Of a DNA stretch of 64,000 nt, positions 1 to 64,000 are shown piece by piece. The DNA lies in assembly GCA_001643675.2 (NCBI GenBank), contig LSRY02000021.1, positions 868,001 through 932,000 of the forward strand. The letters are read 5' to 3'. Position numbers and translations under genes: made by a program. The notes beneath the pieces are model-generated. The model was not told where the DNA came from. It searched no databases and saw nothing but the letters and a program-made list of their open reading frames with translations. Numbering within the stretch: the first letter of the stretch is position 1; each line of letters starts with the position of its first letter. Source of the stretch: Monocercomonoides exilis PA203. Lineage: Eukaryota > Protista > Preaxostyla.

Positions 1-1498
1 TTCCTCCCTCACTCACTTTCAGAACTGTTCCTTCTTTCTCTCCCTCAATTGATACAACTGAAGTTTTTGAAGATGATGATAACAAAAATGAAATAGATTT
101 TCGAAGAGACCCTGATCCAACAATCTTGATGTGCGATTCGCCATCTCCAAGTGGTTCATATCTCAGCGATATCAAGTGATCAATTGATGAGCATGGTGCT
201 TCTGAATATCCACATCCACTAAAGTCTCCTCCATTTTCCTTCGAAACGAACACATTCCTACTCCAATTATCCCACAGATAATCAACCAGTGGAATCACAT
301 ATCCATTTTCTCCTGTTGTCTTCCTTTCCCATCCACACAGCTCATCCAATAACTTCTTATCACTTGCACTCAACTCCTCTTTCAGTTGTTCGTTCGAAAT
401 AACCTCGTCCAGCTCATTTCCTGATTTGAACACTTTCTTCCCTTTCCAAACATTGCACTGGCTGAATGTCACTCCTTCCATCTTAAATGATCACATTGCA
501 TCTGCCAAACTCACAAACATCCCTCCTCCCATTCCTCTTCCTTTCTGCAAGTTGTCCTCTGTTGGCACCTGGAATCCCGTGAATGCTACGCTTTTAATCT
601 CCAAACTTCCACACTCCCCGACCGATATCATCATCCCTCCTCCTTTCATCCCACTTCCTCCTGTACATATTGATGAAAAACTGCAGTTATTCACTACTGC
701 GCTTCCTTCTGCTTGTATCTCTGCACCGATGCATCCTCCTCCTTCTCCGCTCCCACCTTCCACCGTCACTCCACTCACCCTGCCGTTCTTTATGTCCAAC
801 TTCTCTTCATTGGTTATTGTTATTGGTGATTTACCGTTCATCGTCAGCGTCACTCCACCTTCCATCACAAATTTATCAACAATCAGTTCTCCTTCATTAA
901 TCTTCAATCCTGCTTCAGATTCCTTGATTGATAAAATGCATCTTCCACTTTCATTCAATGATTCCACTAGAACATTCACAAAATGGCAAGTAATTCCAGA
1001 ATCATGAATGACAAAAATATTGTTTACAACATTGCTTAATTCCATCGAGAAATCATTCACTTCCACACTGCCTCCAATCACATCCACAAATACACAATCA
1101 AATCCATTGTTCAATTCTGCTTCTGAATGAAATGAACATCCAGTTATCACTAACTCGCCAGCTCTGTTTGAAATAACTGTTTTGGCTGAATTGTCAAATC
1201 CAGATGTCAGTTGCAGTTGGATATTCCTCAATTCGAGGTGAATTTCATTTTCCATGAAATATTCCAATTGACTTCCAATTGCCTTTTCAAAATTCAAAGT
1301 TGTTTTCAAATTCTCTTCTCCAATCTTCACACTTTTTTTAATCTGATAATTGGACAAGTTGAATGAATCTTGAATAACTGTGGATCCTTCAATCTCAATT
1401 GTTTTCTTTCCAGTCCCCTTTTCCATGTTTTCCATCCGCTTCAGCATTGTTTGGCATAGCTCATCCTCACATCTACAGCTCTCAACATCAGATCCACT
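1..1498 (-). pseudogene. 5'-truncated pseudogene of the giant Cys-rich repeat / TM / TKL-like family (paralog of 20029-27879); runs off the window start
   Basis: ORF 491-1447 ends at an in-frame TGA (491-493). The same frame resumes as SFKMEGVTFSQCNVWKGK...LDELCGWERKTTGENGYVIPLV...DFSGCGYSEAPCSSIDH, closely matching the 2633-aa ORF. Coding-like sequence stops abruptly at ~1498 in AT-rich DNA. Confidence 0.85.
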
Positions 1499-2349
1499 AG
1501 AAAAGCTAAATCAATCTCATTCTTTATATTTTTGAAAACATACAAACAACAAACTTTAATAAAGTCCATTGTTTTAATAACTCAATATAATATTGCATTG
1601 AAAAATTGAAGTTTATCTGGGTAAAAAGTTTCATTTTATAATGCAATGATCTTATCTAATTCAAAAAAAACATAGAAATATAAAAGAACAAGAAAAAATA
1701 TGAAATATTAAAGCAAAATAAATAATATTGTTATTTAAAGAGTCATTTATAACCTTTTGCGTTCCTTTGCGAACGTAAATGAACTAATATTAGGTAGTTT
1801 AAAATATTCAAGCAAAAAGGTACACTTTAATGTAACTGTGAAAAAAAGCTGTTTTCAATATAAAACAAGTGCACATATAATAATATACTTAATTTTACAT
1901 ACAAAAATGAAAGGATAGCAAACTATTGAATTCTTATTAACCGAAAACAGTATATTCAATTTTTCCAAACATTAAAAATTTTATTGTGGGTTGGATCAAA
2001 GATATTTAATAAAATTTTTGTTTGTGATTTATATTTTTTTGATGAAAGCTTACAAATAAAATAAGTCTATATAATAATGCAAACCGTTCTGATGGACTAA
2101 AATCCATATTTACTGATAATTTTGTTTATTTTTTAATAATTTCATGTTTTTATGGGTCATTTTTCAATAATCATTATTTTCAAAAAGAAAAATTTTTTTC
2201 GAAAAATCGGTCCATAAAAAGTTTTTAAATAATTATTATCTATTTATTCATCATAATTTGAGGGTTCAAAAATGCAATTTGCAAAAGGAGCGCATTTAGA
2301 CTTATGCCGACTGTCAGGATGACAAGGAAAAGAGGAAAGAAGTTGCAAA

Positions 2350-2699
2350 GGCATAAGTGTAACAAAATACCTCCTTCAATTTTAGGATTTTTTTCTTTTC
2401 AATAAAAAAGAAATAAATAGCATAAAAAATAAACACTTTTGGGTGGAGCAGTTTTTTCAAACTTTTACAAAAATTTTCCCAGAAAATCTTTTATGATCAA
2501 TCCCATTATTAAATCTTCTATTATGTCTTTTTTTGTTTTCAACGCGAATGCTTCTAAATTAAAGATCAAACAGCATATAGCTCAGAACAATTTATAAAAA
2601 GGAGCAAATTAGGTGCGAATTGAAACTTCCTTTATTATTTTTTAAACATTATTCTCAAAATTTTTGTTAAATTAATCCTCACGTCTGTATTTTTATTAT
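2350..2699 (+). repeat. Left TIR (350 bp)
   Basis: Reverse complement of 5575-5924; one mismatch noticed near the terminus. Confidence 0.93.
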
Positions 2700-2959
2700 G
2701 TTTGCAAATTTGTAACTTAAGATAATAAAACTGCGTTATGAAGAACATATTCGAAAAGGATGGTAAGGACATATCTTTTTATGAAAGATAATTTGCATTA
2801 TAAGGTGTGTTCTTGACAACGTTGAAAAATACAAATAATTCTGCTTGGTCATTCTCAAAAATTAAAAATAGAATTTGTCAAATAAACGATTGATAGGAAA
2901 TAATATGAATTTCAGGCAAAAAAACATTCCAAAAATACTCAATTTCGGTTTATCAAATA

Positions 2960-3344
2960 TAAGCTCATCTTAAATTCTGGTGGTAATTCTGCTGGTTCTC
3001 TCACATTTCATTGGCCTCCGAAAGAAAAACCAAATCAGTTTTTGGTAAATGACTGTCAGTTTTTAAATAACAAATTGACTGCTTCTGCAAATTATGGAGG
3101 TGCTGCGCTGTGCTGCACAAGAACATATTCCTGGATGAGCGGGTTCAAATTCATCACATTCTGTTTCTTCGATGGCTACACAGCCAAAAACGAAAAAGGA
3201 AATGATGTATTCTTCAGTGGCAATGCCATAACTAAATCTCCATTCCAGCAATGTGGATCAACAACTCCAACACAAAGAGTGTGGAATGCAGGAACAGCTG
3301 ATAATACTGTGCATAATGGCAGATTGCAGCTAATCTTTTCTTAA
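2960..3344 (+). pseudogene. Captured fragment of a Cys-rich beta-helix-like repeat gene
   Basis: NDCQFLNN...GGAALC...FCFFDGYTAKNEKGNDVFF...QCGSTTPTQRV parallels YCLFHNNTAENDDYGHDIHI...DCYSSSASPRI in the 2633-aa ORF. No credible start or rest of gene. Confidence 0.6.
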
Positions 3345-5574
3345 CTAATTCTTCCAACAGAATATTTTTATCGAAATATTCTCTTTATCTTCCTTGTTTT
3401 CTTCCTCAAAGCCATCATTCTTGAAAACTCAGCAGTAACTGTTTCATTTACAGACATCGCTTTTTGACTTCATATATTTTTTTTCTCCAACGATTGCGGT
3501 GGAAGAAAGAACCTCTTCATCAAGGATGCCAAAAGATAAGATCCTCATCTTGTTAATTACAATCATGATGCTGAATCATTCAGCAAGTTGCATCTATGCA
3601 CGTTTCAGAAAATTATTATTTGTTCCATCATCCGACAGATGGATTCAGCGTTTTCGACTTTTGTGGAGCGCTGAAGTAATTTTGTGTTCATTTGCATTCA
3701 AAAGGAGTGTTATACATATTCAACAGATGCCTCATCACAGAGCAGGACTTCACATAGCAGAAAGTTGGCTGAAACAACACATGTGGAAACAAGCATCTCA
3801 TAAAATAGGTGATGCGAAAGAGCTCAAATGGAAGAAACATTCACAAATCGTGATGGTTTTACCATTTGCGAAACATTCTTGGACAATTTCTCTGAACCTG
3901 TATCTGCTACTCAGCAATAAAGTGAATACCACGCATTCAGCTGACAGCACACTCAAAATAACCACTTCTTCTCTTTTGCTGATGAATGTTCCTCGTTTCA
4001 GTTTCTCCTCTTTGCACCTGCCACAACAACAAATATGCTCAACAACTTTTCGCTCCCAAGAAACAGTTCAGGATTTCTAAGATATCTTCTTTACGGTCTT
4101 CTCTATCTTCATTGATCGCATCTCCAATGATATTATCGTCGACACCAACAATCATCTTCTCCCGCACCTCGTTCATTGTCATTCAATCCTTTTCCTTCAG
4201 CTTCAGTAATCAGTGCGATCTTTCTCTCTTCGGTGCACACCACCACACTGCAACAGATACTCAGATTGGGGCAATATGTGTCTCATTGACACCAACACAA
4301 AAATTGGACTTCAGCATATTTGTGGTGGAGTTCATTCATCAGCATAGCACTAATGACACAAAAAAGCAAATCGCTCAGAACCCGGTGCTCATTCCGCTGA
4401 AGTCTTCAACGTTCAAAAGCTCCACCAAGAATATTAAACACTCCACCCTGGGAAAGAAAGTGCTGGTGGGGGACAACAACATTACGGCTGATGAGAAAAC
4501 ATCCCTTCGTCTTCCAATACTCTGCTTATTTCGAAACACTGATTTCAAAACAACTCTTTCCATGAATTAACACTTGAAAAAACAATCCAAACAGATTAAT
4601 GAAGATATTCACTTCTTCGCATCACCGTCTTCTTCTGCATATAAATTCCCATTCATTTCTTCTTGGAATTCATCTTCGTACTCAATCTCCTTTTCCTCTC
4701 ATCTTATAAGGAAATATAATCCGATTCGTCTCTTTTTCAATTTCCGTCGCAACTTTCTTTTTTATTTTATTTGCAAAAGTTTCTATTTTTTCAACAAATT
4801 AGTCCCATATGACGCAATCAATCAATAAAAAATGAATGACTTTATCTGCGTGTGTTAAATGTTAAGAAAAAGAAAAAGAAAGGTAAAGTTTGAATAAGAA
4901 AAAGTCGAATTCTTTTTTTTTTTTCAGAAGCAGAAGAATTTTCTTTCAGAACGGAAAATAATAGGGAAAAATTTATTTTAAATTCCCATTTGACAAGAAA
5001 TTCAATACCAGCAAAGCAGAAATTTATTGCATTGCCTGTGTCCGACAGAGACACCACTTTCAGAAAACAACATCAACAGCAACAGTTCAACATTTCATTG
5101 AAAATTCGCACTTATATTGAACAAATATTTATTTTATTTTAAAACTTTCGTTTTTCATCATTTCAATCCGATTTAATTTTATTTTCATGCATCACGAAAT
5201 TAATACTCATTTCAAACATTCGTGAAAAATATTATAACGAACTTTTCATTAGAATGAAGTCAAGAATTAGAAAGAAATATCTTTCCGATTGTGATTTTTT
5301 ATTTTCAAACTTTATAGAACATTTATAAATAATGAAGCATTCAAAATGGATTAAATAATGCAAAATTTCATACTGAAATTGCTCAAATCGATTCCGATTC
5401 AAATATCATAAAAAAGATTCTTCGTTTTTTGATTGTAACAGTTTTATATTCAAAAATGAAATGTTTTAATAATTAACCGCTTTTGGCATGAATATAATAT
5501 TAAATCAATATTAATAAAGATATTTCTTCATTTAATCTTAATATAAAATTCAATAAATATGAAATAAAAACAAA

Positions 5575-5924
5575 ATAATAAAAATACAGACGTGAGGATT
5601 AATTTAACAAAAATTTTGAGAATAATGTTTAAAAAATAATAAAGGAAGTTTCAATTCGCACCTAATTTGCTCCTTTTTATAAATTGTTCTGAGCTATATG
5701 CTGTTTGATCTTTAATTTAGAAGCATTCGCGTTGAAAACAAAAAAAGACATAATAGAAGATTTAATAATGGGATTGATCATAAAAGATTTTCTGGGAAAA
5801 TTTTTGTAAAAGTTTGAAAAAACTGCTCCACCCAAAAGTGTTTATTTTTTATGCTATTTATTTCTTTTTTATTGAAAAGAAAAAAATCCTAAAATTGAAG
5901 GAGGTATTTTGTTGCACTTATGCC
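5575..5924 (-). repeat. Right TIR (350 bp)
   Basis: Reverse complement of 2350-2699. Confidence 0.93.
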
Positions 5925-6113
5925 GTTGCAAATTCAAAGAGAGGACGATGAAACCCAAGACGCATTGAACAGTGAACAGCACAGATCAGAAGAAGAAGAG
6001 GACATTTTCATTATACGCACAAGGGCACAAGCCAAAAAAGAGTCCAAGACATATGATTTCCGCTCCTTCGGTCGAAGGCCAGACTGCAAAGCAACAGCTT
6101 CCAACTAAGTTTT

Positions 6114-6415
6114 TCTCTCAACAAGAAGAGAAGAAATTGAATGGAAGTTTTCTTGACAATTAAAATGTTATGCATTTTAATTAGAAAAGAAAACAAACAT
6201 TCAATTTCTTCTGTTTGCCCACCCCTTTTTGTTACCCAACCCCTTTTTTTTTTTTTTTTCTCTTCTCGCGCCAATATGGTTATTTTTATGGCGCAAGATA
6301 TTTTGAGATCAGCAAATGTCGTCATGCCCTTTTATCACTTCAAGTGACATGACCCATAAAGTGGCATCTCTCTCAACAAGAAGAGAAGAAATTGAATGTT
6401 TGTTTTCTTTTCTAA
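6114..6415. repeat. Cluster of short direct and inverted repeats
   Basis: 30-bp direct repeat TCTCTCAACAAGAAGAGAAGAAATTGAATG at 6114-6143 and 6369-6398; 32-bp inverted repeat 6181-6212 / 6384-6415. Confidence 0.8.
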
Positions 6416-7253
6416 AAAATTTCGTCCCACATCAGTTTTGATTGTCTCGATTCATTATTCAGAAATTCGGGGATAATAATCATTTCAGAAGAATCGAAAT
6501 AGTGTTCATTTTTGTAAAAAACAAATAATTCCAGAAATATTACATGTCTCAAAATCATTTATTATCAATCTTGGAACATTTGAAGCAAAAAAATACCATT
6601 TAAAATCAATTACATGAAAAAAAAAATCTATTCCTCGAAAAAATATAGACAGAGTCTTTGAAAAATTAACAAACACATCAACTTCATTTTTTTCAACTGA
6701 CGTGCTTCGCTCATTCTGAATTCGACATTTTTTTAAAATATTCTTTCTAATTGTTCACACTTGCAACGAGGAAGAACAAACGCAACTTCTGCTCTTAAAG
6801 AACAACAATCTTCATTTCTCGACTTTCTTCAAATGTATTTTGAAAATAAATATCTTCTTGCAATGTCAAGACATTCACATCAAAATTCAATAGTTCGTCT
6901 TTTTCATTCATCTGTTGATAAATTGAATAGGCAACTTTTATTATTGTCTTGATCATTCAAACCAGAAAGAAAAATTGGAAAAAAAATGAAAGTGTTGTTG
7001 TTGATCGAACAGTGATAACAAATAATCACAAAGGAGGAAAATTAAAAAATGACAAAAAATTTTTTTGAAGGTTCCTTTTGTTTTGTTTTCAGATAAAATA
7101 AAAAATTTCTATTTTAATCAAAATTTCATTCCAACTTACTAAAAAATAACTATTGTGGAAATAAATTATAATGATGTTATCAATTCAATTCTGGTGAATT
7201 TTGGTGTGTTTGAATAAAATTTTGAAGAAAATATTCTTTTTCACCTGATAATA

Positions 7254-7950
7254 CAGTCAAAACCGGATATAATCACATCGGGTTTTGCACGACTTTTTAT
7301 GACCATATCCGATTGTGATAATATACAATGCTGCTTAACACAGAAAAAAATAAAAATAAAAATATTTATTAATTAATTTTGGGTCTAATTTTTTATTTTT
7401 TGAAAATTCTTCATTGAAACGCATTTTTCACTTACGAAACTTATTTTTTTTCATAAAAACACATTATTTTGACTTATTTGAGCACATTTTTGAAAAAGCG
7501 AATAATTGAAATTTTTGATCGAAAAAACGATTTTTCATGAAATATTCACCCATAATAATAAAAAATGTGATCACATGGGTGTATTTTTGTGAAAAATTCA
7601 TCTCGTTTTATTTTCTAAAAAAAATAAAATTTTCTTATTTTTTTCAATTTTTTATTCTCACGGATTAAACTTTGCTGAAATGGATATCAAAACCTGAACA
7701 ATGTTTTTATTTTCATTTTATTGAAGTTTCTAATGTGGGAACAAAAAATTGTTGAAAATATGAAATTTTTATTGTATTTGAAAAATTTACAAAAGTAACT
7801 TTTCAAAAAAATTCAGACATATATTTACAGCCCTGTGATTATATGCGATGGAGAATGAATGAAAAACAAACAAAAAATGTCGGTGCATCGAAAAATGTGA
7901 CTATAAACGAATGTGATTGTATTCGATGTGATTATATCAGGTTTAGACTG
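7254..7950. mobile_element. MITE of Tc1/mariner-pogo type, 697 bp
   Basis: 27-bp TIRs CAGTC(A/T)AAACC(G/T)GATATAATCACATCG with 2 mismatches; TA on both sides (7252-53, 7951-52); subterminal TGTGATTAT-like repeats; no ORF. Confidence 0.9.
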
Positions 7951-8957
7951 TATAACATAAAGAATTTTTCTAAAAAAATTTTTAACATATTTTTTTTTTC
8001 AAAATTCTGAGCAATAAAAAGTTCCATCACAGTATATCACAGAAGTTTGTATTCATTGAGGGAATAACAAAGAAATGTGTTGAAATGCTGCTATCAATGG
8101 TTGTTGAGATAATGGCATAATCCACAGTTATAAAATGTGTTCACCATTTTAAACACCAACAATATTTTTATCAAAAAATTTAGACTATTTTCTTGTGAGG
8201 TGAATAGTGCATTTGCCACAAATTAATTTGCTTTTGAAAAAACAATTGGGGCAAAAATACGGACTTTCAAGCTTTTTATGCACAAAGCACAAAAAAATAG
8301 TTTCACTTACAACATTTTTTAACTAAAAAATATTGCAAGATAAATTCGATTTTCATATTTGTAAACAAACATCATTGAAATCAAAACAGAAAGTTTTCCA
8401 ACATTTCACGAATGTCAAAAAATAAACCAATTTCTGTTGTGTTTTTTAATCTCAAAAAATCAATGAAAAGTGCATAATATTTCAATGAAAATGACTGAAA
8501 GAAAATATTCTTTCCCAATTGAATAGTAAGAATTCATTTGTGATTTGTGCTATTTTTTAAAGATTCCCGTTATGAAAAAAAAAATAAGATCAAAACTGGA
8601 ACGAAATTTTGATTTCAAAAAGGATCATCCATATCTCTTTTCAATTAATTTCAAAAACAATTCGTATTAAGAATCTCAAAAATTAATTATCAGATCAACA
8701 GATTGCTCCAAACTCGAAGTCAATCAGTTATCTGAATGAAAAAGTCTGAAAAATGAAAGAAAAAAGAAAAATATCACACAACGAAAACAAAATTTTAACA
8801 ATTTTACAAAACATAAAACTATTAATAAAGACATATTCACTTAATCATTTCTTTCTCAACCTCTCCAAAGTGGCTATGAATACAAATCAGTCGTACGGGA
8901 AAATAAATAAAGAAATAAAATTAATAATAAATTTAATAAAATTTATCAAAAAATTCA

Positions 8958-10417
8958 TCAAGCAGGGTTTTCTGGATCATCGACAAACTGATACTCAGAT
9001 GGATCGATCTCTCTTCCTCCATTGAAATACACGTTCTCATCTATCTCTTCAATGTCTTCATCATCATCTTCATAATACCCATCCAACAATGGACTCACAA
9101 TCGTCTCTTTATACTCACTTTCGCTCGACTCCTCTTTCTCTTCCTCTCCTTCCTCCCTCTTCTCCTTTGCTGTGCATCTTTCAGTGCTTCCTGCTTTTAA
9201 TGTTGAAGATGAAGATGAAGATGAAGAATTTAAAGATGAAGAATTTGAAGAAGAAGAAGAAAAAGAAGAAGAAGAAGATGATGTGTGTTCATGCTGTTTT
9301 GCGAGCTTGCTATCTGCAGCACCGCCAGTTGTTCCTTTCTCCGTCAAATTCCTCACTTTCTTCAGCCGAATGTCTTCGGCTATCTTTTCATCAAAGTCAA
9401 ACCCCAAAAACTTCGCATCCAGCGCCCGCTTCCTCATCTTCTTCAGACTTTCCATCCAGTTCGCTTTCTTTTTGATCGCATCTTCTTCTCCCCCTTCTCT
9501 TTCATTATCTTCCTTGTCCACCACTTTCCACTCATTTCCTTCTATTTTCTTTCTTTCCTCGTTCATTTTGCATTCTTCCTTCGTTTCTTCTGACTCTTCC
9601 TCTGATTCTGTGTCGACTGCTGGCTCCTCTATGAATTCTCTGTCAATATGCGTCAAGTCAAAAATGCCCCTCTTCAATTCCGGTTTGCAAGGAGGAGGAA
9701 ACTTCTTGTGCTCAATCAACGACCAGTCCACACCAGTGAACAGCGGATGTGAAAATATCTGCTCTTCTCCTGGAACATCAGATCCAAACAAAGAAGAAGA
9801 AGAGGATGAGGAAGAAGAAGAAGAGGAAGAGGAAGTACATGAAAGATACGATATGCCACCGCCAGGCAAAGAAGAAGAAGAAGAAGAAGAAGAAGCTGTT
9901 TGCTGTGCAAGCTGCCCTGAAGACGCCTGAATATTCTCCGCAACCTGTCCAGCTTCTGAAGATAGCTGCTGCGTTTGTTGTTGTTGTTGTGAAGAAAGAG
10001 AGGAAGAAGGTGTGAGTGATGAAGATTGGGATTCTTCTGCTTCCTGGATCGCCTTCGCAACGGATGACTTGATCGTTCCGAGCCGCTGCGAAGGGTCAGA
10101 AACAAGAAGACGGCGAATGAAGTCAGCAGCATCTGGCTGCATGTCTGGCGGGAGATAGTAATTGCACTGGGAAATGTTAAAGATTTTATAAATTAAGTAA
10201 TTAATAAATATGTTAAAAGACAGAGTAGCATAAAAAGAAATGAAATAGAAGGAGTGAAAGAAAATAAAGATCTGAATAAAAGAATAAAAAAAAAAATAGA
10301 AAAAGAATAAAAGAAATTGTCCAATTGACAATGCCAACATTAGAAAATGCATTTACATGTAATATTTATTTATAATATGTTAAATGCTAATACAAAATTA
10401 CTCTTTCTCTCTTTCTT

Positions 10418-10481
<64 letters not shown>

Positions 10482-12324
10482 ATTTATTTATTAATTTATT
10501 TTCCTTCCCTCACACATTCAATATATTTTGTTTTGTTTCAAAAGGTGTCTTGCCCACAAAAGGAGGTGTTCCCAGCGCAATTGTGTAGAAGAGAGTGCCC
10601 ACATTCCACCAATCAACAGCTCGGCCGTGCGATTCACCACGCAGAACTTCAGGTGCTGTGCAGATTGAAGAAGGTTATTGTTATTTGTAATACAAAGAGA
10701 AAAGAAATATGAGAAAAGGAGAAAAATCATCAAAAAGATTATTGAATTGACAGTTGAAATCATTCAATAAATACCAACTCATCATTTAAAACATGTCAAT
10801 TCTAACGTATTCTTTCAAAAAAACAAATATTTCTTCCTCAATCATTTCAATCAAGCCATCATTTATCCCTCATACCCATATATTCCGGAGTCCCGCAGTA
10901 GCTCTTCGTCGTAGCACCGTCATGCACGTTCTCGTCTCTCCGCTTCAATTTCTTGACTTTCCCGTTTTTCTTCTTCAAATTCTTCCTCTTTCCCCAGCCC
11001 GCCCCGTCCACACCCAGTTTAGCCATCCCAAAGTCGATCAAAGCAGCATGGCCAGACGGATCAATCAGCACATTTTCGGGTTTCAGGTCGCGGTAGACGA
11101 TCCTGTTCGCGTGAAGATAGTGCATCACAGAGCAGACTTCGGCGATGTAAAAGGTTGCAAGCCCAAGGGGAAGTGCTCCACTGAAAGTTTAGTTCAAAAT
11201 AAGATGATGATGATGTTTGAAATAATAATTAAGAATGAAGTGAAATGAAGCAATAAATGTCAAATCAATAATAAAATAAAAGAAAAAAATATTAATTTCA
11301 AAAAAAAAATGTTTATTTCAAATAAATAAATAAATAAAATATATCTGTCACACTGTTGAATGTGATGCAGCAGTTCTCCTCCATTCGCGAAGTCCATAAC
11401 CATATATAACTTACTCTTTGACTGAAATGCATAATGAAGATGCGTCATGTACGGATGGTTTGAATACATCGCCATGACCGTCCGTTCTGTTAAAATGTTT
11501 TCTTCGCTGTGCGTTTGGTGCAATATAGCTTTCTTCATGATTTTCATTGCGTACACTTTCCCATCATCTCGATTCTGCACCTGAAGAACCTTCCCAAATC
11601 CTCCTCTTCCTATAACTGCCAGCAATCGAAAATCTTTGATTGATTTTCTGTTCGAAGTTGGAGTTAAAGACCATCCAAGAGGAACAGTTGGTTGAGTTGG
11701 AGGAGGCTTGGGAGGTTCAGCTGTTTGCTTTTCACTATTGCTATCCAAAACTGTGGCAGTTGTAGAATGAACAGAGGGACGAAGAACTTCCGGTGGAAGC
11801 CTTGGACCAATAAATTGATCATCTGGATCAAGAATTTCAGCATCATAAATTGCAGGCTCGATGGGCTTAAAAAAAAATCACATAACAATTCAAATGTGAC
11901 AAAACATGTGATATTTTCAAACCAAATACGGTTCTGATTGTTCATTAAATAATCTATTTTGAAGCCTGTATGTTTCTTGAGCTTGAAAAATTTTCTGCAT
12001 TGTTTTATTTGATTCAGCAAAAAATGTCATTTCTGGAAAAGTAATGATTGAAAACTCATTGCTTTCATTGCCAACAGGATAAACACCAATTAGCATTTCT
12101 CGAGGTATAAACCATATGACATCATTTCCTTCCATGCTTCGAACTCCGTCTTCACTGAAACAAAGCCTTCTTTGAGACGATGTGCCTTTTGAACGTCGCT
12201 CAATAACATCGAAACTTGTAGAATCAACATTTCCTAAAGGTTTTCTTATTGTAAACCAAGAAGGAATCATCTCTAACAAATATAACCCCGATCTTTCAAA
12301 TTTTAAGGCATAACTGAGTCCCAC
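8958..12324 (-). CDS. AGC-family Ser/Thr kinase (S6K/PKB-like) with probable N-terminal PH-like domain; multi-exon, 5' end uncertain (may extend to ~12376)
   Basis: Spliced motifs: IGRGGFGKV, YAMKIMKK, HYAFQSKSKLYMVMDFANGGEL (11350-11640); YRDLKPENVL, DFGMAK, SYCGTPEYM (10875-11180); APEVL...AVDWWNVG (10516-10660); C-tail HPLFTGVDW...PPPCKP and FLGFDF. GT-AG introns join the exons in frame. Confidence 0.92.
10401..10476. repeat. (CT)n microsatellite in a kinase intron
   Basis: Direct inspection. Confidence 0.95.
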
Positions 12325-12401
12325 AACAAAACTTCAATATTTGACCCTCAATAAATTAGTTGGAAACATGAACATTCGTAATACAACGTACAGAGGCTTT
12401 A

Positions 12402-15400
12402 ATGATTCATCACATCCCGGCCCAAAGATTAGAGCAACCATATGAACTTGTGAAGATTCATCCTTATTCAAATGCAGAAGGTTTTCTTTGAATTTTTATT
12501 TTTATTTTTCATTGCATTTTTCTAAGATCCTCTTTGGTACAAGAGGTATCACTATTTATGCCCTGATGGTCATTATTTATTTTTGCGTATTTTTATTTTG
12601 CAACTTTCATATGGTTTTATTAAAGAGCTGTGCTGTACGAAGTACATGTTCGGGCTTTCTGTGATACAAATAGGGATGGGAAAGGTGATTTTCAGGGATT
12701 GGCCGAAAAGATTCCATATCTAAAGAAACTTGGAGTGACTTGCCTTTGGATTCTTCCGTTTTTCGATGTTTGTTTTTGAAGTGATTTTCATGTTTGATAT
12801 TTTTTTTATTTCATATCAAAAGAGCCCTCTGAAAGATGATGGTTTGAGCCCTATGATTATGCATTATTTTTGTTGTATTCTTGTTTATAGGGTATGATGT
12901 TCGCGACTATCGAAAAGTCCATCCTGACTTTGGAGATCTTGAAGATTTCAAATGGTTTTTGAAAGTTGCTCATGAAAGCGGACTGCGCGTAATCATCGAA
13001 TTGATAATGAATCATACATCTGATCAGCATTTTTGGTTTCAGCAGTCCAGATTAGGCAAAGGAAATCCTTATTCAGACTATTATGTGTGGAGGTGTGAGA
13101 TAACAACTATTCATCTGATGTTTTTGAAAATATTTCTTTTTCTGAACAAAATTAGCGATACTGATACAAGATATTCTGGAACGCGCATCATTTTTATAGA
13201 CACTGAGAAATCAAACTGGACGTTTGATCCAGTCAGGAAGCAGTATTTTTGGCATCGCTTTTATTCACATCAGCCAGATTTGAATTACGACAATCCAAAA
13301 GTCGAAGAAGAAATGATGGACGTTGCAAGATTTTGGCTGAAAATTGGAATTGACGGGTTTCGGGCAGACGCAGTCCCGTATTTGTATGAAAGAGAAGGTT
13401 TGTTGTTTGGAGAGAATTAAAATCGTTGAGAGTTTTTTTTTTGTTGAATCATTTTCGCTTTAAAAAGCGTATTCGTTATTATGAATGCATATTTCAACAA
13501 ACTTTGATTATTTATTCTAATCATTTGTATGCTTTATCAAACATATCTCATTTGCATAAACCTTATATTTCTTATGTTTTTTATCAATCTTCAACTTCAT
13601 CACCTCTTTTTCATTCAGGAACATCAAACGAAAACCTTCCTGAGACACACCAGTTCTTTAAGCGCCTTCGAAGGATGATGGACGCCGAGTTTCCTGGCAC
13701 AGTCCTTCTTTCGGAGGCGAACCAGCTGCCGATCGATGCGGTTGAGTATTTTGGAAGAGGAGACGAATTTGACATGAGCTTCCATTTCCCTGTTATGCCA
13801 AGATTGTGTGGTCTTATTATTTATTTATTTTATATTTGAAAATTTTGAATGTCGGTTATTTCGTGTTTTGTTTCTGGTGATTTTGAATTATTAAATTTCT
13901 ATGACATTATTATTATTTTTTCCCCCAATAATCAAAGGTTCATGGCTCTTCGCAAAGAGACTCGCTTTCCAATTGTTGAAGTTATGAAAGAAACACCAGA
14001 TATTCCTTCTGCATGTCAATGGTTTGTCTAAATCAACCTTCTTTTTTTTTTGATTCTTTTATGAGTACAAGAATAATCATTACTTATTTTAGAACTTTTC
14101 TAAAAACTTTTCCTTTTTTAATTTGCATTTTTTATTCACCTTTTTTCTTTTTTTATTTATCTCCTTATTTTCTTCTGTTTTCTCTTGATTAATTTCAAAT
14201 TCCAATCTGCTGCTTGCCCAATTTCTCATGTTCTGTTGTCAGGGTTGTATTTCTTCGCAATCACGATGAATTGACACTCGAAATGGTGAGTGAAGAAGAG
14301 AGAGAGTATATGTGGGGTGAATACGCAAAGGATGCAAGAATGCGATGTAATTTGGGTTTGACACTTTGAAACTTAATTTTTTTTCCCCCTTTAATTTAAA
14401 AGATGTTTTGCTTGAATTTGATAAATATTCATCTTTTCTTTTCTTTTCTTTTATCTTTCTTTCTTTCTTTTTTCAAATATAAAACTTCACAAAAGGCATT
14501 CGAAGGCGTCTGTTTCCACTCGTAGAAAATAGCCGCTTGGAGGCAGAGCTTCTGAATGCACTGCTTTTTTCGCTTCCAGGAACACCCGTCATTTATTATG
14601 GAGATGAGATTGGGATGGGTGACAATGTGTTTCTTGGTGATAGGTTTCATCATTAATATTGTTTAGTTTTATTTGCTTATTTAATTTGTTTTGCTTTTTT
14701 AATTTTTATATTTTCTGCTTTGTCTTTTCTAATTCCTAATTTTTTCACCATCATCCATCTTTATTTCACATTCTTCCTCCCTCCCCCTCCTCCTCCTCCT
14801 CCCATAGAAACGGTGTGAGGACTCCCATGCAGTGGTCCACCGACCGCAACGGCGGGTTCAGCCGGGCCGACGCGCGAGAGCTCTACCTGCCAATCAACAC
14901 AGACCCCGAATACGGTTATCAATCAGTCAATGTGGAGGCACAGGAGAGAAGCGGGGCCTCGTTTCTGAACTGGATGAGAAGGATCATGCGGATCAGGCAG
15001 AAGCATCTGGTGTTTTCGATGGTGTGAAACGAGAAAAATTTTCATTTGATATTATACATTTGTTTATTTATAAGTTGTTGAATATGCTTTTAATAGCTTA
15101 TACACAAATTTTATTTCATTCAATTTTCGCCCCTTTCAAACTTAAATTCCATTTTTTTTTAAAGTAAACATTCATATTCATATTTATATTCAACAACACA
15201 CACAAAAAAATTTTTTCCTGTGAATAATTCACTTTTAGGGCTCTCTTGTGTTCTGCAACCCAGACAATCCGCACATCCTTGCTTTTCTCCGCATTCTGCC
15301 CACAACTCCGCTTCCTCACCTGAGCATCGCTGCAAACAGCGCCATCGTCTGCCCTGTTGTGTCGGGGCCAGTGACTCCTCGTACTACATTTGCTCCTTCA

Positions 15401-17475
15401 ATCACATCGTTTGTTAATTTCTGTGATTATTATTATTATTATTGTTTGTTGGTTTAATTGCATTGAATATCTTTTTTTCTTATTGTTTTTGTTATTATTT
15501 TATTTTATTTAATTTAATTTTATTATGAATTCTAATTCATTTTATGTATTTCATTCTCTAAATGGTGAAAAATTTGTTGTTTTCATTCTTTCAGAACTGT
15601 CACAACCCTTCCGCTTATTCGAGTGATGGCAGCACAAATGAAGTCTCAACAGCTTGAAAAGCACACAAACAGAAGCCAACTTAACGAACAATTGAAATCA
15701 GATGCTTCTTCCTCTTCTTTCTCTACCTCTTCTTCTTTGTCTTCTTCAAATGCCTCAGAATCATCTTCATTCAACAAACCCCCTGTCATCACTGGCGAAG
15801 CCACCTCCAGCGCAGTCTGCTGCTCTGACAACTACCATTCCCCCAAACGCGACTTCCTTTCACAAACAGAATCTCCTCAGCTCGCCCAGCTTTCTTCTTC
15901 TTCTCCTTCGCTTTCTTCTTCTTCTTCTGTCTTTGCTTCTTCTTTCACTTCTTCTCCTTCTTCTCCCCCACCTTCATCCTCCTCTTCTTCTTCGCATCGC
16001 CCAGTTTCTGAAGATCTCACCACACATTTCTTAAACGCCCTGCATAACAGCAACCCTGTCCAGCCTGATTCGAAGCATTCATTTGAGACGAATACACCGC
16101 GGGAGTTTGCTTCAGGCCAGACGCCGATGGTTGAATCTCCAAAACAGCCTGAAAAAACACAGAGAGATCAAAGTGCGGTTGAGAAGGAGAAAAAAGAACA
16201 GGAATTGGAAGGCAGTGAAAAGAGTGGAGTTTCGCAGAGTTGTAAGCAAGCAATCAAAGAGGAAGGTGTGGATAGTATTGTGGAGGCTGATGATGATGTT
16301 ATTGAAGACGAAAGTGAAGAAGAAGAGGAAGAGGAAGAGGAAGAAGAGGAAGAGAGTAATGTGGATCATCAAAAAAAGGATAAATCTGCTTCAAAATCAA
16401 AACGAGCTGATGCTTCCTCATTGCGCTCCCCTGCTGTCCGCTTCCTCTCCTCGTCGACTCCACAAAGCGCACTGCTTGTCTGTCCGTCCTCCAAACTGTC
16501 CAAACTCAGTTCTTCTCCTTCGCTCGCCCTCAACCCTCCCAACTCCGCTTCCCTCCTCTCCATCTCCCCCGCAGCCCGAAGCCACGTGTCCTCCTTCAGC
16601 TCGCTCGATCTCTCTGGCTACGGAGTGCGGAACATGGGCCACTCCCTCGCTGCCCTCCGCACCCTCCGCTCTCTCCGCTCTCTGCCCATCACCCCTGTTC
16701 GCCGGCCTCACCGCGTTGTGTGTAGGGAACCGCCCAATCCGCGTTTTGAGAAGCTCAAAGCGACAACGACGTTCAACTTGACACGGCGCGGGTCGTTCCA
16801 GCGGATGCCAACTGAGAAGGAGGAGAAGAAGAGCTGTGAGGTTGTTGATGATGAGGATGACACAACAAAGGCGAAACATGCATTGGCGAGGAAGAGACAT
16901 TCAAAGGGAAAGAAGCAGGAAAAGGAATCGGAGGCTAAAAGCGGTATTTCAATTGGTTCTCATAGTTCGATTAGTCACAGTGGTGTTATGGATTCTTCAC
17001 TTCCAAAGGCACAATCTCCATCGATTTCTTCATCAGCATCATCATCTTCTTCCTCCTCCTCTTCTTCCTCCTCTTCTGCTTCAGCTTCTGCTTCATGCCC
17101 GTCTTCTTCGGAAAGCATGAAACAATCTCAATGTCCTCTTTCATCTCCCAATCTCACAACCATCTTGTGCATCTTCAATATGTCTTCTTCTGCGCAGGCT
17201 GCTCGGCTGGATTTGAGAGAATACGAAGGTTATTCGCCTGGTTTGTTCTCTTTTTGTTAATTTTATTTTTTGCCATTTTTGAATTGTTCTTAATTGCTTT
17301 TGATATTATTTTCTTTTCTTTTCTTATTCTTTTGAAAATTATGATTATTCTTTCATCAGTCGAAATGTTTGGCCAAAGCGTCTTCCCGAAAATTGAACTT
17401 GACAGTCAGTACACAATCACTCTTTCACCACATGGCTTTTTTTGGTTCACACTTGAGCAACTTAAAGACCAATAA
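12402..17475 (+). CDS. treS: Trehalose synthase / maltose alpha-D-glucosyltransferase (GH13, TreS type), 14 exons
   Basis: Exons 12402-12480, 12527-12545, 12626-12767, 12823-12841, 12891-13092, 13156-13397, 13619-13805, 13938-14021, 14243-14355, 14496-14643, 14808-15021, 15239-15408, 15595-17240, 17360-17475 splice in frame via GT-AG introns. Motifs: [51 protein letters not shown] (nucleophile), LSEANQ (acid/base), [52 protein letters not shown]. Confidence 0.95.
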
Positions 17476-17629
17476 ATCATTTGAACTGCAATTCATTCTT
17501 TTGTTTTTCGTTGTGAAATGATGTTATTTTAGTGAAGTGTTTTTGAAAGTCAATAAATATACTTATGATGTTTGAAAAAAAGTTTCGTATTTCTTCAAAC
17601 ATCATTCATAACGTATTGTGTGTTCTCGT

Positions 17630-19389
17630 TTATCTTGCAACTGGCCCCACAAATGTGAATGCACCTGTTTCATCGCCTGCCACTCCAATGTCCAAAAATG
17701 GATGCATTGCAAATGCTCTAATTGGACGAGATAATGATATGCTCTTCTTCACTTGCATAGAAGAAGACGATGAAGATGGTTCAACATCCATGGCAATTGA
17801 AGCTTCAGGATGAGAAGGAGAAATGGAGGAAGAAAGAGAAGAGCAAACTCCAGGAAAAGAAGCCAATGATGTGATTGGAGTTGCAGAAGAAGGAGAAACA
17901 GTTGATGATTCGTAGTTGAGAACGGCTATGTTTCCATCAGTTGTCGAAGCAACAGCAGTGTTCTGCAGCACCGGATGTAACATCAACGATAAAACAGACG
18001 ATGAGCTATGTGAAGGAACGAAAGATGCAACACACGAACTGCCGGTTGAAAGTGAAGTGGGATGGAGCAAAGGAGAAGAAGCTGTGCGGACATCCAGCAG
18101 AGAAATCTGCCCGTGTGTTGTGCCAACCCCAATGATGTGAGGGTTGTGCGGGTGATGTGCTATGCAGCTGACGTTCGGTGGTGAGGAAAGCAGAGCGTAT
18201 GGAAATGAAGGAGATGAAAGAGTTGAAGTAGATGGAGGATAATAAGGAGATGAAGGAAATGAAGCTTCTGCTCCAGAAGTTGTTGATTGTGAAGTGTAGT
18301 TCAGAGGGAAGCGAAGAATCCCAGCAGGCTGCGGAGTGCATTTATCTGCTTTTTGAAGGGGAGTGCGAATGTCAAACAGAAGAAGCTCGTTGCTGCCTCC
18401 GTTGACAACAAACGTTGCTGGAGAGATCCATTCGATTGCTGAAGGATGGCAAGGAAGCGAAAGAAGCGGAGGTAGCAGAGTCGATTTGGAATCGGCTTGT
18501 GTTTTGTCTAACTTGTCGGGTTCCAAATAAAACACATTTCCGTTATAATTTGTGAGAAGGACATTATGATTGAGGCAATTGACGGAAATTGATGTTATGA
18601 AAGCAGCACAGCCTGATTCAGCTTTTGAAGATTTGAAGGTTTGCCTTTTCACTTCTTCTGTCATGGATGAAAGTCCTCTCCATTTCCCTAGTTGTTTCTT
18701 GATGATTTTTGGATGTGACGTAGGTTCAATTGATTCACTAAATCTAGAAGAATGCGTTTGAGTTTCAAGCTCGAATATCTGTTTTAAGCTGGCTGACAAG
18801 TTCGAATCGTTTTCATATGTGATATCTGAATGGAAAAAATGCAATTAAAATTTTATGAAACAAAAGAGGAAACCCATTTTCAATAAAGAAATGTACCCAT
18901 TTGGGGTTGTTACCATCAGAGTTGCAAACGATCCAAAACACCCTAAAAACTATAAAAATTGTATCAGAATTGTACAGAATAGCATAAAAACAAACCTTGG
19001 CAGAACTGAAACGCATTGAAGAATCATATATCTCAAGAACATTTAATGAAAATGATGGCTCTTTAACTTTAACTCGAGGAGAAAATTCAAAAATTCTTAA
19101 TTTCCCCTTTTGAAAAATCAGATGAAAAATAGACATAAAAATTTTATTTATCAATTAGAAATATGAGATAACTAAAAATTAATAATATTGAAACGCACGT
19201 CTGTTTCCGTAGAACAAGAAGCAAAAATGGAAGAATAAACTGTTTTATCTTCATTAAATTGCATCCTTATCAAAAGTGTAAATGAATTTTTAATTTTCAA
19301 AATTGCAAATAGACACAAGCAGCAAACCAATCAATAGAATCAACAACGTTATCAGTCTCTATTCTTGTGAAATTGCATTTTGATTCCAT
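17630..19389 (-). CDS. WD40-repeat protein (weak Nup43-like resemblance); short 5' exons tentative
   Basis: Last exon has WD-like blades (SAIEWISPATFVVNGGSNELLLFDIR; VSCIAHHPHNPHIIGVGTTHGQISLLDVR; LMLHPVLQNTAVASTTDGNIAV). Probable start MESKCNF...VDSIDWF at 19389. Confidence 0.7.
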
Positions 19390-20028
19390 CATTTCAAAGA
19401 AAAGTCAAATTAACTTAAATATTATGGTTAATATTTTTGTTTATTTGACATTTGTGGCAAAATTCTTGCATTGGTTAAAGGAATAAAAATAAAGATTTGT
19501 GTCAAAAAATTTCTTTTATGATATCATTATTCGAATTCCATTCTCATTCAAAAAATATTCATAGAAAGTTTTTAAAATTAGAGAACAATATCAGAAAAAT
19601 GTGAAAGGAACAAAATTCATAAAGCAATAAATATCGTTCCACATAGTCAGGCATTCTCATACAAAAAAAAAGTTGTCTTATTTCTTTTCTTTTCTTTTCT
19701 TTTCGCATTTGAAAACTGTATTCATTTGAAAAACTCTTTGAACGGTATTCTATTGTTTGTTAATTAATTCATAAATCATAACAAGTATTAAACCAAATGA
19801 TTGGAATTTGTTCATTTGGATCATTGAGAAATTGGTAATTTCACAATTAATCCGACTATTATCCAAAATTAATCTGTCGTTTTCAATCTTTGCAACTGCA
19901 TATGATCTATTTGGACTTTGAGATTGTCAAATTCTCGATTTGAAAGAAAAAGACTTTATTATCGAAATTAACTAAATTTGAGATTATTTTTTTTGATCCA
20001 TTATAAAATTGTTGATTCTCAACATTCT

Positions 20029-23000
20029 ATGTATCTTCTCATTTTGTGGTGCCTCGCGTTTTATTTGTTGGTTTCTGGAAACAACATTGATGGAATTGAA
20101 TTTTGTTTTCATTCAACAACAATTTTGAGTTCAGAAAAGCAAGGATTATCATTTGAGCAGACAAGCAAAGAAAACTGCAAAAAAGGTGAAGTGGAAAATG
20201 ATCATTCATTTTTTGTTGTCCAGAACTCAACAATTAACTTGTCTGTTCTTTCCTGCATCATGAGCATGGAGAAGTATTTTGCATCAGTTGATTCACCTTC
20301 GAAACTGGATTTGTGGAGTTGTTCGTTTTCTGTCCATCCACAATCAAAAAATCTGTTTTTCTGTTCAGGATGCCGAATATGTCTCTGCAACATTTCATTC
20401 AATTTTGTGGTTCATGATCGTCAATTATCATCTTTGATTGCACATCATTCAAAGAAAGTTCTTTCTCATTGTGGTGAATTGTGCTTGTCTTCTTCAAGGA
20501 TTTCTTCATTTGAAGTTCTTGGAAATGACCCTTTTCTTTCTTCGAGTTGTCTTTCATCAATATCTGTGACTGATTCTTTGTTTGAAAACATCACTTTGCC
20601 AAAATCAATGAAAAAGTGCGACAATGAAAATGGATGCTCTGAGAGAGTTCTGGTGGAAAGAACAGTGATGATTGGTTGTGAAAGTCCATATTCTGGAGGC
20701 ATTCTTTCGCCTGCGATGATCTCTTTTCGCTGCGGAAATTGTTCGTTTTTGAAATGCTTCACAACTTTCAACAAAAGACAAAATTTCACAGAAGGAGAAA
20801 ATGTGTTTGACGATGACACATTCAACGTTCAGAGTGATGAAATAGGTGGCGCTCTTTATGGAGAAGGAAATGCATCGATAATATTGCATCGTTGTTCATT
20901 CTTGGAATGCTCTTCAAAAAGCAGTGGTGGTGTTGCTTCAATAGAAAATTCAAATGGAATATTTGTTTCTGAAGAATGTCAAGTGATTAATTGTTCATCT
21001 TCAAAAGAAACAGGAGGTTATAGAATTCGAAATGCACATTCTGAAGTGATAAATGCAACTTCGATGATCAATTGTTCTTCAAATAGCAAAACATGTTTTT
21101 ATTTTATTTCATGCAATAAAAATCCATGTATCGTTGTTTCATGTATTTTTGACAATGCAAGTTCGGATTTGTATTCATCAGTTACACACATCTGGCACGC
21201 AAGCACGTTGATATTGATTTCGAATTGCTTGATGCAGAATTGTGAGAGTGGTAGCTATGCTCCTTGTATATTACTCGCAGAAGAAGACGCACTGAATAAT
21301 CCTTCAATTAACATCAAATATTGTCTTTTCCATAACAATACAGCTGAAAATGATGATTATGGGCACGATATTCACATCAGCTTTCATCAACAGTGGATGA
21401 CGATTGATGAAAATAACATTACTGATTGTTATTCTTCAAGTGCTTCCCCAAGGATCACAAGGTGCAATGATGGATTCTATGAATGTTCGAGCATATCTGA
21501 TCTGAGTTCGTGGATGACCAATAATGAGAATAATCATCAAATAACAGCCGATTATTCAGTTGGCATTGATCATGAGCAGTGTGGTTTTGCCCCTTTCTGT
21601 CGTTCAATCAAATATTCACTTGAAAGAACAACAAGCAATTCGAACAAAACTCTGATCCTACGACCAAGCGTGTTCAAAGAAGAACAAATATCAATTTCAT
21701 CCAATGAATTCAGTGTTTGTGGATTGTCAAAGAATGAATGTGTTGTGCAATCAGCATCATCATCATTATCTGTCATTAATATTGCATCTGGATCGTTTTG
21801 TGTTCAAAAAGTGACGATGCTCCAAGGGAATGCAGAGAGTGGGACAAGCATGCCATTTGTGGTGATGGATGGCGATGGATCATTGACAATGGAGGAATGC
21901 GAAATATCATCAGTTGACAGTAAATTGCATCTTGAGGTGTCTTTCATGCAGATATTTGGAGGAAATGTGGAATTGTCAGGAGTTGGAATTGCTGGCATGA
22001 ATTTCTTGTCTGACAGTTTGATTTCATTCAATGTGAATCGGTCTGGATCAGTGTTGTATGTGGTGAACACAAACTTCACATCGATTCAAAGGCTGTCAGG
22101 AAGTGGAGGAATAATTGAGAGATGTGATGCATCCTCGGGGAGTGTTGTTGTTGAAAACTGCCATTTTGAGAATGTGTCAGCAGGAAAAGATGGTGGTGGT
22201 CTGGCGATGAGAGGAGAATGGAAAGGAGAGTTGATTGTGAATGGAACATCAACATTTGAGGGATGTTGTGCAGGAAGTCTTGAGGAAAAGGGGAGAGGAG
22301 GAGGGTTGTTCATAAATGTTGATTCGACTGAATCGGATTTCACTATTTATGAATCTGTGATATTTTCTGAAGAAAACCCAAACAGAGCTTTTCATGGAAG
22401 TGATGTGTTTGTTCAGTGTGGAAGTGGGCTTTTGTTGGAAGAGATAATTGATCAAACATCCTTTGGATTCTTCAAAGATGGAAACTGCATGAATAATGAA
22501 GAGAAGTTGTGTGGATGCGAGGATGGGGCATCATTGCCAGTTATTCCGCTGTGTGTGTATTTGTGTGATTTTGAATCTCCCATATCAGTTGACGAAAGGA
22601 GTGGTGCAGATCATTCTCGTTGCGGATATTCCGTTTTCTGCTGTTCAACAATCGACTTCTGTGTTCGTGAGCGAGTGAATGAGCTTGTGAATGCGATGGA
22701 AGTGATATCATCAGCATCGATCAAGAATCCATTTGTTGTGCCTTTGTTTCAAACATCTCAAATATCAATTTCTTCTTCATCTGCATCATCTTCTTCGAGC
22801 CAATATCCCTTTGTGAATGTTTTCTTGACTGACAATATCTCCACTGACTGCCACAATGTTATTCAGTGTTCTGGAAGCTTTTCTCTGTCTTTCTTATCTT
22901 TTGTTCTTCCTCGTGTTCTTCCTTCCTCAATATCTTCGATTATTCAGTCATCAATCTTTCTCTCTTTGAGCAATATTTCGATTGCATTTTCAGCTGATTC

Positions 23001-26000
23001 TCTTGCAAGCTCTGTGGCATTTTCATTGATTCATGTGAGTGGAGGTGAATTGGAGCTCACAGGATTGGTTGTTTCTGAGGATGTCACTTTCACAGCACTT
23101 TCGCCAATCAACGTGAACGGAGCATCACGAGTGGCAGTTGAGGGATGCACATTGACAGAGATGGCAAATGAGGGAGGAAGTGGTGGATGCATGACAGTGG
23201 AGATGAGTGGTGGAGGAACCATATCGATCAAAAACACGAACATATCATCAAAGTGCAAAAACGAAGAAGGACTGAGAGGAGGAGGGATGATGATATTAAT
23301 TGGAAGTGGAGGGAGTTTGGAAATGAAAAATGTGAATTTGTCTGAATGTGAAGTTCCATCAGAGGATGTTGTGGATGGAGGAAAGGGAATGGGAGGAGGA
23401 ATGTTTGTTGCATTGCCAGAGGAAATAGAGATATTTGTGATGGAAGGAATGACATTTGAGGGATGCAATGCCTGGAAAGGGAAGAATCTGTTTGTTTCAG
23501 GATGGGATTTGAGGGAAGTTGTGAACAAGGATCATTTCAAATGGGAGATGAGTTCAGAGGAGTTGGATTTATTGGATGAGTTGTGTGGATGGGAAAGGAA
23601 GACAACAGGCGAGGAGGGATATGTGATTCCGCTGGTTGTGTATTTGTGGTCAAATTGGAGTGGGAAAGGGTTTGTTTCGAAAGAGAAAGGATTTGATTTC
23701 AGTGGATGCGGATATTCTGAAGCACCATGCTCCTCGATCGACCACATGATCAAAATGCGATTCTCTCCAGTTGCTTTGGAGAAATCGAGCATCAAAGTGG
23801 AAGGATCAGCTTCACTCAAACATTCAGTATCCTTGCTGCCTTCCAAACCGTCTGATGAGAGCCGGCCTTTGATTTCAGTTGAAGGAGGTGGTGAGGCTGT
23901 GCACTTGTTCGTTTCTGGTGATGGAGATTCCTCGGATGATGGCTCGCTGATCTCCAACTCGGTGAATGCTTCCTTTTCAAACCTAATAATCGATCTTCCG
24001 AGCAGATGTGAGTTCCACAAATCATTCATCCGCTCTGTGTATTCTGTGTCTTTCTCTCTTTGCAGGTTCATTCCATCTGACACATTGCCTCCTTCTTCTT
24101 CTTCCTTGTGTGTGCTTGACATTGTGGAAGGGGATGTCTCCCTGGAGCACTGTGCACTTGTGACTTTGTCTCTGGCAAATCCTTTTCTGCGACTGTCAGC
24201 CAATTTCCATTCAGCGCACATGCACAACACATCATTCGCCAATTCGTCTATTTCTTCTGGTTGCTTCATATCAGTTTTCTCCTCTGAACTCCACTCAAAT
24301 CAATTTGTTATTGGAGATTCGCCTGATTTGCCAGTGAATATCCCGTCAATGAACATGACATCTGTCACAGCCGAGAATGTGTCGAGAACTGAGGAAGGAT
24401 CAGTGTTTTTGGGTGTGGATGAGTTTGTTGGATTGAAGTGTGGAATGGAGAACTGCACATTCTGGAACTGCCTCAGCCGGCAAAGCAACAGAGGAGGCGG
24501 GCTGATGATGCGCATGAAGAATGAGGAGTCGAGTCTGGGAGTGAAAAACTGCACATTTGTGTTGTGTGCTTGTTCTGAGAGCACAGGGAGAGGAGGCGGG
24601 ATGATGCTGGACTTTTGCGATCCAGATGCTCCCTTTCAAACCCCTTCCAAACCGCTTCTTCTTCACATTGCAGGTGTTCAATTCATGATGAACAGTGCAT
24701 TCATGGGGAAGGATGTGTTTATCAACTGCCATTCGATCGGTGAGCAGATCAACGAAACACTTTTCGCTCTTGACTTTTCGCAGCCCTCGCTGCGCATGAA
24801 CACATCGATCTGTGGGAGCGACTTGACACATTCAGACATCGATCTCATCCCGCTGATCACGTTTCTGTACACGCCGCAGGTGTTTGTGTCGATGGAGTCT
24901 GAAGACAGCAACCAGTGTGGGAAGCAGGACAATCCTTGCCGAAGCGTGTCACACGGAGTGAGGCATGTGCAGGCTGGGCTGTTCAATGCGATATGTGTTG
25001 ACTCATCGAGTGTGGTGGCTGAGCCGACAGTCATCAGCGATCTCACGCTGAAGTCGATCACCAAACACCAATCAGCAATTCATTTCAATTCATCGATCGA
25101 AGAGGAGTCTGAGGGATCGTGGATCATGTTGTTTGAAAACGAGTGTTTGGTCGAAGACTGCTTGTTTTCGTTTGACGAGCATTTCTCAGCAGAGCACACA
25201 GCGATTATGAAGCAATTGAATGGATCGTTGGCATTTTCAGGCTGCACTCTGCAGTCATCGTCTGTTGAGTCCACTCTCAATTCGAGTGTTATTGTGGTTG
25301 AAGGAGGAGTGTTTGAGATGGAGAAGAGCTCGATATGTGTGATGGGCACAGCTCAGCCATTGCTCCTCTTCAAGAGTGGGTCAGCTGCCACTCTGAATCA
25401 GATCGAGATATCCACAATAAAAACAACTGCAACTGCAATGATTGTTGAGTTGAGTGCATCAGTGAACATCATGCAGCTGGCTGCATCTGACATTCTGCAG
25501 CTTGGGGAAAACTTCATTTCTCTGACAAAGGGGAAGAATCAGCATGTGAATGAGAAAGATGCTGGAGAAAGGGTTGTTCTGCAGATGGGCATTTCATCGT
25601 TCTCAAACATCACCAGCAGCAACAGCAGCAGCAGCAATTCCCATGTGGTTGAGTCAGCGTGTGAAAAAACAAGAAGCCAATTGTTGAACTGTTCGTTTGA
25701 AAGATGCTTCACACCTTCAGAGAAAGGGAGCTTGGTGGAAATATCATTTGGGGCATCTCTGTCTCTGCAGTCATGCGAACTGATTGGATATGAGGATGAG
25801 CACCAGAGCGAAAAGAATGGAGCAGATGAGGATGTGTGCAAATGGACTGGATCGGTTGTTGATGTGTGTGAAGGGTTGCTGGAGATGAAGGACACATCGA
25901 TCACAAACTCTTCAAAAGGCGGGCTGTCGATCAGTGGTGGAAGTGCTGTTATCGAAAGCTGCTTGCTTGAGAATAACAGCAAAAGCATCGAAAGATACAA

Positions 26001-27879
26001 GTCTGCAAGAAGAAATGTATTCTGCACAGGCAGCGGAACACTCAATGTTGTTGATCTGAAAGGGGGAGATGGATTGAAGGACAATTCATCTCTTTGGATT
26101 TTGAATGAAGGATGCAAGCTGTTGGGGATGGCTGCTGAAAGATCATCCGAGTTCTTCATTCCAACGCTGAAGTCAGTTGAAACAACTCAAAAAGAAGATA
26201 CAGTTGAACTGACTTTCAGAGGGACGCTTCTTCTGCCATGCAATCTGGGATTCCAGATTGTGTCAAAAATAAACAATGTCAGCTCAATCGAGACTCACGC
26301 TTTTGCGGAAGATGAGTTTGTTTCTGAGGAAGAAGTCCATGGAAAGATTGATTCGTCTTTGATAAGCTCTGCTCCAACAGAAGCAGAAGTTGTTGTGTGC
26401 ATATTGTTTGGAAATGTTTCAAATTCATCGACAACAGAAACTTTTGTTTTGAAAAACAGAAGTGAAGTCAAGGCCAAAGAAGATGATAGAATTGCTGAAG
26501 GAGGAAAAGAAGGAAAATCTTATTTGTTTTTGATTGTTATAATCATGGGCATCATATTGATAATCGTTCTTGTTGTATCCGTTGTTCTGGCTGTCCGGTG
26601 GAGAAAAGCAAAGAATGAAGCAGAAGATCTGAGAGAGATAGTGAATGATAACATCAAAAAGGATCCGAAGGCGTTTGAAATGATAACGATGGAGATGTCT
26701 CCGGAGGAGCAGTGGAGAAGGGAAGAGAGGGAAGCTGAGAAGAAGAATGAAGAGCGGATCAAGAAGAGAATTTATGAGACGAATATGGAGCATTCAGAAT
26801 CATCAGAACATTTGTTGAGTGAGAGTGGATCTACTGAATATATTCTGGGGAAAGATTCAGACAAGATTCCTGAATGGGCATTAGAGAAGGTTGAAGAAGA
26901 GGAAGAGACCAGAAAGCGAACTCCTTCACCATCAATTTCATCCATCTCATCCACTTCAACGACAGATACAGATTCCACTTTTATCCGACCAGAGAGTATG
27001 TGTCCAACCACCTCTTCGATGTCAAACCTTGTGGATGCAATGGCCTGTTCTTCTCCTCATGAGAAGCTGATTGTGGATCTGAGGGATTCGATGTTCATGC
27101 TGCTTCATGGAAAGAATAAGACAAAGGAGATGGCGATAGGCACTCTGCAGGAGAGGGAGCAGACAGCTGCTCAGATCCTGTTCTGGGTGGCAAATCTTGC
27201 GCTCCACTCCTTCGACGAAATGAACAACCCTCTTCAATCGTTGGCCAATCTGAGTCCGCATATTGTGCTGTTCTCGGAGCACATGGTCATCTGCATTGCG
27301 CTCCACTCCGACTGCTCCTCTTCGTTAGAGGATTCAGACTCATCTTCCATCTCATCAACCACAACTATTGCCACCTCTTCCTCTGATTGCTCGTGTGCGA
27401 ATGGGAACGGCAGAGGATCGCCTCCGCCCTCATCGGCGTTTGAGGATGAAGATGATTTCAGGAAGGAGTGCATGCGATGGAAGGCGCCGGAGCTGCTGAG
27501 CGGCGCAAAGGGGCACGCAACAAAGAAGACGGTGGTGTTTTCGATCGGGATGATGGCGTGGGAGTGCCTGACGCTGCAGATCCCGTTTGGGGAATACGAA
27601 GCAGAAGCTGCCGGGCAGAAGATTGCGAACGGGGAGAGGCCAACACTGTGCAGCTGCGAGGGCATTTCGCTCGGCCAGACAGCATGCGCTGCAATGTCGC
27701 AGCAGCCCCACAGCAGGCCCACGCTCCAGGAGCTCAAGAAAGCGTTCATCGCGCTGTTTCCGCCTGCCTCTGCCATGCTCACAGCCTCTGACGCAATCGA
27801 CCTCGTCGATGCCGCAGGCATCCCCCCTCCCTCCGCTTTGCCTGCTTCCGCTGTCTCAGAGACGCTCACCTCGTTTTGA
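20029..27879 (+). CDS. Giant type-I membrane protein: signal peptide, Cys-rich beta-helix-like repeats, one TM helix, degenerate TKL-like kinase C-lobe
   Basis: Intronless ORF (ATG 20029, MYLLILWCLAFYLLVSG). Recurring G-x-D-x3-CG-x4-(P)C-x-SI and GxGGG motifs; TM YLFLIVIIMGIILIIVLVVSVVLAV followed by RWRK; RWKAPELL...VFSIGMMAWECLTLQIPF...GERP. Confidence 0.88.
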   Translation: MYLLILWCLAFYLLVSGNNIDGIEFCFHSTTILSSEKQGLSFEQTSKENCKKGEVENDHSFFVVQNSTINLSVLSCIMSMEKYFASVDSPSKLDLWSCSFSVHPQSKNLFFCSGCRICLCNISFNFVVHDRQLSSLIAHHSKKVLSHCGELCLSSSRISSFEVLGNDPFLSSSCLSSISVTDSLFENITLPKSMKKCDNENGCSERVLVERTVMIGCESPYSGGILSPAMISFRCGNCSFLKCFTTFNKRQNFTEGENVFDDDTFNVQSDEIGGALYGEGNASIILHRCSFLECSSKSSGGVASIENSNGIFVSEECQVINCSSSKETGGYRIRNAHSEVINATSMINCSSNSKTCFYFISCNKNPCIVVSCIFDNASSDLYSSVTHIWHASTLILISNCLMQNCESGSYAPCILLAEEDALNNPSINIKYCLFHNNTAENDDYGHDIHISFHQQWMTIDENNITDCYSSSASPRITRCNDGFYECSSISDLSSWMTNNENNHQITADYSVGIDHEQCGFAPFCRSIKYSLERTTSNSNKTLILRPSVFKEEQISISSNEFSVCGLSKNECVVQSASSSLSVINIASGSFCVQKVTMLQGNAESGTSMPFVVMDGDGSLTMEECEISSVDSKLHLEVSFMQIFGGNVELSGVGIAGMNFLSDSLISFNVNRSGSVLYVVNTNFTSIQRLSGSGGIIERCDASSGSVVVENCHFENVSAGKDGGGLAMRGEWKGELIVNGTSTFEGCCAGSLEEKGRGGGLFINVDSTESDFTIYESVIFSEENPNRAFHGSDVFVQCGSGLLLEEIIDQTSFGFFKDGNCMNNEEKLCGCEDGASLPVIPLCVYLCDFESPISVDERSGADHSRCGYSVFCCSTIDFCVRERVNELVNAMEVISSASIKNPFVVPLFQTSQISISSSSASSSSSQYPFVNVFLTDNISTDCHNVIQCSGSFSLSFLSFVLPRVLPSSISSIIQSSIFLSLSNISIAFSADSLASSVAFSLIHVSGGELELTGLVVSEDVTFTALSPINVNGASRVAVEGCTLTEMANEGGSGGCMTVEMSGGGTISIKNTNISSKCKNEEGLRGGGMMILIGSGGSLEMKNVNLSECEVPSEDVVDGGKGMGGGMFVALPEEIEIFVMEGMTFEGCNAWKGKNLFVSGWDLREVVNKDHFKWEMSSEELDLLDELCGWERKTTGEEGYVIPLVVYLWSNWSGKGFVSKEKGFDFSGCGYSEAPCSSIDHMIKMRFSPVALEKSSIKVEGSASLKHSVSLLPSKPSDESRPLISVEGGGEAVHLFVSGDGDSSDDGSLISNSVNASFSNLIIDLPSRCEFHKSFIRSVYSVSFSLCRFIPSDTLPPSSSSLCVLDIVEGDVSLEHCALVTLSLANPFLRLSANFHSAHMHNTSFANSSISSGCFISVFSSELHSNQFVIGDSPDLPVNIPSMNMTSVTAENVSRTEEGSVFLGVDEFVGLKCGMENCTFWNCLSRQSNRGGGLMMRMKNEESSLGVKNCTFVLCACSESTGRGGGMMLDFCDPDAPFQTPSKPLLLHIAGVQFMMNSAFMGKDVFINCHSIGEQINETLFALDFSQPSLRMNTSICGSDLTHSDIDLIPLITFLYTPQVFVSMESEDSNQCGKQDNPCRSVSHGVRHVQAGLFNAICVDSSSVVAEPTVISDLTLKSITKHQSAIHFNSSIEEESEGSWIMLFENECLVEDCLFSFDEHFSAEHTAIMKQLNGSLAFSGCTLQSSSVESTLNSSVIVVEGGVFEMEKSSICVMGTAQPLLLFKSGSAATLNQIEISTIKTTATAMIVELSASVNIMQLAASDILQLGENFISLTKGKNQHVNEKDAGERVVLQMGISSFSNITSSNSSSSNSHVVESACEKTRSQLLNCSFERCFTPSEKGSLVEISFGASLSLQSCELIGYEDEHQSEKNGADEDVCKWTGSVVDVCEGLLEMKDTSITNSSKGGLSISGGSAVIESCLLENNSKSIERYKSARRNVFCTGSGTLNVVDLKGGDGLKDNSSLWILNEGCKLLGMAAERSSEFFIPTLKSVETTQKEDTVELTFRGTLLLPCNLGFQIVSKINNVSSIETHAFAEDEFVSEEEVHGKIDSSLISSAPTEAEVVVCILFGNVSNSSTTETFVLKNRSEVKAKEDDRIAEGGKEGKSYLFLIVIIMGIILIIVLVVSVVLAVRWRKAKNEAEDLREIVNDNIKKDPKAFEMITMEMSPEEQWRREEREAEKKNEERIKKRIYETNMEHSESSEHLLSESGSTEYILGKDSDKIPEWALEKVEEEEETRKRTPSPSISSISSTSTTDTDSTFIRPESMCPTTSSMSNLVDAMACSSPHEKLIVDLRDSMFMLLHGKNKTKEMAIGTLQEREQTAAQILFWVANLALHSFDEMNNPLQSLANLSPHIVLFSEHMVICIALHSDCSSSLEDSDSSSISSTTTIATSSSDCSCANGNGRGSPPPSSAFEDEDDFRKECMRWKAPELLSGAKGHATKKTVVFSIGMMAWECLTLQIPFGEYEAEAAGQKIANGERPTLCSCEGISLGQTACAAMSQQPHSRPTLQELKKAFIALFPPASAMLTASDAIDLVDAAGIPPPSALPASAVSETLTSF

Positions 27880-29925
27880 CTGGCTCCCTCCAGCATTTGA
27901 GCCTGTGTGTCTGTGTGCCTGTGCACCACCCACCATCTGGCTTGTCGCGCAATGAAGAAAAAAGGGGGTTAGAAAAAAGAAGAAAGAAATGTCTGTGAAA
28001 GTTGTTTTTGCAGCATTCTCAGTGATGCGAGTTTTTGGTGTTTGTATTGCGTTTCCAAGCCAGCAGCATTGCCACTTCGCTTCTGCGCACCTCCATCCAA
28101 GCAATGTGTGATCTCACAATCACCGTGCCTTTTCGTATTTTTTTGTAATCTTGTTTTGCTGGCCAGACTTTCGTTTTTGATCGGGTGCAGCTGAGCAGAT
28201 GCTGCAAAAATATTTATTATTTTATTTTATTTTATTTTATTTTTTTATTCATGGCAATCAACAAATACGCAGAATTCTTTCTCTTTCACTCTTTTCTTTT
28301 CTTTTCTTTTCGCCAGTTCTTTGACAGAAGCTTCGATCCATTTCAAGGCTGTTGTGAAAAAAATAAATAACTGTAATGTGCACGTGCCTTCAAAGACCCG
28401 AAGAAATGGAATCTGTTCCAAAACCCTGATTCAAAGAGCAATATCCTTCCGACTCCAACAAGCGCATCTCACTTAATGGCAGCGTTCTCATCACAGAAGC
28501 ATTCTTTCGCCTCACCTCCTTCCTCATCACCGAATCCTTCGCCTCTCCAGACACCAATGAAATCAGAAAGCCAGACGATGCCTATCTGCTCTTGTTTGTG
28601 CTAACTCTGGAAACAGGCGCTTTGGAGAGTGCACACGCTTTCCTTATTTTGTGCATGCCAAATGCGAGGACAATCGATTTTGATTAGTCGATAAAGATGT
28701 TGCAAGGAAACAAATGCCTGCTAATCACAATTGCAAAAGTGATAATCTGTCCAGAAGATGCACATATGTCGAGTGAAAAAGAATATCGTCAGCATATTTT
28801 CTTTTTGTCTTTTCACACCAAGAATGCTTTCGTTTGCCCAATTTTCGTCCCAGCAATGGGCCTATTTTCATGTCTTGTTTTTCAGACAGCGGGGGATTTC
28901 CATACGACAATTGTTTAAAAAAGAAAAGAAAAGAAAAGAAAAGAAATCACAAAGCAAAAGGAAAAAACAAACTCTGAAAAGTGAATAATTTCCGTTTTTA
29001 TTTTTATTTTTTTGGGGAGGAATATCCAGAGATTTTTTTAAAAACCGAATATTCAAAGCATTTTCCCGGTTTGAAGATATCGCGGCTTCTCGTATTCCAT
29101 GCTACCAATAAAAACATCACCCTAATTGCTCTTTACGAGGCACTTCTGAATGAATGATGAACATCAACTCTTCAAACGCACCAAATTGGTCTTTTCTGAA
29201 TTCTTGATAAAAAATTAATGGAATAACAGTTCATGATTGATTCATATTGTTTTTAAGGCAAACAGATGATTCCTTCTCTAATTTCAAAAATATACAAAAA
29301 GACGATTCTAAGTCGTTAAACTTTCATTCAGTTTTTCAAATTTTGGTTTTGAATAAGAGGTGGAATGTTATTTTTTTTTTCGAAACAATCACTTTTGTTT
29401 TTTTCTATTGATAAAAAAATAGTTTATTACGATCTCATTTGGTAAGAAATTTTTAACCTTATGAATTCTTTTCCATTCAGTTTTCTCTTTTGTTTTTCTC
29501 TATTTTTATTTTCTTCATTTCAACACATACAGGAATGTTGGACTTATTATGATACGATGGAAAAATAGTTTGGAACATCTCGTTGTATTTTTCATTTGCG
29601 CAAAAACTTTACCCATTTCTCGTTTATATTTTTCAACAAACGGTTAAAAAAAGATGAGTTTCACTTTTTATTCTGTTAAATTTTCAAATTAAATTTTTTA
29701 TCAACTCTTCTAAATAATAATAATAATAAAATTAAAACGAATATCATTTACAGAATAATTTTACAAATATATTCAATTAATTATTAGTAAAGCTCTAATC
29801 AGATAAATTAAAAAATACAAATAAAGGTCAGCTCAAAATAGTCTGCAAACAATTAAAAACAAAAATCAACATTAGAATCCAAATGAAAAATAATATTATC
29901 TTTTCAATTTAATATTGATATATTC

Positions 29926-31152
29926 CTATTTTGAAAAAAGATTCCTAAATGCTCTATATGTCTTTCGGAAAAAACCATATGGAATAACATCGGAGGGTCC
30001 ATTGCAAGAGTCGGTATTCAATATCAACGAATAAAACATAGAATGAATTTTCGAGTTATTTATACAAACAGCACCTCCTCCTCTCTTCCTCTGAGAGGAC
30101 ATTCTGTTAATATCTCCAATGCAAGTTACTGGGACTTTACGTTCTGCGGAAATTCCCCACTTTGAATGATCTTCAGTTTCTTTCCATTTGTACTCTCCTC
30201 CGCCTTCTATTGGCCCAGAAAGAAGTGACGAAGAAAGGCATTGCTTTGCGGGTCTTGGAGGGCAAAACGGTTTTTCATAAGGACGCATCCATGTCTCCCA
30301 TATCATATCAGCGTTGATATCGGGAACAATAAGATTGGGAGCAAGATCTTTACCCCATGGTGCATTTTTCCCATATCCTCTGAACTTTTGTCCTCCGCGA
30401 GTTACAATATCCCTGATTGCAGTGGCTGGAGTTCTTCCAACAAATGAACCATTCATTGCTTTTGCCAGTTCCGGCATTTGAGTTTGAGCGTTTGAAGAAA
30501 TTTTACTGTAATATATTTGAGGGTGATTGTGCTGCTGAAGAATACCAACTGTATTCAGATTATTTGCATCTAACATATTTACACAGATAATTTTTAAATA
30601 AACATAAAAAGACTAAATTTTTTAACAAACCTAGTGAAAGGCACAAAAAGCTTTGACCATATTGTCTTCCTTTTGAAGAGAAAGAATACTCACGATCAGG
30701 AGGAGGGGGGAATGCAGGGACACTGTGAACAAGCCAAAAGCCTTGATTTTGCGAATAAGAGATAACACCTTTTGTATGTCCATAACTGCTGCTAGTTTTT
30801 CCATCTGGAGTTTCGTCATTGTACATAAAAACTAAATCTGTTTGACTTTTATACAGAGGAAGCAAAGTTCGCCCAAGAGGTGAATCTGTCTGTGTGATAT
30901 CCTTGTTGAGGAACACTAACTTTGATGTTGTCGAATCAATGTAAGTGTAAGCTGTTCCATTTCTAATGCATGAGCTTGGCGCCCCTGACTGTGTTGCAGT
31001 TTTTATCATCATATACCCTGGGAAAACAAAAAAGAATTCACTCATTTCCATTACAAAAATTACACACAGTCGACAGGATTTCCATTTGGATTAACACATT
31101 GTAAAGCACATTTGCTTTGAAAAACAAAAATTTCTAAAAGTATCCAAAACAT
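29926..31152 (-). CDS. DNASE2: Deoxyribonuclease II (acid DNase, PLD superfamily), secreted/lysosomal, 3 exons
   Basis: Signal peptide MFWILLEIFVFQSKCA then LQCVNPNGNPVDWY; YNDETP, GHTKGV, GFWLVHSVPAFP, YGQSFLCLS, DHSKWGIS, CIGDINRMSSQRKRGGGAVC; both HxK catalytic motifs present. Confidence 0.95.
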
Positions 31153-31406
31153 CTAACAAAATCGATCTACTACCATTATATGATGAATGAATAATTTTGA
31201 TTAATAGAGATAAATAATTCAGCATTTCAAATAAACTTTTTATAGAAAGCAAGTGATAAGTTTAAAAAAAACCAAATCCATTTTTTTATATAATGCTTAT
31301 TAATTTTGAAATAATAATTTAATCCATAATTAAAAAAGAAAAGAAAAGAAAGAAAATCGAGTTGGAAATGATGACTTTGTTTTTGATTAAAAATCAAAAA
31401 AAGAAA

Positions 31407-31555
<149 letters not shown>

Positions 31556-31696
31556 AGAATGAAAAGAATGAAAATTCTGTATAGTGTCAAATTTTTATTA
31601 GTACCCCGTTTTTTATTAGATCCTAAATTTTTTTTTCTCATATTGCTTCATATAGAAGCTTATACGCAATGAAAATAATTTTAAAACAAATAATAT

Positions 31697-32451
31697 ATTA
31701 TTATAAGGTTGTATACCAAATATTTTTGTAAATCATTTCTTTTAAAATAAGATCTGAATTTTTTAAGTTTTATTTTTTGATCAATGTTTTGCTCGTGTTT
31801 CCACGAGTTTTTGAAACCAAGCATTTTCCTTGTTAGCATTGTTTTTAAACTTTTCTTTTTAACAATTTTGGTTATTTTATAACTATAGAAACTCTTTTTT
31901 TTCAATAGTTTTCACACATCACCTTTTTTTCGTAAAACTGAAATTTCAACAAAGGAAATTGTTATTAACAAGATTGCTTGTTTTTCAATGATGGATTATC
32001 TTATGTAATATTATATATATAAGCTTTCTTTGATATTTATATATGTATGAAAAATAAAACGAGAAAAACAAAATATCAACTTTTTCATTTTCTGATATAA
32101 ATACTAATTGATTCAAATTTTCATCACATTTATTATTTGATACACTAATTTGCAAATCATGCACGTATGATTAATTAAAAAATCAACAATATATTTCTTC
32201 AAAATTTCAGTTTTACGAAAAAAAGGTGATGTGTGAAAACTATTGAAAAAAAAGAGTTTCTATAGTTATAAAATAACCAAAATTGTTAAAAAGAAAAGTT
32301 TAAAAACAATGCTAACAAGGAAAATGCTTGGTTTCAAAAACTCGTGGAAACACGAGCAAAACATTGATCAAAAAATAAAACTTAAAAAATTCAGATCTTA
32401 TTTTAAAAGAAATGATTTACAAAAATATTTGGTATACAACCTTATAATAAT
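31697..32451. mobile_element. Foldback-like MITE (755 bp, 250-bp TIRs) nested in the left TIR of the 12.9-kb element
   Basis: 31697-31946 is the reverse complement of 32202-32451 (hence the twin ORFs 31681-31905 and 32243-32461). Removing it plus one ATAT (or TA) copy restores CAAATAATATGGGTG as in the right TIR. Confidence 0.92.
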
Positions 32452-35400
32452 ATATGGGTGATTATTTTTGAAATCATAAAATTTCAAATGAAAATTTCGA
32501 TGATGGATTTTTGTTTCATAACAAAGCTGATAATCAAATTTTGAGATGATATAAGCAGTATTATCAACAATTTTATAATGTTTGATTGTCTCACATTCAC
32601 TTCAAGAGAATAATTGATATCTTTTTATGTTTTTTTTGAAAAATCAATTTTGAAAATTATAAATAATAATTCAAAAATAAAACAGCTAGCTGATGAATTA
32701 GTTTTCCATGCATAGAATGTTTTTGATAAAAAACAGCTATGATCAAAATCAAGAATTCTCATTTGAAAAAAGAAAAAAATAAGGGAATGTTTGAGTTATT
32801 AAATATGTCAAATTTTTTTTTAATTTTTGTGTATTTCAATAACAGTTACAACTGAAGGATGAAGACTAATCGTAAATATTCATTGATCTTTGCATCTGTT
32901 GGTCTTAACAACTTCTTTCGAATGAATCGTTGTTTGGATTAAAAATATGACTGATTTAAAAGAAAAGTTGTTCAATAAAAAAGAAGTTTCTTGGATCAGC
33001 CCGTTCAATTGCAGGTTTAATTTTGTCAACGAAGGTTTTGATATATTCATAGTCTTAAATGAATTTTTTCTTTGTATTTATCGTCACTTCCTTAAATACT
33101 TTTTTCGTGGGGCTTTATTTTTTTGCGTTGCCATTTTGAAAGACTGTTATTTCTTATCAAACTGTTTCATATTTTGATAGCATGCTGATTTTTCCTATTT
33201 TGTAATTATCTTCTTCTCAAACCAATCCAAAAAAATAATAAACCTTTAAACCGAATAAAGCTTTAAAGTTGCATGGTTGAAAATTTCATCCACAACTTTG
33301 GGAGATCGGAAGATTATAGAAAATATTCTTTTTTGTGTTTCATATTTTTTCTTTTTTGACAATTATTTATTATTTTGTAAAAACTTTCTTGCTCATTTCA
33401 ACAAGAAGAAATGTCAAAAAGCAAACATAACGAATCAGAAAACTTACAGCTGTGCATATCACAAATCTTTTTTTGGGTTATCTTTTTTGTTAAATTATTT
33501 CATGAATTAGTAAAAAATAAATATTTGAAAAATGAAAACAATATCTATAATTATTTTCCTTGAAAATGACAACCTCAGAGTGATTCCCTGCGTAATTTGA
33601 ACTCAACGACACATCAACTTTTCCATCTCTTCGTTCAGCGAATGATTGGAACAAAACAACTGGCTGGTGGAACTCCAGAGAAGAAGTATTTAGGAAGGTG
33701 TGCATGCAAGAGTCAGAAAGCAAGTTTCTCAACATGCTCTAGCATTCCCTTCTTCTTGTGCATGAGCAATGCCACGTTCATTTATCCTCATTCTGGCCAT
33801 CCTAAGTGGAAGGCACGCGCAGTAGCAGACGCGCTTCACATCTTCCGCAGCTGGCTCTGCAGCTCCAGCACACACCCTAGCACCGCTGCATTCTCCTCCG
33901 CCTCCTTCCATTCTCAGCACCTCCATCCCTCCCATGTGACATGCTCCTTCCTCCCTCCTTTCCGCAGCCTCCCAAAAGCACCCACTGCTGCCCGAAAGCT
34001 GCTGCTATGAACCGCACTCCTCCCAATACACACACCGTTGCACCCTCCGCCAACCCTCCCCTCCACACACATGCTCGCACTCAGCCACAACCACAGGCAC
34101 AACCCCTTCTCCTCCTCCCTTCTTCCTCTTTCTCACCACATTCACATCCACAAGCCGACACCTCCCTTCCCCCTTCTCCACTCCCTTCCCCAGCTCTTCC
34201 CTCTTCTCCTCCACACAGCACCCCCCGCCCCAAACAGCCCCTACCACTTCCCCTGTATTCTGCTCTGTACATCCGATGACCGCTCAGAAGAATTGGCGGA
34301 TGCCAAGTCCTGCGCCTCTGCTTCCAGACCGAAGCAATTCCTCAGCGATTCCGAAAACGCAAGCGCTGTCTTTTATTGTGCCCCTTCCTCCTCGTCAACA
34401 TCCTTTTCCACCAACACTTTTCATTCTTGCTCCGTCATCTTTGCAATCGAAGACACAGCATCCACAGACCACACTCACACATCCAACAATATTTCATCGA
34501 AATATCTGCACATCACCTTCATCATTCCACTTCCTCCTTCAGCTCTTCTTTTCTCTTCCAATTCTCTCTTGACTTCTCTTGAGAAATGTAGTTAATTCGA
34601 AATCCTTTCTACCAAACCTTTATAACTAAAAAATCCTATTGATAAAAACATCCAAATAGACAGAAAGGCAAGTCATGTCAGATTCTGATGTTCATGTTGA
34701 TTCTGGATAATCTCTTTGATTTCATTAAGGCAAATTTCTTTTTCAAATAACTAATAAAAAACGATAATGAAATTCAAAAATATCAATAATGGAGTTGTTG
34801 ATTACATACACAGTTGCATTTGTAACTCAAAGTTAACAAAGTCATTTCTTTTTCCTTTTTAACTTTTTCGTTTTTCTCCTTGAACGATGTTGCTTTCAGA
34901 AAGCAGCGAATACAAAATGGAAACAATTCTAAAGAAAATATGCTATAAAGCAAAAGATAGCATACGCAAAGATCAGCAAGAAACTACTCATTCAGTTCTT
35001 CATTTTTTTTCAATTTTTCTTCATTTGACGCTTTCAATGAATCTAAAAAAGCTCGATAATAATTTGAAAAGAACACATTTGTAATTAAACAAAAAAAAGC
35101 AACTGATAATCAACATATATATAAGCCAAATAATTTAATTGTAAGAATTGGAATTTCTCGTTTATTTTTATTTCTATGTTTTGACTGCAATTCAAATTCT
35201 TTGATCAAAGCTGCGTTAGTGATTTGGTGAAGATTAAAATTATGATGTTGTGTGGAACCTGATAATTATGATGTTTGTATTTGATAAAATCTATTTCAAA
35301 TGAAACAAGCCATTTCATTGAGAGCGACAGTAATAAATTGGTTCTATTCTTAAGGAGAGTGATCTATTGTATTGGAGTGCATGCAAACGAATGAAATAAT

Positions 35401-36769
35401 ATTTTGGGAGTTTTTCAATACATTCAGATGAAATAGTAGATTTTTTCGATTATAACGGAGTTATCCGTCAAATTGAATAATCAATAGGTATTTTTTCAAT
35501 AGCAATGGGAATGATTTCCCTTCAATTTTCTATCTGGTTGATGCATCCCTTCGCTTGCCCACGGCAATGCTGTTTTTGTCACGATCGAGGCAGTCGAGAT
35601 TTCACATGATGAAGCAGGACAACGATTTAAAGGATGAGTGGTTGCAGTGAGAGAAGTGTGGAAGATTGTGAAAAAGGGAATAGAGGCTGTTTGACTGAGG
35701 ATGGATAATCAGTTCTGTTGTGCGAAATGAATGAGCTGGTGACATGGCAGGAGGAAGAAGATGAAGCAGAAGCAACAACAGCAACAGAAGAATAAGGAGG
35801 AGGAAAATAAAAAAGAAAAATACGAGGATGCTAATCAAGAGATAAAGAGGTATTCGTTGTCCTTGATGTTGTTGCGAATGATTTGAGATGAAAAGATAGC
35901 TGGTGAAATAGTTTCAGAAGAAGCACACGATCATCACGATGGATCAAAAGACAATTCCAAAGCTGAATGAGAAGGAAGCGCAAAAGTGATGAAGGTGCAG
36001 GAGCAGCTGGCGGTGAAGAAGAAGAAGGAGAAGCCCTTTGGTATGTTGATCGAGATGGAGAAGTGCAGAATGAAGCAGGATAGCGCGGAAAGAGAAGATT
36101 GTGAAGTTTCCTTGGAAGGGAAGGAGAAAAAAGTTACGAGAGGGTCAAACAAGGCGTGTGCTTTGGAGCTGCATAAGCAGTTGTCGTCTGTGCAGATGAA
36201 GCGGCTGCGATGTTGCTGAAGGCAGAGATATAGACATTGCTTGTGCATACGATCCCTATGAACCGATGGACATACTCAGACAAGATGAGAGTGATCCTGG
36301 ACTAGGACAGTGCTAGGTTGGCTGGTGTTAACGTTCTGAGAAATTTATTTGGAACTTTTATGTTTCTGTGAACAGGGGAGAAGCTCTCTGAACAGATGAA
36401 GATTTAAACTGAGTGACAAGGAATTATTAACGAACTGCAGGCTATGGCAGAACTTTGTAGATGTTAAGCTATAAGAAAAGTCTGCGCTTGAGGAGGTTAT
36501 TGGAGATGAGCTATTGTTCTTCTCATTCTGCATCATGTTTCTTGAATGATCAGTGTTGAAGAAGATCAATATGTTTTTCGGTGAGTTTGAGGGCTGCACT
36601 TAAAGAAGTGTGTGACTGATGCGTTTGCGTTTCTGTTGTTTCTGCGAATCATAACCAAGCAGAAGCATTGACGTATAAAGATGTGAGGAAGGTGCTGGAT
36701 GATATCATATTTGCTTGCGATACACAGTTTTCATCTTCACCAGTGTTGCAATTGTTATCTGTTGTGGCT

Positions 36770-37336
36770 TGAGCAGGCATCTCGTTTGAAAAAGTTGAGT
36801 CTTTCATGCTTGCAGTAACCAGGCACTTCTTGTGCAGTGGCAGCGGATCTTCTGGGATGCAAATTGCATATCTTGATGTTGAACGCTATCTTCAGCGTTT
36901 TTCCTTGAGGCTTTGTAACATAGAAACTTCGTGATGCACTTGAACAAGCCAAATGAATACAACGTGGTAGACCAGTGAGCGCCTCTGAACTCATCCAAAA
37001 ACAGTGAGTTTGCAAATACTATATGCAGAAGCTGGACGACCTTAACTCAGCCTGGGTGTGGTTTCGGTTGAAGCTTAGAATGGAGGCTGTGCAATTGGAG
37101 GTTGGGAAGAAAGGAGACAGGCGCTGTTTCCGTTGGCGATGATTCTGGAAAATGTGGTGGAGCTCCAGTTGCGGATGGACGATGTAGAAGGGGCGATTGC
37201 TTTGGTCGACCCTGAGGAACGGGAAGAGAATGGAGCTGTTTCATGATACAATAACATGGCATTGGAATGGAGGAGGAGACTTCACCTTTCCATCATCACG
37301 TGCTTATTTCACACTGTTAAGACAAGATTTAAGTGA
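36770..37336 (+). pseudogene. Decayed coding-like fragment of an unidentified gene (cargo)
   Basis: GC-richer, codon-like stretch (AGISFEKVESFMLAVTRHF...RRQALFPLAMILENVVELQLRMDDVEGAIALVD) broken by several stops and frameshifts. Confidence 0.35.
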
Positions 37337-38864
37337 AAAAGAAATGACAACCAACAACATACAGATGTTCTTTGAGTATGCATAGTGTAAATATAGATCC
37401 TTTGACATTCCCACCATTGTTTTCAAATGAGTTGTTATATTCGAATAAGTCATCTTATTTTCCAAATTCTTCCAATTTTATCTTCTTTTTCTATAAGCTT
37501 TTGATAAATTTCAAATTGTTTTTTGAATCAAACAAATACATATTTCACATCGAGAATGTGTTATTTTGTCTCAACATATTTCTGAGCAAAATGCTTGAAA
37601 AGTGAAGTTGAAGAAGGAAAAGGAGAAGCTCAAATAGAGGAGCTAACTGCAGAAGAACAAACGATAAGTTAGTGAGAATTTATCGTCTAATCAAACAGAC
37701 AACATATCATTATAAATGCAGAATCTGAGCGCGCTGCTCTCCTGTTCTGTTCTGATTCAGAAAAACATCTTCGCATTTCCCACGTATGCAGCATATATAA
37801 ATAAGTCTTGAGGAAAAGAATGGATGAGCTGGATTTAACGAACGATGAGATTGCAGGAAAAGATAACAGTGTGGAGAAGGCGATGGAGCTGAGGAGGATG
37901 AGGAGAGGGAAATTGGGACTGAGAATGGGAGTTGAGCTTTTGATTGAGCCGGTTGGGTTTGAACAGAGCATCGAAGGGAGAGAAGGGGACGGGAATAAAA
38001 GATAAAATGGATGTTACGAGCCGGATGTGGAATTGAGGCATTTTGGAACACGAAAGAAGGTGGAGTGTATTGATGAGTTTGTTACGATTGGGGCTGTCGT
38101 TCCGCAGGAAAGTGTGCTGTCGATAGACGTACGTTATGTGACATTTACGATAAGCCAAGTGTTCTGCGTGAAAGGAATAAGTGTGTTGTTTTCTTTTTCG
38201 CATTTGATGTTTTGTTCTTTCAAAACCTTTTCATTCACTTTTTATTGCAAACAAAACAATATTTTCGTTGAAGATATTCAAGATGATTTCTCTATCATTT
38301 CAAAAAAACAAGATAAAATAATAATAAATAAGAAGGAATAAAATTATTGTTTTTTTTAACTTTGAAGCGTCTTTATTAAGTTTTTCAAAAGAATAATAAT
38401 AAATGATGTTCAATATGCTGATGGAAGGAATAAATAAAATTTTGAAAAAGTTTCACCAAAAATCAAAATGAATTATGAGTTGGCAAAACAATGATTCAAA
38501 CTGACAGAAAATAGATAATAATAAATTCAAATGAAGATGTCAGCTTGTTGCAGCCGCTTTTGCAAAAGATTACAGCAATATCTTCTTTTCTTTCAATTAT
38601 CAGCAGTTTTAAATCGAACTGTCTTGTAACAGTTTTTTGCAACTTATTTCATAACTGAGATGACTCTGTAAAGAAAATGAAAGCAATAAAATAGTTATCG
38701 AATTAATACTAAATCTATCATATCTAAATCAGTTAAATTTTATCAAAATATAATTTTTCACACATATTGATCACTTCAAATGAAAATAATGGAAGTTGAA
38801 CCATAATTTTCATTTTTTCTTTCTTGAAAATTGACGAATTTTTTTCCGAATAACCAAATTCTCA

Positions 38865-41800
38865 ATGATGTTTTCGGAACTTTCGCCTTCTCGAAAAAGT
38901 GAAATATGCTCATGTGTATGGACTTTTATGAATAAAAAATCATCGAACCAAGTTGTGGAGTTGATGAATCATATGTTTTTGCACACAAATTTTGGTAAGA
39001 AAAATTTTACAAAGATTCAAAGAATTTTTGATGGTATGTTATAGATGAATTCTTTGATAATTAATTCTTTGTTGTTTATTTTATATTTTTCTTCTCAGAT
39101 ACAAATAAATTTGTAACTCTTCGTCTGGCCAGTCTGTACAATAAAGAAAAAAACTTGCACACGAAAGTCGCTATTTTAAAGTGTGTGTGCTTCGAATATA
39201 GTTTATTCCAACTCCGCGAGCTTGGTTTTGAGTGCACGCTAGGAAATTATACGCATGCTAAACAAACCGGATCAACAGAGACTTTTGATATTTCCATTCC
39301 GGATAAACCACCTACACCACCTTCGAAATCTAGTTTGTTTTTAAATAACTGTTTTTTGAAATTTCTATTAATTATTTTTTAGAACTGAGTCCCCAAGATC
39401 AACAAAAATTTGAACAGTTTTTGATTGACAATTCTACAGAATCTTCCGAGTCAATATGCCGAATATCTCCTTCCAAAAAAAGTTTTATTTTTTTTTTTAT
39501 TGTTTTCTTTTCACATTTTTCTTATTTTTTTTCTTTTTTTTTATTCGTAATTGTTCAGATTCCTCACAAATTATTGATGATGATTTCGCAATTTAAAACT
39601 CGGATTCGAACATGGAACCTGATATCGATCCCCTTAGAAATTATTTTTCGCAAAATCATATCACTCCGCGTGAAATTAACGATCGTTCTGTTTTTAATCC
39701 GAGTATTCAAACTTCTGAAAGCAATCAGATGGATATCGAAAGTTCAACAGAGGATTTTCATGACAATTCAACATATTTAGTTTTAACACGGTCTCAAGCT
39801 TATTTTGATAACGATTGGTTTTCATTTGATAATCCAAATGAATCCTTGACAATGAGACAGACAAACAATTCAATGATTAATGACGAGAGCAATGACAACA
39901 ATTCAGTTCAAGTTTTATCTGGAAACAACTCTGATATAATGAATACTTCGGATGTAGAAAAATCATCTCAAGTTGAACTTTCAAATACATCAGAAGACAA
40001 ATCTTTGTTAACAAGTCTTGCACTTCCAAACTTAGGTAATACATGCTGTTTAGCTTCACTGATTCAAGTATTTCGATCTGTCTTCAAATATGGAGGAGTG
40101 TTTAATATTCGGAAAGGGAAAATCGATAAATTTCATGCACAGTTAAACTCTCTTGTCAATAATAGCTTTGATAAGTTGAATCCATCTAATTCAAATTTTA
40201 AAAAATCATGGAACAAATTATTTGCGAAAAAATGGGAGAAGAATCATAATTTGAGACATGATGATCAACAAGAATTTTACATTTCGTTTTTTGATTTTTG
40301 CCAAAATTTATGCAGCACAACACCAAAATTGAATAATAATATAAAATCAACATTCAGCTTTCCAAAAATTTGTTCAAAATGCAACATTCGATCTGAAGGT
40401 CCAAAAGAAATTTCATCGTTAATAAGATTGCAAGGTCACAATATTGTTGATGCCTTCAATGATGCATCCATTATGAATTCGGATAATTCAAATAACAAAG
40501 AAGCATACTGTGAGCTTTGTAGTCAAAACACATATCATGATTCTTTTTTGAACATCGAGAACTTTCCAAAATTTTTATTTATTTCATTGGAAATCCCCAG
40601 TGGCATTCAGTATTCAAACACGCGCGTGCATCAAAATATCAGTTTCTCTAGCATTCAAGGGAAACAAGTTTTGAGTGACATTCATAATTTAAACGCTCAC
40701 AATTACACTCTGATTGGACAACTATTCTACAACGGTGACAATGATAATGGTCATTTTTTTTGCTTGAGAAGAATTGATGATTCATTATTCGATTCTCTTT
40801 CAAGGCATTCAGAAAAATGGATTTTGTGCAATGATGGAAATATTTCATCAATTTCAAAACCTATAAATGAAGAAATAAACAAACATATTTCAAATGGATC
40901 AAGACCACTCCTATCAATTTTCATGCAAATTTGTCTTAGAGAAAATTATGCAGTGAATAATCCAGAATCTCCAAATTTGTTTTTTTCGAAAACAGCAAAA
41001 GAAAAATCCACTGAACATTTTAACGCTTCAGATATTCACTTCGAAGATACAAACACTTCACAATATTCTAACATTTCACACTCACATCAAAACAATGGAT
41101 CCCCATTTGAGCAAATTAATATCAGTCACAATACAAATACTGCTATTCCTTCCTCATCTGCAAACAACAAACAAAAACACTTTCCATCTGATATCACAAA
41201 TAATTCAACATTATCTGTTCCTTCACAATCATCACTTATTCCTCGAAGCTCACTTCAGTGTCAACATCCAATTCAGCTTCACATGTCGGAAAATAATCAA
41301 GGAGAAGAGGCTGGAAATTCATCATCTTCTGAAAGATTTTGCAACAATAACATTTCATTTCAAACAAGTCATTCACATTCATTTTCTCATGTCTATTCTG
41401 AAGAACAACAATTTAACCAATCCTCTTTTTTCACATCGTGCAATGGCAATGATACAGCCAACACTAGACCTCAAACAAGGCTCATCAACATCCCTAAGAT
41501 AAAATTATATGAAAAATTCAAATTACTGAACATAAAAATGTCTGCTAGTACATTTTATAAACGAACAGCACATCTGAAACGAGCAAAAAGAAGAACTGAT
41601 TTATGCGATCTGTGTGAAAAATATGAATCACTGGTCAAAAAAAAGGAAACTTTGAAATCACTTGGAAAATCTTTGGATAAAAGAGATGTGGAAACAATGG
41701 AGTTGATTCATAACCACAAGATAATTGCTCATCATCAGCAAACACATTTTCGATTCATGAAGCAGAATCTGACTAATGGAGAAGCGCTCATATTATTCGA

Positions 41801-42734
41801 TTTCAAAGAAAACTGGATAGCTCCAATAAGACGGAATTCAGTGAGTCGTGATTTCTATGAAAAGGAGGAAATATCACATCTTTGTATAATCGTTTACAAA
41901 ATTGGATCAAAAAAGAAAATTGAAAAACATATTTTCAATTATTTCTCAAATAATTTATCTCATGATTACAGGTTTACGATTGAGTGTTTGCAGAGTGTCA
42001 TAATAAACCCCATTCTCAAAGAAATAACGAATTATCACTTTATGTGTGACACAGGGACACATTTCAGAAACTCAAACGTTTTACATTTTATTTTATCTGA
42101 ATCTTCTCCTCAAATGAAAAACAAACGTTCTACTCTTTCTTTCTTTGGAGAAAAACATGGAAAGTGTGAGTGCGACGCTGTATTTGGATATTTATCGAGG
42201 TTAATGAACAATTTTTTAGATGATCAAACAGTGATTTACAACATTGATGATTTAGTTGAATTTTTCCAAACAAATTCATTATTGTCGAGTGCGAATAATC
42301 AAAACTTAAGCCAAAATAGGAACGAAACTTTTCGATATTTCTTAAAGTGTGATTGTTATTGAAGCAGTTTAAATCTTTAAAATCAGTTTTGTGTGTTTTT
42401 TTTATTATTAATTAGATACAATCCATCCAACAAAATACTGTGGAGAAAATTGAATATTATATCATTGAAGAAATATCTCTTCTACGAAAAAAGAGGAAAC
42501 GAAATTTTTCGATCGATAGTCACACCAAAAAATTTGAGAGGAACCGAGAAAATCACTTTCAAAGAAGAGAGAAGTAGAGATGATAGAACAAGGAAAAAAT
42601 TCAACAGGCCGACTGGAGAAAGTCGCTCATTATCACTGGGCGAATACACTTTTAAGATTCTTAAAGATAGGAAAAAAATGTTTTGTAATTATTTAGAGAG
42701 TGATGATTTTAATAATAATGAAGCTGTCTTTTGA
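38865..42734 (+). CDS. Sola-like DDD transposase with an embedded USP (peptidase C19) domain; 5 exons, one in-frame TAA at 39594-39596
   Basis: Exons 38865-39033, 39099-39332, 39383-39481, 39559-42346, 42416-42734 join in frame. USP Cys box LPNLGNTCCLASLIQ, CSKC/CELC Zn ribbon, His box GDNDNGHFFC and WILCNDGNI. Then LYEKFK..MSASTFYK, TDLCDLC, LFDFKEN, SHD, MCDTGTHFRN, HGKCECDAVFG (three candidate catalytic Asp). Confidence 0.8.
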
Positions 42735-42754
42735 GTTGAAATTGTTTTGTTTTC

Positions 42755-43001
42755 AATATTGAACTTTTGACTTATGTTCCGTTTGAAAAGCCTGCTGCTC
42801 AAGCCTTGAATGTCAACCGAAAGGCTAAACTTTCAAGGTACCTCAAATTTTTTCTTGAATAGTTAAAGATTTGAGGCTAGGCTGATTCCATCCTGTGGCT
42901 GTATTGTGACCGGTCCAATACAGCCACTTGAAGGCTTTGGGTCCAGAATCAGCCTCCCAGGGTGGGCTTTCTTATGGAACATAAGTAAAATATTCAATAT
43001 T
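42755..43001 (+). ncRNA. Putative structured RNA / cis-acting element of unknown family
   Basis: Nested stems: 42755-63/42993-43001; 42770-82/42974-86; 42785-96/42961-71; 42804-10/42832-38 capped by CC-GAAA-GG; 42841-52/42865-76; 42879-88/42946-55; 42895-906/42916-27. Several G-U pairs indicate + strand RNA; GC-rich relative to flanks. Confidence 0.7.
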
Positions 43002-45001
43002 ACTCACTTTTTTATTCAAGTCTTTTTTTTTGAATTGTGTCGACACATCTTTTTGTTTTATTATTGTTTTTTTAATGATATAAAGTCATGAAAAATTTTG
43101 TATTTTAAAAATCTTGAAAATTTGGAAAAACAAAATTTTGTTTATTATATCTTTAATTGGAATTTTTTTGGATTCAAACAATTTGTCAATGTATTTTTTA
43201 TATTCTTCCATTCCTATTTCCACATATTTTTAATTTATAAATGTGCGTTTTTTTGTATGTTTTTTTGTTTTTAGTCTGAAGATTATTATTCATAAAAAGA
43301 GGATAGTATCTTTGAAGAAAAAAAATGCTTTGAACGAAAGGTTACTCAAAGAAAAATTATCTGGAGATAATAAATGGATGCAAAAATATATTTAGAAAAA
43401 GAAAAAGTTAAAAGAGGTTTCAATGAAGGCAGTGGCTTGAAAAATGTATGATCAGTCTGAGATCCAAATTTGTTTATCACATGTGAAGAGCTTCAATGAA
43501 GAAAATCTCGAAAATAATGCAAAGATAATAAATGGCTATCACATGTTTAAAGTCAGTAATCCACATAACTGAAAATCCGTTTTTTCTTTTGTTGGTTTCA
43601 AACAAACGTACAAGAGTGATGATGCTCCAAGACGATATACAAAGATACTGACTGAATTGCGGAGTTAATCAGAATTTGATACAAAATAATTGAAATAGGA
43701 CAACAGATATTTTATAAGTCAAGAAAATCTTGTTTGAAATTATCGAACATTTTTCAAAAGAAGAAATGAAAAGAAAGCATAGATAAGTGCATTATCTGAA
43801 ATTCAAACTTTTCAGAGAAATTCAACAAACTGAAACTGTTCACCTAACAGATTCTTTTCGAAATATTTCATCTTCTGTAAGTTGATAATAAATGAATTGT
43901 TAAAAAGTGACCTGAATCGACATTCAAGGACAGAACACTGCCTATAAAAATTATACAGAAAAAAATATTATTCAAACACCTGAATTCCTGATAGAAGATG
44001 AAATAATTGGAAAAAATTGTGCTGAATCATTATTAACATAAAATAAATGAATTATTCTCAAAGCTTGATATTTGTAAAATAAATAACATCTAAAATAATC
44101 ATAAATAAACAAGTTCACACAAGTCAACATTTGTCACATGTTATAACTGATATAGTAAATTTGTTTGAAATAAAAAAGTGTTTTCGCAAATGTTTCCAAA
44201 ACTTATGGGTTTCAAAAAAATATCAAGTTGATTAATGTTTAACTTTTTTAATGAAAATACAGTTTTTCAAAACAATAGTAATTTTTTGATAAATTATTGT
44301 CACATAAAGTTATTTTTTGTAAGGTTTTAAGTGCGACATTTAAGAGACCGAAAAATAATATGATTTCAAAAATAATCACCCATATTATTTGTTTTAAAAT
44401 TATTTTCATTGCGTATAAGCTTCTATATGAAGCAATATGAGAAAAAAAAATTTAGGATCTAATAAAAAACGGGGTACTAATAAAAATTTGACCCTAAATG
44501 ATGTTCGAAATACCGCATTTTTCTTTTTGTGTTATAAGTCCGTTGCAAAATGAATTGCTTGTATTGCGACAAACGCTGTTGCCTAATTTTTAACGTTTTT
44601 TACAAAATTCAATGAATAAACTGATATCAAGGATGAAAAATGTAAAATTTTAAATTGATTCAAGAAGGAACGCTAACACAAGAGAATCATTGATTGATGA
44701 ATAATATCATTGCCTTCTACCAAATAAAGTCATCATCAAATTTCGAGTCTTTCGTTTTGATAGTTCTCTCTTTCTCTCTTTCTCTCTCTCTCTCTCTCTC
44801 CTTTTTTTTTTTTTTTTTTTTTGTTTGTTTGTTTGAAAGGAGATGGATAGTCAAGAATCATTTTCACCTCAAAAAAGCTTATCCTTTGTTCTCTGCAGGG
44901 AATGGTTCACAAATTGTGCATCAAGTTATCTGTCAAGAAGTTTAACTTCTTATTCTCTTTCGAATCTTTCTTTTGCGAATTGCGCAATGTAGCAATTTAT
45001 C

Positions 45002-45249
45002 ATATGTCTAAATTTTTATGAAAAGTTCCTTTTGTTTAATTTTCAAAGAAAATAAAAATTTCGTATTTCGATCAAATTTTTGTTCCCACTCACCAAATTT
45101 CGCTGTCATTAAAACGATAACTTGACAATGTTATTATTTCCATCTTAGTGAAGTTTCGTAAGTGGGAACAGAAATTTGATCGAAATATAATATTTTTTCT
45201 TTATTTGAAAATTAAACAAAAGGAACTTATCAAAAAAATTTTGACATAT
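45002..45249. mobile_element. Small degenerate MITE (~248 bp, ~100-bp imperfect TIRs)
   Basis: ATATGTC..AAGTTCCTTTTGTTTAATTTTCAAA..TATTTCGATCAAATTT.TGTTCCCACT is mirrored at the right end; TA|TGTC...GACA|TA termini. Confidence 0.8.
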
Positions 45250-45896
45250 CTCTATTTCCATTTTCCGCTTCTCATCCACTGTTTCTGACTTTCTTCTTCA
45301 AATTCATTCAATTCCTTGTTCTTCATCCCCCTTTCCTCTCAACGAACAGAATTAAAAAAATACTCTGATATCTTTTCCATAAATCAGATTTTGAAAAAAA
45401 AAGGATAAAAAAAAGGAGAGAGAACATTACATACCAATAGTGAGAGAAATTATTACAATTTGTAAGGATTCTGTGAAACGATGTGAAACGATGTGAAAAG
45501 ATGTGAAAAGATAATTCAAAAGATTTCTCTACCTCTACCAAAAGAACAATTTAAAAAAATAGGAAAAACAGATTTGCAAAGAAAGAAAGAAATATTCACT
45601 TGTGTTGTGATAAAGATAAAGGTTATGAAATGGGCACATAGAAACTTATAAACGAAAGACATATTTTATTGTGTCTATCTTATGGATAACATAAAATAAT
45701 GCAGGATATGTAAAGAGAGATGATGTGAGTATTCATGGAAACCATTCAGGTGATATGAACAATACGATTTCCACAAGTTAACGACAAAAGATTTTTAATA
45801 TTTTTAAAGAAGATAAAAAGTGCATAACTTGATTTTTATTTATTGATATTTTTTTTAATTTTTATTTTATTTTATTTTATTTTATTTTATTTTATT

Positions 45897-45925
<29 letters not shown>

Positions 45926-45928
<3 letters not shown>

Positions 45929-48900
45929 CTGTCCCGCACGTTGAACAAGAAGTATGTGGGCTTCTTCCAGTTGCGAGTCCAGTTCATCGCCATCCTGAAT
46001 GATCTGGCAAACCAACGACTTCTTCAGCGCTAGCAGCATCCCCGTGATCTTGTCGGCCTTGTCCGGAAAGCGGCGCTCGGCTCGGTCGTAAATAAACTCT
46101 CCAATCAGCTCCTTCTGCTCGTTTTCATCTTTCCCGTTCAGCTGCGACAGATCAAATCCTCCGTTCACTGCGCTCGACGGATACACTGGTCCTTCCAAAG
46201 ACGCTATGGCAGATTCCTGTGCGGATTCTGCGGATAAGGCTTGGGCAGCTGACTCTGTTGTCGCAGCAGTTTGTGGTGATGACTCACGCATACTTGAGGC
46301 GTCTGAGGGAGATGGCTGGGCATTGGCAGCAGATACAGGCACAGATGATTGTACAGTTGATGCTGCCGAAGAAGAAGAAGACGATGATGATGAAGGCACA
46401 GACGTTGGCGGGGCCTGCTGAAGAAGATACCCTGACGCGCCAACAAACTGCGGCTGCATAGACTGATACTGCTGAGGTTGCTGAATGTTCTGTGGATATT
46501 GCGCCATTTGCATCTGTTGCTGTTGCTGTTGTTGTTGTGCATTCGCTTGCTGATACATCTGAACAGGTTGTCCCGCAGGATAACCAGATCCTCCTCCTCC
46601 TCCTCCTCCATTGCTCATCTGCACAGGCATTTGCAGTGCCAACATCGGAGTTCCGTTCGGAGCCACTTGCAAAGCCACAGTCTGCACAGGTTGCATAGAC
46701 TGCATTGAGGACATAGCTGGGACAGGCGAGATTGGAGGCATCGATGACATGGTTGGAACAACATGAGCTGAAGTGGGGTTGACACCAGCAGGAACAGCCG
46801 CAAAAGCAGAAGGCATCGGAGCAGGCTGGGCCATTCTTCCTCTGTTTCTGAGGTGCGGAGGAATTGCAGCTTCTGGCTGTAGCACTTGTAACTGCATCTG
46901 GATCGGCCCATGTGCATTTGCTGCTGGTCCTATCTGACCAGGCATCGACTGAGGCGCTGGATACAGCTGTGGCTGAGGCTGCATCTGCCTCTGAGCGTTC
47001 TGTTGTTGTTGTTGTTGTTGCTGCTGCTGCTGCTGCTGAGGGAAAGGAGCAGGAAGTGGATGTGGATAACCTTGCATTTGCGGCTGTGGAAGCGGATAGA
47101 CGCCTTGCTGAAATTGAGGTTGAGGCTGTTGTTGTGGTTGTGGCTGTGGCTGCATCTGAGACTGATACGGCGGTTGCTGAATCTGCTGGAGTTGCGGTTG
47201 TGGTTGTGGTTGTGGCAGAAGCTGGCTATGTATCTGGGTCTGGCTCTGATATTGGGATTGCACCTGCGTCTGCGGTCGAGCTTGGTAGTGTGGTTGAGGC
47301 TGAGGCTGAGGCTGAGGCTGGGGTTGTGGTTGAGGGTAAGGATGAGTTTGAATTTGAGCTTGCGACTGAGGTTGTTGTAGTTGTGGTGGTTGTTGCTGTG
47401 GATGTGGCTGTGGTCGAGATGGGTTGTACACCAAAGAGTTGTAAGTTCTCTTTGGATAAGGTTGCTGCTGACGACGCATTCCTGTTGGTGGATACTGCTG
47501 CTGATGAGGCCCGGTTTGTTGTTGTGGCTGCTCCGCTGGTAGGTATCGGCTCTGTTCTTCTTCAAATCGCTTTGGCTTTCCATAGCTCAAGCTTCCCTTT
47601 GCTTGCATCCTTCTGTCCATTTCCATTCCTCCTCCAATCCCGCCTCTCATTTGTGCCGTACTGCCCGGCACTTGTTTGAACGATTGGTACATTCTTTGGT
47701 CATCATGATATGAGTCAATCACTTCCCCTCTTCCCATTCCTCCATCGGCTCCAACTCCACTTCCACTGGTGTTGCTTCCTGGAGCGCCATACTTCATTCG
47801 TCCGTATGCCATCCCTCTCATTCGCTGCTGGCTCCTCATTTGTGGATTGCTCGCAGGCTGCATTTCATCCGATCCTGCACCCATCAGTCCATAGTCTCCA
47901 CTTTCATCAACAGCAACAGCAGCCCCATCTTCCATCCCACTCCTCCCTCCTAACGGCATCGACACTCTCCTCTTCATGCCTATCCTCCCAGCACTGGCTC
48001 CTCCTCTGCTCATCCGAACTTTCCCTCCTCTCATCGATCTCATCTCCCTCATTCCATACATGTCTTCTCCTTCAAATCCTTCGAACTGAGAGGGATCTCC
48101 ATACTGATCCTGTTCCATACCTCCGCTCATAAACCCCATGTCATCTGCTTCGTTCATCATCCCCATCCCCATCCCTGCTCCCATGCCCATACCCATTCCC
48201 ATGCCTCCTGCTCCTCCCATTCTCATCCCTCCCCGTGATAGTCTCATGCCTCGTGCTCCTCTCATGGGTCTCATTTTCTCCATCCCTCCTGCTCCGCCCA
48301 TTGCTTCCATTGATCCCATTGTTCCAATTTCGCCAGCTGTACCCATATATCCCCTCTCATCGAATTCATCAATCATTCCTTCATCAGATCCCATCCCAAA
48401 TCCCATTCCCATCCCTCCCATGCCTCCCATACCCATACTCATTGGCATTCCAAGTGATAATCCCATCATCGATCCATCAAGTTGTCCATATATTCCGTCC
48501 ATTTGTTCCATCATTGGCATCTCGCCAGACATATCCATGCTAGCGCCAAGAGTCATATCATCTATCATCTTTATGCCCATTGCAAACCTGTCAATCAAGG
48601 AATTCATTCCCCCATCGTTTTCAACTTTCCCCATCATTTGCTTAAATGCTCCTGTTACTTCGTTTTCATCCGATTTTCGAGCTTTAGATAGCAGCTGAAG
48701 TTGTTTTTTGTGCTCTTCTCTTGCCGCGCGAGAATGATACTTCGTAACTAAAAAGAAAACTCCTTCATAAGTCTTTTCATGAAGAGTTTCCAACGCTTTT
48801 TGTGCCTGTTCAGCAGTTTCCATAAATATTGTTGCACTTTGAGACTGAGATTCTCCATCCTTTGGGTTCATAAGGCGAATTGAAGGCTTCCCAAAATCAG

Positions 48901-49222
48901 AAAAAATTTTGGTCAACTTTTCTTTTGAAACACCTGGAGTCACCCATTGAACAATAAGTTTTGCATCTTCAGGAATTGTCATTGGATTATGAACAGTTCG
49001 AAGAGATGATCTTAACGAATTATGTTGCAATTGTTGCCTTTGTTGCATTGACGTTGATGTCGTATTTGCATCATTTGTCCCTAGCAACATTGACTGCAGT
49101 GGGCTCTGTTGTTGAATGAGCGCTTGCTGGATCATCATTGGATTGACTTGCCCCAATCCTTCCATTTCGTTGGCTGAAAGCATTTTGGTGTTATCTGGCG
49201 CACGAAATCCATCTGTAAACAT
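45926..49222 (-). CDS. PABP-like protein: single RRM, long G/M- and Q/P-rich low-complexity linker, C-terminal MLLE (PABC) domain
   Basis: 1098-aa intronless ORF. RRM LIVQWV...KEKLTKIFSDFG...ATIFMETAEQAQKALETLH; C-terminal EQKELIGEFIY...ADKITGMLLAL (MLLE signature KITGMLL). Confidence 0.85.
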
Positions 49223-49360
49223 TGGTTTTCTTTATGATATTTTGTACAACTAAAGAGATAACTGCAAAATTACGACAATCAATGCAAAAGATCAATCCAA
49301 CCATTTCTTTTCATAAATAATCAACATTTGATCAAACCTTAAGCATATATTTCTATTTGA

Positions 49361-52313
49361 ATGTCTTTTCCACAAAAAGAAGATTTATCCGGCTATAACT
49401 TTGTCAATCAAGCAGGTTGGCTTCAATTTTGTTGTTTTAATTTTATCTGATTTCGTAATTAGATATTTGCCTTAAATTTCTCCAGAACTTCGAAGATAAA
49501 CTTGGAGAAAAAAAATATCAAAAAATATTACTTCAAATTGCAAAAGGAGAAGCAAATGTATTACCCATATATCTAGATGATATAGATGAGGTTTTCATCA
49601 ATTGTATTATTTGATTCAATTTTCTTTGTTTATTTTTAATCAACTTCACTTCAAGTTTGAAAATTTATCTGGAGGCGATGAGAAAGACAGACTTGCTGAT
49701 AGAATAGAACAAAATATAAATAGATATATTTCTATTTTTCAAGAAATTGCTGATCGTATATTGCCAGCGCAAGAACTGGAACATTTTCAACCTACTGAAG
49801 GAGACAAGCGCGAAACTTATAGACGTCACAATCTTCTAGAATTAGCACAAGCGGATAATAGAGCACAACAAGGAGAAGGTGATGAAGTGCAGCCAGGGCC
49901 TATTAGAAAAAGTCTGATTCCTCCTGCTTTAATGCGAAGATATGAATTGAGATTTATACCTCGTCAAACAATGAAACCGCTTCTCATGAGAAAAGTTATG
50001 GCTAATCAAATTGGGCATTTCGTTAAGGTTCGCGGAGTTGTTCTTCGATCAACGCCCGTTCATCCATTGATAAGAGTTGCGACATATCATTGCTCTGCTT
50101 GTGGATGCAATGTGTATCAGGAAATTAATGCAAGGCAGTATACTCCTCTTAGCAACTGCCCAACAGAAATGTGCAGAACTAATCGAACAGTTGGAACATT
50201 AACATTCGAACCCAGAGAATCAAAATTTGTGAAATTCCAAGAAGTCCGTCTTCAAGAGCTTACATCTGAAGTTCCGGTTGGGCATATTCCTCGCCACCTG
50301 ACAGTATTTTTAGAAGGAGATTTGACGCAAAGTTGTCTTCCTGGTGATGTTATTGCGATAAGTGGAGCATTTCTTCCTCTCCCAGCAACGGGCTTCAGGA
50401 AATTGCGGATGGGTCTTCTTGTTGATACGTATCTTCAAGGGCAGCACATTGAAAAAATCAAGAAAACAGGCGAATTAAACGACGAAGAAAATCTGAAACT
50501 CGCAGAAGAAGAGGAAGAGCGGGACAAAGAACAAGAAGGACTCGAGTTGGGGCTGAGGCTGTTGAGAAGCGAAGAGTCTGGCTCGTCTTCGGCAATCGTC
50601 CCTGCAAGTGGCGCTCCACAGCGTTCGCTGATGAGCCTGGAAGACAGGCAGCAGCTTTTGTTGCAGCGCAGGATTGAATATCTTCGTAATCACAGTGAAA
50701 ACATTTACGAACAACTGGCAGCTTCAATAGCACCGCAGTTGTTTGGTCTGGTCGATGAAAAGAAAGCGATTCTGCTTCAAATGATGGGTTCGCCAACTGT
50801 TATTGCAGAGGACGGCATGTTGATTCGAGGAGATATTCACATATGTTTCATGGGAGATCCTGGTGTGGCAAAGTCACAGCTGCTGAAAGCTGTGTGCGAT
50901 CTCGTTCCTCGCAGCGTGTACACAACAGGAAAGGGATCAACAGGTGTTGGTTTAACTGCAGCTGTGCTGAAGGATCCGATGACTGGGCAAACGATCTTGG
51001 AAGGTGGGTCGCTTGTGATGGCTGATCGGGGTGTTTGCTGCATTGATGAGTTTGACAAGATGGACGATGCAGACAAGACCGCCATTCACGAAGTGATGGA
51101 GCAGCAGACTGTGTCCATCGCAAAGGGAGGAATTACAACAACGCTCAATGCACGAACAGCTATTCTTGCTGCGGCCAATCCTGCTTTTGGGAGATATAAC
51201 AGACGCCGATCGCCGTGGGAGAACATCAACCTTCCTCCGGCTTTGCTTTCACGGTTTGATCTGCTGTTCCTGATCATCGACAAGCCAGATTTTGAGAGAG
51301 ATTTGGAGCTTGGGCGGTATATTGGCACAGTCCACAGAACAAAGAGATCGCCTTTGATGCAAAAAGATGCACTGATTTCAATGCTTCCAGACATTGACGA
51401 TGTTCTGGGAACTGAAGAAGATTCAGCAAAGGGAGATGAACAACTTCCTGAAGAAGAGGAGGAGGAGAAAGGGAAGAAAGGGAAAGGGAAAGGGAAGGGA
51501 AAAGATAAAAGCAAAAGAAAAAATGTTCAATCAACAACCAGCGCACGCATCATTCCTTCAAACACACTTATTCCACATTCACTTCTTTCAGCTTATATCG
51601 AACGTGCTCGTCGCCTTCAGCCAGTTATTCCTGCAGCTCTGTCAGACTCGATTTCTGAGCTGTTTGTGGCGATGCGAAGAGAAGAAGTAGAAAGCGACCG
51701 CCCTCAAACATACACATCTGCACGGTCGCTTCTGGCGATTCTTCGACTTGCGCGTGCGTTGGCGAGAGTGTGGCTGAGGAGCGAAGTGACGCCTGATGAT
51801 CTGAGAGAGGCGAAGAGACTTGTTGACTCGAGCAGGGCACAGCTGCAAACTGACGATGAGAGAAGAGGAAGAAAAGCGAAAGAGGAGCTGAGCAGAGGAA
51901 GTGAAATGTACAATCTTCTGAGAGACATGATGGAGCAAGAAAGAGAAAAGGAAGAGATGCAGATGGGAATTAAAGAAATGGAAATGGAAAAAAGAAAGAG
52001 AAAAAAGAAGAAGACTGTGATTGTGGGTGCTGGTATGGGTGTGCTTCAGTTTGACGAAGATGAGGACGAGGACGAATACGATGAAGTTGATGTGATTGGA
52101 GACGAGGAAAGTGCGAGCAGTCGGAAAAATGCGGTGCGTTCTGGAAGGGCAAAGGAGCGTGTCAGCAGCATTTCACGTCACAGTGCTCAGTCGATGATGG
52201 TGCAGAAAGGTTATTCTGTAGAGGCGTTTAACCAGTTTTTGGAGGAGTATGTTGAGTTGGGCATCCTTGTTGTAACTGATGATAAGAAGACTATTATTCT
52301 TGCAGAAGATTAA
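49361..52313 (+). CDS. MCM7: DNA replication licensing factor MCM7, 3 exons
   Basis: ATG 49361 with two short 5' introns; PPALMRRYEL, CSACG...CPTEMC Zn finger, KFVKFQE, VPVGHIPR, GDPGVAKSQLL, IDEFDKM, ALLSRFDL, YTSARSLLAILRL. Confidence 0.95.
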
Positions 52314-53063
52314 AAAAGCTTGCTGTTTTTTTACAGCAAGAAAGAGAAGATGTTCGTAAAGTGTTGTTTAGAGAAGAGGAAATGTTCATTTCGTATTTTA
52401 TAATAATGCCAATCATGTCACTTTTATTCCATCTCTTCCATCTTTTATGTCATTTCTCACACAGATTAATATTCTAATCAAATATCAGCCTTTTATATAT
52501 TAAACGAAAGAAGTAACTATTAAACGTTACAAACGAAAAAATCATCACTGAAAAGGTACAAAAATAAAAACTGAAACAAAAACAAAAATCAAATAAAATA
52601 AAATGAGCAAAGAAAGCTTCAAATACCTCGGGTGAGATGTTAGAAAATAAAAATATCATCGCAAAATAGTTATGCAAGTTAGAAATTAACATAGAAAAAT
52701 GAGGAAGAAGAATACACTTCACAAGAAAAATGGTGTATTTGAATAAAAAATTTTAATATGAAAACAATTTAAATTTGATTGAAAAAACACAAATAAAATA
52801 ATTTTAATTAAAATACAAAAATAGAACAAAATTATTAAAACTTCGTTTTCAACGAATTCTTTCGCAATTTCTAATATCAATTTTGATATTTTCAAATTAA
52901 AAACTGCCAAAATGTATCTTGGAACAACATTTATAATGCTTCAATGGAAAATTATTTGCTCCACTTTGGCTTTATAAATAAGTTGCTCATCAACTTGGGA
53001 GAGAGAAAAAAAGAGAAAAGGAAAGAGGAAAAGAAAGAGACTGCAATATTTCTATTTCTCGCT

Positions 53064-54226
53064 TTATAAATCGGAATTTTCATCATCTTTGTGGATATCA
53101 TCTTTCAGACGAAGAAGCATTTGTGTTTTCCAGGGGTCAGGGCGATGAACCGAATCATAATTGGAAACAGCAGCTGAAGACTTAACTTCGTCTGCTTCAT
53201 CCACAGCTTCGCAGAGGGACTACTCACATTTAAAATTAAAAAAAGAAAAGAAAAGAAAGAAAGAAATTCAATGAATTTATTCCACAAATATGATTACTTT
53301 CATTACACACTTCAATCAACTTTTTTTCATATGAATCAGACAAAGAAGGATCCATCTCTTCATAACTTCTCAACTTATCTCTCACAGAATTCCTGTCCTT
53401 TGTCATCAAATGGCATATGCATGCCTTAAACCAGCACTCTTTTGCATTGAATCGACTTATTGACTCTTCCAATTTGCTACGCTATTTTATAAAGGATAAA
53501 AATTTTTATTATTTGAAAAGAAATCAAAAAAATTAGTTATCAATAATTTTAATAACTAAAAAAGGCAAACCCCAAGCGTCTCAAAAAGTTCAGAGGCTTT
53601 TAAGTAGTTTTTCTTGTGTAAAGAATAGATAATTGCAAGCTGTTCTTGGCAACGTCGCGCAGATCTAAATATTCATTAATTTTTCAAATTAAAAAATAAT
53701 ATTGTTGCTCAATCAAAATGATGTAAAAAACCTATTTTTATCGTCTATTTGATACAATTCGCATGATTCTGTGTAATTCTTAATTGCTCCATCAAAATCT
53801 CCAGCTCCTTCGCGCACTTTGGCAAGTTCCATCAAGTGGCCAGCAGCTCGATTCATTGAGCCTCCTTGCTTTTCAATATCTATAGCTTTTTCTTGACAGC
53901 GAACGTAATCTGTGTTTCACAGCCAAGCATTTATTAAGGTTTTAAAGAAAAAATTACAAACCTTCGTGATTGACTGTTTTGTAAGCTTTTGCTGCTTCCA
54001 AATACTGCTGTGCAACATCATCAAATATTCTTCCGCATTTTTTATAGCTGTCTGCAGCTTTTTCAAATGCCTTTCCAGATTCCACAAACATTCTTTGAAT
54101 CTTGTACTTGTTTGCCGCTTTGAAGAACATATCCCCAGCTTCATCGAAAGACGTTTGCCTAAAAAACCAAGAGTTCATTTTTTTGTCCGCATTGCGTTCG
54201 AGTTCCTGTGGGGATATAGAAATCAT
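53064..54226 (-). CDS. SEC17: Alpha-soluble NSF attachment protein (alpha-SNAP/Sec17), ~5 exons
   Basis: ADKKMNSWFF..FDEAGDMFFKAANKYK..SGKAFEKAAD..YLEAAKAYK; AIDI..GGSMNRAA; FNAKECWFKACICHL; YEEMDPSLSDSYEKKLI; NYDSVHRPDPWKTQMLLRLK; terminal DL*. Confidence 0.93.
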
Positions 54227-55651
54227 GTTTTGAATAATCAAAGATCAACAATATATATAATAAACTCTCAAGTTGTATGTTGAGTTTTAAATTCAATAAC
54301 TTTTCCATTTAGGTATTTGCTTTTATTTCAAATAAAAGTGTTAAAATTGAATTAATAAATGTGTTTCTAGAATCAATATGCTATTCAAGTCAGTCAGTGA
54401 TTTGAGATTTATTTGAGACGCAATTATGATGTGATTTACTTCAACAGGACATCGGCTTTTTTTAAAAAAATCAGTAAGTTGTATTTTTTCAATCCATTTG
54501 AAATAATATAAGTGAATATATAAGTATTTTCTGTGTATGCAGTGTAATAAATATTCGTGAGAAGAGACTTTACTGTTTTCAGAAACTTTTTTCATCCATT
54601 TCCCTCCAAACAGAAAAATCATATTTCTGATTTTTGACAAAATGATATGAGAAGGTATTCATTGATGATGATTTTCGAAATAATTTTGCTTTTCCATTCC
54701 TCGTTATTTCATTTCTTCAATTCACAGAATCTCCGTGATAATCCTTCTCCTTCTCATTCATTATTTCCAAGCTTGTTAGAATTTTGTTCGGTTTGAAAAA
54801 ATCTACTTCTGAAAGTTACTCATTGTATCTTCTTGTTCATTTATTCTTCCTTTTCTTATCTGATACGATAAAACATTCAAAAAAAATCAATCAAAATGAA
54901 AACAAGTATTATTTTATAAGATACGAGAACAAGTCTTGAATCTCTTGTAATTTGTTCGTTTAGAATTCGCTGAAAATTTGTTTGATAGTATTGAAAGGTC
55001 TTGAAGTCACATTTCGACCAGATCCAAAACTTCACAACTGTGTTTTTAAAATAATATTATTGAAAATGACCTCTTCCTTTCAATCGAGATTTTCTATTTG
55101 CTTTGATATGTGCCCTTCCTTCATCAAATACAATATGGCTGGTACGCATCTTCAAGCAATGATTAATAAAAAAAATTCATAAAGATAGAGATTCAAAGTT
55201 GAATGAAGTGTCTGAAGGTGGGGGGATAGGAATAAATGAATAAGTGATGCTTCATATGCGAATGAAGAACAAATAGAACATATCAATTGCGCATAGTCAA
55301 ATGTTGTTTCGAATCTTCCATCTCAATCAAAGATAGACAAAATAATCTGATGGATTATTTGATGGTCGCAGAAGATTAAAATTGATATATTTTATCCCTC
55401 CAAAACTGACAAAGATATCTTCGTATCCTTCTTCCTCATATTTGTCAAATATCTCTCGCTTGATAATGAAATAATTAGTTTCGTTCATTTCCTTATCAGC
55501 TTTAATATTTAACGTTCTTGAAAGTTTTCTGCAAAAGTTCAAGCAACGCCCTGCAAACTTATCTTTCAATGTGCAGTCATAAATGTTGCCCAAAATGATA
55601 TCAATACCTCCATTTCTCAGCAAATTGTTTAAAACAACAGTTTTAATAGTA

Positions 55652-58226
55652 CCATGGGTGCTTTACCCGCCCCCTGGTGCCAAACCCGCACCCACAAATT
55701 GAATTAAAAGTTCACATTTTGTTATATGAACACTATTCATTTTCAATCGTTGAGCAAAATAAAAATAGGACAAGTACATCATTAAATGGAGAAGTTTTAT
55801 TGTTTGGTGTTTGAGATAAAAAGGCTTCGAAGTTTTTTTTAAAAATTCTTCAACTTAATCAGTTTGCGGTAATACAAGAACAAAAAAAACCAAATGGGGT
55901 ACTCACTCGTTCTTCTTTATCAATAATCACTTTCAGCAGATGCAAACCTTTCAATGTGAAAAAACAAACAAACAAACCACGATGACAACGAAGAATAATA
56001 CTTTTCGCGACATTCAATTTCTTTTCTGCTGAAAGATGGTGAAACTGCTCTTTGAACTGGCTTCTCCTTTTCCGGTTTTCTTCTTTCATCAATGAAGCTT
56101 TCTCCACTTGTATCATCGTTGATTATTTTGTAAATTATCATTTTCTTTTTCTTTTTATGTTTTATTTCTCTTTTATCTTCATCTGCAGAAGAGCTTGACA
56201 AAAGAATGTTGAATTCTTCACGAGAATGCTTGGTTTTTGATGTTGAAGGAGTCGAAGAAGTTTTCGCTTTTTCTATTTCTTTATATTTGGATCGAAGAAA
56301 TGCAAGATGCTTTTCTGCATATTCAAGTTGTTTTTTCAATTCGAAGCTGTCCAAATCTTCTATAATTGTTGTTGAATTTAATTCGTGATCATCAGACGGA
56401 GAAGAACAGATCGATTCGTTCGGCGAAGTTGATTTTGTTGAGTTTGCTTTTTCTGAGGAATAAATATCTGATGGTATTGATGAAGCTGAAACACTTTGCC
56501 TTTTTGGTGGAGAATAGCTTCCAAAAAGTTCTTCACGCCAATCTTGAGACGAAGAATGAAGATCTTCTTTCGATGGAGAGGCTCCAATAGGTGCTCCAGA
56601 TACGCGAGAGAGAACGGGAGCTGCAGCAACAGGCCAGACTCCTGTCTTAATGAATGCTGCCTTCACTGTTGATGGAACACAAGCTGCAGCCAAGGCTTCG
56701 GGGAGAATTTCTGCAAGTTGGGCTCGATAAGAAGGGAGAGAAAATGGAGAAGGAATAACAAATTTGTTATTCAAAGTGGATTTTAGTCGAGAAAAAACAC
56801 ATGAGTCACACGGCTGAAGCAAATGTGTCATATTAGGTGGGAATTTTTTCAGAATGATGAAATTTTTTTCAGCTGCTTCAATTACAGTTTCGTCATTGTG
56901 AGTTGAATGATTATCCATTAATAAAAGTGCACGATGAGAACTTGTAGGTTTCACTTTCTCCGCGATTAATGGAATCCAGTAATTAATCATAATGTACTTG
57001 AAGATATCCTTAGTGATCCACCCGGAAGATGAAAAAATATATCTGATATCAAATGAAGAAAGTGTGCGAAACTCTTTCGGGAGTGTTTTCTTTGGCCATA
57101 GAAGAAATCGCGGTAATGAGGATCCGTCAGCGCAGATACAAAGGCATATAGTTGCATTCGGGACTTTCGGAACGAAGGGAACTTGTGGAGGAGTTTGACT
57201 TTTTAGGCAAACAACCAGTTTGTTCGATGATTCCCCACATGAGATAGACGATTCATCAAAATTGAATATATCCGCAGCTGTGATATTGTATTCCGTAACA
57301 GTGCTTAACAATTCTGAAAACCATCCTCTGATATTTTCTGGTGACTGCGCTGATATTTTTGCAACGTCCGTGTGCCTTGCGATTGCAGCCTTCAAAACAT
57401 CACTTCGTTGAATTAATTTATATGCATATTTTTTGTTGATTGTTTTGAATTCTTGCTTCGGTTTTGATGATTTTTCTATTTGATCCACACACTTAGCAAC
57501 ATGAAAATGTTACAAAAACAAATTAATAAATAATGCAAACCATGTTTTGCACATCGCGAATTCGAACTATTGTCTGATTTGATAAAAGGACTAGCACCTG
57601 GTTCTCAATTTCTTCCAATTGCTCGTTCGTAATTGCCTGAGGGTGCCCATTCCTTCCAGCTTCTCTGCCAGCTCTTTCCGCTCTTATACCTCTTTTCCAT
57701 GCATCTTTTGACACAACCTTTGCTTTTATGGCAGTTGAATATTTCACTTTAAAACTTTTTCGAATTGCGAAAAGCTTTTTCGATGGGGATTTGAATGATC
57801 GATATTCCTTGGTTGCAAGAACTCTGTGCAACTGAGTTGATGATAATTCAGGTTTTTCAGTCATCTTTATTGGGTGTGATCAAGCATATCAAAATTTCTT
57901 TTGTTGTCATTTTGAATCAAAGATAACGTTAACAAATTTCGTTGTCTGACATACAAAGCGAATAATATTGAACTGGTTTATTATTTTCACTAGCTCTGAA
58001 AAAGTTGCGATAAATATAGTCTTTGGATTAAAGAAGAAACTGGCTTAATTTTGAAAGAACAAAAATTAACGGAGATTGAGCAAAAGCAAAACTTGGATTG
58101 TTGACATCATTTTTAGCTGTTTTAAAATAGTTTTCAATAGTTAAACATCTAATTGTGTTTTGAAAGCTCATTCAAATATGAATAGGGTGCGGGTTTGGCA
58201 CCAGGGGGCGGGTAAAGCACCCATGG
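55652..58226 (-). mobile_element. Autonomous pogo/Fot1-like DNA transposon, 2575 bp
   Basis: Perfect 42-bp TIRs CCATGGGTGCTTTACCCGCCCCCTGGTGCCAAACCCGCACCC (55652-93 / 58185-226); TA TSD; internal transposase. Confidence 0.95.
55920..57864 (-). CDS. pogo/CENP-B-like DDE_1 transposase (DD35D)
   Basis: Exon 57864-57541, 49-nt GT-AG intron, exon 57491-55920. IFNFDES, CICADG, SSGWIT, LLLMDNHSTH, PPNMTHLLQPCD; 35 residues between the 2nd and 3rd Asp. Confidence 0.93.
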
Positions 58227-59641
58227 TATATAAATTTGATGTTTGAGATATGCAAATCATTAAAAGCTCAATGGAGTAGTTATTTTCTATTCTACACAAT
58301 TCAATTATGAACTTTAGCAACACCTCGTGTTCGTTTCCCCATTTGATGTGGAACAAAAAAAGAAATGCACGATATTGCACCACCCTTGAATAATCTGAAA
58401 TTCTTTAGTACGTTTCAATTCGCTTTGTTCTTTCTTCCAATTCACAGTTTTTGTCAATTCATTTAATGTATTTGTTGCTTCTCTCACAAAATGCAAGTCT
58501 TCCACAATTATGTTTGCAATTTCTTTTGTTCTATATAATCTATTGATTAAAAAATTCCAGGAAAATTGATATGCAAGCTGCGTCAGATTATGATGTTCTT
58601 GATGATACTTGATGATTTCTGTGATATCTTTCAGATACAGATCTTTTTCAATTTCCTACCCAACAAAATAAACAATAAGTCAATTCGTTAAACTTTATAA
58701 AGGATTCCACACTTGAACAAAGCAAATGCTTCTCAATGTCAGCAAAGCCATTTCCACTTCTTTTTGTGTTTTCGTTTGTTCTTCTTTGACCGAAGCTGCT
58801 TTCAAAGAGCATTGCACGCTTATTGAAATCAATTCTTTTGGTATTTCGTTGAAATATTGTGAAAGAATATTGCATTCGCAAAGATCAATCAGCAATTTTT
58901 CATTCTTCACTTTATTTTTCTTCTGTATTTCGTTAAAAATCATCTTTTCAAATCTTTTGTGTAGTAATGAATATTTATAGCATTCTGTTCTAATTCTTTT
59001 ATGTGATATGAAATAGCCTATGCATTTTAACAGTAAAAACGCGTTTTCCAAAGATATTTTCTCTTCTTCAATATTTTTGTCAATTTCATCAAATTTTTCT
59101 TTTGTAAATAACTGATTAAATTCTTCCACATTCAAATCTTCGATTAATGGATCCATTTTTCCAATTTCTATTTTTTGCGCTTCGCCATCAAGATGTTCTA
59201 GTCCAATGAACATCTCTCGAAGAATAATAACAAAAAACCATAGTACATTAGTTGTAAATTTAAATGTAACAACAACAAACTGTTAAGCTTTTCTATTTGA
59301 GACTTTATTTTCATTTATTTCCAGTAATAATGCGGTAAAGAAAATGAATTTAAAATATGGAAAAACAGCATTTAAATCAAAGGTTTGAAAGTTCAAAGTT
59401 TTCTGCATATAACTTATAATGATAAATATTATACCCGTTCTGACATTCACATTCAACTCAAAATTCAAAGTCAATAAAATTGATGAAAGACAACAACAAT
59501 TTAAAAATATGGGCAAATTTTTTATTTCTTTTTTCTGAAACTATTCCAGATATTTTTTTAACTAACATTTCTTGGTGTTATCTTCTATGCAGTTTCAACG
59601 TTTAAATCTGGAATTTTTTTTCAAAGTTTGGAGAATGAAGT

Positions 59642-59642
<1 letters not shown>

Positions 59643-59685
<43 letters not shown>
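59643..59685. repeat. poly(T) tract, ~43 nt
   Basis: Direct inspection. Confidence 0.9.
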
Positions 59686-59686
<1 letters not shown>

Positions 59687-59959
59687 TGAAATTGAATATT
59701 TTGATCAAGTTTTCAAAAAAATGAAAAATCTATCTTTAAAAGGTTAGCAGAAATTTCAAAACTGGAAAACCAAAATGTTGCAAAGAATACATTAAAAAGA
59801 AGAACAAAAAAGAAAAAAGAAAACAAAATTATTGAAACCAATTTATTATTAATAGTAATTTCTCTTTTTTTTTTTTTCTTCACCTTTGCACAGCCAACAA
59901 ATCTCCATTCATTTTATTCGTTTCATCGAATTCATCAAGCGTTAAATGAAATAGTGGAA

Positions 59960-60170
59960 CATTGGATAAATCCGATTTCAACAATGGAACTGATGTCGAT
60001 GCCTGTGGCAAAACACAGCAAAGTCCATGTGCCACGGTGGAGTATGCTCTCGGACCCATTGCTCCCTTCAGCGATGCATCCCTCTCTCTTCTCATCTCCA
60101 CTTTCACTCCCACAAACACTCTCACATTCCGTTCTCCAAATACAAAAATTAATGGAAAAGATGTATTTTT
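59960..60170 (+). pseudogene. Isolated fragment of the Cys-rich repeat family
   Basis: NGTDVDACGKTQQSPCATVEYAL matches the G-x-D-x3-CG-x4/5-PC-x-S/T repeat of the 20029-27879 protein; no continuing frame on either side. Confidence 0.6.
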
Positions 60171-63100
60171 TCAGGTTCTCATATAAATTTCTTCTAATTC
60201 TGATGGCTTTTCATTTCACTTTGCATTCATGAATTTTCGTCTTCTTTTCAACAAGAGAACATATCATCACTTTTCTTTTGAGAAGTCTAACATCGGATCG
60301 CGTAAAACATATTTCTTTGAAATTTCCTCTTCTAGTTTTTCTTCTCCATCAAAAGAAATAAAACTCGTTGCTTAAATAAATGTTTTCTATTATTCTTCTC
60401 TTCAAAAAAATATCTTTCGATAATATCAGCAAGCTCTTCAAAACTTTCAATTTTTTTTGTTATACCCATTTCACCTTTTTTGTCCGCTGCAGAGGCATTT
60501 ATTTCATAGAATTATCCTTCGATTGTTTGTATTTTTACAAATTTCTATTCCTCTCTTTGTTTCATCTTCGATGGCCCACTGAATTCGCATGACATTATGC
60601 AATCTCTCGAAGACCATCCACATAATCATTCACCACAAATATCCTATCCTGTCCTGCTCCTTCTGTTTACTGTGAATTCTTTCAGCTTCCAAATGAAAAA
60701 AGTCAGATTCGATCTTCATGGATTGCGTACCAGATGATCGACTATTCTTGATTTGAAATTGGATCACTTCCATTGACATATAATTTATACAGATATTCCA
60801 TGATAGAATAAATATTCCTTTAGTCTTTCTGAATGTGAATGAAAGTGAGAAACGATGTCGAATTCAAGGGGAGTTGAATAAAAGAGAATGAGATGAAGAG
60901 AGAGCAGGAAGTTTTAGTGGAGGAAGTGATCTAGGAGCAGCAGGATTAGCAGAAGATAGAAGTTAAGCTTGGAATTGCAGTGAAGGAGAAAAATATGTTC
61001 TGAAAGAAGGAGGAGATTTCTGCTGGAAGTTCAAAAACAAGGAAGAATTGGCTTGTGAAGAAGAGCATTGAGAAAGAGGATGAAGAGCAATGTTCACATT
61101 TGAAGCGAAATCAGCACATAATTAAAAGGCACAACCAAATTGAGCCCAGGGTGTTTCTGCATCAGATCCATTGCCATAAAATTCAGCGAAGCGAAGTGAG
61201 ACTCCAACTTTGAGAACGACAGCGAAGAAAACAGTTTTGATAGCGCATCTCTTTTTCCGGTTACGCTACTGTGACTGAATGTTCTTATCCCCTTCTCTTT
61301 CTGAAACAGCAAAGGTGATCCTTTTCCTGCTCTTTTCCTTCAATTCCTGTGCGTCGCTTCTGCTTTGTTCTCTTCATACGGCCAGCCGTCCCCTGTACCT
61401 ATGATCCACCATTCGTCTTCATAAAACTCTTCCACTCTTCTTGGGAATGGTGTCAGAATCTCGGGAAGCTTCTTCTCTCGTATGTCGTCTTCTATATCTT
61501 CATCAATTCCAGTCAAGTTGCATACTTCTTCTTTTTTTTCAGATTATTTTTTCTTAAAATTTGATATACGCTTCATCTTCCTAGCACCTGAAACAACTTG
61601 TTTGGAATTGTTCATTTAATCCTCCAATATTACTTCTTCGTTTTCATCGTTGTTCTTGCAATCATCTTCTTCATCCCCATCTTTCGTGTTATTTTCATCG
61701 CCTTCATCTTTTTCCTTGTTTCCACATCCCCAAACTCTTCCATACCCCCTCCTCATTCTCCTTCTCTTCCTCATCTCCTCCTTCTCCCTCGCTTCGTTTC
61801 CAATAAATACATACTTTGCCTTTTCCTCCAGCCCAGAATCCAGTCATCTCCTCTGCTCTTCTTCGATCTTGGTTATCTCATTCACCAGCACTTCCTCGGA
61901 TTTCCTCCGCTCCTCTGCTTCTTTTGTCTTTCGTATTCCATCTTTCTCTCCTTTCAGAATCCCATTCCCTTCTCCTCCTCTTTCTCCTCCTCACCACCAA
62001 TCATCCAAATCCCATGGCTCGCTGCATATGTTGCGTTGTTCAGCAAGAGTTCTGCAGATCAATCACATCCCTCGTGTCTGAAACGCTCCTTCTCGCTAAC
62101 ACATTTGTATTGCATAATCTGCTCTTTCCAAAAATACCACAAGGGATGGGCAGCAAGAAGGAGGAAATAGAAGAACAAGGAGAGGAAGAGGAGGAGCTTG
62201 GGTTCAGTTATGTCAAGAGATTTCTGTGCGAGAGAAGAGGAGAATGTAGCTGGAGATGAATGAGAGAGTGGCTCTGGAGAAGTTCCAACAAGAACAGAAG
62301 GGGCAGACAATTGTGTGTGTGGCAAGGAAGAAAAAGGAGGAGAAGCAAATGTTGAGGAGGCTGTGATGTTTTGAGTGTGCAGCTGGGCAGATGAGAGTGT
62401 GCTGCCGAACGAGTAAAATGTTTGCTGCTGTTCATCATCATTTTCATCACCTCCCTCTTCTCTTTCCCTGTCCCTCCTCCTCCTTTCCGTTGCTGCATGT
62501 GCAAGTCTTGTGTCGAAAGCATCAATTTGCGATGTTCAAAACTCGTCTTTCTCCTTCGTCTTCGTCTTCGCCTTTGGCTCTTCCTGCTACCTCCTTTTCC
62601 TCTGCTCTGCGCTAAATTCACTTCTGGAATCCGCCATCTTTGCCTCTTCCATTTAGCATGTGCTTCTCTCCCTTCGCTTCTAGGCGGTGCCATAATGCGA
62701 GAAGATGGGAGCAACGTCCCTGAGAGCTCCTTCCGCTTCCCACTGCCATTCCTCCTGCGATGCCCATTCACCTCATTCACTCCGTTCAGCACAGCCTTAG
62801 CGCGGAAGCTGTATGAAGTGCTGAAGCAGAGCGGAATGCACCTCTGTGGAAGAGGATAACAGTTCAAATGAAAGCTCAGCAATCCCACAGATGGTATAGA
62901 TAGCAAAAATGAAAATGTTGAGAACATGGAAATCGAATGAAGCATTATTTGGTGAGTGAAATCAAGCTGCTAATTGAACATCATATATGAATTTGAAATG
63001 TGATGATTCAAATGACATGAAATGACAGGAAATATCATTGAAAAAGAGGAGGAAGGTGAATGTTTGATGTTACAGAGAAATCCATTAAGAATCTGATGAT

Positions 63101-64000
63101 ATTTCCGAAGAAAAATATGAGAAGTTCAATGTGATGTTTTCGCTAAATGCAAAATCGTATAAAGCAAGTTGACTCCACAAGAAGACAACAATCCAAATTG
63201 CTATATTTTTGGCAATCAATCTCCAATAAATCAATAAAGTTGGATTTCTTCAAGTCAATTCACCAACTTTTTGCGATTTCCTCTCATCTCCCCTCAAAAT
63301 ATAAAATGAAGATATTTCTCAATTTCTTTTCTTTTCTATTTTTCATCTTCCATTCAGCTCTCACTATTCTCTGAAAAATATCAATCCCTTCCTTTTCTTC
63401 ATCTTTCACATTCTCTTCCTCTTTTCTCCTCTCAAAAAAATACACTTCTTTCAAGCCTTTCAACATTTCTCAATTTTCCTTTTCTTTCAAGCTTTTGCCC
63501 TCTTTTCTTTCTCTTCAAAATCCATTTCTCCAATCAGCAATAATCACCTTCTCATCATCTCCAATCACCCTTCTATATATTTACTATATTATCTTCTCCG
63601 AATTTCCACCTGTTCCTTCCTCACCCCTTTGTCTCAGATTATCTTTTATATAAAAATCCCTCTCGTAATATTAACATACAAAAATACGCTCAACAACCAC
63701 TCCCTGCCACGAATAATCTTCTTCGATCTCCTCTCTGCCCCATATCCCTCATGTGCCATGTGTTGGTGAGATAAACATCAAAAACGATAAAGGATATTTG
63801 AGAATTTTATTAAAGGAGAAGATCATGGCCGAAAAGAAAAAAACACATCTGGGCATCCACCACAATGTGCACGGGTTGAGAAGACACTCCAGTGAGATAT
63901 ATGAATTATTTCGTGGAAATGCATTCCATGCTGCATTCAACCATTCTGATGCTGAAATGAAGAGATTGAATTTTTGAATGATGATGGCTGTGGAGATGAG

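Follow-up and report, generated by a model that had tools for sequence, protein, structure and literature searches.

Results

The transposase gene and the segment behind it

The window, by which we mean the whole 64-kb stretch of Monocercomonoides exilis DNA analysed here, is AT-rich and eukaryotic in character, and it carries on its plus strand a transposase gene with a highly structured segment directly behind its stop codon. The main exon of this gene is a 916-aa open reading frame at 39612-42346 (+), whose start may lie further upstream, near 38870. It is followed by a putative 69-nt in-frame intron of the GT..AG type (42347-42415, +), which holds an apparent stop codon at 42360-42362, and by a last exon (42416-42734, +) that closes with a TGA at 42732-42734. 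The intron is predicted from the sequence, and its splicing is supported by the post-intron frame, which is 50% identical to a paralogous M. exilis locus (L001, described below). Read in this way, the intron-containing gene appears to be intact.

Pfam places a ubiquitin C-terminal hydrolase (USP/UCH) domain at residues 121-463 of the encoded protein (PF00443, E 9.6e-13). The C-terminal 350 residues are a transposase-like domain that no Pfam model matches and in which conserved D/D/D-containing motifs (DFKEN, CDTGxHFRN and GKCECD) are visible; the original prediction, which was made from the letters of the window, had likewise named a USP-transposase. The closest protein is MONOS_18616 of M. 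exilis, with 54% identity over the transposase domain, and no TnpB/OrfB match was found in the upstream protein with Pfam at E values up to 10. The L001 gene that encodes MONOS_18616 stops at an in-frame TAA (7776-7778) at a point where the window frame continues; protein-level homology runs about 60 codons past that TAA, which indicates that the MONOS_18616 copy is truncated or decaying.

The structured segment, which we refer to as the module, begins 20 nt 3' of the TGA, in agreement with the distance originally given. No open reading frame of at least 100 aa was found in the 3 kb 3' of the module. A stop-codon read-through signal was considered and rejected, as the frame beyond the TGA closes after 12 codons.

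Fold of the module

The module occupies 42755-43001 (+), 247 nt in all, and RNAfold gives it a branched fold in which a closing rod encloses three arms. The minimum free energy (MFE) of this fold is -102.1 kcal/mol, against -57.9 ± 4.4 kcal/mol for 200 dinucleotide shuffles (z = -10.1), and none of the 200 shuffles equals the native energy. The stability of this fold is far beyond chance, and every helix proposed in the original prediction is found where it had been placed, within an RNAfold layout identical to the one proposed.

From the MFE structure and the homologous modules described below, the architecture can be described as an outer rod (P0) and a closing helix (P1) that lead into a four-way junction, from which the arms P2 and P3 and a P4-P5 domain emerge, all on the plus strand. 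The 5' strand of P0 (42755-42782) pairs with its 3' strand (42974-43001) over 25 bp in the MFE structure, and this pairing is additionally supported by covariation between the window and L001. P1 is formed by GAAAAGCCTGCT (42785-42796) and GGTGGGCTTTC (42961-42971), which covary across four sequences, and its 5' strand runs directly into the conserved junction GCUGCUCAAG. The P2 arm (42803-42839) bears a CC-GAAA-GG cap at 42817-42824, and the P3 arm (42841-42876) is present in the MFE structures of both the window and L001 with differing sequences; both are variable peripheral arms. The GNRA tetraloop of the original prediction is this GAAA cap, which is present in the window and is not kept in the paralogue L001.

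The 3' part of the module is a conserved domain (42875-42962) comprising GGCUAG, P4, the internal loop UCCAUCCUG / CUUGAAGGCUUUGGGUCCAG, P5 (42895-42927) and UCCCAGGG. P4 pairs AGGCTGATTC (42879-42888) with GAATCAGCCT (42946-42955) and carries P5, a perfect 12-bp hairpin (42895-42906 with 42916-42927), both helices being supported by the MFE structure and by covariation. The internal loops of the module are CAU / CUUUGGGUCCA, together with a CU bulge, and its core is a GC-rich multi-helix junction; the sole U6 run (42848-42853) is base-paired within P3. Two stretches of the 3' domain are self-complementary, namely the P5 loop GACCGGUC (42907-42915), which L001 shares letter for letter, and the internal loop UGGGUCCA (42936-42945), which is represented by the perfect palindrome UGGCCA in a further related copy, L031. 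The window copy is an expanded form of the module: its four-way junction, from which the variable P2 and P3 arms and a highly conserved P4-P5 domain branch off, is closed by P1 together with an outer rod of 25 bp.

Related modules behind other transposases

L001 is a paralogous M. exilis locus (GCA_001643675.2, contig LSRY02000019.1) whose transposase is 54% identical to that of the window. At the equivalent position it contains 101 nt that are 87% identical to the 3' half of the window module, and the segment L001:8018-8250 folds into the same rod and three arms (z = -9.3); this module starts about 63 nt beyond the end of the open reading frame homology. A covariance model, R1, was built from the window and L001 only and searched against 185 kb of fetched loci. 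It returned two more sense-strand matches, both right after transposase stops on contigs of JGI metagenome 3300010163, and no other sense-strand match in the 185 kb. The stronger match, L035:4431-4598 (48.5 bits, E 7e-9), lies 19 nt downstream of the stop at 4412 of the gene for protein P0157, and the weaker, L031:2086-2251 (33.7 bits, E 1.4e-5), lies 47 nt downstream of the stop at 2039 of the gene for protein P0004. Their folding z scores are -6.0 (L035) and -4.4 (L031).

P0004 is approximately 38-41% identical to the window transposase domain, and P0157 is a 54%-identical relative of P0004. Neither P0004 nor P0157 has a USP domain in Pfam searches, which indicates that the RNA travels with the transposase and not with the USP fusion. 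L031 and L035 carry one long hairpin arm in place of P2 and P3. In L001, L031 and L035 the module is likewise closed by an outer rod, unrelated in sequence. Similarity among the modules tracks similarity among the proteins, with the window grouping with L001 and L031 with L035.

Beyond these four loci, R1 run with its filters off gave no match in 26 metagenome relatives (23-38% protein identity, mostly 25-35%), in the Blattamonas fragment L030 or in L032-L034, and a rough folding scan of the 3' flanks of those distant relatives gave no consistent signal. Relatives at 25-35% transposase identity lack the module, which implies that the superfamily as a whole can do without it. Protein collections yielded one annotated M. 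exilis paralogue only, and bacterial and archaeal genomes and viral contigs scanned with the RNA core and a protein profile gave no match. A search of public sequencing runs for the locus returned DNA runs only, M. exilis runs among them. In these M. exilis runs, the contig depth over 42880-42987 is about 10 times that of the flanks, and the most frequent variants form two compensatory pairs within P5, one of 42903 A>G and 42919 T>C and the other of 42904 T>C and 42918 A>G; together these observations indicate that the genome holds many diverged copies that keep the P5 hairpin.

Two further observations concern sequences outside the four loci. At L009, a 160-nt segment (about 2934-3093) 3' of a distant transposase relative folds with a z of about -17.7; its sequence is unrelated to the module, and it is probably a terminal foldback or a long hairpin. 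From the bovine gut, the metagenome runs X5 and X6 contain low-depth contigs of 162 and 180 nt that match window positions 42239-42400 and 43024-43203 with 0 and 1 differences, respectively; judged by these matches, they could derive from a near-identical element in a rumen Monocercomonoides or from cross-sample carry-over.

Covariation, strand and conserved bases

Covariation was assessed in an alignment of the window, L001, L031 and L035, which is a set of four sequences from two sources only and was fitted to the model. With this composition, standard pairs fill 96.6% of pair cells; the shuffles reach 76%, and sliding the partners by 1-3 columns lowers the share to 33-48%. Of the 50 pairs, 24 have changed on both sides, compared with 3-5 for slid partners. 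None of five covariation measures is reached by any of 500 shuffles. Doubly changed pairs are found in P1 (6 of 11), P4 (6) and P5 (9), while the U·G pair that closes P1 (42796/42961) is invariant in all four sequences. When the window and L001 are considered alone (RNAalifold), 16 of 61 pairs have changed on both sides, among them 7 of the 11 aligned pairs of the P0 outer rod and 5 pairs of P5, and the P2 arm also covaries between these two copies. The expectation that pairing would be maintained next to homologous transposases is thus borne out at four loci.

Across the helices of the four sequences there are 22 G·U cells and 2 A·C cells. The plus strand folds more stably than the minus strand in L001 (-93 vs -81 kcal/mol) and L035 (-63 vs -39.5 kcal/mol), with a small difference in the window (-102 vs -95 kcal/mol) and none in L031. 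Taken together, the G·U excess and the plus-strand folding energies identify the folded strand as the sense strand, as expected for RNA, and they are in line with the earlier suggestion, made in part from the G-U wobbles, of selection at the RNA level.

The unpaired and junction nucleotides are the most conserved part of the module. Invariant or nearly so in the four sequences are GCUGCU(C/U)A after P1, GGCUAG before P4, UCC(A/G)UCCUG and CUUG(A/C)AGG..UG.G.CCAG around P5, and, ahead of the 3' strand of P1, UCCCAGGG. Two partners are available to the CCU in the first loop, AGG (3 bp) and GGG, and the four sequences fit both arrangements; a UCAAG/CUUGA pairing is found in both M. exilis copies and is absent from L031 and L035. 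No pseudoknot of at least 4 bp kept in all four sequences was found, and likewise no helix of at least 4 bp between unpaired columns.

Position within the transposon

Similarity between the window and L001 spans from about 38870 (tblastx start near 38872) to 45-75 nt beyond the module, where the two loci share a palindrome. This continuation places the module inside the element, in the expected 3' UTR. The shared palindrome, TGTCGACA (43038-43045), lies between the module and a candidate 3' terminal repeat. Each locus has a single occurrence, the 64-kb window at these positions and L001 at 8315-8322, at a distance of 37-67 nt from the end of the module, and the palindrome may be a conserved protein-binding or end-related site.

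The candidate 3' terminal inverted repeat itself (43050-43089) is tentative, being the best local inverted match of the flanks (score 36), with its partner at 38283-38324. L001 has a candidate terminal inverted repeat at 8319-8343 with 3239-3264. No clear target-site duplication was found at the candidate ends, which are tentative in this AT-rich sequence.

Comparison with known RNA classes

Rfam 15 gives no match at gathering score in the whole 64-kb window. Under permissive settings, the best matches overlapping the module score 16-19 bits, at noise level against thresholds of 63-80; no ribozyme family matches the module even at E up to 5-10, and nothing is found in L031 or L035 at E up to 5. 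ARAGORN predicts no tRNA-like gene in 42000-43600. These searches are in line with the earlier view that no tRNA, SRP, RNase P/MRP, snoRNA or hammerhead signature is recognisable in the module. Full-text literature searches found no structured RNA described in oxymonad or Sola-type transposons, and neither Rfam nor the searchable literature contains the RNA family to which the module belongs.

For the role that we propose below, the ENE comes nearest as a precedent. This triple-helix stability element occurs in the mRNAs for transposases of mobile elements in plants, fungi and slime moulds (Tycowski et al. 2016, reviewed in PMC7583470); the original statement that DDE/D transposases are not generally described with dedicated structured RNAs had overlooked these elements. 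As is proposed for the module, the ENE (PMC7583470) is a structure that acts in cis from the 3' part of the message of a DNA transposon, but it is a stem-loop whose U-rich internal loop clamps the poly(A) tail, whereas the consensus structure of the module has no opposed U-tracts, and on that basis we reject an identification of the module as an ENE.

The omegaRNA (reRNA) of TnpB/Fanzor elements is likewise a non-coding RNA 3' of a transposon protein gene and near the element end. Its protein partner is a RuvC nuclease, whereas the gene upstream of the module encodes a USP-fused DDD/DDE-type transposase with no such Pfam match, and it consists of a scaffold with a free 3' guide across the transposon end, whereas P0/P1 pairing takes up the 3' end of the module. 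With its ends locked in a 25-bp rod, no TnpB/Fanzor-like open reading frame beside it and conserved transposon sequence continuing beyond it, the module is not an omegaRNA or guide. The original prediction of a transposase-associated non-coding RNA therefore stands in so far as a conserved, covarying module lies behind four transposases, and falls in its analogy to omegaRNA and guide RNAs.

Bridge RNAs (seekRNAs) of the IS110-IS1111 elements resemble the module as transposon-encoded structured RNAs with internal loops that are tied to one recombinase family. They differ in being bacterial, in serving DEDD recombinases, in lying upstream of the gene, within the non-coding end, and in having loops complementary to target and donor DNA, a complementarity that was not found in the module. 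The 3' UTRs of non-LTR retrotransposons (R2, stringent-type LINEs) also form conserved structures at the 3' end of the transcript that are read by the element's own machinery, but they act as templates for reverse transcription, whereas the element described here has no reverse transcriptase and is of the terminal-repeat cut-and-paste type.

Discussion

We are highly confident that the segment is a real, selected member of a family of structured RNA-like modules carried by a transposon clade. This family would belong to an oxymonad-type clade of cut-and-paste transposons, in which the module lies on the sense strand between the transposase stop and the 3' end of the element. An alternative is that the segment is an unrelated dispersed MITE or a chance palindrome that happens to lie behind this gene. 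A 34-nt inverted repeat, 82% complementary, does bound the module, and the genome is rich in foldback repeats, but this outer repeat differs in sequence between copies and yet keeps its pairing, the flanking tetranucleotides (TTTC and ACTC) differ and form no target duplication, and no second copy of the module was found in the 64-kb window. Moreover, four diverged transposases all have the module behind them at the equivalent position, and the similarity between modules follows that between the proteins. We reject the MITE interpretation on the covariation of the outer repeat, the differing flanks and the occurrence of all four copies behind transposase genes, and consider the explanation as a whole exceedingly improbable.

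As to function, our leading interpretation, held tentatively and at slightly less than even confidence, is that of a cis-acting 3'-UTR module of the transposase mRNA. The module would be transcribed within the 3' UTR of this mRNA and may act in cis on the message through its stability, 3'-end formation, export or translation, with the rigid junction presenting nearly invariant unpaired bases (GCUGCU, GGCUAG, UCCRUCCUG, CUUGMAGG, CCAG and UCCCAGGG) to a conserved partner. Support for this comes from the position of the module, which is that of a 3' UTR, and from its form as an insulated domain, closed by a long rod and without a free end. The constancy of the junction bases, while the transposase has diverged to approximately 38-41% identity, suggests a slowly evolving partner, for which a host factor would be a likelier candidate than the fast-diverging transposase. 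Structured 3' stability elements in the transposase mRNAs of other DNA transposons, as reviewed in PMC7583470, provide a precedent. The weak strand asymmetry of folding energy in the window and its absence in L031 count against an action at the level of the mRNA, as does the lack of the module in more distant transposase relatives, and the findings fit a role in transposition as well as one in the message.

Alternatively, the module could be a functional RNA partner of the transposase (an RNP cofactor controlling or directing transposition, possibly dimeric through the self-complementary loops) or a new class of self-processing RNA, and we regard this pair of possibilities as somewhat unlikely. 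As a cofactor, which we consider unlikely when taken by itself, the module would be an excised or stable RNA that serves as a scaffold, as an assembly or cis-preference signal or as a regulator of transposition, and would represent a eukaryotic DDD/DDE counterpart to omegaRNA or bridge RNA. Its strict linkage to one transposase clade, with which it co-diverges, and its location near the 3' end of the element would fit such a role, as would the self-complementary GACCGGUC and UGGGUCCA stretches (UGGCCA in L031), which could pair two RNAs; in this respect they are a single observation pointing to a possible RNA-RNA dimerisation interface. However, both ends of the module are buried in the long rod, so that a free guide segment is lacking, the unpaired motifs have hardly changed during the divergence of the transposase to about 38-41% identity, no helix of at least 4 bp between unpaired columns is shared by all four sequences, and a search for complementarity to the ends of the element found none. 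Self-processing, to which we assign a distinctly low probability, would mean a new RNA, self-cleaving or otherwise processing, by which the transposase transcript acquires its 3' end independently of host polyadenylation signals in the flanks. Ribozymes are frequent in other mobile elements, and the combination of an invariant junction core with covarying helices is reminiscent of small ribozymes; against this stand the lack of a ribozyme match in the permissive Rfam searches and the fact that no hammerhead, HDV-like or twister core is visible and no conserved pseudoknot was found.

The structure might alternatively be read as DNA, for instance as a subterminal signal that is extruded as single strands or a cruciform, or as a set of palindromic sites recognised by the transposase in cutting and pasting. 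The distance from the module to the candidate 3' terminal repeat is approximately 50-90 nt, the region contains several palindromes, among them the downstream TGTCGACA, and the nearly equal folding of the minus strand in the window and the symmetry of L031 would also be compatible with such a signal. The preponderance of G·U over A·C cells and the presence of invariant G·U pairs are, however, unexpected under both-strand or duplex selection, the plus strand is clearly favoured in L001 and L035, and no counterpart of the module was found at the 5' end of the element. To our knowledge, multi-branched junctions with conserved unpaired bases are not known at the ends of DDE/DDD transposons either, and we hold a DNA-level signal to be very unlikely.

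Eukaryotic DNA transposons are viewed as a protein and two DNA ends, and apart from the ENE, which clamps poly(A), and the guide RNAs of Fanzor nucleases, we know of no structured RNAs that have been described for them. The module adds a different, strongly conserved and covarying fold that travels with a whole transposase clade, both in a protist that lacks mitochondria and in one or more further organisms. Should it do no more than boost the transposase message, as a cis-acting 3'-UTR element might, it would add a new type of expression module for 3' UTRs, in a lineage about whose RNA biology almost nothing is known. If instead it binds the transposase or cleaves itself, both the class of RNA and the layer of transposon control would be new, and, should the RNA be a partner of the transposase, the oxymonad elements would be the first known case of DDD/DDE transposons that depend on a structured RNA of their own. 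The M. exilis genome has a large unclassified repeat fraction (35% unclassified; PMC8767320), for which the conserved module offers a handy annotation marker.

Other repeats and mobile elements in the window

The window contains a second, unrelated transposase, a 522-aa open reading frame at 55920-57488 (-) with a DDE_1 (pogo/Tc1-like) endonuclease domain (E 2e-17), and model R1 gives no copy of the RNA module near it. Foldback or MITE-like structures are represented by a 364-nt inverted repeat (2339-2702 and 5572-5935, 99%, with a 2.9-kb spacer) and by a hairpin at 45002-45249 with 120-nt arms at 83% and an 8-nt loop. A 115-nt stretch is repeated in inverted orientation at 99% complementarity (31582-31696 and 44382-44496, 12.7 kb apart) and brackets the transposase gene and the RNA; this pair might mark the two ends of a larger, composite element or belong to an unrelated family of repeats. 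The left 115-nt copy is adjoined by a 271-nt foldback (31693-31963 and 32185-32455) whose arms are 97% matched.
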